DNA of 64,000 nucleotides from Candidatus Nanohalarchaeota archaeon (GTDB lineage: Archaea > Nanohalarchaeota > Nanosalinia > Nanosalinales > Nanosalinaceae). Of the stretch, positions 1-64,000 are shown one piece after another. Both the position numbers and the translations under genes were made by a program. Each line of letters opens with the position of its first letter. The stretch's first letter is position 1. Below the pieces are notes generated by a model, which did no database searches, had not been told where the DNA came from, and was given only the letters and a program-made list of their open reading frames with translations. The stretch lies in the NCBI GenBank assembly GCA_022729235.1, contig JALDAJ010000001.1:256001-320000 (forward strand), in the 5' to 3' direction.

Positions 1-2
1 TT

Positions 3-188
3 CAGAACCGGACCGGAGAGTACTGGACGAAAGAAGAAGTGCTGGAAAGACTGAGGGAAAACATCCAGAACGCCTACGAACAGTTCAGGCAGGTACAGGA
101 GGAAGAAGATGTCTACGGACGCCAGGCAGCCTACATTATGGGTGCCAGAAAAATAGTCGAGGCACTTGAGTCACGCGAATACATGTGA
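3..188 (+). CDS. gdhA: C-terminal fragment of glutamate dehydrogenase (Glu/Leu/Phe/Val dehydrogenase family), 5' partial
   Basis: Manual translation QNRTGEYWTKEEVLERLRENIQNAYEQ...RQAAYIMGARKIVEALESREYM* matches the GDH C-terminal pattern (QN..G.YW..EEV..RL...R.AAY). Confidence 0.85.
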   Translation, partial: QNRTGEYWTKEEVLERLRENIQNAYEQFRQVQEEEDVYGRQAAYIMGARKIVEALESREYM

Positions 189-228
189 CTCCCGTCCGAT
201 CCACATCAAACATTCAAACGAGTCTAAC

Positions 229-238
229 CCTTTATAAG
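229..238 (+). promoter_or_regulatory. Putative TATA box of the 16S rRNA transcript
   Basis: TTTATAAG at 231-238, upstream of a structured leader and the 16S gene. Confidence 0.5.
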
Positions 239-392
239 ATTTAACGGCGACTGTAATCTTGCTCGCAGCGATACACAAGTTGCGGGCGTAAATGAAATGC
301 CCAAGACATAAACTCTGTATAGAGTTTATTATCACAGGAGGCTCTCGACGAGTTTCCGGGAGGGCGAAGATGAGCGTCATATTTTTTGATGT

Positions 393-2123
<1,731 letters not shown>

Positions 2124-2196
2124 CTTTACTTTTTGCTTTCTCTGAACTTTTTCCGAAAACTTTTAATACGCAGAAAAACAATGTTACTATGTTACA

Positions 2197-2613
2197 ATGA
2201 CAAAAATGAAGGATTATACAGAGCTAGCAAGTCAGGAAGAATCCGATTTGGAACTCAGAAGAGTAGAAGTAGCCGAATATAACTCGAAAGAGTGGGTATA
2301 TCAAATATGGAGAAACCAAGACACAGAGGAAGACTATGTCAGTGTCCTAGGTGAGCTAGAAAATACTAGCGAATACTGCAAAAATCACAGGTTTGAAGGA
2401 GACATAGAGGAACATATTCTGGAAGACGATAGGGTATACAAATGGAGTCCTTCAAATACTGAAACCGAAGCTACCGTAGTATCTGTCCACAAGTACGACG
2501 AAAAAGATAGACCTGAAACCGCAGCCAGCATCAAAGCATTGGACAAAAACGGAGAAGATGCCGAAGATTTAGAAACCATCTTAGAATCTAACCTAAATCA
2601 AGATCCTGTATAA
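2197..2613 (+). CDS. Hypothetical acidic protein
   Basis: 138 aa ORF, acidic composition typical of this genome, no recognised motif. Confidence 0.7.
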   Translation: MTKMKDYTELASQEESDLELRRVEVAEYNSKEWVYQIWRNQDTEEDYVSVLGELENTSEYCKNHRFEGDIEEHILEDDRVYKWSPSNTETEATVVSVHKYDEKDRPETAASIKALDKNGEDAEDLETILESNLNQDPV

Positions 2614-2684
2614 TATACCTGTACATACCTCTGCATCCCTCAGACTGTAAAGAAGGGTTTATAAACAGTCGAGAAACCCAGTGC

Positions 2685-3029
2685 ATGAGTCACGCCGATG
2701 CCTCGACCGAGCACTCTGGAAGATCAGCCGCGTATGAAGCAACTAGAAGCCTGGAAGAAGATCTTGATCCTCTCAGACCCTCTGAAACCGACATCAATCT
2801 TTCAAGAGAGTACCGATCCGATGAAAACACATTAATCCTCAGTTACGAGGCGATCCCTACCGAGTTCGCAGAACAAGAACTCGAGGACGCTGAAAAAGCT
2901 AGCGGAAAACGCCGACTGAAACCAAAAACAGAGGAGAAAGCAAAAAATCTCTACGAAGGATGGCTAGAGGCGTTCAGCGAACTTCATGCCAGGTCAATCT
3001 TATACGAACCTTGGGACTCCAACATCTAA
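2685..3029 (+). CDS. Hypothetical protein
   Basis: 114 aa acidic ORF with TTTATAAA about 20 bp upstream. Confidence 0.65.
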   Translation: MSHADASTEHSGRSAAYEATRSLEEDLDPLRPSETDINLSREYRSDENTLILSYEAIPTEFAEQELEDAEKASGKRRLKPKTEEKAKNLYEGWLEAFSELHARSILYEPWDSNI

Positions 3030-3188
3030 GGAAACTGATTACAACCGCGTACAAGAACCATTGCATAATATTTCGCCCCCCTCAAAATGAAGCACCTGTT
3101 TTACATATCGCTGTCAACCCTCGCCGCGTTCTCCACCTGGAAGAAGCGATCGGAAACATCATAACACCTCATGATAACTTTCCAGTTA

Positions 3189-3617
3189 ATGACAGAGGAG
3201 TTATGCCGTGTAGGTATAGTGGCCGTAATCCGTGACGAAAACAACCGCTTCCTGATGGAAAAAAGAAAGAATCCGGAAGAAGAGGACAACTACTGGGGGC
3301 TAATCGCGGGCGGTAAGAAAGCAGATGAGAACAGCCTGGAAGCCGCGGAAAGAGAGGTAATGGAGGAGACCGGTACAGACTTCCACCCAGAAGAAATCGT
3401 CGGGATAGTAGAGCACAACGACCAGAGAGGAGACAGCACCTCCTGGACCGTAGTAGTAGTTGAAGGCGCCATCAACGGCGAACCAGGAAATATGGAGCCA
3501 GAGAAACGAGAAGAAATCACCTGGAAGAAAGAAGACGAATTACCGGACAACCTGCACCCTACAACAGAACTGGCGCTCGATATACTCGAAAAAGACGCGA
3601 TGCATCCGGAACTATAG
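3189..3617 (+). CDS. NUDIX hydrolase
   Basis: Nudix box GGKKADENSLEAAEREVMEETG; start at 3189 preferred over 3171. Confidence 0.92.
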   Translation: MTEELCRVGIVAVIRDENNRFLMEKRKNPEEEDNYWGLIAGGKKADENSLEAAEREVMEETGTDFHPEEIVGIVEHNDQRGDSTSWTVVVVEGAINGEPGNMEPEKREEITWKKEDELPDNLHPTTELALDILEKDAMHPEL

Positions 3618-3634
3618 AAAAACAGCACAATTGA

Positions 3635-3654
3635 TGGACCCTCAGGGATTCGAA
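3635..3654 (-). repeat. Duplicated 3' end of tRNA-Ala (att-like)
   Basis: TGGACCCTCAGGGATTCGAA vs TGGACCCTCAGGGATTTGAA at 3730-3749 (19/20 identical). Confidence 0.9.
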
Positions 3655-3729
3655 AATCGAAGATTTTCTTCTCCTCAGAACTCTGCCGAGTTCTTCAGTT
3701 TGAAGAAATCCCTGATGTAAACTGAAGAG

Positions 3730-3878
3730 TGGACCCTCAGGGATTTGAACCCTGGGCCTTCCGCTGTTTTGGCCTAATTCCGCCGTAGGCGGCGACCACC
3801 GAAGTGTGGTCCTTGCGTGCCGCACGAGCGTAACCAGGCGTGCAAAGCGGACGTTCTGCCAGGCTGAACTAAGGGCCC
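3730..3878 (-). tRNA. tRNA-Ala(UGC) with 75-nt intron at 37/38 (3766-3840)
   Basis: Acceptor GGGCCCT/AGGGTCC, anticodon stem TCCGC/GCGGA, T-loop TTCAAAT; positions 32-35 TTTG pair with intron CAAA (BHB-type splice geometry). Confidence 0.93.
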
Positions 3879-4291
3879 GAACGTATACTGTTGTAGTTGG
3901 TTGGTAGTTTTTTAAAGTGAAAAGTTATCCTGGAATGACATCTGGTTACCTTATTTAAAGGTTAAGTCTGATTCTTTGGATGCGGGACAATGAAATGAGA
4001 AGGATTATCTCGGATTCGTCTTTTTGCCTATAGAGTCCCGCTCTTGTCTTCCTTGCTTGATAGGCGGGGAGGATTATCTACCTATAAGGGGCGTCCCGTT
4101 GCGGATGTCCTTAGCACGAAAATGTCGCCTGACGCGAGGAGGATGGTGACAAGTAGTGCCACGCACGAGCAGATTTTTTGCGTGAAGCAGGTCCGGCCGC
4201 AATTTTACAAGTGATCCACCGGGCGTCTGTTTCTCGGCTCTGCCGAGAGATGGAGCATATCAAGTTGGTGCCTGACGTTGGATTGCTGGTA

Positions 4292-7203
4292 CACAGCCGG
4301 TTAGCGAATGGCTCGGTTCGAGAAGCCGATGAAGGACGTGGCAAGCTGCGATAAGCTTGGGTAAGGCGCATGCAGCCCTAGAGCCCAAGATTTCCTAATG
4401 CGACCTCGTAGGTCGCTTCGGCGACCTAGCCCGCAAGGGCAGGGAACGCGGTGAACTGAAACATCTTAGTAGCCGCAGGAAGAAAAATCAACTGAGATCT
4501 CCTTAGTAGTGGCGAACGAAGGGGAGATAGCGCAAACTGAATCCGCATCTGTGAAGATGCTGGACATGTGGTTCGGCCGTCCGTAGGGACCGCGTCGTGT
4601 AGTCGAAGTCCTCTGGAAAGAGGCGCCGTAGAGAGTGATAGCCTCGTAGACGATCGCGACAACGTTCTGGGACGTGCCAAGAGTAGCATGGGTTGGAAAT
4701 CCTGTGTGAACTGGGAGGCACTACCTTCCAACGCTAAATACTTCTCGAATCCGATAGCGCACTAAGTAGTGTGAACGAAAGCTGAAAAGTACCCTTTACA
4801 GGGGGTTCAAAGACCCTGAAACTAACCGGTGATAGGCTAGGCAGGGCGTGGAAGCTTCGAAACCTTTCAACGAGCCAGTCGAGAGACTGTAGTAGGACAA
4901 GGTGGAGCAGCGTCCTGTCATCCGTTTTGAAAAACGGGGCAGGGAGTGTACTGCCGTGGCGAGACTAAGTCGTTTACGCGATGGAGTCGTAGCGAAAGCA
5001 AGAAGCCCGCAGTTTACGAGGGGTCACGTGTTAACTCGCGTGAAGTCACCGCAGTACGATCCGAAACCGGTCGATCCTGGCCTGGGCAGGTTGAAGCGCA
5101 GCGAAAGCTGCGTGGAGGACCGCAAGCGGTGCTGTGATACAAGCGCTCGCGTGACCTGGGTCAAGGGGTGAAATGTCAATCGAGATCGGTGATGGCTGGT
5201 TCCTCTCAAAATGGGCCGAAGTCCAGCCTTGGACGAGCCGGCTAACGAGGTAAAGCGACTGATTCCGACTCCCTAGGGTTTCCCTAGGGCCGGAGTCAAA
5301 CTCTGAACTCGTTAGCGGTGTAGACTCCAGGAGTCAGGGACGGTGCGTAAGGTACCGTTCCGAGAGGGAAACAACCCAGAGCAAGGTTAAGGCCCCCAAT
5401 TCCTGACTAAGTGCCCATGAAGGGCGTCTCAGTTCTCAGACAGCGGGAAGGTTAGCTTAGAAGCAGCTACCCTTTAAAGAAAGCGTAACAGCTCACCCGT
5501 TGAGGACCGAGGCACCTAAAATGGACGGGGCTCAAGTCAGGAGCCGATACCTTGCCATTGTTTCTACAATGGATAGAGAGGCGATCCGTTCGGACGGAAG
5601 CATGGACGTGAGTTCGTGTGGACCGTGCGGATACGAAGATCCTGCCGGTAGTACCAGCGTCAACAAGAGTGAGAATCTCTTGCGCCGCAAGAGGAAGGGT
5701 TCCTCGGCAATGATTATCAGCTGAGGGTTAGCCGGTCCTAATCCCGCTCCTAACTGGACGCGGGAGAATTGGGAAGCAGGTTAATATTCCTGCGCCTACC
5801 CACGATAACCGACGTTTCGGGATAGCGGAAACTGCGCCTTCGCGCAGTCTAAACTGTTAATGCGGGCGAGCGTAATGCTTCGACCCCGTGAAACAGTGAA
5901 TGGCCTGGGAATTATCCCGGGTTTCCGTGAGTCCTGGAACCTTTGAAAAGGTGTGGGAGTCCGTACCCAGAACTAGCACAAGTCCTCTGGCTGATTAGGC
6001 TAAGGCGTTTCGGGCACAACTCGGCTCAGGGAATTCGGCAAGTTAGCTCCGTACCTTCGGAAGATGGAGTGCCTATCCTCTCGATAGGATAGGTCTCAGT
6101 GACCAGGGGGGCTCGACTGTTTACTAAAAACACATCCGACTGCCAGTCCGAAAGGATTTGTATAGTCGGAGACCCTTGCCCAGTGCCAGCACCTGAACAC
6201 CCCGTACATGGGGACGAAGGGCTGGTAAACGGCGGCGGTAACTATGACCGTCTTAAGGTAGCGTAGTCCCTTGCCAGTTAATTACTGGCCCGCATCAATA
6301 GGGCAACGAGGTCCCCACTGTCCCGAGCCGTGGCCCGGTGAACCCGCCGTACCGGCGCACAGGCCGGTGACTCCCGGTGGGAAGCGAAGACCCTGTGAAC
6401 CTTTACTGCAGTCTGTCGTTGCTGCGGGGGTCCAGGTGTGAAGTGTAGGTAGGAGACGTTACAGAGACGCAGGCGCTAGCCTGTCGCCCAGTCGACCATG
6501 GGACACTACCCTCTTGGAACCCTGCGGCTTACGTCTACGGACGGACAGCGGCAGCTGGGCAGTTTAACTGGGGCGGTATCCCTCTGATAACGAATCAGAG
6601 GGGTCCAAAGGTAGGCTCAGCCCGGTCAGAAATCGGGCGTAGAGTACAAGGATAAAAGCCTGCCTGACTGGAATCTTACCAATACGGATTCCAGGCGCGA
6701 AAGCGTGGCCTAGCGAACCTCTGTGTGCCAATTAGTGAGGCCCAGGTATGACAGAAAAGGTACTCCAGGGATAACTGGATTGTCTCGGGCGCGAGCTCAC
6801 ATCGACCCCGAGGCTTGTTACTTCGATGTCGGCTCTCCGTATCCTGGCTGTGCAACAGCAGCCAAGGGTGGGGGTGTTCACCCATTAAAACGGATCGTGA
6901 GCTGGGTTTAGATCGGCGTGAGCCAGATCGGTTGCTATCTGCCGGGAGTGTTTATGCGGTTTGAGAGGAAAGTCCGGACAGTACGAAAGGAACCCTGGAC
7001 TGAGGCCTCTGGTGTACCTGTCATCCGAGAGGGTGTTGCAGGGTAGCTACGCCTCACAGGCCTAAAAGCTGAAAGCATCTAAGCTTGAAGGTCTCCTCAA
7101 ACAAGAAACCGCATCCGCTCTCGTACAAGACGAGTTGATAGAGTGGCGGTGTAAGCACCAAGGCAACGAGGTGTTCAGCCGACCACTACTAATCGCGGGT
7201 TTC
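4292..7203 (+). rRNA. rrl: 23S rRNA (archaeal); ends approximate
   Basis: GAACTGAAACATCTTAGTA, GTAACTATGACCGTCTTAAGGTAGC, TTCGATGTCGGCTC, GTGAGCTGGGTTTAGA, sarcin-ricin-like AGTACGAAAGGAAC; about 2.9 kb, no intron. Confidence 0.99.
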
Positions 7204-7247
7204 ACAGCAATTCCACACGGACGGCACCAACTTGAGCTCTAACAACT

Positions 7248-7302
7248 ACGACTTACTCCCGTCAGGGAGTTGGTCGTCTGAGAAGACCTCTTTGGTCTTC
7301 GA
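7248..7302 (+). repeat. Two-hairpin module in the 23S trailer, homologous to 12028-12079 in RNase P RNA
   Basis: ACGACTTACTCC..GGAGTTGGTCGT-YTGAGAAGA..TCTTCGA is shared by both sites. Confidence 0.9.
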
Positions 7303-7425
7303 AACAGGTGCCTGGTGGATCACTTACCCAACGGCCGGACCTGCTAAGGTATACTTTTTCTGTATTTCTATCTCTATTTACCAGATAGAGAAAGATTTTT
7401 CTGCTACAATAGGACTAAACATACT

Positions 7426-8523
7426 ATGGAAGATGTTCTGAAGGATTATCCTCATCTCTATCAATTTCTACCCGACAACTTTGTGAAAAAGGCTAAACAG
7501 AAAGAAAGAGACGTGGAACACTCCATTATAGTATCTATAAAAAATAATTCCAACTATTTAGAGGTTTTGAATGACAGAATTGAAAGCTTGAAAGGGACTC
7601 CTGGTGAGAATATACTTGACAGATATTCCTCACAAGTAGATTCAAACAAAAAGTTTCATAGCTTTCTAGCAGAAATGAATTGCTATCTTCTGCTAAATGA
7701 GATTTTTGAGGACTTAGAACCCGTTAACGAAGATAGCTTCGATGAAGGTAAAAAACCTACCGATTTCTACTCAGAGAAACACGAAATTGACATCGAAGCT
7801 ACCTCTATTAACAAACACGAACCAGAGAGCAAACTATTCAGTTTAATTAGAGACTGGATAGAAGGTTTTGAGGAAAGCTATGAAGTGAGATTAATTAAGA
7901 AAGATAACTACAACAAATTCCCTTCCAACTATAAGGAAATAGAGGAAAATAGCAAGGAAGTAGAAGAAGTAAAACGTCTCATTGAGAACACGCCTCAACC
8001 TGAGACAATTGAAACAGATGCCTTCAAGATAACAGTAGAAAAATCTGATTTTGAAGAATCTATCTTCAAAGGTTCTGGTTGGGAATCTGCTGAATTTATT
8101 CCTGAAGATCCATCAAATTCTATTCGGAATCAGATAGATTCCAAAACAGACAAAGACCCTATATCAGACCACATGCTAATCTATCTAGATATAGATGGGT
8201 TTTTCCAGATGGATCATTCTTTGACAAAAATACTTCAGGGAGGAATTACTCATTTCGAACCGCCTATAGAACCAGAAGTGTCAAAGAAACTCAACACACA
8301 ACCAGAAGCGCTGAGAAAATATATGGAGGAGAATGGATTAATTCCCTCAGAAAATCAGCCTAGTGCTATACCTCCTGACGAAGAAGGTCTGTTTAAAGAA
8401 ATCGATGACTCGATAATTGGAGTAATCGCTTATCTACCCAATAGAAAACTAGTATTTCTACCAAATGTGTATAGTCAGAACCAGAAAGTTACTGAGATAC
8501 TAAATACCTTAGAACCAGAATAA
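7426..8523 (+). CDS. Hypothetical protein, possible PD-(D/E)xK nuclease-like fold
   Basis: 365 aa AT-rich ORF; LAE...KPTDF...IDIEAT pattern resembles restriction-endonuclease-like motifs. Confidence 0.5.
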   Translation: MEDVLKDYPHLYQFLPDNFVKKAKQKERDVEHSIIVSIKNNSNYLEVLNDRIESLKGTPGENILDRYSSQVDSNKKFHSFLAEMNCYLLLNEIFEDLEPVNEDSFDEGKKPTDFYSEKHEIDIEATSINKHEPESKLFSLIRDWIEGFEESYEVRLIKKDNYNKFPSNYKEIEENSKEVEEVKRLIENTPQPETIETDAFKITVEKSDFEESIFKGSGWESAEFIPEDPSNSIRNQIDSKTDKDPISDHMLIYLDIDGFFQMDHSLTKILQGGITHFEPPIEPEVSKKLNTQPEALRKYMEENGLIPSENQPSAIPPDEEGLFKEIDDSIIGVIAYLPNRKLVFLPNVYSQNQKVTEILNTLEPE

Positions 8524-8609
8524 GAGTCTAATATGTAGGCTAGGGGTATCTGAAAATTTCTTACAGAGATTCAGCTAGTTTTTTAGATTTTTCTGCACTA
8601 TATAGCAGT

Positions 8610-8762
8610 ATGAGCGATTCTGACGACTTTTGGAAAGTAGTGGCAGGAGCAGCAGGATTAGGAGGTCTTGCCTATCTGCTTTCTACGAAAAAGTGTCGTC
8701 AATGTGGTAAAAGAAATCCTAATGAAAACCAAAGATGCTCTAACTGCGGAGCATACCTATGA
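8610..8762 (+). CDS. Small membrane-anchored zinc-ribbon protein (50 aa, not in ORF track)
   Basis: MSDSDDFWKVVAGAAGLGGLAYLLSTKKCRQCGKRNPNENQRCSNCGAYL*; two CxxC motifs; ATGA overlap with the next ORF. Confidence 0.8.
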   Translation: MSDSDDFWKVVAGAAGLGGLAYLLSTKKCRQCGKRNPNENQRCSNCGAYL

Positions 8763-9094
8763 CCTCTCTAAAAGAGCTTCTTAGGATATCCGATATAGAA
8801 TTCTGGAAGGAATTGAGACATAACTGGAACCACGGAAGTGTCAAAGACCAGATGCTTTTCTGTCTTCTTATTACTCCAATGCTAACCTTCCTAGTATTCT
8901 ATAACAATGGAATGCCAAAAATACAGCAGTATTTTGTAGGCGGAATGCTCCTAGTACTATTTGTTTCAATTTTCAATACTTGGGCGTTTGCCAAAGGCGA
9001 ATATGAAGAAAGAAATTATAAGTGCAACAACTGTGGAAACCCTATGGAACACAAGTTAATAGAAGACCATACTTGCCCTGAAGATACAGAATAG
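8759..9094 (+). CDS. Membrane protein with C-terminal zinc ribbon
   Basis: Two hydrophobic helices followed by CNNC...HTC. Confidence 0.75.
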   Translation: MTSLKELLRISDIEFWKELRHNWNHGSVKDQMLFCLLITPMLTFLVFYNNGMPKIQQYFVGGMLLVLFVSIFNTWAFAKGEYEERNYKCNNCGNPMEHKLIEDHTCPEDTE

Positions 9095-9143
9095 AATGAT
9101 CGCTCTGCAAAAGATTTTATATCCTTAAGAGAAACTTGAACGC

Positions 9144-9365
9144 GTGGAAGTTGCAGAAAAAGCCAGTATAGATGCTACTTTGGGCACAGGACTTATTATT
9201 TCAGCACTGTCTTTATGGCTAATAGTTTTTCAGCTAGAGGAGACATTGTATCTCATTCATAGATCAGCTCAAGCCCTCTGGATACTAGGCATTTTCTTTA
9301 TTAGCCATAGTGTGATTGCCAGATTTACGGGCAAAGGAATAAGGGATCTCCTCAAGAGAGACTAA
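9144..9365 (+). CDS. Small two-helix membrane protein
   Basis: 73 aa, two hydrophobic segments. Confidence 0.6.
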   Translation: MEVAEKASIDATLGTGLIISALSLWLIVFQLEETLYLIHRSAQALWILGIFFISHSVIARFTGKGIRDLLKRD

Positions 9366-9492
9366 ACAAAACTAAACACCTCCTACCTCTAGTTAAACGC
9401 TCTCCTCTGTTTTTTGAACAGAATTAAACGGTCGTTCACGGATATGGCATTTAAGCACCGCCACCCACAGTTTTGGTCGAGGTGAAACACGA

Positions 9493-9813
9493 ATGAGAAC
9501 ATTACTAATCGCACTACTAGCAATCGGGTTAACTGCAGGAGCAGCGGCGATCCCTGCACACGCACAGGACAATATGCCAGATCAGGCAACGGAGAAGATG
9601 GAGGAACACATGCACGATGAAGCAGAGCATCAGGTCCAGGAGAACCAGCAGGAACTGCCTGAAGAAGTAGAGCAGGCAGGTGAGAGTTCAGAGGAAGCGA
9701 ACAGCGAACGGCAAGGATCTCCTGAACACGTCACACGGGGACCGCCCGCGTTTGTAGCGGATAAAGTTCCTGCTCACGTGCTTGATAGAGTGCCGGCGTT
9801 TGTCTTCGGCTAA
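9493..9813 (+). CDS. Secreted acidic protein
   Basis: Signal peptide MRTLLIALLAIGLTAGAAA, GAGGTGA SD, His/Met-rich segment, RGPP..VP motif. Confidence 0.8.
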   Translation: MRTLLIALLAIGLTAGAAAIPAHAQDNMPDQATEKMEEHMHDEAEHQVQENQQELPEEVEQAGESSEEANSERQGSPEHVTRGPPAFVADKVPAHVLDRVPAFVFG

Positions 9814-9912
9814 AAGAGTGGAGGAGCTCCCGATCCCTTCCCTTCTTTATTTTTGTCAGACTGTATACGCCTTTCTTAAGCAACCCCACCAAATTTGAGG
9901 ATGTGATTTAAA

Positions 9913-10464
9913 ATGAGACGAGCAATTGTCGCAGTAGCTCTCGCAGTATTTCTTGTCGCGGGAGCTACTACAGTTGCGGCGCAAGAAGAGCATAACGAGT
10001 CCGTTGAAGATCCAGTGAATGAGACTGAGGAAGAGATAGAAGCTCCAGTGAATGAAACAGAAGATGAAGTAACAGAGGCTGAAAGAGGTGAGTCCGCTCA
10101 GTTCGACGCTCGGTTGATGACCGCGATCAACACGGTCGAGGTACTTGTAGAAATCGCTCCAGACGAGGAATCGGAGCAAGCACTCCAGGATGTACTGGAC
10201 AGCCTTGAGGAAGTACAGGAGAACACTGATACAGCAAGCCTCGGACCTGAAGGAACACCGAGAGAAGTACCTGAAGACGCAGGAGAGCAAGACGGAGCAG
10301 AAGAGGAACCTGAAGAAGCAGATTCCGGAGAGGAAGCAGAAGAAGCTGGAGAAGAGACACCGGAAGAAGATGAACAACAGGGACCGCCTGAAGACCGTGG
10401 ACCTGAAGAGAACGAGAACCGGCCTGGATTCGTTAACCGGATGCTAGGCGGCATCTTCGGTTAA
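9913..10464 (+). CDS. Secreted acidic low-complexity protein
   Basis: Signal peptide, Glu-rich body, amphipathic C-terminus PGFVNRMLGGIFG. Confidence 0.8.
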   Translation: MRRAIVAVALAVFLVAGATTVAAQEEHNESVEDPVNETEEEIEAPVNETEDEVTEAERGESAQFDARLMTAINTVEVLVEIAPDEESEQALQDVLDSLEEVQENTDTASLGPEGTPREVPEDAGEQDGAEEEPEEADSGEEAEEAGEETPEEDEQQGPPEDRGPEENENRPGFVNRMLGGIFG

Positions 10465-10528
10465 TCGACCCAGGAACCTCGGTAGCGCCGACAAACCTTT
10501 TTCTTCTTTTACTTCTCTAGTATACAGT

Positions 10529-11125
10529 ATGCCTGAGAGCCCAGAGGCGTTTTACTCACGCGGAGCCGAGAAATTTGCGGAGAAGAATTCTTTCGAGAAT
10601 ATGCCCCAGGAGTACATAGACCTTCTTGACCAGTTCATCGAACTCGTTCAAGGCGATGAAGTCTTGGACGCAGGCTGCGGGCATGGTAGAGATACAAACT
10701 ATTTTACCGAGAACGGGCTTGACACTATCGGGATCGACGTAGCGGGCGGTATGCTAGAGTACGCTAGGGAGAACCAAAAAGGAGAATATCTACGGATGGA
10801 TGTCAGAGAATTAGAATTTGAGGATAACAGGTTTGACGGCTTATGGTGCAATACCGTTCTGCTTTTCTTCCCGATAGGCGAGATGAGAGATGTGATAAAA
10901 GAACTTTCCAGAGTTACAAAAGACGACGGCGTGATTTTTGTCAGCTTCAAAATCGGAGAAAGCCCTATAATGCGCGAAAAATACGGTAGTGAAGTTAAAC
11001 ACCATCTTATACCTGAGGAAAAAGCCATAGACCTGCTTGAATCAGAAGATTTGGAGATAATCGATGTTTACAGATACGAAACTGGCGGAGGATTCAAGGT
11101 CGCCGACATCTTCTGTCGAAACTAG
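10529..11125 (+). CDS. Class I SAM-dependent methyltransferase
   Basis: VLDAGCGHG motif I, GIDVA, FDGLWC. Confidence 0.93.
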   Translation: MPESPEAFYSRGAEKFAEKNSFENMPQEYIDLLDQFIELVQGDEVLDAGCGHGRDTNYFTENGLDTIGIDVAGGMLEYARENQKGEYLRMDVRELEFEDNRFDGLWCNTVLLFFPIGEMRDVIKELSRVTKDDGVIFVSFKIGESPIMREKYGSEVKHHLIPEEKAIDLLESEDLEIIDVYRYETGGGFKVADIFCRN

Positions 11126-11163
11126 CACCAGATTTTAACGTTTCTCTCACCAATAACTCCTGT

Positions 11164-11580
11164 ATGTCAAGCCATGCCCCTCCTTTCCAGAACGGTGCAG
11201 GAGGCGTTGACCCTCTAGTATTTACAGCTCTGGGAGCCTTGATTGTGATCGTCATCATGTCTTTGGCGTATATCTGGTGGCTTCATAACAGGAGGGAGAC
11301 TATCCTGCCCGAGGAAGAGCTTGAGAAAGAGGATGAAACACAGGAAGACGTGAGAATCGACCGCATGGGATTGTCAAAACGGTCGGAAGATGTTCTGGGT
11401 GTCGTGATGGACGCCCCGATGCTGCAGAACGAGCTTCCAGACGAACTCGGTGTTTCGAAAGCCACAGTCAGTAACGCTGTAAGCGAGCTTTTCGACCGTG
11501 ATCTTGTGATGAAGAAAAAGAAGGCGAACACGTACCTTATCGAGCCTAACATGGATGAGATACGGGAACAGTCCCGCTGA
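11164..11580 (+). CDS. Membrane-anchored winged-helix transcription regulator
   Basis: N-terminal TM helix followed by QNELPDELGVSKATVSNAVSEL HTH. Confidence 0.85.
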   Translation: MSSHAPPFQNGAGGVDPLVFTALGALIVIVIMSLAYIWWLHNRRETILPEEELEKEDETQEDVRIDRMGLSKRSEDVLGVVMDAPMLQNELPDELGVSKATVSNAVSELFDRDLVMKKKKANTYLIEPNMDEIREQSR

Positions 11581-11593
11581 TATCGGCGTTGAG

Positions 11594-11601
11594 CTTAAAA
11601 A
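11594..11601 (+). promoter_or_regulatory. Putative TATA box of RNase P RNA
   Basis: CTTAAAAA about 25 bp upstream of P1. Confidence 0.5.
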
Positions 11602-11621
11602 TCTTGTCGTATAGGTTAGCG

Positions 11622-21443: not shown

Positions 21444-22367
21444 ATGACATCAGACCCCTTCCGATCTACCGTTAGAAAACGGGTAAAAAACGCCCTCAAA
21501 ACAAACAGTTTGTCCGCGGCGTCAAACGCCCTTTTCGGGTCGACAGCTGATAAACACAGCGAACATTTTGAAGACCTCAAAGAAGACCTGAAAAAAGCGG
21601 ATATGGACGTTCTCTACCGCACCTACGTGTCAAAGATGTTCCTGTATACAACCCTCGCCTTCATTTTCTCCACGGTAATGGGTCTGGGATACAGCATGGT
21701 GAATAGCCTGGCGCCTCTACAGGCAGTAAGGTTCTCAATCGGATTACCTCTCGCATTTTCAGTTCTGGTATTCGGATTAATGTACCTGTATCCTTCCCAG
21801 AGAGCGAAGAGACGGAAGAGAAACATAGAGGAAAACCTTCCCTTCGCACTCAACCACCTCAGCGCCATCGCAACCTCAGGAATACCTCCCAGTTCGATGT
21901 TCCAGCTCCTGCACGGGTTCGAAGAATACGGGGCGATTTCAGAAGAGGCTGGAGAGATCTCCCGGCGTGTTAACGTCTTCGGGGAGGATCTTACAACAGC
22001 ACTAAGAGAAGTTGCTGAAAGATCACCCAGCCAAGACTGGAGCGAGATTCTATACGGTATGCTGTCAACGATAGAGACCGGAGGAAATATCGATGAATAC
22101 ATGAGACAGAAAGCAGACGAGGCACTCTTCGATCTTAAGATAGAGCGCGAGAAGGAGATCGAACGTATAAGCACCTATGCATCTTTCTATACCGCCATCC
22201 TGATTGCAGCACCAGTCTTCCTCGTAGTTATCCTTGCAGTGATGAACCTGCTCGGTGGTCGGCTAATGGGTTTCGAGATAAGAGACCTGATGTGGCTCGG
22301 CGTCCACGTGATTATCCCTGTGATAAACACCCTATTCATAATATTCCTGGCACTGAAGGTGGACTAG
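21444..22367 (+). CDS. Type IV pilus membrane platform protein (TadC/T2SS F family)
   Basis: IEENLPFALNHL, GEDLTTALR, IETGG; multiple TM helices. Confidence 0.92.
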   Translation: MTSDPFRSTVRKRVKNALKTNSLSAASNALFGSTADKHSEHFEDLKEDLKKADMDVLYRTYVSKMFLYTTLAFIFSTVMGLGYSMVNSLAPLQAVRFSIGLPLAFSVLVFGLMYLYPSQRAKRRKRNIEENLPFALNHLSAIATSGIPPSSMFQLLHGFEEYGAISEEAGEISRRVNVFGEDLTTALREVAERSPSQDWSEILYGMLSTIETGGNIDEYMRQKADEALFDLKIEREKEIERISTYASFYTAILIAAPVFLVVILAVMNLLGGRLMGFEIRDLMWLGVHVIIPVINTLFIIFLALKVD

Positions 22368-23585
22368 ATGGAGAAAAGCACTAAAGAGAAGTACGAACTG
22401 AAGATCAAGAACTTCTGGCGGCGAAATGAGAGGCTGATAGTTCTTATCGCCGCCGCAGCTATCGCAGGACTTATGCTTGCATTAGCAAATACATGGTACT
22501 ACAACCATACGACAAACAAGTTCACGCTCGACCAGCCCCAGGTAATCGATAACGAGAACGACGCAACGTTCAGCTTTGAACTCGAAAACCCCAGGGTAAC
22601 CACTGAAACAATTATAGAACTTGAGTTACAGAACGTCAGGAGAGACTCTGATGTACATATCTCCGTGAATGGAGAGACACTGCAGCAGATAACAAGCGAA
22701 GAAACCGTTATCAGCGTCCCTCCCGAGTTACTTGAAAACAATAACCAGGTCAGAATCTACAGGGAAACTATAGGATTTGACACCCAGGAACTAGTCGCTG
22801 CAGAAGTCGTCTCACACACGAACTTTCAGCAACTGATGTTCGTACTCCTCAACCTCTCCGCTTTTATCCTGATATTCATCCCCCTGGGTTACGTAAAATA
22901 CCAGGAATACGTGGAAAGGAAGAAAATAGAAGACCAGTTCCCCTCCTTCCTCCGGGATATCGTCCAGGGTAACCGCGCCGGCATGTCACTACCCCAGGCA
23001 ATACAGAACACACAGAACAGTAGCTATGGTCCTCTAGACGACCATATACAGAAGATGTCCGCCCAGATAGAATGGGGTGTACCCTTCGACGAAGTACTCA
23101 AGAACTTTGGAAATGAAGTTGGCTCACCGCTCATAAAGAGGAGTGCTGACACTATAATACAGGCCTATACCTCCGGAGGTAACATACAGGATGTTCTGGA
23201 ATCCGTTGGAGAAAACATTCGCTCAATCAAGCAGTTGAAAGAGGAGCGTACAAGCCAGCTGTACGGCGAAATGATAACCGGGTACATAGTCTACTTTATC
23301 TTCATCGGCATCCTTGTCGCACTGATGACATTCCTTCTACCAAATCTTGCAGACGCATCCGAGGCAATGGGTGGCGGAATAGGCATACTTGGAGAAAGCG
23401 GAGGTGGAGATCTGCAGGAAAACATCTCTCTATACGAAGTCTGGTTCTCAAGACTAGTATTTATACAGGCACTCTTCTCCGGCGTAATAATCGGGAAACT
23501 CGCCGAGGGCGAACTCAAGGCAGGACTGAAACACTCCGCGATACTGTTCGCAGTAGGATACCTTTCCGTCACGTTCTTCCTGTGA
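22368..23585 (+). CDS. TadC/T2SS F family protein with an extra extracellular beta-rich domain
   Basis: IEDQFPSFLRDI...GMSLPQA, WGVPF; about 110 aa polar insert between the first TM helices. Confidence 0.88.
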   Translation: MEKSTKEKYELKIKNFWRRNERLIVLIAAAAIAGLMLALANTWYYNHTTNKFTLDQPQVIDNENDATFSFELENPRVTTETIIELELQNVRRDSDVHISVNGETLQQITSEETVISVPPELLENNNQVRIYRETIGFDTQELVAAEVVSHTNFQQLMFVLLNLSAFILIFIPLGYVKYQEYVERKKIEDQFPSFLRDIVQGNRAGMSLPQAIQNTQNSSYGPLDDHIQKMSAQIEWGVPFDEVLKNFGNEVGSPLIKRSADTIIQAYTSGGNIQDVLESVGENIRSIKQLKEERTSQLYGEMITGYIVYFIFIGILVALMTFLLPNLADASEAMGGGIGILGESGGGDLQENISLYEVWFSRLVFIQALFSGVIIGKLAEGELKAGLKHSAILFAVGYLSVTFFL

Positions 23586-23625
23586 CACGTACCAAATAAA
23601 AACAAGCTCTCACAAACGCAAGTAT

Positions 23626-24051
23626 ATGCGAAAAGGTATTTCTCCACTGATAGCTTCCGTGTTACTCCTGGCAGTTACCCTATCGATTGCAAGCATCTTC
23701 TCGGGCTGGGGACCTGACATCGTAAGAACAGTAACTGACGAAACAGGAAACCAGACGGAGCAAACAATCAGCTGCAACCAGGCATCTCTAAGTATCGAAT
23801 CGGCAAAGTACTTCACGGGTGACGGTGAAACCTCCGTAGTAATCAGAAATACCGGTACATCTAATCTGGACGAAGTCCTGGTCTCCGCCTGGCAGGACAA
23901 TCTTCCGATGGAAGATGCAGAGGAGACAGTAGAAGTAGATCGGGGAGACTTTGAAACCATAAATCTGACAACTACGTCCGGTCCTGATAGAATTGAAGCA
24001 TTCTCCAGACAGTGTTCAGACGTATGGGATGATGAGGAAGAGATAAACTAA
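23626..24051 (+). CDS. Type IV pilin (class III signal peptide)
   Basis: MRKG/ISPLIASVLLLAVT. Confidence 0.92.
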   Translation: MRKGISPLIASVLLLAVTLSIASIFSGWGPDIVRTVTDETGNQTEQTISCNQASLSIESAKYFTGDGETSVVIRNTGTSNLDEVLVSAWQDNLPMEDAEETVEVDRGDFETINLTTTSGPDRIEAFSRQCSDVWDDEEEIN

Positions 24052-24060
24052 AGTGATCCG

Positions 24061-24489
24061 ATGAAAGGTATTTCACACATAGTATCCGCAGTAATCGTGC
24101 TTGCAGTCGGCATCACAGCAGTATCCATATATGCAGAATGGGCTCCCTATCTAGCCGAGAATATCGCGGGAGATGCAGCTGAACAAACCGATCAAGAGAT
24201 AAAATGCCGGAACGCAGCTATTACAGTTGAAAACGCAGAATACAGCCAGAGCGGGCAAATAGCTTTCTTTGACCTGGAAAACACAGGTACAATAAGACTG
24301 TCAGATGGACTTAATGTTGGCGCCCTCACCTCATCAACCGTCCTGAACAGAACCACTGTGTCCTCCCTAGATGTCGGAGAGACACAGCACATAACCATCA
24401 GAACCGATAGAACTCCAGAACGTCTCATGGTCAGCAGCATTGACTGTCCAGAAATAAAAGCCGAGACAGAGAGAATCGATATAGATTAA
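24061..24489 (+). CDS. Type IV pilin (class III signal peptide)
   Basis: MKG/ISHIVSAVIVLAV; Cys pair like the upstream pilin. Confidence 0.9.
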   Translation: MKGISHIVSAVIVLAVGITAVSIYAEWAPYLAENIAGDAAEQTDQEIKCRNAAITVENAEYSQSGQIAFFDLENTGTIRLSDGLNVGALTSSTVLNRTTVSSLDVGETQHITIRTDRTPERLMVSSIDCPEIKAETERIDID

Positions 24490-24544
24490 ATCTGAGCCGT
24501 CTACAGTAGTAAAAAATGTAAATACAAACCACATATCTTCTTCT

Positions 24545-24742
24545 ATGACAGAGAATTTCTGGATAATAGAGCTCTACAACGATGAAACAGCGAACATCTC
24601 AGTAACCTCTAAAGCAGAGATAGAAGCGCTGGAGAAAAACGGAGATATCGAAGACTGGCAGTGGGAACCTGCCTCAGAAGCCTCGGAGGACGACATGATC
24701 GAGAGAGCGGAAGACCACGGCTACGAACACGACCCGTGGTAA
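24545..24742 (+). CDS. Small acidic hypothetical protein
   Basis: 65 aa ORF with typical acidic composition. Confidence 0.65.
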   Translation: MTENFWIIELYNDETANISVTSKAEIEALEKNGDIEDWQWEPASEASEDDMIERAEDHGYEHDPW

Positions 24743-24934
24743 CCCTATAGAAACTCAGTACCGTACTGCGCCATTATGTCCGCAGATTCGTGGTACATTC
24801 CAGGGTTCTCAAGATAGTGTTCTACCACCCCGTCAACTAAACCATCCACCCCATAAGCAATACCTTCAAAATATTCTAGACATGACTCCCCAAGAGACTC
24901 CTCTGTATATAACTCCAGTTCGACAAAATTCAGG

Positions 24935-24964
24935 ACACGAAGTGTAGCCGAGCCCGGATTTGAA
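24935..24964 (-). repeat. Duplicated 3' end plus trailer of tRNA-Phe
   Basis: ACACGAAGTGTAGCCGAGCCCGGATTTGAA vs 25005-25034 (28/30 identical). Confidence 0.9.
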
Positions 24965-25014
24965 TTCGAAGACAAGTCTTCTGCAACCAAATGCGGGCAT
25001 AGGCACACAAAGTG

Positions 25015-25132
25015 TGGCCGAGCCCGGATTTGAACCGGGGACAACTGCATAGCTGAACTACGTTCACCGAAACACCGACTGGATGTCGGCGTGTCTTCAG
25101 TGCAGCGCTCTCCCAGGCTGAGCTACTCGGCC
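25015..25132 (-). tRNA. tRNA-Phe(GAA) with 44-nt intron at 37/38 (25051-25094)
   Basis: Acceptor GGCCGAG/CTCGGCC, stem CTGCA/TGCAG; CTGA pairs with intron TCAG. Confidence 0.93.
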
Positions 25133-25225
25133 GCAAAACTCTCTGTAACTCTAGTTTGATAGGTGAGTTTTAAGAATTGAAAGCATAGCATCGTTCTCAT
25201 AAATCTTCTTCTTCAAAGCCCAATT

Positions 25226-26218
25226 ATGACAGAAGAAACCAGGGACCACGTCCTGCCGGGAACGGAAGAGGAGCATCTCGGAGAAGAAGTGAAGGGGTAC
25301 GACTTCAGAGGCGAGTTCGACCTTGAAGAGATGCTGGAGAGCTACGAGACCACCGGCTTCCAGGCCACACACCTGAAAGAGGCTATCGATCTCGTGAAGA
25401 AGATGCGAGAGGAAGATGCAAAGATATTCCTGACCTTTACATCCAATATAATCTCATCCGGTCTCCGGGAGACTATCGCATACCTTGCCCGTGAAGACTT
25501 TGTGGATGTAATGATAACCTCCTCTGGCTCCCATACAGAAGACGTTATCAAGACCGCGAAGGAGTTCAAGATGGGAGACTGGGACGCCAACGAGGCGGAG
25601 CTGCGCGAACAGGGCATCAACCGGCTCGGCAACATCTACGTAGAGTCAGACTGCTACGTCTGGCTGGAAAAATGGCTCAACGACGAGTTCTTCCCAGACT
25701 TCTTCGACGAAGAAAAAATCAGGACGCCTACAGAGGTCGCACAGGAGCTCGGTAGAAAGGTCGGAGCGGACAGCGACCTTGATGGAAGCGATTCCTTCCT
25801 CTACCACGCCTCCGAAAACGATATACCGGTCTACTGTCCCGCGCTAATCGATGCGGAAATCGGCGACTTCCTGTTCTACTACCGGCAGGAGGTCGATGCG
25901 GAGATAGGTATTGAGATACTTGATGACTGGGACTCACTTATCCACGAAGCCGTTGAAGCCGAAAAGACAGGTATTATCGCGGTCGGTGACGGCGTCCCAA
26001 AACACCAGGCAATCATGTCCAACCTGTTCAAGGGCGGCAGCGACTACGCAGTCTACATATCGACAGGAATGGAGGGAGACGGCTCCCTCTCAGGCGCACC
26101 ACCTAAAGAAGCCGTTTCCTGGGGCAAGATAAAGGAGAACACAAGGAACTACACGCAGGTCGAGGCAGAAGCAACGCTCGTGTTTCCATTACTGGTTGCA
26201 GCGGCGTTCAAGCGTTAA
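25226..26218 (+). CDS. dys: Deoxyhypusine synthase
   Basis: TGFQA, TSNIISSGLRE, NRLGN, GVPKH, DGSLSGA..EAVSWGK. Confidence 0.97.
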   Translation: MTEETRDHVLPGTEEEHLGEEVKGYDFRGEFDLEEMLESYETTGFQATHLKEAIDLVKKMREEDAKIFLTFTSNIISSGLRETIAYLAREDFVDVMITSSGSHTEDVIKTAKEFKMGDWDANEAELREQGINRLGNIYVESDCYVWLEKWLNDEFFPDFFDEEKIRTPTEVAQELGRKVGADSDLDGSDSFLYHASENDIPVYCPALIDAEIGDFLFYYRQEVDAEIGIEILDDWDSLIHEAVEAEKTGIIAVGDGVPKHQAIMSNLFKGGSDYAVYISTGMEGDGSLSGAPPKEAVSWGKIKENTRNYTQVEAEATLVFPLLVAAAFKR

Positions 26219-26267
26219 CAGGCGAAAAACTTAAAAAAATAGTCTTCTTTCCCGATTATTACGATAT

Positions 26268-27110
26268 ATGTCGACAAGTACATCTCAAGGTATAGAAGAG
26301 TCTGTAGAATTGCCCGAGGAATTAGAATGGCTTGAAGATAGAGACCGCTATCATTCGGAGTCTATTCTGTCTCCCGACAGCAACTTTCCAGACAGGATTC
26401 TAGTAGATGAAGACGTGTTCGAAAAGCTACCTCTATCCAGACAAGGACAAATGACACTCAGCTATGAGAATCCCGATTCTCAAGAGTTCTTGCAGTTTAT
26501 ACATCCCTTCCTAGATGATGAAGACCACAGTTATAAAGAAAGATTGCTGCAGGCAGTAGTAAGAATCCATAACAACGAAAAGATGAGAGAACTGGGAATC
26601 ACACCTCTGGTTAGATATGACGACGACAGTATAGAACATATACCATTTGGAATGGACAACTTCGTCGCAATACGTGGAGAACTAGTAAACGAGGATGACT
26701 TCTTCCACGATCCTCCCCCAAAATTAATAGGAGAGTACCGTGACGAATTCGAAGATGTAGGATGGAAGATGTATGACGCCATAAGGCAGGGAGAGATCGC
26801 ATATATAGAAGGAAAAGGGTCTTGGATTGAAGATCTTCTCAGCAACAGAGCTATTTACAACCAAAAAGTTGTAGTAACAGATATGGGCGAACTCGGTCCC
26901 GAGATGTTTAGATATTTCCAGGAGTTGGATTCATCAGTACGAGACTTCGTATTCGACGAATTTGACGAGGCACCATTTTACAACGAATTAGAATTTCTAG
27001 GAGAGCCTAACCTGATAGAAAGATTCCTTGAGCACTATAATACACCTATGGACCATAACAAGAATGCCATGTCTCTCCAAGAAGATCAAACTAGATCCCA
27101 CTTTTATTAG
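26268..27110 (+). CDS. Hypothetical protein, possibly kinase-like fold
   Basis: 280 aa ORF; EDLLSN...VVVTDMG is weakly similar to kinase catalytic loop/DFG motifs. Confidence 0.5.
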   Translation: MSTSTSQGIEESVELPEELEWLEDRDRYHSESILSPDSNFPDRILVDEDVFEKLPLSRQGQMTLSYENPDSQEFLQFIHPFLDDEDHSYKERLLQAVVRIHNNEKMRELGITPLVRYDDDSIEHIPFGMDNFVAIRGELVNEDDFFHDPPPKLIGEYRDEFEDVGWKMYDAIRQGEIAYIEGKGSWIEDLLSNRAIYNQKVVVTDMGELGPEMFRYFQELDSSVRDFVFDEFDEAPFYNELEFLGEPNLIERFLEHYNTPMDHNKNAMSLQEDQTRSHFY

Positions 27111-27176
27111 AAGTCTTCAAGAACATACTCTTCTCCAACAACGAAATTAAATAGGGCTCTTCAGGATAAAAATACC

Positions 27177-27995
27177 ATGAAGTACGTCGAGATGCAGGGT
27201 GAGAAAGTCCCGGCGCTCGGGTTCGGTACGTGGCAGATAAAAGGGAGAAACTGTGTGGAAGGTGTAAAGGATGCGCTTGACATGGGCTACCGGCACATCG
27301 ACACGGCGCAGGCGTACGGCAATGAGGCGGAGGTAGGAAAGGCTATCGCGGAGTCGGATGTTTCCCGGGAGAACATCTGGCTGACCACCAAGGTATGGCG
27401 TGACAACTTGAACCGCGAGAACCTTAAAGACTCTGTTGAGAAAAGCCTTGAGAAACTGGGAACCAACTACGTTGATTTACTACTCATACACTGGCCCTTC
27501 CCGGAGATAGAACTTGAACCTGTCCTGGAAGAGATGAACGACCTCGTGGAAGAGAACCAGGCGTTCAACATCGGGGTCAGCAACTTTACTGCAGAGCAAA
27601 TAGAGAGGGTGCAGGAGTTATCCCGTGTAAAACTCCTGGCGAACCAGGCGGAGTATCACCCGTTCCTGAGTCAGGAAAAGGTTCTCGAAACATGCAGGGC
27701 GCACGACATGATGCTGACCGCGTATTCCCCGCTGGCGAGAGGCGACGTTATAGGAAACGAGACCCTGGAAGAGATAGGTTCGCGCTACGGTAAGACTGAG
27801 GCACAGATCGCTCTCCGTTGGCTGGTGCAGCAGGAAGGTGTCAGTGCGATACCAAAAGCTGCGAGCCATGTTCACCGGGAGGATAACTTCAATATCTTCG
27901 ACTTCGAGTTAACCAGTGAAGAGATGGAGCGTATCCATAACCTCACAAGAGGCGACAGGAAGGTAAATCCCTCGTTTGCACCCGACCGGGACTGA
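27177..27995 (+). CDS. Aldo/keto reductase
   Basis: LGFGTW, GYRHIDTAQAYGNE, DLLLIHWP, IGVSNF, AYSPL, IPKA. Confidence 0.97.
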   Translation: MKYVEMQGEKVPALGFGTWQIKGRNCVEGVKDALDMGYRHIDTAQAYGNEAEVGKAIAESDVSRENIWLTTKVWRDNLNRENLKDSVEKSLEKLGTNYVDLLLIHWPFPEIELEPVLEEMNDLVEENQAFNIGVSNFTAEQIERVQELSRVKLLANQAEYHPFLSQEKVLETCRAHDMMLTAYSPLARGDVIGNETLEEIGSRYGKTEAQIALRWLVQQEGVSAIPKAASHVHREDNFNIFDFELTSEEMERIHNLTRGDRKVNPSFAPDRD

Positions 27996-28085
27996 GATAT
28001 ATCTCTGCACAGGCTAGCATCTGTCCTTCTATAGTTACCGAGTTAAGGAGAACCGGACCAGTTACATACCAGATCGAATTCAAGG

Positions 28086-28556
28086 GTGTCGCCATTGGAC
28101 AAGACCACTATCTCCGCGAGACTGCCGACAAAGCTAGTGAAGCTGATAGACAACATGTCAGACAACCGTACCGAGTTCTTGACAGAGGCTGTTATACGCA
28201 GAATCCACGACGAGGAACTCGTGAGAGAGGAAATCGAGAGGCAGAAAAGGGAGCGCGACCAGCTCATCAATGAGAAGCAGAGGATAGAGAAAGAGATAGA
28301 GGAGAAACGCGACGATATAAGGGAGTTGGAGAACATACTGACCGAGGTTCGGTCGCTTAACAAGGTCAGGGACAAGATACCTGACCAGGAGATACATAAG
28401 ATAAGGAAGATTGTCCGGAAGAACAAGTACGACAACGACCCGCGCAGCCTTTCTCCCCAGGCAGTTATCGAACACAACGCAGATAACCTAGCTAACCGGT
28501 ACGATGTTGAAAAAGAGAAAGTGGTGGAAATACTCAAGATACAGGCGTCTACGTAA
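28086..28556 (+). CDS. Ribbon-helix-helix protein with a long coiled coil
   Basis: TTISARLPTKLVKLID...NRTEFLTEAV (CopG-like) followed by a heptad-rich segment. Confidence 0.7.
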   Translation: MSPLDKTTISARLPTKLVKLIDNMSDNRTEFLTEAVIRRIHDEELVREEIERQKRERDQLINEKQRIEKEIEEKRDDIRELENILTEVRSLNKVRDKIPDQEIHKIRKIVRKNKYDNDPRSLSPQAVIEHNADNLANRYDVEKEKVVEILKIQAST

Positions 28557-28685
28557 CACAGCCTCTTATCATTATTACATCACCGCATGATTCTCTCCCT
28601 AACCTGTTTTAGTCCAGAGAAACCGCGTCATAAATACAAGACCTCTTCTGTAATAGCTCCCGACCCTCGATGTAAAACATCTCTC

Positions 28686-28719
28686 TGTATTATTACGAAG
28701 AGTACCCGGTAATAATACA
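28686..28719. promoter_or_regulatory. Perfect 11-bp inverted repeat, candidate operator
   Basis: TGTATTATTAC-N12-GTAATAATACA. Confidence 0.6.
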
Positions 28720-28831
28720 CAACAAGATAATATCACAAGGTCAAGGAAACAACTCTACTCCCAGGAGAATTTAATACGAGATACCAAAGGTAATAAAGAG
28801 AGTTACGTGCAAAAAATCCGATAAAAACTTA

Positions 28832-28978
28832 TCAATCTTCCTGCGAGTCCTCGTACTTCTCCGCCTTTCTGATAAGCTCCTCGATAACACCGGAGAAGCT
28901 CTGTCCCGGTCGCTTCCTTTCCTTCAATCTCTCATAAATCTGGTTTTTAATCCCTATATTCGTTGTATACTTACCCAT
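28832..28978 (-). CDS. Small RHH protein, VapB/UPF0330-like antitoxin family (48 aa, not in ORF track)
   Basis: MGKYTTNIGIKNQIYERLKERKRPGQSFSGVIEELIRKAEKYEDSQED*. Confidence 0.8.
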   Translation of the reverse strand: MGKYTTNIGIKNQIYERLKERKRPGQSFSGVIEELIRKAEKYEDSQED

Positions 28979-29066
28979 GAGTAATACTTAATCCGTTACG
29001 TAAAAAAGACCACAACAAAGACAGTTATAAACATACACGATTCCTTGTGTAGTTAAAGTGATCTAA

Positions 29067-29264
29067 ATGGAGTTCTCGAAACTATCGATGAGAAAAATCA
29101 TCCGTTCACAGGGTGACAAACGAATCTCGGAAAAAAGCACTGGAAAACTCGGAGAGGTACTGGACAGGTTCGCAGGCGATGTAGCTGAAGAAGCCATCGC
29201 AGTAGCCAGAGAGAATGGAAGAAAGACTGTCCGGGCTGAGGATATCAAGCAAGCGCTGAAATAA
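29067..29264 (+). CDS. Archaeal histone (HMf-like singlet)
   Basis: RKIIR...RIS...GRKTVRAEDI histone-fold motifs, 65 aa. Confidence 0.93.
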   Translation: MEFSKLSMRKIIRSQGDKRISEKSTGKLGEVLDRFAGDVAEEAIAVARENGRKTVRAEDIKQALK

Positions 29265-29340
29265 TTGTAATACAAAACCTCTTTTATTCAGCACTATACC
29301 TCTATATGTATTACAAGATAGCAGAACCAAGAGAATAAAG

Positions 29341-29525
29341 CGCCCAGGCCAGGGCTCGAACCTGGGACCACGACGTTGCTGTACCGAAGACCAGTGATCA
29401 CACCGTTTCCTAGAAACGGTGTTCGAGCATCGCTCTTGAAGAACGATGCGATCTTCTTGAACACCATTCTCGGCGAGAATGGCGTGTTTAACAGCGTCGC
29501 GCTCTACCTGCTGAGCTACCTGGGC
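29341..29525 (-). tRNA. tRNA-Asn(GUU) with 112-nt intron at 37/38 (29377-29488)
   Basis: Acceptor GCCCAGG/CCTGGGC, stem CGACG/CGTCG; CTGT pairs with intron ACAG. Confidence 0.93.
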
Positions 29526-29669
29526 GTGGAACTGTAAAGACGAGATTGCTAGCTATTTTTTTAAACGTGAATGAAAGATAAAGGGAAAAATCCGGGACCG
29601 GTTAGTCCGTCGGATCAGCCGTAACTACTGATTAGCCCGGGAAACACATCACGAGTTTCGGACGGCAGG

Positions 29670-30800
29670 TTAGTCGAGGAAGTTCTTGTTCTCTATCTTC
29701 TCTGGCAGGTAGGTGTTAGCCACGAATTCAAGTGACTGCGAAGCAAGTGCCTGCTGTTCCACTCTTACACCCATGTCAATCATCTTCTGGAACTGGTTCT
29801 GCCATTCCTCGGTCTGCATCCAGTCGTACTCCATGACATCCTGGATTCTCTTGTAGTCCTTCGTCGGACCTCCTGCATCCTTCGGCTTGCCCTTTAGGTT
29901 TTCGGTGACGTTGTGGAGGTCGTACTCTTCTATATCCTCCATTGTCATACCGATGAGCTTGGCTTCCGGCGTCGCTAACCTATCCGACTGGAATGCTAGT
30001 GACATCGAACCGGATTTGAGGACTGAGTAGATGTAGTATCCCCATGGGTCGCCGTCCGTGAAGACGTAGACGGGTAGATCCAGCTCGTTATTCATCATGT
30101 TGATGAGTCTTCTGGCACCTCTTGCAGGCTGTCCTCCTGTCCCTATGATTATAGCGTTGTGGTCCTTGTGGAAGTCCTCTTCAACCAGCCTGTTAACCAT
30201 CGCCGAGGTCTCGACTACGAGGACGAAGTCTGCATTGCATTCTACGAACTCGAAGTGGTCAACGATAGAGTTGATAGCCATTCCGGAGGTTCCCATGTTC
30301 ATTCCATCGATTTCGTCACCGGAGTCATTGATGACTATAGGTCCGAAAAGCCGTCCTTTCGGCTCAGCGAATAGGTGCAGATCTTCCCTGATAGCTCCTG
30401 TCGCAGTCTCTATGTCAACAACAACGTTGTTGGACTCGTCCTGGTCATCGAACGTGTTTTCGTCCAGCCCAGGCACACTGTGCTTGAGCTGGTAGTATAC
30501 CTCTCTGATTGCCGCTGTTCTTCCCTGTTCGACCAACTCCTTGGTCTTTGAGGCAACCATCAGCGTCTGCATGAACTTTCTCGCGTGAGAGATATTCAGG
30601 AATTTCCTTGTTGAGTAGCTGTCTCCAAGCTCTAACCGTCCATCTTCTTCATCGTACTCGACGTTACTCTTGGACCTGACCTTTGTCTCTATCGTAAGGT
30701 TGTCCTCTTCAGGATCGTCAAGCTGTCTCTGGATTTTCTTTCCCAGCCGGGTCAGTTTATCTACCGTCCGTTCATCGTTCTCAAATTCTTTCTTTGGCAT
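29670..30800 (-). CDS. top6A: DNA topoisomerase VI subunit A
   Basis: REVYY, VLVVET, GTGGQP, TDGDPWG, EQQAL. Confidence 0.97.
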   Translation of the reverse strand: MPKKEFENDERTVDKLTRLGKKIQRQLDDPEEDNLTIETKVRSKSNVEYDEEDGRLELGDSYSTRKFLNISHARKFMQTLMVASKTKELVEQGRTAAIREVYYQLKHSVPGLDENTFDDQDESNNVVVDIETATGAIREDLHLFAEPKGRLFGPIVINDSGDEIDGMNMGTSGMAINSIVDHFEFVECNADFVLVVETSAMVNRLVEEDFHKDHNAIIIGTGGQPARGARRLINMMNNELDLPVYVFTDGDPWGYYIYSVLKSGSMSLAFQSDRLATPEAKLIGMTMEDIEEYDLHNVTENLKGKPKDAGGPTKDYKRIQDVMEYDWMQTEEWQNQFQKMIDMGVRVEQQALASQSLEFVANTYLPEKIENKNFLD

Positions 30801-30869
30801 TTCAGATACACCTCGTGTTTCTGAATCCGAGAAGATCTCTGATCTTCGTTGTTCTCATTTTCATCACCT

Positions 30870-32465
30870 CTAGAGCTGTTCGGGGTTGTAGTCCCGTTCA
30901 ACTAGTTTCTGGATTTTGTTCTCCATCTCTTCTTCGTCACCTTCTCCAGCTAACTGGGCGATAGCCGGCGCCATCTCCTTCGCGTAGCTGGTAAGCTTTC
31001 GTTTCTTCTTCTCCTGTATCTTCTGTCTTTCCTTTCTTCCGATGTAGCGCCCGAGTTTTCTACCTGCTTCCTGTAGCGCGAGCCTCATCTCCTTCCTGAT
31101 ATCATCATAGTTCGCTACAGCTTCTTTACCTTCCGAAGTGAAAGGCACCCAGACCGAGGCGATGTGTACCAGAACGTATAGCGGTCCCTGAGGTCTACCT
31201 CCCGACTGGGATATGTTGTACCGGCTCCAGTCCACTTCTTCTATGGCTTTTGTCGTGACACAGGCAGATTTCTTGTATAGTAGAGGAACCTTGTTAGCGT
31301 ACCTGAGCTCGTCGAAGCTTCCTTCCTCTTCTATGTCGCCTCCCCATGCAAGTCCGACCTCTACAACGAACGGGTTGCCCTTGTATACCGTCGGCTTTCT
31401 CGTAATCGCAGTACTGAATTCCGGGTTAAGCTCCTTCTTCAGACCTTTCAGCACCAGGTCTTCACCAATCGGTGATAGGCAGTCCGTCGGCGGCGACTGG
31501 AGTTTTACGCGTTCTGCTGCGTTAAGAATCTGCTCGATCTCATCTTTTTCAAGCGTGTTAGGTCGCCTACCATCATCTACACCTGCCTCATCACATATCT
31601 CCTGCGCGCTCGTACGTCCAACACGGGTGAACTCCTGCTGCAGGAACGAGGATACCGTCCTTGCGCTTGAGCTTTCCACCATCCTCATCACGACACCGAG
31701 TTCGACGCCGTGAAGGTGTGGCTTGATCTCCTTCGGCTTCTCAGGAAGCTCCTTTGATACTCGCGGGTACTCTATCTTGTTCCCGCTCGGCTCCCTGAGC
31801 ACTATACGGGCGTACGGGTTCATGATAGCCGTGTGCTTCAGGTAGTTACGAACAGAGTGGTGTCCCTTCGTGTATTTTGCCTCGATATCCATTTCGATAG
31901 TCGTCCCGTGGTCGAAGTAGTAATCCTTGTCTCCAGGGAACTCGTCACTATCTTCATCGATAACCTCATCCTCAATAATTTCCGGCTCGTTTTCCTCCGT
32001 GTCAATCCGTACAACAAACCTGTGGCACGGTTCACCTTCCTGTTTTGACCATACCGTTACCGGTTCTCCCGTGGTCAGCTGGGCATACATGGCGGACGCA
32101 GAAATCCCGATACCCTGCTGTCCCCTTGACTGCTGGAGCTTGTGGAACTTGGAACCGTACAGGAGTTTACCGAATACCTTCGGAATCGTCTCTCTGTCCA
32201 GCCCGATCGCGTTGTCCCTGATTTCTACCCGGCACTTATCGTCTCCTATCTCATCTATCAGCACGTGGATCTCCGGGAGTATCTCATCCTCTTCACACGC
32301 ATCCAGAGAGTTGTCGACAGCCTCTTTTATTACAGTTATAATCGATTTTTGGGCATTTTCGAACCCTAGAAGGTGCTTGTTTTTCTCGAAGAACTCCGCC
32401 ACCGAAATCTCGCGGTGGTCTGAGCCTTCCTCTATCTCTGCTTGTTGTTCTACTCCGTTTGGCAT
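30870..32465 (-). CDS. top6B: DNA topoisomerase VI subunit B
   Basis: ISVAEFF, KEAVDNSLDA, SRGQQGIGIS, RYANKVPLL; ATG at 32465 follows a GGTGA SD. Confidence 0.98.
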   Translation of the reverse strand: MPNGVEQQAEIEEGSDHREISVAEFFEKNKHLLGFENAQKSIITVIKEAVDNSLDACEEDEILPEIHVLIDEIGDDKCRVEIRDNAIGLDRETIPKVFGKLLYGSKFHKLQQSRGQQGIGISASAMYAQLTTGEPVTVWSKQEGEPCHRFVVRIDTEENEPEIIEDEVIDEDSDEFPGDKDYYFDHGTTIEMDIEAKYTKGHHSVRNYLKHTAIMNPYARIVLREPSGNKIEYPRVSKELPEKPKEIKPHLHGVELGVVMRMVESSSARTVSSFLQQEFTRVGRTSAQEICDEAGVDDGRRPNTLEKDEIEQILNAAERVKLQSPPTDCLSPIGEDLVLKGLKKELNPEFSTAITRKPTVYKGNPFVVEVGLAWGGDIEEEGSFDELRYANKVPLLYKKSACVTTKAIEEVDWSRYNISQSGGRPQGPLYVLVHIASVWVPFTSEGKEAVANYDDIRKEMRLALQEAGRKLGRYIGRKERQKIQEKKKRKLTSYAKEMAPAIAQLAGEGDEEEMENKIQKLVERDYNPEQL

Positions 32466-32600
32466 TTCAAAAATCACCTAAGGGATTTTTTGCAAGGCCG
32501 AAACCCTGCGGATTTCTAGTCTGTAGAAGACCTTTTTGGTCTTCGAGTCCCGAAATTCCTTGAATTTCTGTCATAGTATCAGTTTTCGTAAGTTCAGTTT

Positions 32601-33107
32601 TCAATGTTTGATTTTGTCCTGGTTTTTCTCTATGTATCCGTAAGCCGTGGAATGCGAACTACCCTGTAGCAGCATCCTTATAGCCTCCATCGCAACTTCG
32701 ATGTTCCCTGGATCGCCTATCAGTCCTATCGTGGAGCCGTAAATCGATATATCGATATTAGCCTGTTTTTCGAGGTGTCGCCTTGTTTCCCCATCTCTCC
32801 CGATTACTCTACCTTTCAGTCGTTCACGGGAGTTGGAGGTTTCAGCATAGTCATTCACATCTATTATCTTCAGAGCCTTATCTTTCTCAGTCGCTAGCCT
32901 GAACGCCTTTTCGGGATTAAACCCTCTTCCGACAGCCCTGACTATATTAGCCGCACTCATCTCTTCTAATGGTTCACCATCGATCCTGGCTGTATTATCA
33001 TCTATCTCAAGTTCACATCCTGTCACGTCCTCAAAATCTCTCCTGGTCTCTCCTCCTTCTCCTATTAGAACGCCGACGCGATCTTCAGGTATTTTTACCT
33101 CTTTCAC
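32601..33107 (-). CDS. KH-domain rRNA processing protein (Dim2/Pno1)
   Basis: RVGVLIGEGG, AVGRGF, GRVIGRDG. Confidence 0.93.
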   Translation of the reverse strand: MKEVKIPEDRVGVLIGEGGETRRDFEDVTGCELEIDDNTARIDGEPLEEMSAANIVRAVGRGFNPEKAFRLATEKDKALKIIDVNDYAETSNSRERLKGRVIGRDGETRRHLEKQANIDISIYGSTIGLIGDPGNIEVAMEAIRMLLQGSSHSTAYGYIEKNQDKIKH

Positions 33108-33160
33108 CCTAATCCCTGTAAAGGGTAACTTTACAAACCTTTAAATACCTTAAATCCGAG

Positions 33161-33937
33161 TTACAGCGCTTCTTCGCCAGAAAAAATACGTTCAAAGGCT
33201 TTCTGAGGATCGGTTTCAGAACCCTGCTTTTCGAAGAAATCAGCCACCTGCTCGATGTCACGCCGCAGCAGCTCCTGTGCCCGCGGATGAGTCTTGTGAA
33301 TGCCCTGGGAGAAGTCAATCAACACCAGTTCATCCTCTTCAACCAGGATGTTATACTCGGATAGGTCGCCATGGACAAGCTCCTCTTGCCTCCATAACCG
33401 TTCGATACCATCAATAACACGCTCATAACCGAACTCCGGGTTCTCTATCTCGACGTCTTTCAGCTTGGGATACGGTCGGAAATCCTCTCCTATAAACTCC
33501 ATGACCAGTATGTTGTCCTCCGTATCGATAGGTTCAGGGCATCTGACAACGTTTCTCGCTTTCTGCAGGTTCCTGTACTCCTTCCGGCACCATTCAGTTA
33601 TAATCGACCAGCGGTCGTCTTTGACATTTCTGAAACGTTTATCACCCTGCAAGTACTGCTTCATCTCCCGGAAATTCCCTGCCCGGGTCATGTAGATTTT
33701 TACCAGCACACGTTCTCCATCTGGTGTGTCCGCAAGAAAAACAACTGATTCCTTACCCGACTCGATAGTACCGTACAACCTCTCCAGCACCTTCCTGTCC
33801 GCGAGTTTCAGTAATGCGCGCTGTGTCCTGTGGTCGAAAACGTTCTCAAAGGCTTTCTTCGCCTCGGAGGTATCAAACATGCGACGGGATTCTTCACGCC
33901 AGCGCTCCCGGAAATCAAAGTCTTCCTCATCCATCAT
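33161..33937 (-). CDS. rio1: RIO1 serine/threonine kinase
   Basis: SGKESVV, VKIY, LVHGDLSEYN, IDFSQ. Confidence 0.96.
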   Translation of the reverse strand: MMDEEDFDFRERWREESRRMFDTSEAKKAFENVFDHRTQRALLKLADRKVLERLYGTIESGKESVVFLADTPDGERVLVKIYMTRAGNFREMKQYLQGDKRFRNVKDDRWSIITEWCRKEYRNLQKARNVVRCPEPIDTEDNILVMEFIGEDFRPYPKLKDVEIENPEFGYERVIDGIERLWRQEELVHGDLSEYNILVEEDELVLIDFSQGIHKTHPRAQELLRRDIEQVADFFEKQGSETDPQKAFERIFSGEEAL

Positions 33938-34218
33938 TCAAGCTTTTCCCGGGCAATCCTCAAAACGTTAACCTGGTATCCTAGAGAGGTAGCGATGGCG
34001 ACTGCTCCAGATACAGCAACATACGGCAGATGCGTCGCAGCTCTTACCCAGTACTCCGTGAATGACAGGCATACCTCTGCGACAGGTCCGTCCTGGAAGT
34101 CTCCAAGCGACCCGCAGAACTCAGTTATCATGAAATCATTGTTGAAAAGTGTTATCAGGGTAACAACAGCTGCATAAGCCACAACTCCGATAAGCGTTGC
34201 CTTCCAGCTACGTTCCAT
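33934..34218 (-). CDS. Small membrane protein
   Basis: Two TM segments; overlaps the rio1 start (ATGA). Confidence 0.65.
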   Translation of the reverse strand: MERSWKATLIGVVAYAAVVTLITLFNNDFMITEFCGSLGDFQDGPVAEVCLSFTEYWVRAATHLPYVAVSGAVAIATSLGYQVNVLRIAREKLE

Positions 34219-34260
34219 ACGTACTATTTCTGCATCCTCCTATAAAAAGTACCCGAAAAG

Positions 34261-34569
34261 TTACAGGAACTCCGAGATTTCGCCGAGGTAGTCATTATCT
34301 TCCAGCCACTCCGTCTCCGCCTGCGAGTAGCTGTAGACGATATCTCCTTTCTCGTCGCCCTGTATATCCCACGGATTTACGAGAACTACGGAGTCTCTCT
34401 TCACCCAGATGCTTCGCTTCTTTGCACCTGGAATCCTGCAGATACGTTTATTCCCGTCAGTGCAGTAGACACGGTACTTTCCACCGCCTTCTTTCCTGAG
34501 CACGATCCCCAGTACTTCATCTCCTGATGGCTCACGTACTCTTCCGATACTTTCCTCTTCTTCACTCAT
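34261..34569 (-). CDS. eif1a: Translation initiation factor aIF-1A
   Basis: CTDG..RICRIPG..KRSIWV...PWD...KGDI. Confidence 0.96.
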   Translation of the reverse strand: MSEEEESIGRVREPSGDEVLGIVLRKEGGGKYRVYCTDGNKRICRIPGAKKRSIWVKRDSVVLVNPWDIQGDEKGDIVYSYSQAETEWLEDNDYLGEISEFL

Positions 34570-34619
34570 ATTTCCTCTTTGGGCTCCCTATATTTTTAAA
34601 CTCGGTATTCCTGAGCAAA

Positions 34620-35168
34620 CTATTCACCGACCCGGATGATAACCGGCGAACATCTCAGCCGTTCTCTCAGGCTCCGGACAGAGTCCTGAAGCCTTTCTTC
34701 CGGCATCTGCATCTCTTTTCCAGTCCACGAATCGTTGACAGTAAACCCTTCCGAAGCCGTGTAGTCGGAAAGTAAGACCCAGTGAGCGAAATGAGTGTAC
34801 ATATCTAGGTGCCACTTGTCAAGCAAGACTATAGCCACGTCGTTTCTAGCTGCCTCCCGGTAATCCTCCAGGTGAAGAGGTTTATGTACAGGATTCAGTT
34901 GCTCCTCCAGCTCCTCTGATAATTCGTGATACCTACGCTCTAGATAGGGTGATTCCACAAACACCTCTGCAGTGTAGTCTTTCTTGAGTTTGCTGATAAG
35001 GTACGGTTCGTAGCACTCTCTGTCAAACCTGAACGATTCATTCATGAGTCGGAACTCTTTCTCTTTATCCCACTCATAACTTTTTTCGTAGTGTGAGCGC
35101 GCCATCGCGTAACAGTTGATGAAGCAGCTGAAAGGAGCCGACTGCCTGAACGTTAAAACACCAGACAT
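34620..35168 (-). CDS. Peptidase C39-like (papain-fold) protein
   Basis: QSAPFSC ... HWVLL ... VNDSW gives a putative Cys-His-Asp triad. Confidence 0.7.
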   Translation of the reverse strand: MSGVLTFRQSAPFSCFINCYAMARSHYEKSYEWDKEKEFRLMNESFRFDRECYEPYLISKLKKDYTAEVFVESPYLERRYHELSEELEEQLNPVHKPLHLEDYREAARNDVAIVLLDKWHLDMYTHFAHWVLLSDYTASEGFTVNDSWTGKEMQMPEERLQDSVRSLRERLRCSPVIIRVGE

Positions 35169-35253
35169 AGTTTAAGAGAAGGTCTGAAAGCTTAAAAAGC
35201 TTGCTAAATTAATAATATCTAAAATAAGATAATTTAAACAACTTTCAGAATAT

Positions 35254-35931
35254 TTAATTCATCCTAACAGACACTACGTTCCTGTAGACCTCCTGCCCGT
35301 CTTCCTCACCTATAAGTTCATAGGAGCGCTTGATTTCCGGGTCGTACCGGTCTCTTAGAATGGACAGGATTTTCTTCGCCATCCTCTCCGTTGATATGTA
35401 GAAGTTATAGCCGTGGTCGGTGTCCTCCATGTTGGAGAGGAAGTCTTTCCGGCTCTCGTTTGTCATCTCCGCCGCCCTGTCGACTATCGTATCCCTTACA
35501 TGTTCGAGTTCATCACCTCTTAACTGTATCTTGACCTTGTAGAACCCGCCCGTGAACTTGGAGCAGTCGGGGCACTGATTGTTCTCGAACCTGACTTCGG
35601 TGTCGTAGTAGGCATTCATCTCGTCTTTCGAGGCATGTACCCGGGCGAACATGTCGTCGTCTTCCTCCCAGAACTGTATCTCCATCTCCACATCTGGTTC
35701 TGAGAACTCTTCGAACCTCGCGCCGAGCTGGTCCTGGACAGTGTATTCCTCTATCCATTCACCAGACTTCCTCATACGTCCGCAGACAGGACAGACTACT
35801 ATCTCCACTTTATCCGGTATATCAAGTAGTGCGTGTTTCTCAGGGTAACAGCGGGCGCATAGCTTCTTCTTGTCGCCGTAGAGTTCCTCGACCTCGCGGC
35901 CGCACCGGGGACAGAATTTTGTCAAGTTCAT
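35254..35931 (-). CDS. NMD3-family ribosome biogenesis protein
   Basis: FCPRCG, CARC, CPVCG, CPDC...GFYKVKIQLRG. Confidence 0.92.
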   Translation of the reverse strand: MNLTKFCPRCGREVEELYGDKKKLCARCYPEKHALLDIPDKVEIVVCPVCGRMRKSGEWIEEYTVQDQLGARFEEFSEPDVEMEIQFWEEDDDMFARVHASKDEMNAYYDTEVRFENNQCPDCSKFTGGFYKVKIQLRGDELEHVRDTIVDRAAEMTNESRKDFLSNMEDTDHGYNFYISTERMAKKILSILRDRYDPEIKRSYELIGEEDGQEVYRNVVSVRMN

Positions 35932-35955
35932 GGTCTGGTTTTGGCTTTCAAAGCT

Positions 35956-36282
35956 TTAAATCTCGAATTCCAGTCGGTCACCTTCCTCTAACTCGAGAGG
36001 TTCTGTCGATTCTAAGAGATATCTCGCTGGTTCTCCCGGTCTATAGAATCTCCAGGGCTTTGCCTCTTGGATATCAACCACTTTTTTCTCGCTGTCAAGG
36101 AACACGAGCTGTAGAGGTACGGGCACGAACATCATGTCGATTACCGGTTTTCTTTCGTAGAAGCTGAAAAGCATCTTTCCCTCACTCCTGAATCTCATCC
36201 CTCGTGCCTTTGAAACAGGGTCATCCGCCAGCTCTGCTTCTATAATACGGTGGCCGAGGTCGATTTCAATGACCTGAGACAT
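35956..36282 (-). CDS. DUF192 family protein
   Basis: ARGMRF...MLF...MMFV..PL..VFLD...ARYLLE. Confidence 0.88.
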   Translation of the reverse strand: MSQVIEIDLGHRIIEAELADDPVSKARGMRFRSEGKMLFSFYERKPVIDMMFVPVPLQLVFLDSEKKVVDIQEAKPWRFYRPGEPARYLLESTEPLELEEGDRLEFEI

Positions 36283-36321
36283 ATGTTGCTACTTGATTTC
36301 ACATGCCTTTATCTTAATCGA

Positions 36322-36663
36322 CTAAAGATCCTCCATATCCTCGAAGTGGAGAAAATGTTTAACCGCGTTAGGATAGTTCTTTTCCAGTCTCTCGACAAGC
36401 TCCGGATAAACTTCCTCAAATAACTCTAACTCTAGATAATCTCCCTCAATCGACATCTCATATCTCCGGGTCCCTCCTACTTCAGACCGTCCCTGAAGAT
36501 ACATATCCAGCCTCCATAAACCGTCTTCCTCTGGCTGGTTCGGAGTCAGCACTATCCGTGTCCTATCCTTATCTAAGCCAAACTCATGGAACCTTTCTAC
36601 ATCACCAACATATTTTTCGATAAACTCTTCATAATCCATACTCAGTTTTAGAGGTTGAGCCAA
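36322..36663 (-). CDS. Hypothetical protein
   Basis: 113 aa acidic ORF, start uncertain. Confidence 0.6.
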   Translation of the reverse strand: MAQPLKLSMDYEEFIEKYVGDVERFHEFGLDKDRTRIVLTPNQPEEDGLWRLDMYLQGRSEVGGTRRYEMSIEGDYLELELFEEVYPELVERLEKNYPNAVKHFLHFEDMEDL

Positions 36664-36688
36664 GGATTAAAACCAAAACTATAGAGTA

Positions 36689-37429
36689 TCACAACTTACC
36701 GGTAAAACCGCGTCCAAACCCCGAAACCTTTCTGACCGTGTAAGCACCCTTCCTGGCAGTACCTTTCAGATAATGGTAAGCGCTCTTGTAAACAGGCACC
36801 CTCCGACCCTGTATATCCGTCCGGCCGTCTCTTATAGCCTTGACGACATCCGCAGAATCTATCTCGTCCAGAGAGCCCTTTTCCTCGAAAACTATCTCTG
36901 TATAGGCTCTCCCGACCGTAGCCACAGAGTGAGAATCGCTCGCCGCCACACCAGGAATCTCTCTCTTCCTCGCAAATTTTTTGGCTCTCCTGTTCCTGTA
37001 ACCCGTGAATAGCCAAGAATTATAGATCTCCAGAGCGTCCGGCCAGGGTTTGTTTATCCTCCTCTTCTTCACACCGTGTCTCGTTCTCTGGAACGGATGC
37101 GGTATAACCGCCGCACCTCCAAGCTCTCTTACCCGCTCTATAGTCTCCTTTAACGGCTTCTTTTTCTCCGGCTTCTTCTCTACACCGAGCGCTAGCAGGT
37201 GTCCTGCCTTCGTCGAAACCTCGACACCAGGAACCCCTATAAGACCGTAATCTTCCGCCATATCTGCCGCTTCCAAGGACTTCTCTATCTCATCGTGGTC
37301 AGTAATAGCGACCGCGTCAAGCCCGATATCCGCGGCGTGTTCAAGTATCAGGTCGACAGGCTCCTTTCCATCATAAGATCCTTCAGAATGCACGTGCGGG
37401 TCGATGCTGACTCTTACTTCTTCCGGCAT
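36689..37429 (-). CDS. PHP-domain metal-dependent phosphoesterase
   Basis: DPHVHS..SYDG, AITDHD, GVEVS...GH, PHPF, SDSH. Confidence 0.93.
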   Translation of the reverse strand: MPEEVRVSIDPHVHSEGSYDGKEPVDLILEHAADIGLDAVAITDHDEIEKSLEAADMAEDYGLIGVPGVEVSTKAGHLLALGVEKKPEKKKPLKETIERVRELGGAAVIPHPFQRTRHGVKKRRINKPWPDALEIYNSWLFTGYRNRRAKKFARKREIPGVAASDSHSVATVGRAYTEIVFEEKGSLDEIDSADVVKAIRDGRTDIQGRRVPVYKSAYHYLKGTARKGAYTVRKVSGFGRGFTGKL

Positions 37430-37489
37430 ACAAAACCTTTTTGCATACTCCACCTTCAAAAAAGCGTTTACGGAATACTGGTATACCAG

Positions 37490-37966
37490 ATGCGGAGGCT
37501 GAAGAGTTACAGGGAAAAAGTCAGAGAGGAACTAAACAGGGCGCTCAGAGAGGACCACACTCCCAGAGAGACCGCCCTCAGCGCCGCGCTAGGAGCCTTT
37601 GTAACCACGCTACCCACCCTTGGTCTAGGCGTCCTCTTCTTTCTGGTTCTCGCAAAGATATTCGACAGCATCAACAAGCTGGCGCTATTCGCCTGCGTTG
37701 TGGTTTTCAACCCTGCGATGAAATACCCTATCTACATACTGAGCTACAAGGTCGGCGGGTTCCTCGTACATTCATCACCTCCGGAAGAGACCATCGAAGT
37801 GGCGATGACTACAAAGGCAGCAGAAGCCACCCAGACCATGCTGATCGGAAACCTCTTCCTCGCCTTCGTATTCTCGATATCCGCCTATTTCCTGGTCCTG
37901 AAAGCCGCGAGAACCTACGAAGAGAAAGACCTCCATCTAAGAGAAGAACTAGTAGAGAAGATGTAG
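37490..37966 (+). CDS. DUF2062-family membrane protein
   Basis: TPRETALSAALG.F...P..G...NP...PIY...Y.VG; ATG at 37490. Confidence 0.82.
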   Translation: MRRLKSYREKVREELNRALREDHTPRETALSAALGAFVTTLPTLGLGVLFFLVLAKIFDSINKLALFACVVVFNPAMKYPIYILSYKVGGFLVHSSPPEETIEVAMTTKAAEATQTMLIGNLFLAFVFSISAYFLVLKAARTYEEKDLHLREELVEKM

Positions 37967-37967
37967 A

Positions 37968-38450
37968 CTATTCATCCTCATCCGGATGCCTGTAGAACTT
38001 CACCGCCTCCTCGAACCTTTCCGTTCGAGTCACTTTACTCAAAAATTTCGCGAATCTTTCATGTCTGGGCACAACCACACTGAAAGCCGCAAACAGGCGG
38101 GCAAATCTACCGCCACGTGCGATAAGGTGAAGTATCTCCTGCGCCAGCTCACCGATTCTGATAGCGCCCTCAAGTAGCCGGAAAATCCAGAAGAACGGCA
38201 TAACCGCTATTATCTCAAGCCACTCTCTCCTGAGGAAGCCTCCCCAGCTCGCCGCGCGCCTGAACTTGAAAGACAGGTCACCAACGAAGATAGAAAGCAC
38301 AACCAGGTCGGCATAGAGGAAATAACGCTCGTACTCATACTTGAAACCAGTGAAGAATATATCCGCGATAACGATAACTAGCAACACCAAAAGAGCGGGT
38401 ACAATCATCTTGTCGAAAAACCATTCAAGCCTCGCCCAGAAACGCCTCAT
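37968..38450 (-). CDS. Ion-transport-like membrane protein (voltage-sensor-like S1-S4 only)
   Basis: D......F..D...F, WLEIIAVMPF, Arg-rich helix; no pore motif seen. Confidence 0.6.
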   Translation of the reverse strand: MRRFWARLEWFFDKMIVPALLVLLVIVIADIFFTGFKYEYERYFLYADLVVLSIFVGDLSFKFRRAASWGGFLRREWLEIIAVMPFFWIFRLLEGAIRIGELAQEILHLIARGGRFARLFAAFSVVVPRHERFAKFLSKVTRTERFEEAVKFYRHPDEDE

Positions 38451-38561
38451 CTATAACCAGAATTATTGGATAGTCAATTTAAATTAATGCTCTCGGCGTG
38501 ACGGGTTGGCAACAGAGACAGGAGCAGATTTATACCCGTTAACACCACTGATAATGATGAA

Positions 38562-39203
38562 ATGATTGTAGTAGGGGTAGGAGGTGGCTCGGGAAGCGGG
38601 AAGACCTACATGTGCTCCCGGATAGAGGAGAAACTACCCGAGAAAACACTTATCTTCTCCATGGACCGGTACTACCGGCCGTTCAAGGACAAGGACGAGT
38701 TCGAGAGGAAACAGGTCAACTTCGACCTCCCAAAAGCGTTGGACTGGGAGCTGATGAAAGAACACCTCGGGAAACTGCAGGAACAGGAGAAAGTGATGAT
38801 GCCGGAGTACTCGTTCGAGAAGAACACCCGCGTAGGACACACCGAGGTCGAACCTCAGGAGATTGTTCTTGTAGAGGGGATACACGCCCTGCACGATGAA
38901 GAACTCAACCAGTTGATGGACCTGAAAGTCTTCCTCGACCCCGACCCGGACGTGAGAGCCGTGAGGAGGATGAAGCGCGACATCGCTGAAAGGAACCGCA
39001 ACCCGGAGTTCGCCGCCCGGCAGTACCTGGAGAAGACGAAACAGGCGCACCACGAACACGTCGAACCCACCAAACAGCGGGCAGACCTCGTACTCGACAC
39101 AGACCAGGCCAACCGGTTCATAGAAGCCGTCACACAAAAACTCCGGGAAGACGAAGCCTCGGACGCGGAAGACCTACACCGGTTCGCGAAAGAGAAAGTG
39201 TAG
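38562..39203 (+). CDS. udk: Uridine kinase
   Basis: GGSGSGKT, DRYY, NFDLP.A.D, VEGI, RDIAER, VEPTK..AD. Confidence 0.93.
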   Translation: MIVVGVGGGSGSGKTYMCSRIEEKLPEKTLIFSMDRYYRPFKDKDEFERKQVNFDLPKALDWELMKEHLGKLQEQEKVMMPEYSFEKNTRVGHTEVEPQEIVLVEGIHALHDEELNQLMDLKVFLDPDPDVRAVRRMKRDIAERNRNPEFAARQYLEKTKQAHHEHVEPTKQRADLVLDTDQANRFIEAVTQKLREDEASDAEDLHRFAKEKV

Positions 39204-39253
39204 CACTCAAGTTAAATCCTGTGCAAGCGAATTATTTCCTACAACGTTAACGA

Positions 39254-39724
39254 TTAAGTTCTCCGGTTGTTACGCAGTTGCTGTTGCTGAGACATATTCC
39301 TATCCTTCCCTGAACTATCCCTGTATCCACCGGCCATGAGTACAGCGCCTGCTGACATCAGTACGAATCCCAGTCCGCCGACAAGCAGAGCTCCGCTCAT
39401 ATCACCTTCTATAATACCTATAGGCATCAGAATACCGAAGAACAACCATCCGACCTTGACAGGTACTATACCGGACATCACCTGGAGCGCGTTTAGAGCA
39501 GATCCGGTCTCAGCCTTCACTCTCTGGTAACTCCTGTAGGTCTGCCTGTAGTTCAGGATAGAGCTAAGCACATCCCTGCTCCAGAAAACAAGAGCTGCAA
39601 AAGCACCTAGATAGACCAACCAGTACAGCGACTCCAGCCTGAGAACCGCTATAGGCAACGGCAAGAGAGCCAAAACATTCGGGCCATACCTTTTCAGATC
39701 CCTTCTAAAATCCGTCTTACCCAT
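39254..39724 (-). CDS. Membrane protein of unknown function
   Basis: Four hydrophobic segments. Confidence 0.7.
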   Translation of the reverse strand: MGKTDFRRDLKRYGPNVLALLPLPIAVLRLESLYWLVYLGAFAALVFWSRDVLSSILNYRQTYRSYQRVKAETGSALNALQVMSGIVPVKVGWLFFGILMPIGIIEGDMSGALLVGGLGFVLMSAGAVLMAGGYRDSSGKDRNMSQQQQLRNNRRT

Positions 39725-39995
39725 ACATACCTCTTAACAAACCCCGAACTTAAATTTACACCTCCCCGGAGAAGAGACAAGAGAATCCAAAGACTATAGA
39801 AAGACTCCTACGCCCCCTCAGAACACATAACCAACCATTCAGTGCCCCGATAAGAAACAGGGTATCTCGAAAGGGCTAGCAACCTAGACGTACTTATATC
39901 CCATCGGAAACACGGTTGAGGGCTCTGAACCAATGGTTCAAAGTCCCAGTTGAGCACTGAACCCCGCCAAACTATCGTATCCTGAGCACACCTGG

Positions 39996-40982
39996 TTAGA
40001 GAACTTGCTTGTTATCTTCAGCAGATCGGTAGAGGCTCCGGATGTAGTGCATAGCTGCTAGAGCGTATTCGACTGCGACTTCCGGCTGAACATCCCACCT
40101 TTCCAGTGTCTTTGGGTTATAACCGTGACCGCCGCTCGGATTTCGCATTCCCCCGAGATAGTTGCCACCGTGAAGATGTCTCTTCATCGTCCAATTTTCT
40201 TTGTGTAGTTCTGTCGCGAGTTGACCTATACCTGAGGCGCTGCTATAGTTTCCGCTTGTACCATAGTCGTTTCCTATATCTCTTTGAAAATCTTCTACAG
40301 CTCTACCCGCTGCGGAAATAGAATTTCTTGGTGAGCTGTTGTGTTCAACTAAAGCAGTTGCTAGTTCATCTACATACTTGTCGTTCATATAAGCTACAAC
40401 ATCTTCACCAATCTGGTCTTCGATGAAAATACGAGCAGTAGCTTCGGATTTAAGAGCATCTTCCAACTCCTGGATGTACTCTTCGGATATTGGGCTATCC
40501 TTGGCAGAAACGGCGATGGTCCCGTTATCATTCTCAAGGAGATTCGAATAGGTTCCAAGCTTAATGAACTGCTTCTTTATCTTCTCTTCACTGATTCCTA
40601 AATCATACAGGACATCAACTTGTACCGCAGCACGATCTGGTTCATATCCCTTGGAAAGAAATGAGAGGAAGGCGATGAATGGTTTGTACCTTTGAAGATA
40701 CTTGTTTAGAATTACAAACCGCTGATCCGGAGACAGTTTCCTGACTTCCTCGGCTATATCAGAGTTTACTTCGAACCCGCTATCAACTTCTTGCATAAGG
40801 TTTAGTTCTTCCCCTAAGTGTATGACTGCCTTAGTATAGCGAGTTCCACAGTCGATGAACCGAGAAATTTCATCTCTTTCGAGTGGTCTTGGAGTCTGCG
40901 ATAGTCCAAATACAGCTTCCATCAATACCTCAGGGTTCACTACATTGGCCCGCAGAGATTGATGTACCTCCGACATGTTCAC
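39996..40982 (-). CDS. Winged-helix-like N-terminus plus C-terminal HEPN-like domain
   Basis: AGRAVED ... MRNPSGGH (Rx5H). Confidence 0.65.
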   Translation of the reverse strand: MNMSEVHQSLRANVVNPEVLMEAVFGLSQTPRPLERDEISRFIDCGTRYTKAVIHLGEELNLMQEVDSGFEVNSDIAEEVRKLSPDQRFVILNKYLQRYKPFIAFLSFLSKGYEPDRAAVQVDVLYDLGISEEKIKKQFIKLGTYSNLLENDNGTIAVSAKDSPISEEYIQELEDALKSEATARIFIEDQIGEDVVAYMNDKYVDELATALVEHNSSPRNSISAAGRAVEDFQRDIGNDYGTSGNYSSASGIGQLATELHKENWTMKRHLHGGNYLGGMRNPSGGHGYNPKTLERWDVQPEVAVEYALAAMHYIRSLYRSAEDNKQVL

Positions 40983-41695
40983 TCAGGCAGATGTTCTTCC
41001 AGTATCTCTAGCTTCTCCTTGAGCTCGGTTTTGTCTATGTCAGCGAGATCAACTTTAACGTTGATTTCGACATTTTCTCTCGTTTCGGACGAGGTTCTGC
41101 TAGGAACGTCAGGCGTTTTATCTCCCTCAGAACCTGTCGTCGGCTGTCCTTGTTGATCCAAGCTGTCGTTCTCTTCCTCTTCCGTCTCGTCTAGGGATAG
41201 ACTTAGTTCCAGTTTTCCGCCCTCACCGGCCTCAATCACACCAAGTTCCTCGAATATCCCGACAAAACGCTCGACCTTCTCAATATCCTCTTCGAAGTAT
41301 TCTTGCTTGCCAGCGACCTTTTTGGCTATCTCTGATCGAGTGTAATCCGAGTTCTTGTTAAGTAGATATACCACTTCGTTAAACAAGTCGTTCTCTTCCT
41401 GAAGCTGTTTGACTAGTTTTTTCTTTGCACGCCTCTCCATTTCCTCATTTGATGCGTTTTCGAGCGAAACTAGGAATTTCGGAGGAGAGTAGTACCCTGC
41501 TTTCTCTCTATGGATCAGTCCGATTTTCCAGAGCGCCTTGTAACAGGTGGATGCGTTCTGGGTGTTAATATCGTCGGCCGCGTCTTTGTAGTATACGGCT
41601 TCCTCACCCTCATAGGTAAAGCGCTCAATGAGATTTTCAAGTGCTTTCTTATGGAGTTCTGGAGAGAATCTCCCCGGCAAATCATCTCGTTCCAT
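40979..41695 (-). CDS. Tandem winged-helix-like hypothetical protein
   Basis: ALWKIGLI and FEELGVIE wHTH-like segments, acidic linker, VEINVKVDL strand; overlaps the downstream gene (GTGA). Confidence 0.6.
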   Translation of the reverse strand: MERDDLPGRFSPELHKKALENLIERFTYEGEEAVYYKDAADDINTQNASTCYKALWKIGLIHREKAGYYSPPKFLVSLENASNEEMERRAKKKLVKQLQEENDLFNEVVYLLNKNSDYTRSEIAKKVAGKQEYFEEDIEKVERFVGIFEELGVIEAGEGGKLELSLSLDETEEEENDSLDQQGQPTTGSEGDKTPDVPSRTSSETRENVEINVKVDLADIDKTELKEKLEILEEHLPE

Positions 41696-42037
41696 AAGTC
41701 ACATATTTAATAAAAAACTTTTTAAACTATTCTGTTATTCGCCGATTTTTAGTCAAATTGCAGAGATATTTTGTCACGAGGAGAAAATCCGGCAGGAGTT
41801 TCCGAGGGTATTACACCATAATACACAGCAAGCTTTAGATGAAGGAAATGATGACTAATAACTAACCAATATAAGCACAGTGTTCGCCTATCAAATACGA
41901 ATCAGCAGGCTGAGAAAGATATGATGTTGTATAATAGTACTATTTAAATGCTGAACACTAGATTTCTCTTGAAAATTCAAACGAAGCGAGGAGAACCGAG
42001 AAGAGCTTGAAAGAAAGGCTCTGAATGGACGAGAAGG

Positions 42038-42171
42038 CGCCCCCTCAGGGATTTGAACCCTGGATCTGCACCTATTTGCTTCGAAGATCAGAGATCTTCT
42101 CGGTCCCCGTTCTCCCGTTGGGAGAACTTGAGGCTCCGCAAGGTGCCGTCTTTCCACTAGACCAAGGGGGC
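42038..42171 (-). tRNA. tRNA-Arg(GCG) with 62-nt intron at 37/38 (42074-42135)
   Basis: Acceptor GCCCCCT/AGGGGGC, stem GCACC/GGTGC, A20; TTGC pairs with intron GCAA. Confidence 0.9.
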
Positions 42172-42255
42172 ACATTTGTGGTAGAGGGAGGCGAGTTTTA
42201 AAAATCGAGTCAGGTGCGAGAGGGTTTTTTAACTGTTTGTTGCGGGAAAGTTGGT

Positions 42256-42420
42256 ATGGAGAACGAAGAATGCACCAGCTGCGGTCGTAACCTGAGGGCG
42301 GCTGAAACTTTTGTCGAGTTTGACTGCCCGAAGTGCGGTGAGACGATTTCGCGCTGCGGGAAGTGCAAGAAACTCGCCCGTGAATATGAGTGTCCGGAAT
42401 GCGGCTTTACAGGACCGTAA
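42256..42420 (+). CDS. Zinc-ribbon protein, DUF1610/HVO_2753 family
   Basis: CTSC..FDCPKCG..RCGKC..YECPECGFTGP; conserved neighbour of aEF-1beta. Confidence 0.92.
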   Translation: MENEECTSCGRNLRAAETFVEFDCPKCGETISRCGKCKKLAREYECPECGFTGP

Positions 42421-42583
42421 CTTTTTCATTCTTGGAGAAACCGGACTTGAACAGGTGGTTGAAAATGGAGTTCCTAAGAAAGTTAAAGGAAAAACTCAGA
42501 AATCTTTTCTAGAGTGATTTTTCTCACAGCGTTTCTGTTTTTTAACTTTTTCTTTCTCATCCTGTTTTTAGGTGATACTTGAA

Positions 42584-42838
42584 ATGGGAAAGATTGCTGT
42601 TGTCCTGAGAATTATGCCGGAAGACGCTGAAACCGATCTAGATGAGATTGAAGATGGAGTCCGTGACAGGATTAACGTCGACGATGTTGAGAGAGATGAG
42701 GTGGCGTTCGGTCTGCAGGCGCTCATGGTCTCCACGATGACAACCGATGAAGAAGGTGGAACCGACCATATCGAGAACGAGCTGGAGGACCTTGAGGGCG
42801 TGCAGAGCATCGAGGTAGAGAAGTTCAACAAGATTTAA
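42584..42838 (+). CDS. ef1b: Translation elongation factor aEF-1beta
   Basis: IMPE...VAFGLQAL...EEGGTD...GVQS; GGTGA SD. Confidence 0.95.
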   Translation: MGKIAVVLRIMPEDAETDLDEIEDGVRDRINVDDVERDEVAFGLQALMVSTMTTDEEGGTDHIENELEDLEGVQSIEVEKFNKI

Positions 42839-42864
42839 ACCTTGAGCTCTATACAGCAGACGTT

Positions 42865-43338
42865 ATGACAGACAAAAAAGCAGTGGCGCTCGCCATATAT
42901 GAAAGCAGTGAGAAAAGTAGCATTCTAAGTGTTTTGAGACCGGAAGATGATGAGGACCATCCAGGAGTTTGGGGGATGCCAGCTACCTCTCTGAACGATG
43001 GAGAGTCTTGGGAAGAAGCGGTGCGCCGCGCAGCAAGAGAAAAGCTCAACGTTGAAATAGAAAGCATAGAGTTGTTGAGCGAAGGAAAACAGTCTAGAGA
43101 CGATTACGACATCACTCTTAGAAACTATCAGGCAGAAATAAAGGGCAATCAAACACCTGATGTTCAGGAGGCTTCAACTACAGGAACCAAATACGAGGAA
43201 TGGGACTGGAAACCAGTGAACCAGATGAAAGAAGCAGCGACAGAAACGGCAAGCCTCTGCACAACATTGATTTTAGATCTGCACGAAAAGGAGTTTGATA
43301 GGCCAGAGAATATAGAAAGAGTCAAGCATTACGCCTAG
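42865..43338 (+). CDS. NUDIX hydrolase (divergent box)
   Basis: WGMPATSLNDGESWEEAVRRAAREKL. Confidence 0.8.
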   Translation: MTDKKAVALAIYESSEKSSILSVLRPEDDEDHPGVWGMPATSLNDGESWEEAVRRAAREKLNVEIESIELLSEGKQSRDDYDITLRNYQAEIKGNQTPDVQEASTTGTKYEEWDWKPVNQMKEAATETASLCTTLILDLHEKEFDRPENIERVKHYA

Positions 43339-43478
43339 AAAGTCGTCTCTCCACCGCCGCAGACCCTGCAGCCATATTCGAGCTTGTCCTCTCTGCATAC
43401 CTGGGAGCCGCAGACCTCACAGGTCGTTACCGCTGGCCTTTCGTTGCAGTAATCGCAGAGAGCGGATGTTTCTTGCAT
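43335..43478 (-). CDS. Small Cys-rich zinc-finger protein (47 aa, not in ORF track)
   Basis: MQETSALCDYCNERPAVTTCEVCGSQVCREDKLEYGCRVCGGGETTF*. Confidence 0.78.
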   Translation of the reverse strand: MQETSALCDYCNERPAVTTCEVCGSQVCREDKLEYGCRVCGGGETTF

Positions 43479-43517
43479 CACGTTACTTGTTAAAGTTCTA
43501 GCGGTAAAATCTTTTGC

Positions 43518-44543
43518 ATGGGAGTTGATCTAGGTGACCTCGTGGAGCCGGAAGAAATCGAGTGGGCGGAACTACATGACAAGGAGCTTGCTATCGATGC
43601 GATGAACACGCTTTACCAGTTCCTGTCGATTATCAGGCAGAGAGACGGTACCCCGCTCAAAGACTCGCAGGGGCGTGTCACCTCCCATTTATCCGGGCTT
43701 TTCTACAGGAATATCAACCTGCTGGAGAACGGTATAAGACCGGTATACATCTTCGATGGCGAGACACCCGAGCTCAAGGAGAAAGAGTCTTCTCGAAGAA
43801 GAAAGAAGCGGGAGGAAGCCCGGGAAGAATGGAAACGCCTCAAGGACGAAGGTAAAGTCGAAGAGGCTTACACCAAGGCAACACAATCCTCCAGACTAGA
43901 CGGCGACATGATACTTGAGGCGAAGAAACTGCTGGACGCGATGGGAATACCCTACATAGATGCGGTAAGTGAGGGAGAAGCCCAGGCAGCCCACATGACC
44001 CGGTCGGACGAAGGTGATATATACGCGGTCGGGAGCCAGGACTGGGACTGCCTGCTGTTCGGCGCGGAAAAGATGGTCAGGAATCTTACAACGCGGAAGA
44101 AGCGGAAGACCTCTAGCGGCGGGAAGAAAGAGGTATCCGTCGAAAGAATAGAGCTTGAAGACGTCCTTGACGAACTCGAAGTTTCGCAGGAGAAGCTGGT
44201 CTGGATGGGCATCCTGATGGGAACCGACTTCAACCCGGACGGGGTCAAAGGTATAGGTCCGAAGACCGCGCTCAAGCTGGTGAAAAAATACGACAGTTTT
44301 GAAGAACTTTTAGAAGATGAAAAAGTCGACTTGGATATGGAAAGGGCGGAGAAGATACTAGAGCTTTTCATGGATCCTCCGGTCGAAGAAGTTAGCTACG
44401 AGTTCAGTTCACCGGATAACGGCAGGATAAAGGAGATACTTGTAGAAGAACATGACTTCTCAGAAGAGAGAATTGATTCAGGTCTTGACAAGCTTGAGAA
44501 GGCGCTTGAATCGAGACAGTCAGGGCTGGAAAGCTTTGTCTGA
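43518..44543 (+). CDS. fen: Flap endonuclease 1
   Basis: AIDAMN.LYQFL, SHLSGLFYR, EGEAQAA, SQDWD, GTDFN, GIGPK, C-terminal PIP box QSGLESF. Confidence 0.98.
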   Translation: MGVDLGDLVEPEEIEWAELHDKELAIDAMNTLYQFLSIIRQRDGTPLKDSQGRVTSHLSGLFYRNINLLENGIRPVYIFDGETPELKEKESSRRRKKREEAREEWKRLKDEGKVEEAYTKATQSSRLDGDMILEAKKLLDAMGIPYIDAVSEGEAQAAHMTRSDEGDIYAVGSQDWDCLLFGAEKMVRNLTTRKKRKTSSGGKKEVSVERIELEDVLDELEVSQEKLVWMGILMGTDFNPDGVKGIGPKTALKLVKKYDSFEELLEDEKVDLDMERAEKILELFMDPPVEEVSYEFSSPDNGRIKEILVEEHDFSEERIDSGLDKLEKALESRQSGLESFV

Positions 44544-44573
44544 CATCTTATCTCCCGAGAACTCTGATTTTCG

Positions 44574-46106
44574 CTACCGCTGCTCCCGTAGTTCCTTAAG
44601 CACTAACTTGGTGATTTCTCCTATCTCCTGGTACCCTTTACGCAGCTCCTCTATCTCTTCCTGCTGTCTCTCAATCTCCTCTATAAGAGGTTCTATATCT
44701 CTCCCATCACCTGATTCCTCTCTCTGTTCGAGCTGGTCGACCCGGCGCTCAACCCTTTCCAGCCCGGAGTCATTGCCCCCGACCTGTTGCTGGACGAGTT
44801 CGGACAGGTTCCTGTTGATCTCTTCTAGGACTTTTTCAGTATCGTTTTCCTCCTGCGCCAGTTCTTCGTATTCGTCGTGGGAAAGCAGTTTGAGGTGTGC
44901 CAGGTCTTCAAAGTCGTTGAAAATCCATTTGAAATCCGAAACAACTGCTTTCAGGTCATTCATTTCCTTCCTCAAGTCCGAGACCTCGGTTTCATCAAAT
45001 TCCTGCCGTAGTGACTCCAGTCTCTGGTTGAGATTCCTTATATCCGAGCGGAGTTCCTTCAAGTCGTCTTCTACCGATGTATCCGCCACTTCTTCCTCTA
45101 AATCCACCAGTTTCTCATCTGCCTCATCCTGTCTCTGAGAAAGATTGGCTCGGACTTCCCTGATTAAATCAGACTTCTCAGCGAGCGTGTCCTTGACCTT
45201 TTCCAGTTCTTTCTCCAGGCTATCAACTGCTTCTTCACTATCCAGGTCTTCTATCTGGGAATGTACCTGTTCAAATCTTTCTTCATATTCTTCCTCTACC
45301 TGTTCGATTCTTTCCTCTATATCAGATGCAGGGTCTTCAGGCATGGACTCCTGCAGTTCTTCCAGGTCCTGTCGGAGTTCGTCGAGTTCCCCGTCGTCAC
45401 CGTCATCATCTATGCGGTCTCGTAGCTGGTCGAGTTCTTCCCTGATTTCTTCCTCTACTTCGTCAACTCTTCCCTGGAGGTCAGAGCCTGATTCTTCGGG
45501 TATAGATTCTTCGAGACCCTCAAGTTCATCCAGTTTTTCCGAAACATCTTCTACCTGGCCCTGCAGAGACTCTACGGCATCATTATTTTCCAGTTCCTCG
45601 ATTCTGTCCTCGATTTCCTGGGACTCAGTATCTTCAAGCCGGGACTCAAGTTCCTCAATCCTTTCTCTGAGTTCGTCAACTTCTTCAGGAGCTTTCCGGG
45701 ACGTGTCTTCCCCCGAAGACTCTTCTTCCAGGGTTTCATCCCCGTCTCCTTGATCCTCTTCGCTCTCTTGATCTCCGAATATAGCGTCATCGCCATCGTC
45801 TTCATCGTCCAGTAGGACTTGTTCGTCGGAGCCATCCTCAGTTTCATCTTCTTCCGTGAACACTGTTCCGCCGTCTTCAGCCTCGTCATCGCCGAAGAGT
45901 GTGTCGCCTTCACTTTCATCCTCTACCTCTTCCTGTTCTTCATCATCTCCGAACAGTGTTTCATTCTCTTTATCATCCTCCGTAGAACCTGAGTCGTCTT
46001 CAAATATCTCTTCTTCCGCTTCTTCGTCATCTCCAAAGAGTACTTCCTGTTTGGAATCTTCCTCGTCGTCTTCTCCGAATATAACGTCGTCCGTCATCGA
46101 GTTCAC
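44574..46106 (-). CDS. Acidic coiled-coil protein with N-terminal (L/I)FGDDE repeats
   Basis: About 8 Phe/Leu-acidic repeats in the first 120 aa, then long heptads. Confidence 0.8.
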   Translation of the reverse strand: MNSMTDDVIFGEDDEEDSKQEVLFGDDEEAEEEIFEDDSGSTEDDKENETLFGDDEEQEEVEDESEGDTLFGDDEAEDGGTVFTEEDETEDGSDEQVLLDDEDDGDDAIFGDQESEEDQGDGDETLEEESSGEDTSRKAPEEVDELRERIEELESRLEDTESQEIEDRIEELENNDAVESLQGQVEDVSEKLDELEGLEESIPEESGSDLQGRVDEVEEEIREELDQLRDRIDDDGDDGELDELRQDLEELQESMPEDPASDIEERIEQVEEEYEERFEQVHSQIEDLDSEEAVDSLEKELEKVKDTLAEKSDLIREVRANLSQRQDEADEKLVDLEEEVADTSVEDDLKELRSDIRNLNQRLESLRQEFDETEVSDLRKEMNDLKAVVSDFKWIFNDFEDLAHLKLLSHDEYEELAQEENDTEKVLEEINRNLSELVQQQVGGNDSGLERVERRVDQLEQREESGDGRDIEPLIEEIERQQEEIEELRKGYQEIGEITKLVLKELREQR

Positions 46107-46139
46107 TTAATACTGAGAAGTACTCAAAACGTTAAAACA

Positions 46140-47615
46140 CTACTGGTCCATCGCCGCCTTCACGAGTTCTGTAAGCTCCACCATCGTCGACATCAGTTCG
46201 TCAACATCCACTTCATTCTCATGGACGCGGTCCTCAAGCGATAGTAGTTCTTCGTCCATCGCCTCCCATAGACGCTCCAGTTTCTCGTCCTCCGCGGTCT
46301 CCTCTCTAAACTCCTTGACATAGGACCGGAGTTCTTCCATAGAACGGTCTGCTTCTTTCTGGTCCTTTCCAAGCCTTTCTATCTCAGCTTCAAGCTTCTG
46401 TTTCTCGTACTTAACCGTTTCCTTTATTTCCTCTATTTCTCCGCGCAGTTCTTCATCGACTATATCCCGTATACGCCTGTCCGGATTCATAACCACGTCC
46501 TCCAGTTCAGTTAGCCGGTCATCAATCTGCTGCGGTGTCTTGATGGTCTCGATGCGGTCTTCCAGCCGGGCGATCCTTTCCTCGAGGTCGCTGTCGTCCT
46601 CGAGTTCCATCCTTTCCACTCTCTGCTCCAGTTCGTTTATCTTCCCGAGTTCCTGTGCTTCGCTCGAAACCATCTTTTCCTCAAGTTTCTTGATGCGCTC
46701 ATTTAGCTCTTCGTTTCTCGAACCCTTCTCTCTCCCGGAGATCTTCTCCTCCAGATCGTTCAGGTTCTTTTCCAGGGCATCTCTCTTCTCTGATGTGGAT
46801 TCAGGCGTAGTAGGAGCCGTATCAGTTTCAGCGGTATCTCGGGTTTCAGGCGCTTCCTCGCCTTCGACTTCCGGTTCTATGGCAGACTCTTCTCGATGTT
46901 CTTCATGCGTCGGTTCTTCCACAGGAACCTCTACTTCGACGTCCTCATCGGGCGTGACCTCCATCTCTGCTTCTCCATCATCCGGTTCAACTGTAGAGCT
47001 CCCAGTTTCCTGTTCCGACACGTCTGCCCTCTCCTCGCTCTCTGTCCCATCTCTTTCGTAATCACCTGTATCTATACCCAGTTCCTCTTGCAGGGCTAGC
47101 TCAGCCTCTACGTCTTCATCTTCTACTCCTGGCATCTCCTCGAGATCATCCAGGGATTCTATTTCTCCTATCTCCTCAGGAGAGTTAACGGTCTCATCAT
47201 CCAGAGCCTGTCTCTCGGCATCAAGCTCTTTCTCCAAATCCTCTGTATCAAGAACAGGGCCGCTATCAGTTTCATCATGAACCGGTTTCGCCTCCAGGCG
47301 AGCTGTGGTTTCTGTACTCTTACCTGTGAAAATAGATTTTATACGCGAGATAAGAGACCCAGAATGTTCATGCCTTTTTCGAGACACACTCTTCTCATCA
47401 GGTGCGCGGTTTCCAGAGCCTCCTATATCTGTGATCTGATCCTCGAGGTTTTCACCCTCTTCAGCCTCCACGCACTCCATTTCCTCATCGATAGAGCTTA
47501 CCGCCTTCCTGACTATACTTTTCTCAGGAGTCCTGACTTCTACCCCTTCCGACTCCTTCTTGGAGTGGAGCTCGTCTGTAGCCTCCTGAACTTTTTTCTC
47601 TATGGTAGAAGCCAT
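46140..47615 (-). CDS. Acidic disordered/coiled-coil protein
   Basis: Amphipathic SLISRIKSIF, acidic linker, C-terminal coiled coil. Confidence 0.8.
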   Translation of the reverse strand: MASTIEKKVQEATDELHSKKESEGVEVRTPEKSIVRKAVSSIDEEMECVEAEEGENLEDQITDIGGSGNRAPDEKSVSRKRHEHSGSLISRIKSIFTGKSTETTARLEAKPVHDETDSGPVLDTEDLEKELDAERQALDDETVNSPEEIGEIESLDDLEEMPGVEDEDVEAELALQEELGIDTGDYERDGTESEERADVSEQETGSSTVEPDDGEAEMEVTPDEDVEVEVPVEEPTHEEHREESAIEPEVEGEEAPETRDTAETDTAPTTPESTSEKRDALEKNLNDLEEKISGREKGSRNEELNERIKKLEEKMVSSEAQELGKINELEQRVERMELEDDSDLEERIARLEDRIETIKTPQQIDDRLTELEDVVMNPDRRIRDIVDEELRGEIEEIKETVKYEKQKLEAEIERLGKDQKEADRSMEELRSYVKEFREETAEDEKLERLWEAMDEELLSLEDRVHENEVDVDELMSTMVELTELVKAAMDQ

Positions 47616-47688
47616 CAGTAAAAATAATAGCCGAGCCGGTTAATAAAATCGCCCTACAGCCAGGATTAAATACGCGCCAGGTCAAGTA

Positions 47689-49161
47689 GTGGACATGCAA
47701 CCCGTAGTTCTCGTGGTTATGGACGGTGTAGGTTTACACGAAGAAGAGAAAGGTAACGCGTTCAGACAGGCGGACACACCTAACATCGATAGACTGATGG
47801 AAGAAAACGGTTACAAAGAGCTACAGGCATGGGGTCCTGCCGTAGGACTCCCCGAAGGATTCCAGGGCAACAGCGAGGTAGGGCATCTACACCTTGGCGC
47901 AGGTAGACGAGTACCCCAGAGACTCAAACGTATCAACGACTCAATAGAGAATGATGAGCTAGAGGAGAAAGAAGCACTGGCAGATGCGCTCGAACGCGCC
48001 GAGGAGAACGGTAATGCAGTACACCTCGCCGGCATCATATCCGACGGCGGCATACACGGACATATCGACCACCTTGAAGCACTGATGAGAACAACACAGG
48101 ACTATGAACTGGAAAAAGTGTGGCTCCACTGCTTTACCGATGGAAGGGACGTGGACCCGAAGAGCGCAGATAGATACCTCGATGAGATACGTGACTGCAT
48201 GGAAAAATATGACAGCGACTTCGGGTTCGCATCGATAATGGGCCGCTACTACTCGATGGACCGCGACCATAACTGGGACAGAACCCGCGATGCTTACAGG
48301 GCGATGACTCTCGGAGAGGGTTTCGGGTTCGAGAGACCAGAGGACGCAGTGGAAAAGACTTACGAGGACGGGGACTACGACTACTTTGTTATTCCCGCAG
48401 TGAATGAGTGTTACAATGGGATGAACAGCGAGGATGAACTTATCTTCTACAATTATCGCGCGGACAGAGAAGTAGAACTCTGTAAGGCGTTTCTATGGGA
48501 AGACTTCAGCGAGTTCGAGAACCCTGTCAGGCCGAACTTCACCTCGATGTTCCGGTACGAGAAAGATTTCGACAACCCTGTGATGTTCGAGAAGATGGTG
48601 GTTGAGGACACACTCGGGGAGAAGCTGGAGGACGCGGGACTGAAGCAGTTACGGATAACCGAGTCACAGAAAATCCCGCATATGACCTACTTCTTCAACG
48701 GCCAGAAAGAAATCGAATTCGAACACGAGGAAACGCACTTCGTGGAATCGGATAAAATCAAGGCGTACGACCAGAAGCCGGATATGCACGCCGATGACAT
48801 CACCGACATACTCGTAGAAGCGGTAGAGGAGGGCGAACACGACTTCATGATACTCAACTTCCCGAACGGTGACCTCGTCGGCCATACCGGCGATCTCGAA
48901 GCCGCTATAACCGCGATGGAGACCGTGGACAGGAACGTCGGCAGGATAGTCAACGCAGTAGAAGGTACCGACTACGCGTTACTGGTCACCGCGGACCACG
49001 GCAACTGCGAAGATATGGGAACAGAAGGCGAGCCAAGCACATCCCACACCTTGAACCCTGTACCATTGATACCTGTTAACTATGAAGGCGAGTTAGACAT
49101 TGAAGAAGGAGAGCTGTGGGAGGTAGAGAATGTTGTCGAGGATATAATGAAGCTAAACTAG
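47689..49161 (+). CDS. gpmI: 2,3-bisphosphoglycerate-independent phosphoglycerate mutase
   Basis: MDGVG, GNSEVGH, SDGGIH, TDGRD, GRYYSMDRD, DLVGHTG, TADHGN. Confidence 0.97.
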   Translation: MDMQPVVLVVMDGVGLHEEEKGNAFRQADTPNIDRLMEENGYKELQAWGPAVGLPEGFQGNSEVGHLHLGAGRRVPQRLKRINDSIENDELEEKEALADALERAEENGNAVHLAGIISDGGIHGHIDHLEALMRTTQDYELEKVWLHCFTDGRDVDPKSADRYLDEIRDCMEKYDSDFGFASIMGRYYSMDRDHNWDRTRDAYRAMTLGEGFGFERPEDAVEKTYEDGDYDYFVIPAVNECYNGMNSEDELIFYNYRADREVELCKAFLWEDFSEFENPVRPNFTSMFRYEKDFDNPVMFEKMVVEDTLGEKLEDAGLKQLRITESQKIPHMTYFFNGQKEIEFEHEETHFVESDKIKAYDQKPDMHADDITDILVEAVEEGEHDFMILNFPNGDLVGHTGDLEAAITAMETVDRNVGRIVNAVEGTDYALLVTADHGNCEDMGTEGEPSTSHTLNPVPLIPVNYEGELDIEEGELWEVENVVEDIMKLN

Positions 49162-49403
49162 TCAGGAGGATCACAGTCATCCAGTTCATCCATTTTGTCC
49201 GTCAATTCATCCTGTTTCTCTCCAGCACCTTCTTCATCATCTTCAGGCCACTGCGACTGGTACAGACTGCACTGTGCACTTTCACTCTGCCCACCGACAA
49301 AGTCGGAGAAGTCACCCGCCTCTCCCGTCACCATGAACACCGCTATCCCCGCGACTACGGCTCCAACCGTCGCGACGAGAACCATCTGTATTGTCAGGTT
49401 CAT
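49158..49403 (-). CDS. Small pilin-like protein
   Basis: N-terminal hydrophobic helix, Cys pair, acidic tail; no KG leader. Confidence 0.6.
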   Translation of the reverse strand: MNLTIQMVLVATVGAVVAGIAVFMVTGEAGDFSDFVGGQSESAQCSLYQSQWPEDDEEGAGEKQDELTDKMDELDDCDPPD

Positions 49404-49409
49404 ATCTAA

Positions 49410-49715
49410 TTATTCCTCTGTCTGGCTTCTGCAATCATATGTATCTTGACCAATTTGACCTTCAGCGTGTTCTATTCCCAGAACGTCAGCGCTCTGTCCT
49501 ACTATTCCTGCTCTCTCACAGCTTGAAGGCGTGCTATGCGTCCCGGAACTAAATCTACAGGTATTCTCGATAGTCGCGATACATTCCTGTTCGGCGCTGT
49601 CCCCGAAGATTCCTTGCAGGCTTCCCTGTGTCATGAAGATGACGGTCAGCGCGGTCATCATAAGTACTGATGCGGCAACGATCAGCGCCAGTGTCTGGGA
49701 CATTCCTTTACGCAT
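49410..49715 (-). CDS. Pilin-like protein with class III signal
   Basis: MRKG/MSQTLALIVAA; four Cys. Confidence 0.82.
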   Translation of the reverse strand: MRKGMSQTLALIVAASVLMMTALTVIFMTQGSLQGIFGDSAEQECIATIENTCRFSSGTHSTPSSCERAGIVGQSADVLGIEHAEGQIGQDTYDCRSQTEE

Positions 49716-49824
49716 ACTACCAAGTTTGCTTCCGCCAGTATAAAAGAGATGTGGAACGCCGGAGTTCGGTCGAATGATCTCAGGGGCTCATGAAAGAAAA
49801 ATAGAGAGAAATGTTCCAGGAACT

Positions 49825-50103
49825 CTACTCCTGGGTGATGTCGATCTGGATCGATGATACGTCCAGTTCCTCTCCTTCGTCAGTCTCGATCTGGTCTGTG
49901 TCGATCGAGATGTCATCAACTACTGCGTCCTCGATGAATTTTCTCTTGACCATTTCTGCGACGTCCACTGCCCGGGAGATAGCTTTTCCTCGAGCTTTAA
50001 CGTGGACAGGGTCCTGTCCTTCACTGAATTGGGTTACTACCGCGAGAACGTAGCTCATCGCGGGTTTGGAACCAACGTATACCGTGTTGTCGTCTTCTGC
50101 CAC
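49825..50103 (-). CDS. albA: DNA/RNA-binding protein Alba
   Basis: VYVGSKP.MSYV...[15 protein letters not shown]...VSSIQI. Confidence 0.97.
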
Positions 50104-50149
50104 TGGTGATCACCTAGCTCTATATTGGCAGATAACTGATAAAAATGGT

Positions 50150-51175
50150 TCAGTCCATGTCGTGGTCGTACTCGAAGATGAAATGTAAAGTATCTTCATT
50201 GGCGCTAGCACCCATAACTTCTTTCTCCGAATCAGAGAGGTCGAACTCCAGGGTAGCGCCGGTTACCTGTGAAGTTGCTTCAACATCGAATTCCTGCCCG
50301 TCAAACTCTTCCTTGCATTCACCATCCTCCTCAAAGATGTCCTCGTCCTGCTCTATCTCTTCATCCTCCGGACATTCTATCTCCTTTGTTCCTGTGCAAT
50401 CATCGATATCTTCATCAGTTATGGAGGTATCAAAATCGAAATCCGTGGAAGTATCCAGTTCTATCCATCCCGGTAAGTCAACTCCTCCCGAGATCCCGCT
50501 GGCAAGTCCATTGTTCTGGACAGCGCTGTTTTCCGCCCTTTCTCTTGCTGTGTCCCGGTAGGAGTCACTATCCAGATCTTCCTCACAGCTATCGGTAGAT
50601 GCGGGGCGAGTTGCCTCAGCCCATGAATCAGGGAGATCGTCCGTATCCATCTCTTCTCTCAGCTCCAGGGCAGCTTCCACGAGAAGCATGTACCGGTTCT
50701 CAGTATTGTTAACGGTTATCTCTTCTTCTAGGTATACCTCTGCCTGGGTCGATGTCGAGTCACAGATGACAGAGGAACGGCTGAAGGATAGCGTGATTTC
50801 TCTATCTTCATATTCGACACCGGCTAGTTCTGGATTCTCACATCCGAAAACCCGGTTTCTATCCTGGATTTTTGAGGCGATATCCTGCTCAAGTTCGCCA
50901 CGTATGCTCTCTATATCCGGGGCATCGTTCCAGCTCCTGGTCTGCTGTCCAAGTTCAAAAGCCACAGTATTGAAGGAGATATTGATGTCATCAGGAAGTT
51001 TCTCAGTGTAAATATCTGCTTTTACCTGCGACTCTGTAATCGTGTGTACGTCACCGCCGTAATATGAAACCGTCTCCCTCACCTCATGAGTCGAGTATAC
51101 CGATGATAGAAATCCTCCGAGCGTTATGGAAACCGCAGTCATAACCATCAGAAGACTTAAAGCCTCTCCCTTCAC
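50150..51175 (-). CDS. Large minor-pilin-like protein
   Basis: MKG/EALSLLMV hydrophobic helix followed by an acidic Cys-containing ectodomain. Confidence 0.72.
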   Translation of the reverse strand: MKGEALSLLMVMTAVSITLGGFLSSVYSTHEVRETVSYYGGDVHTITESQVKADIYTEKLPDDINISFNTVAFELGQQTRSWNDAPDIESIRGELEQDIASKIQDRNRVFGCENPELAGVEYEDREITLSFSRSSVICDSTSTQAEVYLEEEITVNNTENRYMLLVEAALELREEMDTDDLPDSWAEATRPASTDSCEEDLDSDSYRDTARERAENSAVQNNGLASGISGGVDLPGWIELDTSTDFDFDTSITDEDIDDCTGTKEIECPEDEEIEQDEDIFEEDGECKEEFDGQEFDVEATSQVTGATLEFDLSDSEKEVMGASANEDTLHFIFEYDHDMD

Positions 51176-51600
51176 GAACTCGGCACCTCCACTGTAACCC
51201 TTACTGGACCTTCAACAGTAGGGACGTATGCTGATGACCTTACAGAAGGATTTCCCTCCTCCACCTCTATATTTTTTTCATCCACAGCGAACCGGTATTC
51301 CTCATGCGCACTTCCCAGCACTTCTTCTGCACGTTCCTCGATATCCTGCCCGGCATCAGTTCTCTCGTTACCGCTCATCGCCGGGTAATAGAAGAGGGTG
51401 TCCATGACATCCGGGTTCTCTGACTTCAGGATATTATTCATGGCGATCGCGGACTGGAATTCCGCGTTCGAGTGGTGTAACTCGGCGTATATAGCTCCTT
51501 CTACCGGGGTAGATGCCATGATAAAAAGCAGGTAAAATATCAGTAACGACAGGACTGCACTCCCGACTATGACCGTTACCAAGTCTATACTGCCTTTCAC
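51172..51600 (-). CDS. Pilin-like protein
   Basis: MKG/SIDLVTVIVG. Confidence 0.75.
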   Translation of the reverse strand: MKGSIDLVTVIVGSAVLSLLIFYLLFIMASTPVEGAIYAELHHSNAEFQSAIAMNNILKSENPDVMDTLFYYPAMSGNERTDAGQDIEERAEEVLGSAHEEYRFAVDEKNIEVEEGNPSVRSSAYVPTVEGPVRVTVEVPSS

Positions 51601-52001
51601 GGTCCCGGGAACACCTCCAGTTTCTTGACTTCTTCATCCTCTTCCTCCTCATACTGGACCAACACAGAAGTCTCGAGCGGGACAATATCAACCATCCCAC
51701 AGGTATCATCTATATCCAGTAGAAACTCTCCATCGGCGAACAACGGCAGGTCGGTCGTGCATCCGACTCCCTCGTCATCATACAGCAACTCCTGAATATC
51801 ATCTTCGACTGTCACAACTCCAAGACGTTCATCCCGGTTCAGGAAGTAGAAAGTCCCTGCGGCAGCTTCGCCGTGGAACTCCGAGATCTGTATGAGATCC
51901 TCTACCTGTGCCTGTATCCCGGTCAACATCAGGGTTATCATAAAAGTAATAGCCACTATCCCGACAATCCAGGGGAGAACCTTTCTGACGTTCAACTGCA
52001 C
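51597..52001 (-). CDS. Pilin-like membrane-anchored protein
   Basis: N-terminal TM helix, Cys pair, overlapping operon context. Confidence 0.65.
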   Translation of the reverse strand: MQLNVRKVLPWIVGIVAITFMITLMLTGIQAQVEDLIQISEFHGEAAAGTFYFLNRDERLGVVTVEDDIQELLYDDEGVGCTTDLPLFADGEFLLDIDDTCGMVDIVPLETSVLVQYEEEEDEEVKKLEVFPGP

Positions 52002-52381
52002 TCACCTGTGCTTAGATGGGGTTGTAAACCGGATTTACTTATGCAGAGCTGGTCGAACTCCTCTCCGAGCTCATCTTCATCGTACCTGAAACGGATACCC
52101 GGGTCGATCATCTCAGAGCTATCTCCGGTGTTCAAGAAGAGATCTCCGTCAGATTCTTCCAGGACGAAATCTGTTCTGAAGTTCAGTGTTATATCCGCTT
52201 CATCCATAGAATCCGCCATATAGACCGCGTGGGACACCCTGTTAGTGATCATCGGCAGAGCCTCCTCTGCGATTGCATCTTCTACACCCATGACCGACTC
52301 TACTCCTATCCCCAGGACCGATACCGACATTATCGATCCCAGTACTATCAGGACTGTCGGTACAGTTGCAAATCCTTTCAT
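51992..52381 (-). CDS. Pilin-like protein
   Basis: MKG/FATVPTVLIV. Confidence 0.75.
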   Translation of the reverse strand: MKGFATVPTVLIVLGSIMSVSVLGIGVESVMGVEDAIAEEALPMITNRVSHAVYMADSMDEADITLNFRTDFVLEESDGDLFLNTGDSSEMIDPGIRFRYDEDELGEEFDQLCISKSGLQPHLSTGECS

Positions 52382-52785
52382 CCAAAACTTACCTCGCCCT
52401 CTGACTCATAATTAATCGTGACTTGAGTATTTTCACCGCCCTCGAACCCGTCTGAGCCAGCAACAGAGCAGTGAATATCCTCAGTCCTTTCTTGATTACC
52501 GTCTACCTTAAATATCGCGTTATCTCCGTCAATCTTTATCTCCTCGTCATCATCAAGATCTATGAGAACAGTATCGCTTCCTCCTTCATCACCGCAAACC
52601 TCGTTTATACTAGAGACAAGGTCGTTAAAAGGGCTTTGACCGCCGGAAAGAACATCTGCATCTCCCATCACACCCATCCATATCGACTGGAGTGCTGCCA
52701 GACCCATGGTCGCAGATATAGCGCTAGCTATCAATCCTGTAACTATTATAATCGACGCTGCCTCTCCCTTACGCAATCCGGACAC
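52378..52785 (-). CDS. Pilin-like protein
   Basis: RKG/EAASIIIV; L...I..VC motif. Confidence 0.75.
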   Translation of the reverse strand: MSGLRKGEAASIIIVTGLIASAISATMGLAALQSIWMGVMGDADVLSGGQSPFNDLVSSINEVCGDEGGSDTVLIDLDDDEEIKIDGDNAIFKVDGNQERTEDIHCSVAGSDGFEGGENTQVTINYESEGEVSFG

Positions 52786-52991
52786 CTCCCTGAAACCGAC
52801 CTTACATCAGAGTTTTGAACAACTGCTGAAACGTCTTCGGCATCATCTTCTGACTCTCCAACGTATTCATCGTAAAGCTCATCAATCGAGTCCTCACTCA
52901 ACTCAACGGTACCTGCTAAAACCGAGTAAACAGCTACGATAGCCAGGACTGCAAGTATAAAGGCGATTATTATGCCAGATTCCTTGTTCAC
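52746..52991 (-). CDS. Small pilin-like membrane protein
   Basis: MNKESG followed by a TM helix and an acidic tail. Confidence 0.6.
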   Translation of the reverse strand: MNKESGIIIAFILAVLAIVAVYSVLAGTVELSEDSIDELYDEYVGESEDDAEDVSAVVQNSDVRSVSGRCPDCVRERQRRL

Positions 52992-53110
52992 AGGTTACCC
53001 CCCACAAACTCAAGCAGTGCGTCCGTATGGTTTTCCACCATTATAGCCAGGGCTACCAGTATAACAATTCCGATTACAAACGACAGCACAACCCATAGAG
53101 ACCGATCCAC
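52988..53110 (-). CDS. Mini membrane protein (40 aa, not in ORF track)
   Basis: MDRSLWVVLSFVIGIVILVALAIMVENHTDALLEFVGGNL*; GTGA overlap with the next gene. Confidence 0.7.
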   Translation of the reverse strand: MDRSLWVVLSFVIGIVILVALAIMVENHTDALLEFVGGNL

Positions 53111-53149
53111 TAGTAAAGTCTTTAATCCTCAGGAGTTTAAATAAAATCC

Positions 53150-53302
53150 TTACTCCCCGTTCTCGCCGCCGCCCAGAACCTCCATGATCTCCCCTACACC
53201 CTGCTCCATACCCGAGGAAACCATACCATACAGCAGCGCTATGAACATCACTACCAGCACGATACCCGCCACTATATGAACCGGTCTAGTCTCACCCTTC
53301 AT
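53150..53302 (-). CDS. Mini pilin-like protein (50 aa)
   Basis: MKG/ETRPVHIVAGIVLVV. Confidence 0.72.
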   Translation of the reverse strand: MKGETRPVHIVAGIVLVVMFIALLYGMVSSGMEQGVGEIMEVLGGGENGE

Positions 53303-53325
53303 CCTGGCGCTTCTAAGTAAGGTCT

Positions 53326-55752
53326 CTATGAGCATCCTAACGGCTCACCTTCCACAGTGAAACTTGTTACCTCAGTACTCCCGCTTCTCTCTTCAAGCAT
53401 AACACTCTCTACTCTTTTCTCCGAAACCTCGAGCGTCCTCTCATAGCTCCGGTCACCTCCAGCTAAATCCACAAGTAACTCATCCTCATCATAGTTCTCA
53501 ACAATCAACTCAAACTCCTCCACATCAAAGAAAACCTGACCCCCAGTCCCTCTTATATCAGTCATAGCAAAATGATTCTCACTTATCGCCGCCGCATTAG
53601 TGTCTGCATCTAGAATATCTCGAGGATCCGTTACTGTCAGATCTACTTCAACCTGCAAGAAAGCATCTTCAGGACCTTTATCTAGTCTCTCTGTACCACC
53701 TATGGTAGGGCGTTCGATAGCAAAGTAAGTAGATAGGTCATGCGCTCCTGATGTATCAACGATCAAGTTTCCATTGTCATCTATCCGGTAGTCTATTTCT
53801 ATCCTAAATAAATCCTCTTGATCTTCGTCATCCTCATCTTGATCTTCCTGCTTTATACCTACGATAATCTCGCTGTCAGTACCTAAATCACTGACACTGC
53901 TGGGACTAGCGATATACGGTTCTAAGTCTATATCCACAAGAGGAATAAGCCGTAATGTCACATCATCCAGCGCTCCCAGCGAATCAGAAGGTTCTACAGG
54001 CGTGACTATAATATCCTGTCTACCGGTTGAATCAAACCTCTTCTCAAAGGTGTTATCCTCTCCGAATCTCTCAAGATTGTAAACGTATTCATCACTTGCT
54101 CCGCCCTGATACATTTCTGTTATATCGTATTCATCATGATCCAGGCTCAGACCTAGACAGTCCACCGGGTCGACCGCGAGTTCTGGACGGTAAAACTCTG
54201 TATCGATCCATTCTACGCCGAGAAGTTCCTGTGTATCATGCTGTTCGAGCGCGGTATAGATAGGTATTTCCTGCATCTCTCCATCAGCCTCTCCAAGCTC
54301 GATTATCTCTGGCTCTGGAACCTCAAACTCACCTTCATCATTTATATCAAACCGTGAAATACTTGGCTCCGGGAGTTCCTCTCCATCTGCATCCTTTAGA
54401 GAGGTGCCAATTCCGATATAACTTAAAACATCTTCCAAACAGTTGTCGGCACCCGATTCTACCTCAACCCTTGGATAGACTACGTCCCTGAATATCGGGT
54501 CATCATCGCTGTACTGTTTTCTCTCATGGTTGATATCCGCTCCAGCATTAGCCTGCACAAAGCCCTCAGAGCCTTCACATACTAGATACTCCAGATTATT
54601 AGCCAAGTACCTGTGCTCTTGTATTAAATCGCCCTTATCAAGAAATTCCTCTACGTCAAATTCGTCAGAAGTAATAGTTGGGACATTAACCATCCTTACA
54701 CGGAACGCGTTCATGCTCTCAGGCCATCCGCCTTCACCAAAGTTGTAATCGTATAATCCTGTTCCTCTTCCATCTCTAACATCAAGTTCAAATCTCCCTT
54801 CACCGATACTATATTTCCACGCTCTCTCCCCAAAGGATAGGAGCATCGGTCCTTTAACACGATAAGCTGTGTCAGAGGTAGTTTCCACTTCATCTTCTTC
54901 AGGGTCAACCCAGTGAGGATTATCGGAGTTCTCCCAGTACTCCAATGTCTCTTCCGTGGTTAAAACCCCTTCCGGATAGAAGACAGCTGCTCTCTCCGCA
55001 CGTGTGAAGTCAGGAGCATTTTCATCTGTAATACCGCTATCGACGAGTTTTTCGTTGAGATGCATAGCCATAAGCCCAATATCTTCTATCACAAATGTTT
55101 GTTCATTTTCAAACCCGGTTGCTCCGTAAATTCCTTGAGCTGAGTGTTCCTCCCATTCTGACAATCCTAAGTCATCCAGCGAAACCATTCCTGAAATGAA
55201 ACTCAACGGATCAGTGACTATAGGATCTGCTCCCATGCAGTCCCCCGTGAAGGAGGTTTCTTTAACTAGGGTCTTGAGCGGATCTTCTTTCTCCTCATCG
55301 TCTTTCTCACCCCATCCGAAGTAAGTAAATTGACCCCCATCATCACCATCCAACATGCTATCTAGTTCATCACCGCTTTCCGTATCCAAGTCGTCCACAT
55401 CTACATCGACAAGGTGCATCTGTAAGTCCTCCGGTCCCAATTCGTTCTCTCCTGAAGAGGCAGGCTCCGGATCAAATTCATCATGCTGGTAGACCATCGA
55501 CCCGTAGGCACACTGCTGGGCGGCGAGCATGTTCCAGACCACTAGTCCGCGGAACTGTTTTTCTGCCTCATACGGGTCTTCAACGTCTTCTCCTATCGTC
55601 ACCACGCCGTCCAGTGACTGGAGCTGTTCCATTAGATTATTCGTCCTTGGTTCGAGCGAGTGGTCGGTTATGGTTGTGAGGGCTCCGATAAACGCCGCTC
55701 CTATCATGACCGCGACCGCCATGACACCGACATTGCTGATGATTCCTTTCAT
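53326..55752 (-). CDS. Large acidic adhesin-like protein with class III signal
   Basis: MKG/IISNVGVMAVAV followed by a roughly 780 aa acidic beta-rich ectodomain. Confidence 0.75.
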   Translation of the reverse strand: MKGIISNVGVMAVAVMIGAAFIGALTTITDHSLEPRTNNLMEQLQSLDGVVTIGEDVEDPYEAEKQFRGLVVWNMLAAQQCAYGSMVYQHDEFDPEPASSGENELGPEDLQMHLVDVDVDDLDTESGDELDSMLDGDDGGQFTYFGWGEKDDEEKEDPLKTLVKETSFTGDCMGADPIVTDPLSFISGMVSLDDLGLSEWEEHSAQGIYGATGFENEQTFVIEDIGLMAMHLNEKLVDSGITDENAPDFTRAERAAVFYPEGVLTTEETLEYWENSDNPHWVDPEEDEVETTSDTAYRVKGPMLLSFGERAWKYSIGEGRFELDVRDGRGTGLYDYNFGEGGWPESMNAFRVRMVNVPTITSDEFDVEEFLDKGDLIQEHRYLANNLEYLVCEGSEGFVQANAGADINHERKQYSDDDPIFRDVVYPRVEVESGADNCLEDVLSYIGIGTSLKDADGEELPEPSISRFDINDEGEFEVPEPEIIELGEADGEMQEIPIYTALEQHDTQELLGVEWIDTEFYRPELAVDPVDCLGLSLDHDEYDITEMYQGGASDEYVYNLERFGEDNTFEKRFDSTGRQDIIVTPVEPSDSLGALDDVTLRLIPLVDIDLEPYIASPSSVSDLGTDSEIIVGIKQEDQDEDDEDQEDLFRIEIDYRIDDNGNLIVDTSGAHDLSTYFAIERPTIGGTERLDKGPEDAFLQVEVDLTVTDPRDILDADTNAAAISENHFAMTDIRGTGGQVFFDVEEFELIVENYDEDELLVDLAGGDRSYERTLEVSEKRVESVMLEERSGSTEVTSFTVEGEPLGCS

Positions 55753-55753
55753 G

Positions 55754-55936
55754 TTAGCACATCTCTATCCCTGTGGCTTCGGCTATCACGTTGTGGAGGT
55801 TTGTGCATCCAAGATATGATTGTTCGGCACCGGATATAAGACCAGGGATAATAGACAGTATGACCCATAGAAGGAATGCTGCAAGGAGGAATCCTACAAG
55901 TGTCCAGACAGAATAATCAGCTATACCCTTTCTCAT
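55754..55936 (-). CDS. Mini pilin-like protein
   Basis: MRKG/IADYSVWTLVG; Cys pair. Confidence 0.75.
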   Translation of the reverse strand: MRKGIADYSVWTLVGFLLAAFLLWVILSIIPGLISGAEQSYLGCTNLHNVIAEATGIEMC

Positions 55937-56022
55937 ACCGGTAAAGCCCCCGTCCAGAGTTTTAACAGCGCTGCAGCGATAACTACGGCGGCGACTATGC
56001 TAGCTAATATCTTTGGCTCCAC
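55933..56022 (-). CDS. Mini membrane peptide (29 aa, not in ORF track)
   Basis: MEPKILASIVAAVVIAAALLKLWTGALPV*; GGTGG SD; ATGA overlap. Confidence 0.6.
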   Translation of the reverse strand: MEPKILASIVAAVVIAAALLKLWTGALPV

Positions 56023-56029
56023 ACCACCT

Positions 56030-58222
56030 TTACGCATCCGCGATTCCACCTATCATACCTCCGAACAGCAGCGCCACTATCAGCAGGGTTATGGTGTAGA
56101 AGAACATTCCTGAAATAAGTATTTTTCCGATGAACATGTTGCGGTAGGTTACGTTCTCTCCCTCTGCTATCTTCATGTAGAACGTTCCAAGAATGTATAG
56201 GAGCTGTATCAGGTATATGCCGACCACGAACTGCAGGAGTTCGGGTTGGATAGCCGCGTCCAGGTTACCAAGGATTCCTGAGAACTCCGCGCCCTCGGCT
56301 CCACCCCCGGCACCGTCTCCAGGCAGTTCCTGTGAAGCACCTTGGAATTGCTGTGAAAGCCCGAACATCGCTGTGATTATGGTTTGGGACATTCCGACCG
56401 CGACCCCGGAAACTATCGGCGCAAGCAGGTACGCCAGCATCTGGATAGTGGTCATCGTCTCCTCCATCAAATCGTTGAGTTGTTCCTGTGTCCTGTGGAT
56501 GTTATCCAGGTAGCGCGAGATCGTTGTCATCGCCATCGCCGCCACGTGAGTTCCTTTCTCCGAGGACTCAAGTATCGCTTTCATAACAGTCTGTATCATC
56601 TGGCTGGGGAACTCCTGGAGCGCGCCGTATTTCTCGTTGAATACAGCATCTTCAAAGGTCATACCCATCTCCTCGACGTTTCTCGATGCTTTCCCGAAAA
56701 GGTCTGATATCTCGAGGTCGGACGTTGCTTCCGATGCCTGTTTCAAGGCAACCTCAATCGGCGTTCCACCCGAAATCTTGTTCCCCAGCTGGAAGAGGGC
56801 GGTCGGGAACTGGCTCTCGATCTCTCTCAGGTGGTTCTCTGCGTTCCTCCTCTCGATGCTACCAAGTATCAGCACTAATCCTATACCCCATCCTATCCCC
56901 AGGGTTATCGAGACGCTCCTGAGAAGCAGCGGGATTGGGTTGAGGCTGTCTCCTGAGAGAAACATCGTAGGCACCATGCCCGGGTCGACATTCGGGACAG
57001 GATAGAAGAACGGAGCTGTTAGGTAACCGACCATGCCGTACAGCGCGATGATGAAGAAAACCGCGACACCGACCGGCCAGACCGGGACCCGGAACTCGCT
57101 TTCTCCTACAGTGAACGTATACTTGCCGCGTTCAGGCAGGCTATCTGTACTGACAGCCTGTGAAGATACTGTTGGAGGTCTTGAGGATAGTATGCGTTGC
57201 ATGAACCAGTACAGGAATCCTGGGAGAAGGAAGTTGAACAGGACTATCAGGTGGAGCGGTCTTATCACATCACCCATGAATACGGAGATCAGAGGGAGCA
57301 TTATCATGCCGAGAACCGGAAGCATAGCACCCATCGCGTTGAGTATCATTACCGGCGTCTTCAGGGACTGGGCGTAGTGCTTCATCTTCTCCTGTGTACC
57401 ATCCAGGATGCGGTCGATAGCGTCCTGCAGGAGCTGTTCTCTGCGGTCCGAGTCAGGGTCATTCATCGCCGCCTGCAGTAGCTGCAGAGACTCCAGGAAG
57501 TCATCATTGAATCCTTTCCAGTTACGGGTATAATCGTTCAGCGCGTCTTCTATACGGTTGAAATTTCCGATCTCCACCTTCCAGAGAACTCCTTTTAGAT
57601 CCTTAGATATCGGTCCTTCAAGGTTTAAAGCGGCGAACCGTACTGCGCCCTCGAGGTTAGGTGATGAGCGCATGTAGACAACCATGTAGAGTATCGCGAG
57701 AATCATCTCCCCGCTGCTCCTGATAACCTTGTTCTTCGCCGCGTATATCGGCTTGTAGTAGGTGTATACGCCTGCAGTGAGAGGTATCGAAAGCAGGAGA
57801 AGCATCAGGGAGTTCGGCAGAAGGTACCCGAGTAAAACGTTTAAGCCGAAAAGCAGGAACCAAAGTGTGAAAGATACAAAACCTGTGAACACTGCTGCCG
57901 ATAAGACCATTCCAGGCGTTACGTCCCAGTCAAGCAGTCTTAGAGAAGGAGTAAGTTTGTCTCTAGTCGTCTCTCCCGCACTGATACTTAGTATCGATCC
58001 AGATTTTATGCATAGTTTTTCGTAAAACGTTTTCTCCCTCTCCCTTACCTCCTCTTCACGGTACTCCTGGTACTCCTTCGAATAACCCTGTCTCGACGAG
58101 GTGTTGTACGGAGGTTGCTCCACGTCTCTTTCCAGGTTATCAACTATCTCTCGTATCCTGTCCTTTTCCTCATCATCCAGACCGTCGCGTTCATCATCTC
58201 CGATTCTGTTGTCTTCACTCAT
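56030..58222 (-). CDS. Fused double T2SS F/TadC membrane platform protein
   Basis: Two repeats (LYMVVYMRSSPNLEGA; IESQFPTALFQLGNKISGG) and many TM helices. Confidence 0.88.
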   Translation of the reverse strand: MSEDNRIGDDERDGLDDEEKDRIREIVDNLERDVEQPPYNTSSRQGYSKEYQEYREEEVREREKTFYEKLCIKSGSILSISAGETTRDKLTPSLRLLDWDVTPGMVLSAAVFTGFVSFTLWFLLFGLNVLLGYLLPNSLMLLLLSIPLTAGVYTYYKPIYAAKNKVIRSSGEMILAILYMVVYMRSSPNLEGAVRFAALNLEGPISKDLKGVLWKVEIGNFNRIEDALNDYTRNWKGFNDDFLESLQLLQAAMNDPDSDRREQLLQDAIDRILDGTQEKMKHYAQSLKTPVMILNAMGAMLPVLGMIMLPLISVFMGDVIRPLHLIVLFNFLLPGFLYWFMQRILSSRPPTVSSQAVSTDSLPERGKYTFTVGESEFRVPVWPVGVAVFFIIALYGMVGYLTAPFFYPVPNVDPGMVPTMFLSGDSLNPIPLLLRSVSITLGIGWGIGLVLILGSIERRNAENHLREIESQFPTALFQLGNKISGGTPIEVALKQASEATSDLEISDLFGKASRNVEEMGMTFEDAVFNEKYGALQEFPSQMIQTVMKAILESSEKGTHVAAMAMTTISRYLDNIHRTQEQLNDLMEETMTTIQMLAYLLAPIVSGVAVGMSQTIITAMFGLSQQFQGASQELPGDGAGGGAEGAEFSGILGNLDAAIQPELLQFVVGIYLIQLLYILGTFYMKIAEGENVTYRNMFIGKILISGMFFYTITLLIVALLFGGMIGGIADA

Positions 58223-58227
58223 CTAAC

Positions 58228-60498
58228 TCACACCTGCCGGTCGAACCACTCCTTCCACCGGGCGTATATCCTCTCCGGGTCCTGCTTACCGTACTCTTCG
58301 CCTACTCTCTCCGCCAGTATGTGGTAGCGCTGGTTCGCTTTTACCGTGAAATCTGCCTCAAGGAGCTCCGGTCTATCATTCTCATTTGCGGCTTCCACCA
58401 TGTCCTGTTTTATCTTTTTACGGAGCTGTATATTGTTCCAGACCGCCTCCCAGTCATTCTTCCACTCCCTGATGTTCTCCGCAATCCTGTTGAGAACCAT
58501 CGACTCACCGTTCTTCAGGGTATCTGTAGGCATCAGTTTGTCCTCGTTGCTATCGTAGCGCATCAGGTCGACAAAGGCGTTCTCCTCCTGTGGGTCGTTG
58601 GTCCATTCTTTCCTGACCTCGGTGATCCCTGTGACACGCCGGTAAGTGTTCAGACCGTCCGGACTCTTGATCTTGTTCACACTTACAACGACATCGGTCG
58701 CCTTGAAAGACGTTTTCGGGACACCGAGGTCGTTCACGACACGGTCATATACTGAATAGGGAGACTCTCCGTGGATGGTTCCGCCGACAAAGTTCGCGAC
58801 GGCTCCGACACGCATCGCCTCGTAAAGGGTTTTCGCCTCGTCACTCCTTACCTCTCCGATAACCAGTGCAGAATCTCCGAGACGTAGCGAGGTCCTGATA
58901 GCTTCGTCCGCTGCAAGCTCATTTTCCACCTGTGTGATGACGCTCCTGGATTTCATCCGTTCAACGTTGTAACCCAGGTCTTTCATCTGGTTGATAGGCA
59001 GCTCCAGCGTATCCTCTACCGATATAATCCTGGTCTTCTTCAGCAACTCCAGCATCGATGCGCCGAGTATCGACGACTTTCCTGCCCCACGTGTCCCCGC
59101 GAAAAGCACTGATCGACCGCCGTCAACTATGAAAGATAGTAGTGCTGCTCCCATCGGATTTATCATACCCTTATCGATGAAAAGCGGTAGAGTCCACGCC
59201 CTTGAGCGGTGTCTTCTGAACGCGAACGCAAGTCCCTCCGGCGACAGGTTCTCCTGGATTATAGCGACACGGGCGCGTCCACCAGGAACCTCTGTGTCGG
59301 TATCCAGGACCGGGTTTGCCTCGTCCAGAGGGCGTCCAGACTGGATACGGAACCTTGTAGCCCATGACTCCGCCTCTTCCTTAGTCGGTATCAGGTTGGT
59401 CTCGCACTCCTCGTATTCCTGGTGGTTGATGAATATAGAAGAGCCTCCAACCGGCGAGTTGATAAACACGTCCTGTATCTTGGGGTCACTAAGGAGAAGT
59501 TCCAGCACACCAAGACCTGAAGTGTAACGGTTGAGTATCGACGTAAGCTCGTCCAACTCCTCTCTCGTCAATCTGATATCCATCTGGTTGGCGATATCCC
59601 GGAGCATGTCCCTCCCTATATTTTCGAACACCTGCCTCATACGTTCCGGGCGGGCGAACTCTCCTGACTCGGGTTCGTGCGACGCCATAAACCTGCGCGC
59701 AGCATCAAGTAAGGTGTATTTCTCCTCGGTCAGGTTGAACTCCGGCGGGTTAACGTGGTAGACCGGCTGCACCTTGTCGGGTATCTTATAGATCGATACT
59801 TCGATATCATTCCGTACCTCATACCTGTCGATTTCTTCACCTCGCTCAGGAGGCAGTGACATAAACTTGGTAAGCATGAAGTTCGGTCTCACAAGAGGGT
59901 GGAAAAACTCCCTGTAAACCTCTCTGTCGCCGATGTGATGACCTGTTACAAAATCCTCATCTCTCGCCCTCTGTATCATCCTTGTCTCTTCCAGCCGGTC
60001 ACTAATCGGGCGGATAACATCGTTAAGAAAGTACTTGATACACCGCTTTCTCTGCGGGTAATCATCGCTCATCTCTGTCTTCAGGCGCCTCTCCTTCCTT
60101 CTCAGCTCTACGTAAGCCCCTACAGGGTCGCGCCTTAACTGATCGATAACTATCTGCTGTACCTCAGGTACATGATCCGCATAAAAAGAGTCACATTTCT
60201 CCCCGCCCTGCTCCGACAGGTAACCCTGGGAGGATATACCCTGGATAGCATCTGCGATTTCCTTAAGCATCGATACCTCTTCCTCCCCGTACTCATAATC
60301 CCTTGACTCTGATAGAACCACTGAGGACGCGTCAGGTACTTCCTGGAGGATGTTGATAACACGGGACATGACCTCGGGGTAGTCCTCTATCGACGCGCCG
60401 TAAATCGAGCCGAGAGTATTGACTTTAACTGTACCGCTCTCATCATCGTACTCGTAGTCGAAAACATCAAGATTTCTTACGTCTGCCATACCCAGCAT
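58228..60498 (-). CDS. Type IV pilus/secretion ATPase with long N-terminal extension
   Basis: GTRGAGKS, SVEDTLEL, LRLGDSALVIGEVR, GTIHG. Confidence 0.95.
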   Translation of the reverse strand: MLGMADVRNLDVFDYEYDDESGTVKVNTLGSIYGASIEDYPEVMSRVINILQEVPDASSVVLSESRDYEYGEEEVSMLKEIADAIQGISSQGYLSEQGGEKCDSFYADHVPEVQQIVIDQLRRDPVGAYVELRRKERRLKTEMSDDYPQRKRCIKYFLNDVIRPISDRLEETRMIQRARDEDFVTGHHIGDREVYREFFHPLVRPNFMLTKFMSLPPERGEEIDRYEVRNDIEVSIYKIPDKVQPVYHVNPPEFNLTEEKYTLLDAARRFMASHEPESGEFARPERMRQVFENIGRDMLRDIANQMDIRLTREELDELTSILNRYTSGLGVLELLLSDPKIQDVFINSPVGGSSIFINHQEYEECETNLIPTKEEAESWATRFRIQSGRPLDEANPVLDTDTEVPGGRARVAIIQENLSPEGLAFAFRRHRSRAWTLPLFIDKGMINPMGAALLSFIVDGGRSVLFAGTRGAGKSSILGASMLELLKKTRIISVEDTLELPINQMKDLGYNVERMKSRSVITQVENELAADEAIRTSLRLGDSALVIGEVRSDEAKTLYEAMRVGAVANFVGGTIHGESPYSVYDRVVNDLGVPKTSFKATDVVVSVNKIKSPDGLNTYRRVTGITEVRKEWTNDPQEENAFVDLMRYDSNEDKLMPTDTLKNGESMVLNRIAENIREWKNDWEAVWNNIQLRKKIKQDMVEAANENDRPELLEADFTVKANQRYHILAERVGEEYGKQDPERIYARWKEWFDRQV

Positions 60499-60531
60499 TA
60501 TTATTCAAGTAACTATTGAATAAAAGATGGG

Positions 60532-60975
60532 ATGCCCCAGCAGGATATCGTAAACCGGCTCGCAGACCAGGTCAACGACTTTAACCGCAGGGTAAGAGAC
60601 CTGGAGGAGAAGATAAGAAACCTTACAGCAAGAGTCAATACCCTGGACGACACCGTTCTCAACAAGACCAAGTCCCTATCCCAGGATGTTCAGGGTCTGG
60701 AGGACGAGATAGAAGAGGTCAGGGACAGGATAGCAAACATAGAGGTCGATATCAAGGAGATCAACCGCGAGAAGCGGAAGTTCGTGTCTTCACAGGAGCT
60801 GGAGGAGATAGAGAACTACATGGATCTTATGAACCCTATCCATTCTTCCTTCACTACAAAGAAAGAGGTCAAAGAGATAGCACAGGGGAACTCCAGCGGT
60901 CTTTCAAGAGAGCAAGTGGAGAAAATCGTGGACAGAAAGATAAAAAGCATGGAAAACCAACCAGATAATGAATAA
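60532..60975 (+). CDS. Coiled-coil protein
   Basis: Continuous heptads, ENYMDLMNP; divergent from the ATPase. Confidence 0.78.
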   Translation: MPQQDIVNRLADQVNDFNRRVRDLEEKIRNLTARVNTLDDTVLNKTKSLSQDVQGLEDEIEEVRDRIANIEVDIKEINREKRKFVSSQELEEIENYMDLMNPIHSSFTTKKEVKEIAQGNSSGLSREQVEKIVDRKIKSMENQPDNE

Positions 60976-60987
60976 GAGGGTGACATC

Positions 60988-61839
60988 ATGAAATTCCAGC
61001 TGTTCGGGAGACTGAGGGACGATGAATCAGGCGGAACAGATCAGCAACGTGAAGCGCCACAAGGAGCTCCTGGACAAGAAGAGACGCCACAGGCACTTGG
61101 CGGAGGTAGTCTTGAAAGAACAGTTGATAACCTGTTCTCACAGGGTTACGCTGAAGAGGAGATAAGACAGGAACTCCAGGGACAGTATTCACAGACAGAA
61201 ATCGACCGCGCTATAAACAATGCGGTTGCATCAACAGCCACTCCTGACACCGGTCCTGGACCGAAACCCATGACACCATACCAAAGTGAGGAAGATGCAG
61301 TAAGCCCTGTAGATGAGGGTTTCTCACAAAACGATGATACTATGGATCAGAGAGAACAAGAACCACAGCAACCAAACCCGCAGCCAGCGCCTCCTGCGCC
61401 ACAGGAGCAGACACCGCAGGAACCACAGGAAGAACAGGGCGCCCACGGCTCTAACGTGGAGGAGCTGGTGGAGACTATCGTCGCTGAAAACTTTGACCGC
61501 GTCGAGAGAGAGTTCGAGAACGTTTACCGGGAAATCGATGAGCTGAAAGATACAGCAGAAGATCTAGAGCAGCGGGTCCACGATCTGGAAGTCCGTGACG
61601 ACGAGGACCAGACACAGTTCATACAGAAAATGGATGAGATGGAGGAACACATCGACTCTTACCAGTCACGTATAGGCGGGCTGGAGAAGGCTTTCCAGCA
61701 GGTGCTTCCTTCCCTGGTCGACAACGTCAGGGACCTGACAGATCTTGTGCAGGATATCAAGCAGGAAAGAGGGATTGAAACGGATAAGAACGTTTCAAGC
61801 CAGGATATTGACGATATAGACGTTGAAGACTGGAACTGA
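60988..61839 (+). CDS. Pro/Gln-rich coiled-coil protein
   Basis: QGY.EEEI...L helix, PQ linker, ELVETIV.E, LEKAFQQVLPSL. Confidence 0.78.
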   Translation: MKFQLFGRLRDDESGGTDQQREAPQGAPGQEETPQALGGGSLERTVDNLFSQGYAEEEIRQELQGQYSQTEIDRAINNAVASTATPDTGPGPKPMTPYQSEEDAVSPVDEGFSQNDDTMDQREQEPQQPNPQPAPPAPQEQTPQEPQEEQGAHGSNVEELVETIVAENFDRVEREFENVYREIDELKDTAEDLEQRVHDLEVRDDEDQTQFIQKMDEMEEHIDSYQSRIGGLEKAFQQVLPSLVDNVRDLTDLVQDIKQERGIETDKNVSSQDIDDIDVEDWN

Positions 61840-61843
61840 TTTT

Positions 61844-62347
61844 TCAGTCACTGTTTCCGCCAGCGGTTATAGCCACGATGATAAGCAGGAATAGCAGTAT
61901 AAGTACAGGCATAACCACTTCCTGCCACGTATCTTCTATATCACCGAGGAACGCACCCAGATCTGCCTGCGTAACAAACGCACCTATGAAAACTATTGCC
62001 GCAATCGCTACAGCCGACCACAGCCTTATACTCTCCGTCTTCTCGTCCTCAGCAATGTCAATCCCCGCCACCGCCATCAAAATCATTAAACCCAGGAACC
62101 CGAAAACACCAAAAGTAAGGGCTGCAGCCAGATTAGTCATTATACCTGGCGGTAGGAAGAAGTACGCACCTCCGATCGCCAGGAATGCGACAGCCAGAGA
62201 TATAACCCCGTTTACCTGCTCATCCTCACTGATAACCTTATACTTCTCAAGGACGCCATAGGTCACCGCCAGAACCAGCAACCAGGGAAAGAACAGCTGG
62301 AAAACATCCATATCCGCCATCATCAACACTATCTGTTCGAATGCCAT
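61844..62347 (-). CDS. Multi-pass membrane protein (paralogue of 62351-62932)
   Basis: FPWLLVLAVTYGVLEK N-terminal motif, about 5 TM helices. Confidence 0.8.
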   Translation of the reverse strand: MAFEQIVLMMADMDVFQLFFPWLLVLAVTYGVLEKYKVISEDEQVNGVISLAVAFLAIGGAYFFLPPGIMTNLAAALTFGVFGFLGLMILMAVAGIDIAEDEKTESIRLWSAVAIAAIVFIGAFVTQADLGAFLGDIEDTWQEVVMPVLILLFLLIIVAITAGGNSD

Positions 62348-62350
62348 TCT

Positions 62351-62932
62351 TTATCCCTCCGAATCAGGTCCCGGCCCATGTTCGAAGAGTAAAGGCCTCA
62401 ATGTACTGTCTCCGCTCGGATCACGCATAGTGAACCAGAGAACACCTAATATCACAGCAGCCCATATAAGACCGGTATCAAAGCTGTACTGGACAACCCC
62501 GGCAATCGCATCTATCGCTGTTTCTCCTTCACCAAGCGTCAAGGCATCAAGACCTCCCGATACAGTAAATGCCACGGCCGCGATAATCAGTCCCAGAACA
62601 GCCATGACATTCTTCTTGAAGTAATCCGTGGTACCTGTAAGCCCGAGGAGCATGAAAAGCCCCAGAACACCTATGACTCCAACCGTCAGCGTCCCCAGGT
62701 AGCTGACGAAGAACATCTGGTATGCCGGATTTTGAACTATGAAGAATGATACAAAGAACGCGAATATTAAAGCGATAAGTGGCGGAAAGTTATCTTTCTC
62801 TTCTATAACCGGTACATTCTCTAGAACCGCGTAGAAGACCAGATACGATAGTAAGAACGGCAGTACTCCTATGAAGAAGTCTGCCTGTTCTAGTGTTGTT
62901 AACAACTGCGTGAAACTCCCTACATCAGCCAC
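62351..62932 (-). CDS. Multi-pass membrane protein
   Basis: LPFLLSYLVFYAVLEN motif, about 5 TM helices. Confidence 0.8.
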   Translation of the reverse strand: MADVGSFTQLLTTLEQADFFIGVLPFLLSYLVFYAVLENVPVIEEKDNFPPLIALIFAFFVSFFIVQNPAYQMFFVSYLGTLTVGVIGVLGLFMLLGLTGTTDYFKKNVMAVLGLIIAAVAFTVSGGLDALTLGEGETAIDAIAGVVQYSFDTGLIWAAVILGVLWFTMRDPSGDSTLRPLLFEHGPGPDSEG

Positions 62933-62936
62933 CTAA

Positions 62937-63194
62937 CTATTCACCTTCATAACCCTGCTTCCTGTTGTGCAGGTTCATCAGCCATAGCTCGCGGGCTATA
63001 ATCATCAATGCGAGCATCGTGATCCATGGCTCGATTATCCGACCGAAGGAAACGATTCCTACATTCTGCGGCGCCCAGAACATGGTGTACAACGCAACGA
63101 CTATAGCTCCGAGCGAAAGAATGGCTATAACAAACTCGTCGAGGATATTCTCGACCTGGTAGAAGTATTCGTGTAGTTTTCTGTCATTCATCAC
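62937..63194 (-). CDS. Small two-helix membrane protein
   Basis: 85 aa, operon context. Confidence 0.7.
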   Translation of the reverse strand: MMNDRKLHEYFYQVENILDEFVIAILSLGAIVVALYTMFWAPQNVGIVSFGRIIEPWITMLALMIIARELWLMNLHNRKQGYEGE

Positions 63195-63301
63195 ATCATC
63201 ATTCCTCCGCGTCTTCTTCGACCCATGCTTTTACCGAGGAAAAAGCCTAATGCGGCACCAATTATCAATATATCAAAGTTGTTCATGAGTTGTTCCATCA
63301 T
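63191..63301 (-). CDS. Mini membrane protein (36 aa, not in ORF track)
   Basis: MMEQLMNNFDILIIGAALGFFLGKSMGRRRRGGMMM*; GTGA overlap. Confidence 0.65.
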   Translation of the reverse strand: MMEQLMNNFDILIIGAALGFFLGKSMGRRRRGGMMM

Positions 63302-63374
63302 GTTTTTAACGCCCTCTGTAGCAGTATTTTGCTCCTTCCTTTAAATATCTAAAAGCGTTGTCAGAGTTCTGCGG

Positions 63375-63998
63375 TTATCCTACCGCAGGAGCATAGTTCC
63401 CGACTCCTGCTTCTACCTGCATCTCCGGCTCATCCTGTATTCCGGTATCCTCTAAAGCATCTTCTATGGTGTCTGCCGTCATCTCGTACAGATCCTGGTC
63501 GCAGACATCGTAATCGTTCAACTTGGTTCCGGGCGTGGAGTTGACCTCGTAAGGAACGATGGTTTTCTTTCCATCCTCATCGACCTTCCTGACACAGTCG
63601 ATAGCGAACACATCCATATCCAGCTCTTCACCGACAAGGTAGGAAACAAGCCTCTCCTCGATTCCTGAATCCATCGGCTCTTCCGAGTACTCTCCACCGT
63701 TGTTGATGTTGGTCGGTTCAGGCTCTCCGGAATCTATCTCCCTGTCGACAGCCTCATGTTCATCCCCAGCAACCCATATCCTGCTGTCAACTATATCCTC
63801 GTATACTTCGCTCTCGCTGTAGTGGTCGACGAACTCTTCGTACAGGAATCCATCCTCGAACTCATCTATTTCACCGAACTCCAGGAACTCTATACCCTCG
63901 CCGTGAGAACCTTCAAACGGTTTCTTCACAACTATATCGTCTTCTTCCATTTCGCCCTCAGCACGCTCGTAATCCCGGTAAGTCTCAGGGATCTCGAT
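63375..63998 (-). CDS. RimK-like ATP-grasp ligase, 5' partial
   Basis: IPET, VKKPFEGSHGEGI, YEEFV, TNINNGG, YEVNSTPG; frame is open to the window edge. Confidence 0.85.
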   Translation of the reverse strand: MEIPETYRDYERAEGEMEEDDIVVKKPFEGSHGEGIEFLEFGEIDEFEDGFLYEEFVDHYSESEVYEDIVDSRIWVAGDEHEAVDREIDSGEPEPTNINNGGEYSEEPMDSGIEERLVSYLVGEELDMDVFAIDCVRKVDEDGKKTIVPYEVNSTPGTKLNDYDVCDQDLYEMTADTIEDALEDTGIQDEPEMQVEAGVGNYAPAVG

Positions 63999-64000
63999 AT

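Follow-up and report, generated by a model that had tools for sequence, protein, structure and literature searches.

HEPN RNases are recurring effectors of prokaryotic immunity and of toxin–antitoxin systems. To our knowledge, studies of archaeal HEPN RNases are very few, and there is none on those of Nanohaloarchaea, which live on Halobacteria as episymbionts. In the AbiE system, the wHTH antitoxin AbiEi is coupled to the nucleotidyltransferase effector AbiEii.

As described in the available parts of PMC3710099, a HEPN domain carries an Ex3[KR] motif in a long helix, an inserted helix, an arginine that ends helix 3 and is followed by a polar residue, and a histidine in the loop. Fusions of wHTH and HEPN domains are named in those parts only for giant SF-I helicase proteins and for EC042_2821-type REase proteins (PMC3710099). 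The PbeABCD system, as far as it is presented in the accessible sections of PMC6459918 and PMC10853773, consists of PbeA (an HKD nuclease with an SF2 helicase), the 66-aa PbeB, the CxC ABC ATPase PbeC and the DndE cognate PbeD.

Here we describe two coupled genes, A and B, from a 64-kb stretch of DNA of a Candidatus Nanohalarchaeota archaeon (hereafter the window). Both are read on the reverse strand, and they lie between the two copies of a short repeat, one of which forms the end of a tRNA-Arg gene.

Genomic setting of the gene pair

Two copies of the 11-nt sequence CGCCCCCTCAG, and no more, are found in the 64-kb window (positions 39811–39821 and 42038–42048), and the identity between them stops at 11 nt. 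In shuffled controls ~0.01 matches were expected, and two matches were reached in 0 of 100 shuffles. Rfam (RF00005, 50.8 bits, full model 1–71) places a tRNA-Arg(GCG) gene at 42038–42171 on the reverse strand, and the right copy of CGCCCCCTCAG is therefore exactly the 3′-terminal 11 nt of this tRNA, in agreement with the original prediction that a repeat of the tRNA end brackets 2.2 kb. The anticodon GCG (Arg) was read off the cmscan alignment and the DNA, which give the anticodon loop as U-U-G-C-G-G-A; an insertion (intron) of ~62 nt follows 3′ of this loop. ARAGORN detected no tRNA in the window, tRNA-Arg(GCG) included. All five tRNAs in the window bear long insertions, and hence Rfam was needed to find them. 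We consider the tRNA gene a putative integration target, the right copy a putative att core, and the left copy, located 175 nt past the stop codon of B, a putative distal att remnant. Two further tRNAs in the window have duplications of their 3′ ends, of 16 and 18 nt, so that tRNA ends serve as targets in this genome.

Within the 2.2 kb between the repeats, genes A and B are the sole long open reading frames (ORFs), and the remaining ORFs are frames of 65–76 aa that overlap A or B. Gene A (238 aa) spans positions 40979–41695. Gene B spans positions 39996–40982. Its product has 328 aa if translation begins at GTG 40982 and 326 aa if it begins at ATG 40976; the database copy has 326 aa. The GTG start gives a 4-nt overlap (GTGA) with A, and the ATG start leaves a 2-nt gap. 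Hence, two genes and no more had been counted correctly, but their presumed overlap hinges on the start codon of B. The GC content was 0.40–0.47 within the islet versus 0.48–0.55 outside, a modest dip. No integrase gene lies between the repeats, where A and B are alone, and the islet would therefore be a remnant or an element mobilised in trans. The flanking genes in the window are housekeeping genes, encoding Topo VI, RIO, NMD3, uridine kinase, aEF-1beta, NUDIX and FEN1, and the 64-kb window contains no helicase gene. With such flanks and without an integrase in the islet, the idea that this tRNA island marks a defence hotspot is not supported.

A TATA-like sequence, TTTAAAAA, is located at 41719–41726 on the reverse strand, from −31 to −24 relative to the ATG of A. 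Together with a 342-nt A+T-rich spacer (GC ~0.40), this position suggests that TTTAAAAA may be an archaeal promoter, putatively of a leaderless or short-leader transcript of A and B.

Gene B: a double winged-helix module and a HEPN-like domain

Gene B, the proposed RNase effector, encodes a double-wHTH module (residues 17–158) and a C-terminal HEPN-like domain (~165–328). The AlphaFold2 model of the whole protein had a pLDDT of 88.2 and displayed helix-helix-helix-strand-strand units at residues 17–72 and 89–158. Foldseek searches with this model returned winged-helix regulators of the MarR, DtxR and MntR types and the wHTH parts of methyltransferases, every one at an E-value of at least 0.015. 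The wHTH-like segments that had been noticed in the B sequence are thus recovered in the model. Because the search with whole B gave these two kinds of match only, the C-terminal domain was modelled again on its own, which resulted in a pLDDT of 92.2 and a pTM of 0.88, with helices at residues 201–212, 218–240, 251–260 (inserted), 267–280 and 300–323.

The top 12 PDB chains for this domain were all HEPN proteins or HEPN toxin complexes, including AF_0298 (2hsb), TM0613, Csm6, HepT-MntA, RnlA and LsoA. The 2hsb structure matched with a probability of 0.98 and TM scores of 0.53 and 0.68 (the latter target-normalised), and LsoA gave the highest query-normalised TM score (0.57). None of the HEPN structure matches reached an E-value of 0.001 in Foldseek, the best being 0.5, and a Foldseek search of the viral models in BFVD yielded no meaningful match (best E 0.93).

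The sequence motifs of the domain lie where a HEPN RNase has them. Residues R280-N-P-S-G-G-H286 (codons at 40125–40145, reverse strand) form an Rx5H motif with N after R, positioned at the end of helix 267–280, where the loop to helix 300–323 begins. R280, N281, P282, G284 and H286 were invariant in all 30 B sequences, three of which have Rx4H instead of Rx5H owing to a one-residue deletion. Residues E230-D-F-Q-R234 (codons at 40281–40295, reverse strand) fall in the long helix 218–240 and constitute an Ex3R motif; R234 was invariant, and 90% or more of the 30 sequences have E230. Hence the fold, the Rx4–6H motif with a polar residue after R and the upstream Ex3[KR] motif are all present, but a significant profile match to a described HEPN family was not obtained. 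Pfam models of the HEPN clan gave no significant match to the B family, with DUF4145 matching one of the 30 members at E 0.12. Similarly, when PDB sequences were searched with a profile of the B family, three matches at chance level and no HEPN entry were obtained at E-values up to 10. The Atlas features of B lean towards Hypoth_Ymh, DUF4145, RNase LS and Abi_C, with scores of 0.77–0.80 that are below the lead threshold of the tool.

Taken together, the model and the motifs make HEPN the best reading of the C-terminal part of B, with a catalytic signature that is intact and invariant. Such a domain would be expected to act as a metal-independent RNase, and B would be a new family within the HEPN superfamily, if it is a member at all. 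The original prediction of a C-terminal helical HEPN domain with the motifs RAVE (residues 227–230) and RNPSGGH (280–286) is thereby strengthened by the ranking of folds and by the conservation of R and H. Of the checks by structure and profile searches that it had proposed, the ranking of folds came out in favour of HEPN, whereas the E-values and the sequence profiles did not.

The B family comprises 30 relatives (clusters at 90% identity), which extend from Nanohaloarchaea to a number of haloarchaeal genera and also to a plasmid. A tblastn search of B against phage records gave no match.

Gene A and its family

Gene A, which we propose to regulate or neutralise B, encodes an N-terminal double-wHTH module (~1–166), a linker (~167–207) and a C-terminal strand-plus-helix (~208–238), and lacks any catalytic motif. 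The module aligned with the N-terminal double-wHTH module of B over 153 columns, with an hhalign probability of 95.9% and an E-value of 6.4e-9. Judged by this alignment, the N-terminal part of A is homologous to the double-wHTH module of B, a relationship that the original prediction had overlooked. The same work had described A as two wHTH-like segments, an acidic linker and a terminal strand and helix. This layout agrees with our results: the polar and acidic character of the linker is apparent from its sequence, the two wHTHs can be read from the profile alignment to the N-terminus of B, and the terminal strand-plus-helix from a conserved pattern across 34 relatives. The linker is probably disordered.

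Relatives of A were difficult to find. A word-indexed search returned A alone and an alignment-based rerun four proteins including A; only an exhaustive profile search revealed the whole A family, with 916 clusters at 50% identity, which the original prediction had likewise overlooked. One of its members (P0104) is a fusion protein with an OLD/GajA-like ATPase-TOPRIM (OLD-type nuclease). The A family far exceeds the B family (916 clusters at 50% identity against 30 at 90%), which implies that A is no dedicated partner of B.

Pairing of A and B in other genomes

An A-family gene abuts B in all five loci with readable context, i.e., the window and the loci L001 to L004. In the window and in L001–L003 this gene is located upstream of B, with junctions ranging from an 11-nt overlap (L002) over a 4-nt gap (L001) to a 10-nt gap (L003). 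These four loci therefore show the adjacent, co-oriented and tightly coupled genes expected of a type II toxin–antitoxin pair. In L004, from Haladaptatus, the A-type gene is convergent to B instead and none precedes B. A complex prediction for A and B, run without controls, gave no answer (score 0.00) and carries no weight on either side of the question whether the two proteins bind.

The nanohaloarchaeal locus L001, on a 2.7-kb contig, has the same arrangement as the window, with identities of 68% for B and 36% for A; this implies purifying selection on the two-gene form. The 879 nt upstream of its A gene contain no ORF of at least 60 aa, open-ended ones included, and hence no end of a helicase gene. 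All three haloarchaeal loci carry an upstream wHTH-SF2 helicase and two A-type modules, a feature missed in the original prediction. These helicases matched PADLOC PbeA at E-values of 2.7e-34 (Halobaculum), 1e-21 (Salarchaeum) and 8e-33 (Haladaptatus), in the SF2 core only. A CRISPR array with a Cas1-like ORF, recognised by reading translations, lies near L002, with a family-B polymerase alongside; integrases lie near L003; and L004 is on a plasmid with ArdC and Orc1/Cdc6 genes. Of the expectation that homologues stay paired near defence genes, the pairing was confirmed at each of the five loci, whereas the neighbours in the window are housekeeping genes.

We searched A and B against Pfam, NCBIfam, PHROGs and PADLOC, and found nothing at or near the curated cut-offs; the Abi models of PADLOC did not match either protein. 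In the accessible parts of the literature on haloarchaeal HEPN and defence genes and on nanohaloarchaeal toxin–antitoxin systems we found nothing on this gene pair. The part of a haloarchaeal defence preprint that was available does not mention HEPN, and HVO_A0261 and DUF5343 are not mentioned in the literature searched. By these comparisons of its sequences, A–B is a gene pair uncatalogued among known defence or toxin–antitoxin systems, as was suspected when it could not be recognised as a named system.

Discussion

The explanation that we favour, with about an even chance of being correct, is that the islet, integrated and since decayed, encodes a HEPN effector and a paralogous regulator, which together work as a toxin–antitoxin or abortive-infection module. 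According to this explanation, A and B would be expressed from one tightly coupled transcript. B would be the effector, in which a nucleic-acid-binding double winged-helix module is joined to a HEPN domain, a predicted metal-independent RNase. A is a non-catalytic paralogue of this module, with the HEPN domain replaced by a flexible acidic linker and a short strand-plus-helix tail. We infer that A associates with B via the shared module or the tail, and/or binds the same DNA; the RNase would in this way be held inactive and the operon regulated. If, once a virus infects the cell or the element is lost, A were itself lost, displaced or degraded, B would be freed to cut RNA, leading to cell arrest. 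The insert that bears the pair would have decayed and lost its integrase, at the 3′ end of tRNA-Arg, and the pair has relatives in Halobacteria. A role in conflict is also suggested by the fusion in P0104 and by the haloarchaeal cassettes, with their plasmid, their nearby integrases, the CRISPR array with a Cas1-like ORF and the PbeA-like SF2 core; a foreign origin is suggested by the tRNA-end repeat and the lower GC content of the islet. The two-component HEPN system originally proposed is thus partly supported, by the HEPN domain, the lasting pairing and the lack of a match to a named system, but the argument from a defence hotspot is not.

With respect to the origin of the islet, though not its function, the tRNA-end repeat might have arisen by chance, A and B being ordinary lineage-specific genes without any insertion. 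The repeat is merely 11 nt long, the integrase is absent and the GC dip is modest. Moreover, when 20,000 segments of 134 nt were drawn at random from the window, 70% contained some 11-mer that recurs within 10 kb, and 3.1% had such a repeat exactly at either end (~1.5% per end). However, the copy sits exactly at the 3′ terminus of the tRNA, the two copies bracket precisely the A–B block, two other tRNAs in the window have longer duplications of their 3′ ends, and the homologues of B are dispersed over distant halophilic archaea and a plasmid. We therefore consider a chance origin unlikely; the repeat is suggestive of an insertion but falls short of proof. A and B might also be the leftover of a larger, helicase-containing defence cassette as in Halobacteria, non-functional on its own here. 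The haloarchaeal loci, all three of which carry the helicase and two A-type modules, agree with this, as does the lack of a helicase and an integrase in the window. Yet both ORFs are intact and tightly coupled, and L001 repeats the two-gene form without a helicase end upstream, which makes a non-functional leftover rather improbable.

Other functions can be imagined for an intact pair. If they helped a mobile element to replicate, persist or partition, A and B would bind an origin or centromere-like site with their wHTHs, and the HEPN-like domain would be used for dimerisation or for processing RNA primers instead of for killing. The haloarchaeal cassettes have an SF2 helicase as neighbour, together with a family-B polymerase (L002), integrases (L003) and plasmid-borne ArdC and Orc1/Cdc6 genes (L004), the window copy lies within a tRNA-flanked insert, and there are weak winged-helix matches to phage replication-organiser and Rep-O N-terminal domains (TIGR01714, E 0.02; PF04492, E 0.003; PF09681, 1 of 30 members). 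These family matches are all below the curated cut-offs, however, and cover the generic wHTH alone, and the pair is intact in the window although the islet has no replication gene. Furthermore, the invariant R-N-x4-H with Ex3R is, by the sections of PMC3710099 at hand, the catalytic signature of HEPN RNases and would be pointless in a purely structural domain, so that a replication role seems quite improbable. B could instead be a transcription regulator whose HEPN-like domain senses a ligand or RNA without nuclease action, comparable to MtlR, with A as co-regulator or anti-repressor. Winged-helix domains dominate both proteins, their nearest structures are regulators of the MarR, DtxR and MntR types, and non-catalytic HEPN families do exist, MtlR among them, in the available parts of PMC3710099. 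According to those same parts, non-catalytic families have lost Rx4–6H wholly or partly (PMC3710099), but B retains R, N and H in 30 of 30 sequences. The spread of the family over Nanohaloarchaea, haloarchaeal genera and a plasmid also suits a mobile accessory module better, and we judge a purely regulatory B very improbable.

If B is a HEPN effector and A its paralogous regulator, the pair would add to the HEPN families and would show a regulatory logic that is new, effector and regulator having a nucleic-acid-binding module in common. The uncharacterised A family, with its 916 clusters, may serve archaeal conflict systems in general as a sensor or adaptor. We regard a broader version of this idea as doubtful. 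The double-wHTH module would then define a large unrecognised family of archaeal conflict sensors or adaptors with interchangeable outputs (HEPN in B, the OLD-type ATPase-nuclease in P0104, other C-terminal domains, and a docking tail in A), tail-only paralogues would be decoy-like inhibitors that hetero-associate with the effector paralogue, and A–B would move between Nanohaloarchaea and their host haloarchaea as a shared defence or addiction module. The occurrence of relatives in both Nanohaloarchaea and Halobacteria bears on gene exchange between episymbiont and host. Since the haloarchaeal relatives belong to culturable genera related to tractable models, toxicity, neutralisation and virus resistance are directly testable.

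Comparison with known systems

Among described proteins, the A-type proteins may have kin in DUF5343 (PF17278). UniRef calls the Halobaculum A-type protein ‘DUF5343 domain-containing’, and DUF5343 is present in 42% of the members of the Pfam-bearing Atlas cluster nearest to the A-type (score 0.83). Pfam scans of six A-type proteins did not report the domain at E-values up to 1, and we treat this kinship as a lead only. The helicase of the haloarchaeal cassettes resembles PbeA of PbeABCD in its SF2 core alone. Membership of PbeABCD was ruled out against the system as described in the available parts of its sources: the partners are not PbeB, PbeC or PbeD, no Pbe model matches A or B, and the window lacks a helicase. 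AbiE and other wHTH-regulated Abi and toxin–antitoxin modules are alike in having a winged-helix gene just upstream of the effector gene. The effector of AbiE is a nucleotidyltransferase, whereas B has a HEPN domain.

The HEPN conflict RNases, i.e., DUF4145-like proteins, Ymh, RnlA and LsoA (RNase LS) and Csm6, share with B, in the accessible parts of PMC3710099, an all-alpha core of four helices, the second and third of which are separated by an insert, as well as the upstream Ex3[KR] and, at the end of helix 3, Rx4–6H with a polar residue after R. B differs from the described families in that it is not a member of any Pfam HEPN-clan family. It also differs from the wHTH-HEPN fusions named in those parts of PMC3710099, in that its N-terminal double-wHTH module is common to the partner gene.

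The type II pairs RnlA–RnlB, LsoA–LsoB/Dmd and HepT–MntA likewise consist of adjacent coupled genes for a HEPN protein and a small non-catalytic protein, and their HEPN toxins rank among the best structural matches of B. The partner protein sets A–B apart from them. A had no nucleotidyltransferase match in Pfam or NCBIfam, and the place of the minimal nucleotidyltransferase that defines HEPN-MNT (HepT-MntA) pairs is taken by a double-wHTH protein. Hence, A is neither an MntA-type nucleotidyltransferase nor RnlB-like, but, as its profile alignment indicates, a paralogue of the N-terminal module of B.

A predicted HEPN RNase family

The islet, about 2.2 kb next to a tRNA-Arg(GCG) gene, holds a double-wHTH gene (A) followed by a wHTH-HEPN-like gene (B). 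The product of B had no match in Pfam, NCBIfam, PHROGs or PADLOC. We found 29 further relatives of B, with 33-68% identity across 94-99% of its length, among others in a Nanohaloarchaea MAG, Halobaculum gomorrense, Halorubrum sp. SD626R and Salarchaeum japonicum, and another relative is encoded on a Haladaptatus plasmid. The relatives P0007 (53% identical to B) and P0020 (45%) each have a longest contig of 7150 nt, and might represent a pair of B paralogues sharing a contig.

The AlphaFold2 model of whole B, with the alignment of relatives as input (pLDDT 88.2), has winged-helix units at residues 17-72 and 89-158, followed by a helical C-terminal domain. Foldseek matched whole B to winged-helix regulators only. 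When the C-terminal domain was modelled separately (pLDDT 92.2, pTM 0.88), its best 12 PDB chains came without exception from HEPN proteins or HEPN toxin complexes; matches included AF_0298, TM0613, Csm6, HepT-MntA, SO_3166/3165, RnlA and LsoA. TM-scores against HEPN chains reached 0.57 (query-normalised) and 0.68 (target-normalised), with every E-value at least 0.5.

The sequence signature is a stronger argument for HEPN than these structural matches. R234, R280, N281, P282, G284 and H286 are invariant in the 30 B-family sequences, and E230 is nearly so. In the model, helix 218-240 bears E230-x3-R234, an inserted helix spans 251-260, helix 267-280 terminates in R280, and NPSGGH lies in a loop before the last helix (300-323). 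The portion of the HEPN superfamily paper considered here (PMC3710099) describes a polar N, D or H after the R, an upstream Ex3[KR] and a common insert between helices 2 and 3, and lists DUF4145 as a HEPN-clan family. Compared with that description, Ex3R, the inserted helix and the R at a helix end with a polar N are all present in the B model. DUF4145 matched one of the 30 family members weakly in Pfam (E 0.12), and Atlas features of B lean to Ymh, DUF4145, RNase LS and Abi_C (0.77-0.80, under the tool's lead threshold). The invariant R280, N281 and H286 and the 12 PDB chains support the original prediction of a HEPN domain with conserved R and H. Judged by alignment and model, B very probably represents an active HEPN-type RNase from a family without description so far.

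Protein A and its relatives

A word-indexed homologue search with A recovered A alone; its family was recognised through the genes that adjoin B in other genomes. The A layout recurs, at 16-36% identity, directly upstream of B on a second nanohaloarchaeal contig (L001) and in the Halobaculum gomorrense (L002) and Salarchaeum (L003) loci, and also in convergent genes downstream of B in L002, L003 and the Haladaptatus plasmid locus (L004). A profile built from six A-type proteins, searched exhaustively, yielded 916 clusters at E ≤0.001 and 283 at E ≤1e-10. A 34-member alignment runs from a winged helix through a helical bridge to a second winged helix; a linker follows that is polar, acidic and variable in length, and the proteins end in a tail made of a conserved C-terminal strand-plus-helix. 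This order agrees with the two wHTHs, acidic linker and terminal strand/helix described for A. Pfam gave sub-threshold HVO_A0261_N matches only for the A family. One source (UniRef) labels the Halobaculum A-type protein as DUF5343-containing, and DUF5343 is also the nearest Atlas cluster with a named family to A (0.83).

Profile-profile comparison aligned B (~1-156) with the A family (~1-166) over 153 columns (probability 95.9%, E 6.4e-9), and the B HMM directly matches the shared module in several A-family proteins. By this homology, A is a paralogue of the N-terminal module of B, with a linker and tail where B has HEPN. A B-like HEPN domain was absent from all 150 A-family members among the matches listed. 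One member (P0104, 1024 aa) has a duplicated A-type module (residues ~1-205 and ~218-320) and, C-terminal to it, an OLD/GajA-like ATPase-TOPRIM (PADLOC: Old 3e-33, GajA 1.4e-20). An 814-aa protein of the Halarchaeum plasmid NZ_CP054708.1 (L005, 7001-9445) begins with an A-family module and ends, at the extreme C-terminus, in an A-type tail (domain E 0.019); the ~500 residues between them had no PADLOC match, and the gene has metabolic surroundings without a B neighbour.

Gene layout and conserved pairing

Both genes lie on the minus strand, A at 40979-41695 (238-aa ORF) and B at 39996-40982 (328-aa ORF). The originally described overlap stands if B starts at GTG 40982, which gives a GTGA overlap with the A stop codon, and falls away if B starts at ATG 40976, which leaves a 2-nt gap; the database copy of B has 326 aa. 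A TATA-like TTTAAAAA was read from the sequence at -31 to -24 from the A ATG.

Homologues were expected to stay paired, and local hmmsearch found an A-family gene adjoining B in all five context loci (the window and L001-L004; Halorubrum sp. SD626R is not among them). The window and L001 have one such gene each, L002 and L003 have two, and in L004 a single gene carries two modules. A and B form a two-gene unit, with tight coupling and conserved adjacency.

A wHTH-SF2 helicase heads a cassette in all three haloarchaeal loci (L002, 7268-11802; L003, 7466-11905; L004, 8033-12474), with Pfam matches to ERCC3/XPB_C and ResIII in L002 and L003, the two scanned. In these two loci, the helicase is followed by an A-type gene, B and a convergent A-type gene abutting or overlapping the 3' end of B. 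In L004, a 506-aa convergent protein holds both A-type modules and none precedes B. The surroundings of the cassettes look mobile. Immediately upstream of the cassette in L002 is a family-B DNA polymerase gene (4969-7176), and CRISPR-array-type repeat-derived ORFs with a Cas1-like gene lie ~2 kb downstream (12933-15920). The latter, like integrases near L003, were read from ORF translations. L004 belongs to a plasmid of 331 kb that carries ArdC, Orc1/Cdc6 and transposases.

The window contains no helicase, and the islet flanks are housekeeping genes, which do not support the suggestion of a tRNA island as a defence hotspot. At 44574-46106 (minus strand), the window encodes a protein of 510 aa, extremely acidic with long D/E runs, whose repetitive sequence looks coiled-coil-like; it had a chance-level Pfam match and otherwise none.

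tRNA genes and islet borders

The window contains exactly two copies of the 11-nt CGCCCCCTCAG, against ~0.01 expected from shuffles. Exact word search placed the left copy at 39811-39821; the right copy (42038-42048; word search and Rfam) is the 3' terminus of tRNA-Arg, so that a repeat of the tRNA 3' end brackets the two genes as originally noted. Identity between the copies ends at 11 nt, without extension. The tRNA-Arg gene spans 42038-42171 (minus strand; Rfam, 50.8 bits), and its GCG anticodon was identified from the anticodon loop in the cmscan alignment and the DNA. According to the ORF listing, A and B are the sole genes between the repeats, without an integrase.

The repeat may mark integration or may have arisen by chance. 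Among 20,000 random 134-nt segments from the window, 70% had some 11-mer repeated within 10 kb and 3.1% had one anchored exactly at either end. Because end-anchored 11-mers thus arise by chance at ~1.5% per end, the repeat is suggestive of integration, not proof. Integration is strengthened by the lower GC of the islet (0.40-0.47, versus 0.48-0.55 in the flanks) and by 3'-end copies at two other window tRNAs. These are exact copies of 18 nt (24947-24964/25017-25034; ~25 nt if one mismatch is allowed) and 16 nt (3635-3650/3730-3745), 70-95 nt downstream. Hence, with tRNA-Arg included, three of the five window tRNAs have a 3'-end repeat, and tRNA ends seem to be targeted repeatedly in this genome. 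The 16- and 18-nt copies may be what is left of integration events at tRNAs, with nearly all cargo gone.

Rfam placed the other four tRNAs at 3730-3878, 25015-25132 and 29341-29525 (minus strand) and 12379-12569 (plus strand). All five are 118-191 nt, and therefore interrupted by long insertions or introns; ARAGORN, run in bacterial mode, detected none of them. The 16S (554-2027) and 23S (4280-7213) rRNA genes are 2.2 kb apart (Rfam), and the spacer holds tRNA 3730-3878 on the opposite strand, which is unusual for an archaeal rRNA operon.

Proposed mechanism and alternatives

Alignments and models establish, at the level of prediction, a HEPN-type fold with an invariant catalytic signature in B and the paralogy of A and B. 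We propose that B would act as a nucleic-acid-tethered RNase. A would be produced in step with B and would associate with B or compete for its site, holding B silent and regulating the operon. Removal of A would free the RNase and cause growth arrest, which might serve element maintenance or abortive infection.

The pair might instead have a replication or maintenance role, or B might be a non-catalytic regulator, but the invariant R-N-x4-H in B speaks against both. The pair might also be a non-functional leftover of the helicase cassette; against this speaks the A-B pair on the second nanohaloarchaeal contig.

Comparison with named systems

HEPN-MNT, RnlAB, Pbe and any PADLOC model were tested and rejected for the A-B pair, which falls outside named systems, as anticipated. 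A description of the pair was not found in the literature listings searched or in the main-text portions consulted of PMC3710099, PMC6459918, PMC10853773 and 10.1101/2025.11.08.687337. The cassette helicase resembles PbeA (PADLOC E-values of 2.7e-34, 1e-21 and 8e-33 in L002-L004), whereas A and B match no Pbe model. PbeABCD was rejected for the haloarchaeal cassette because its partners differ from PbeB, PbeC and PbeD, which the portions used of PMC6459918 and PMC10853773 describe as a 66-aa protein, a CxC ABC ATPase and a DndE cognate, respectively. By analogy, the A-B pair would function in the manner of HEPN toxin-antitoxin or abortive-infection modules.
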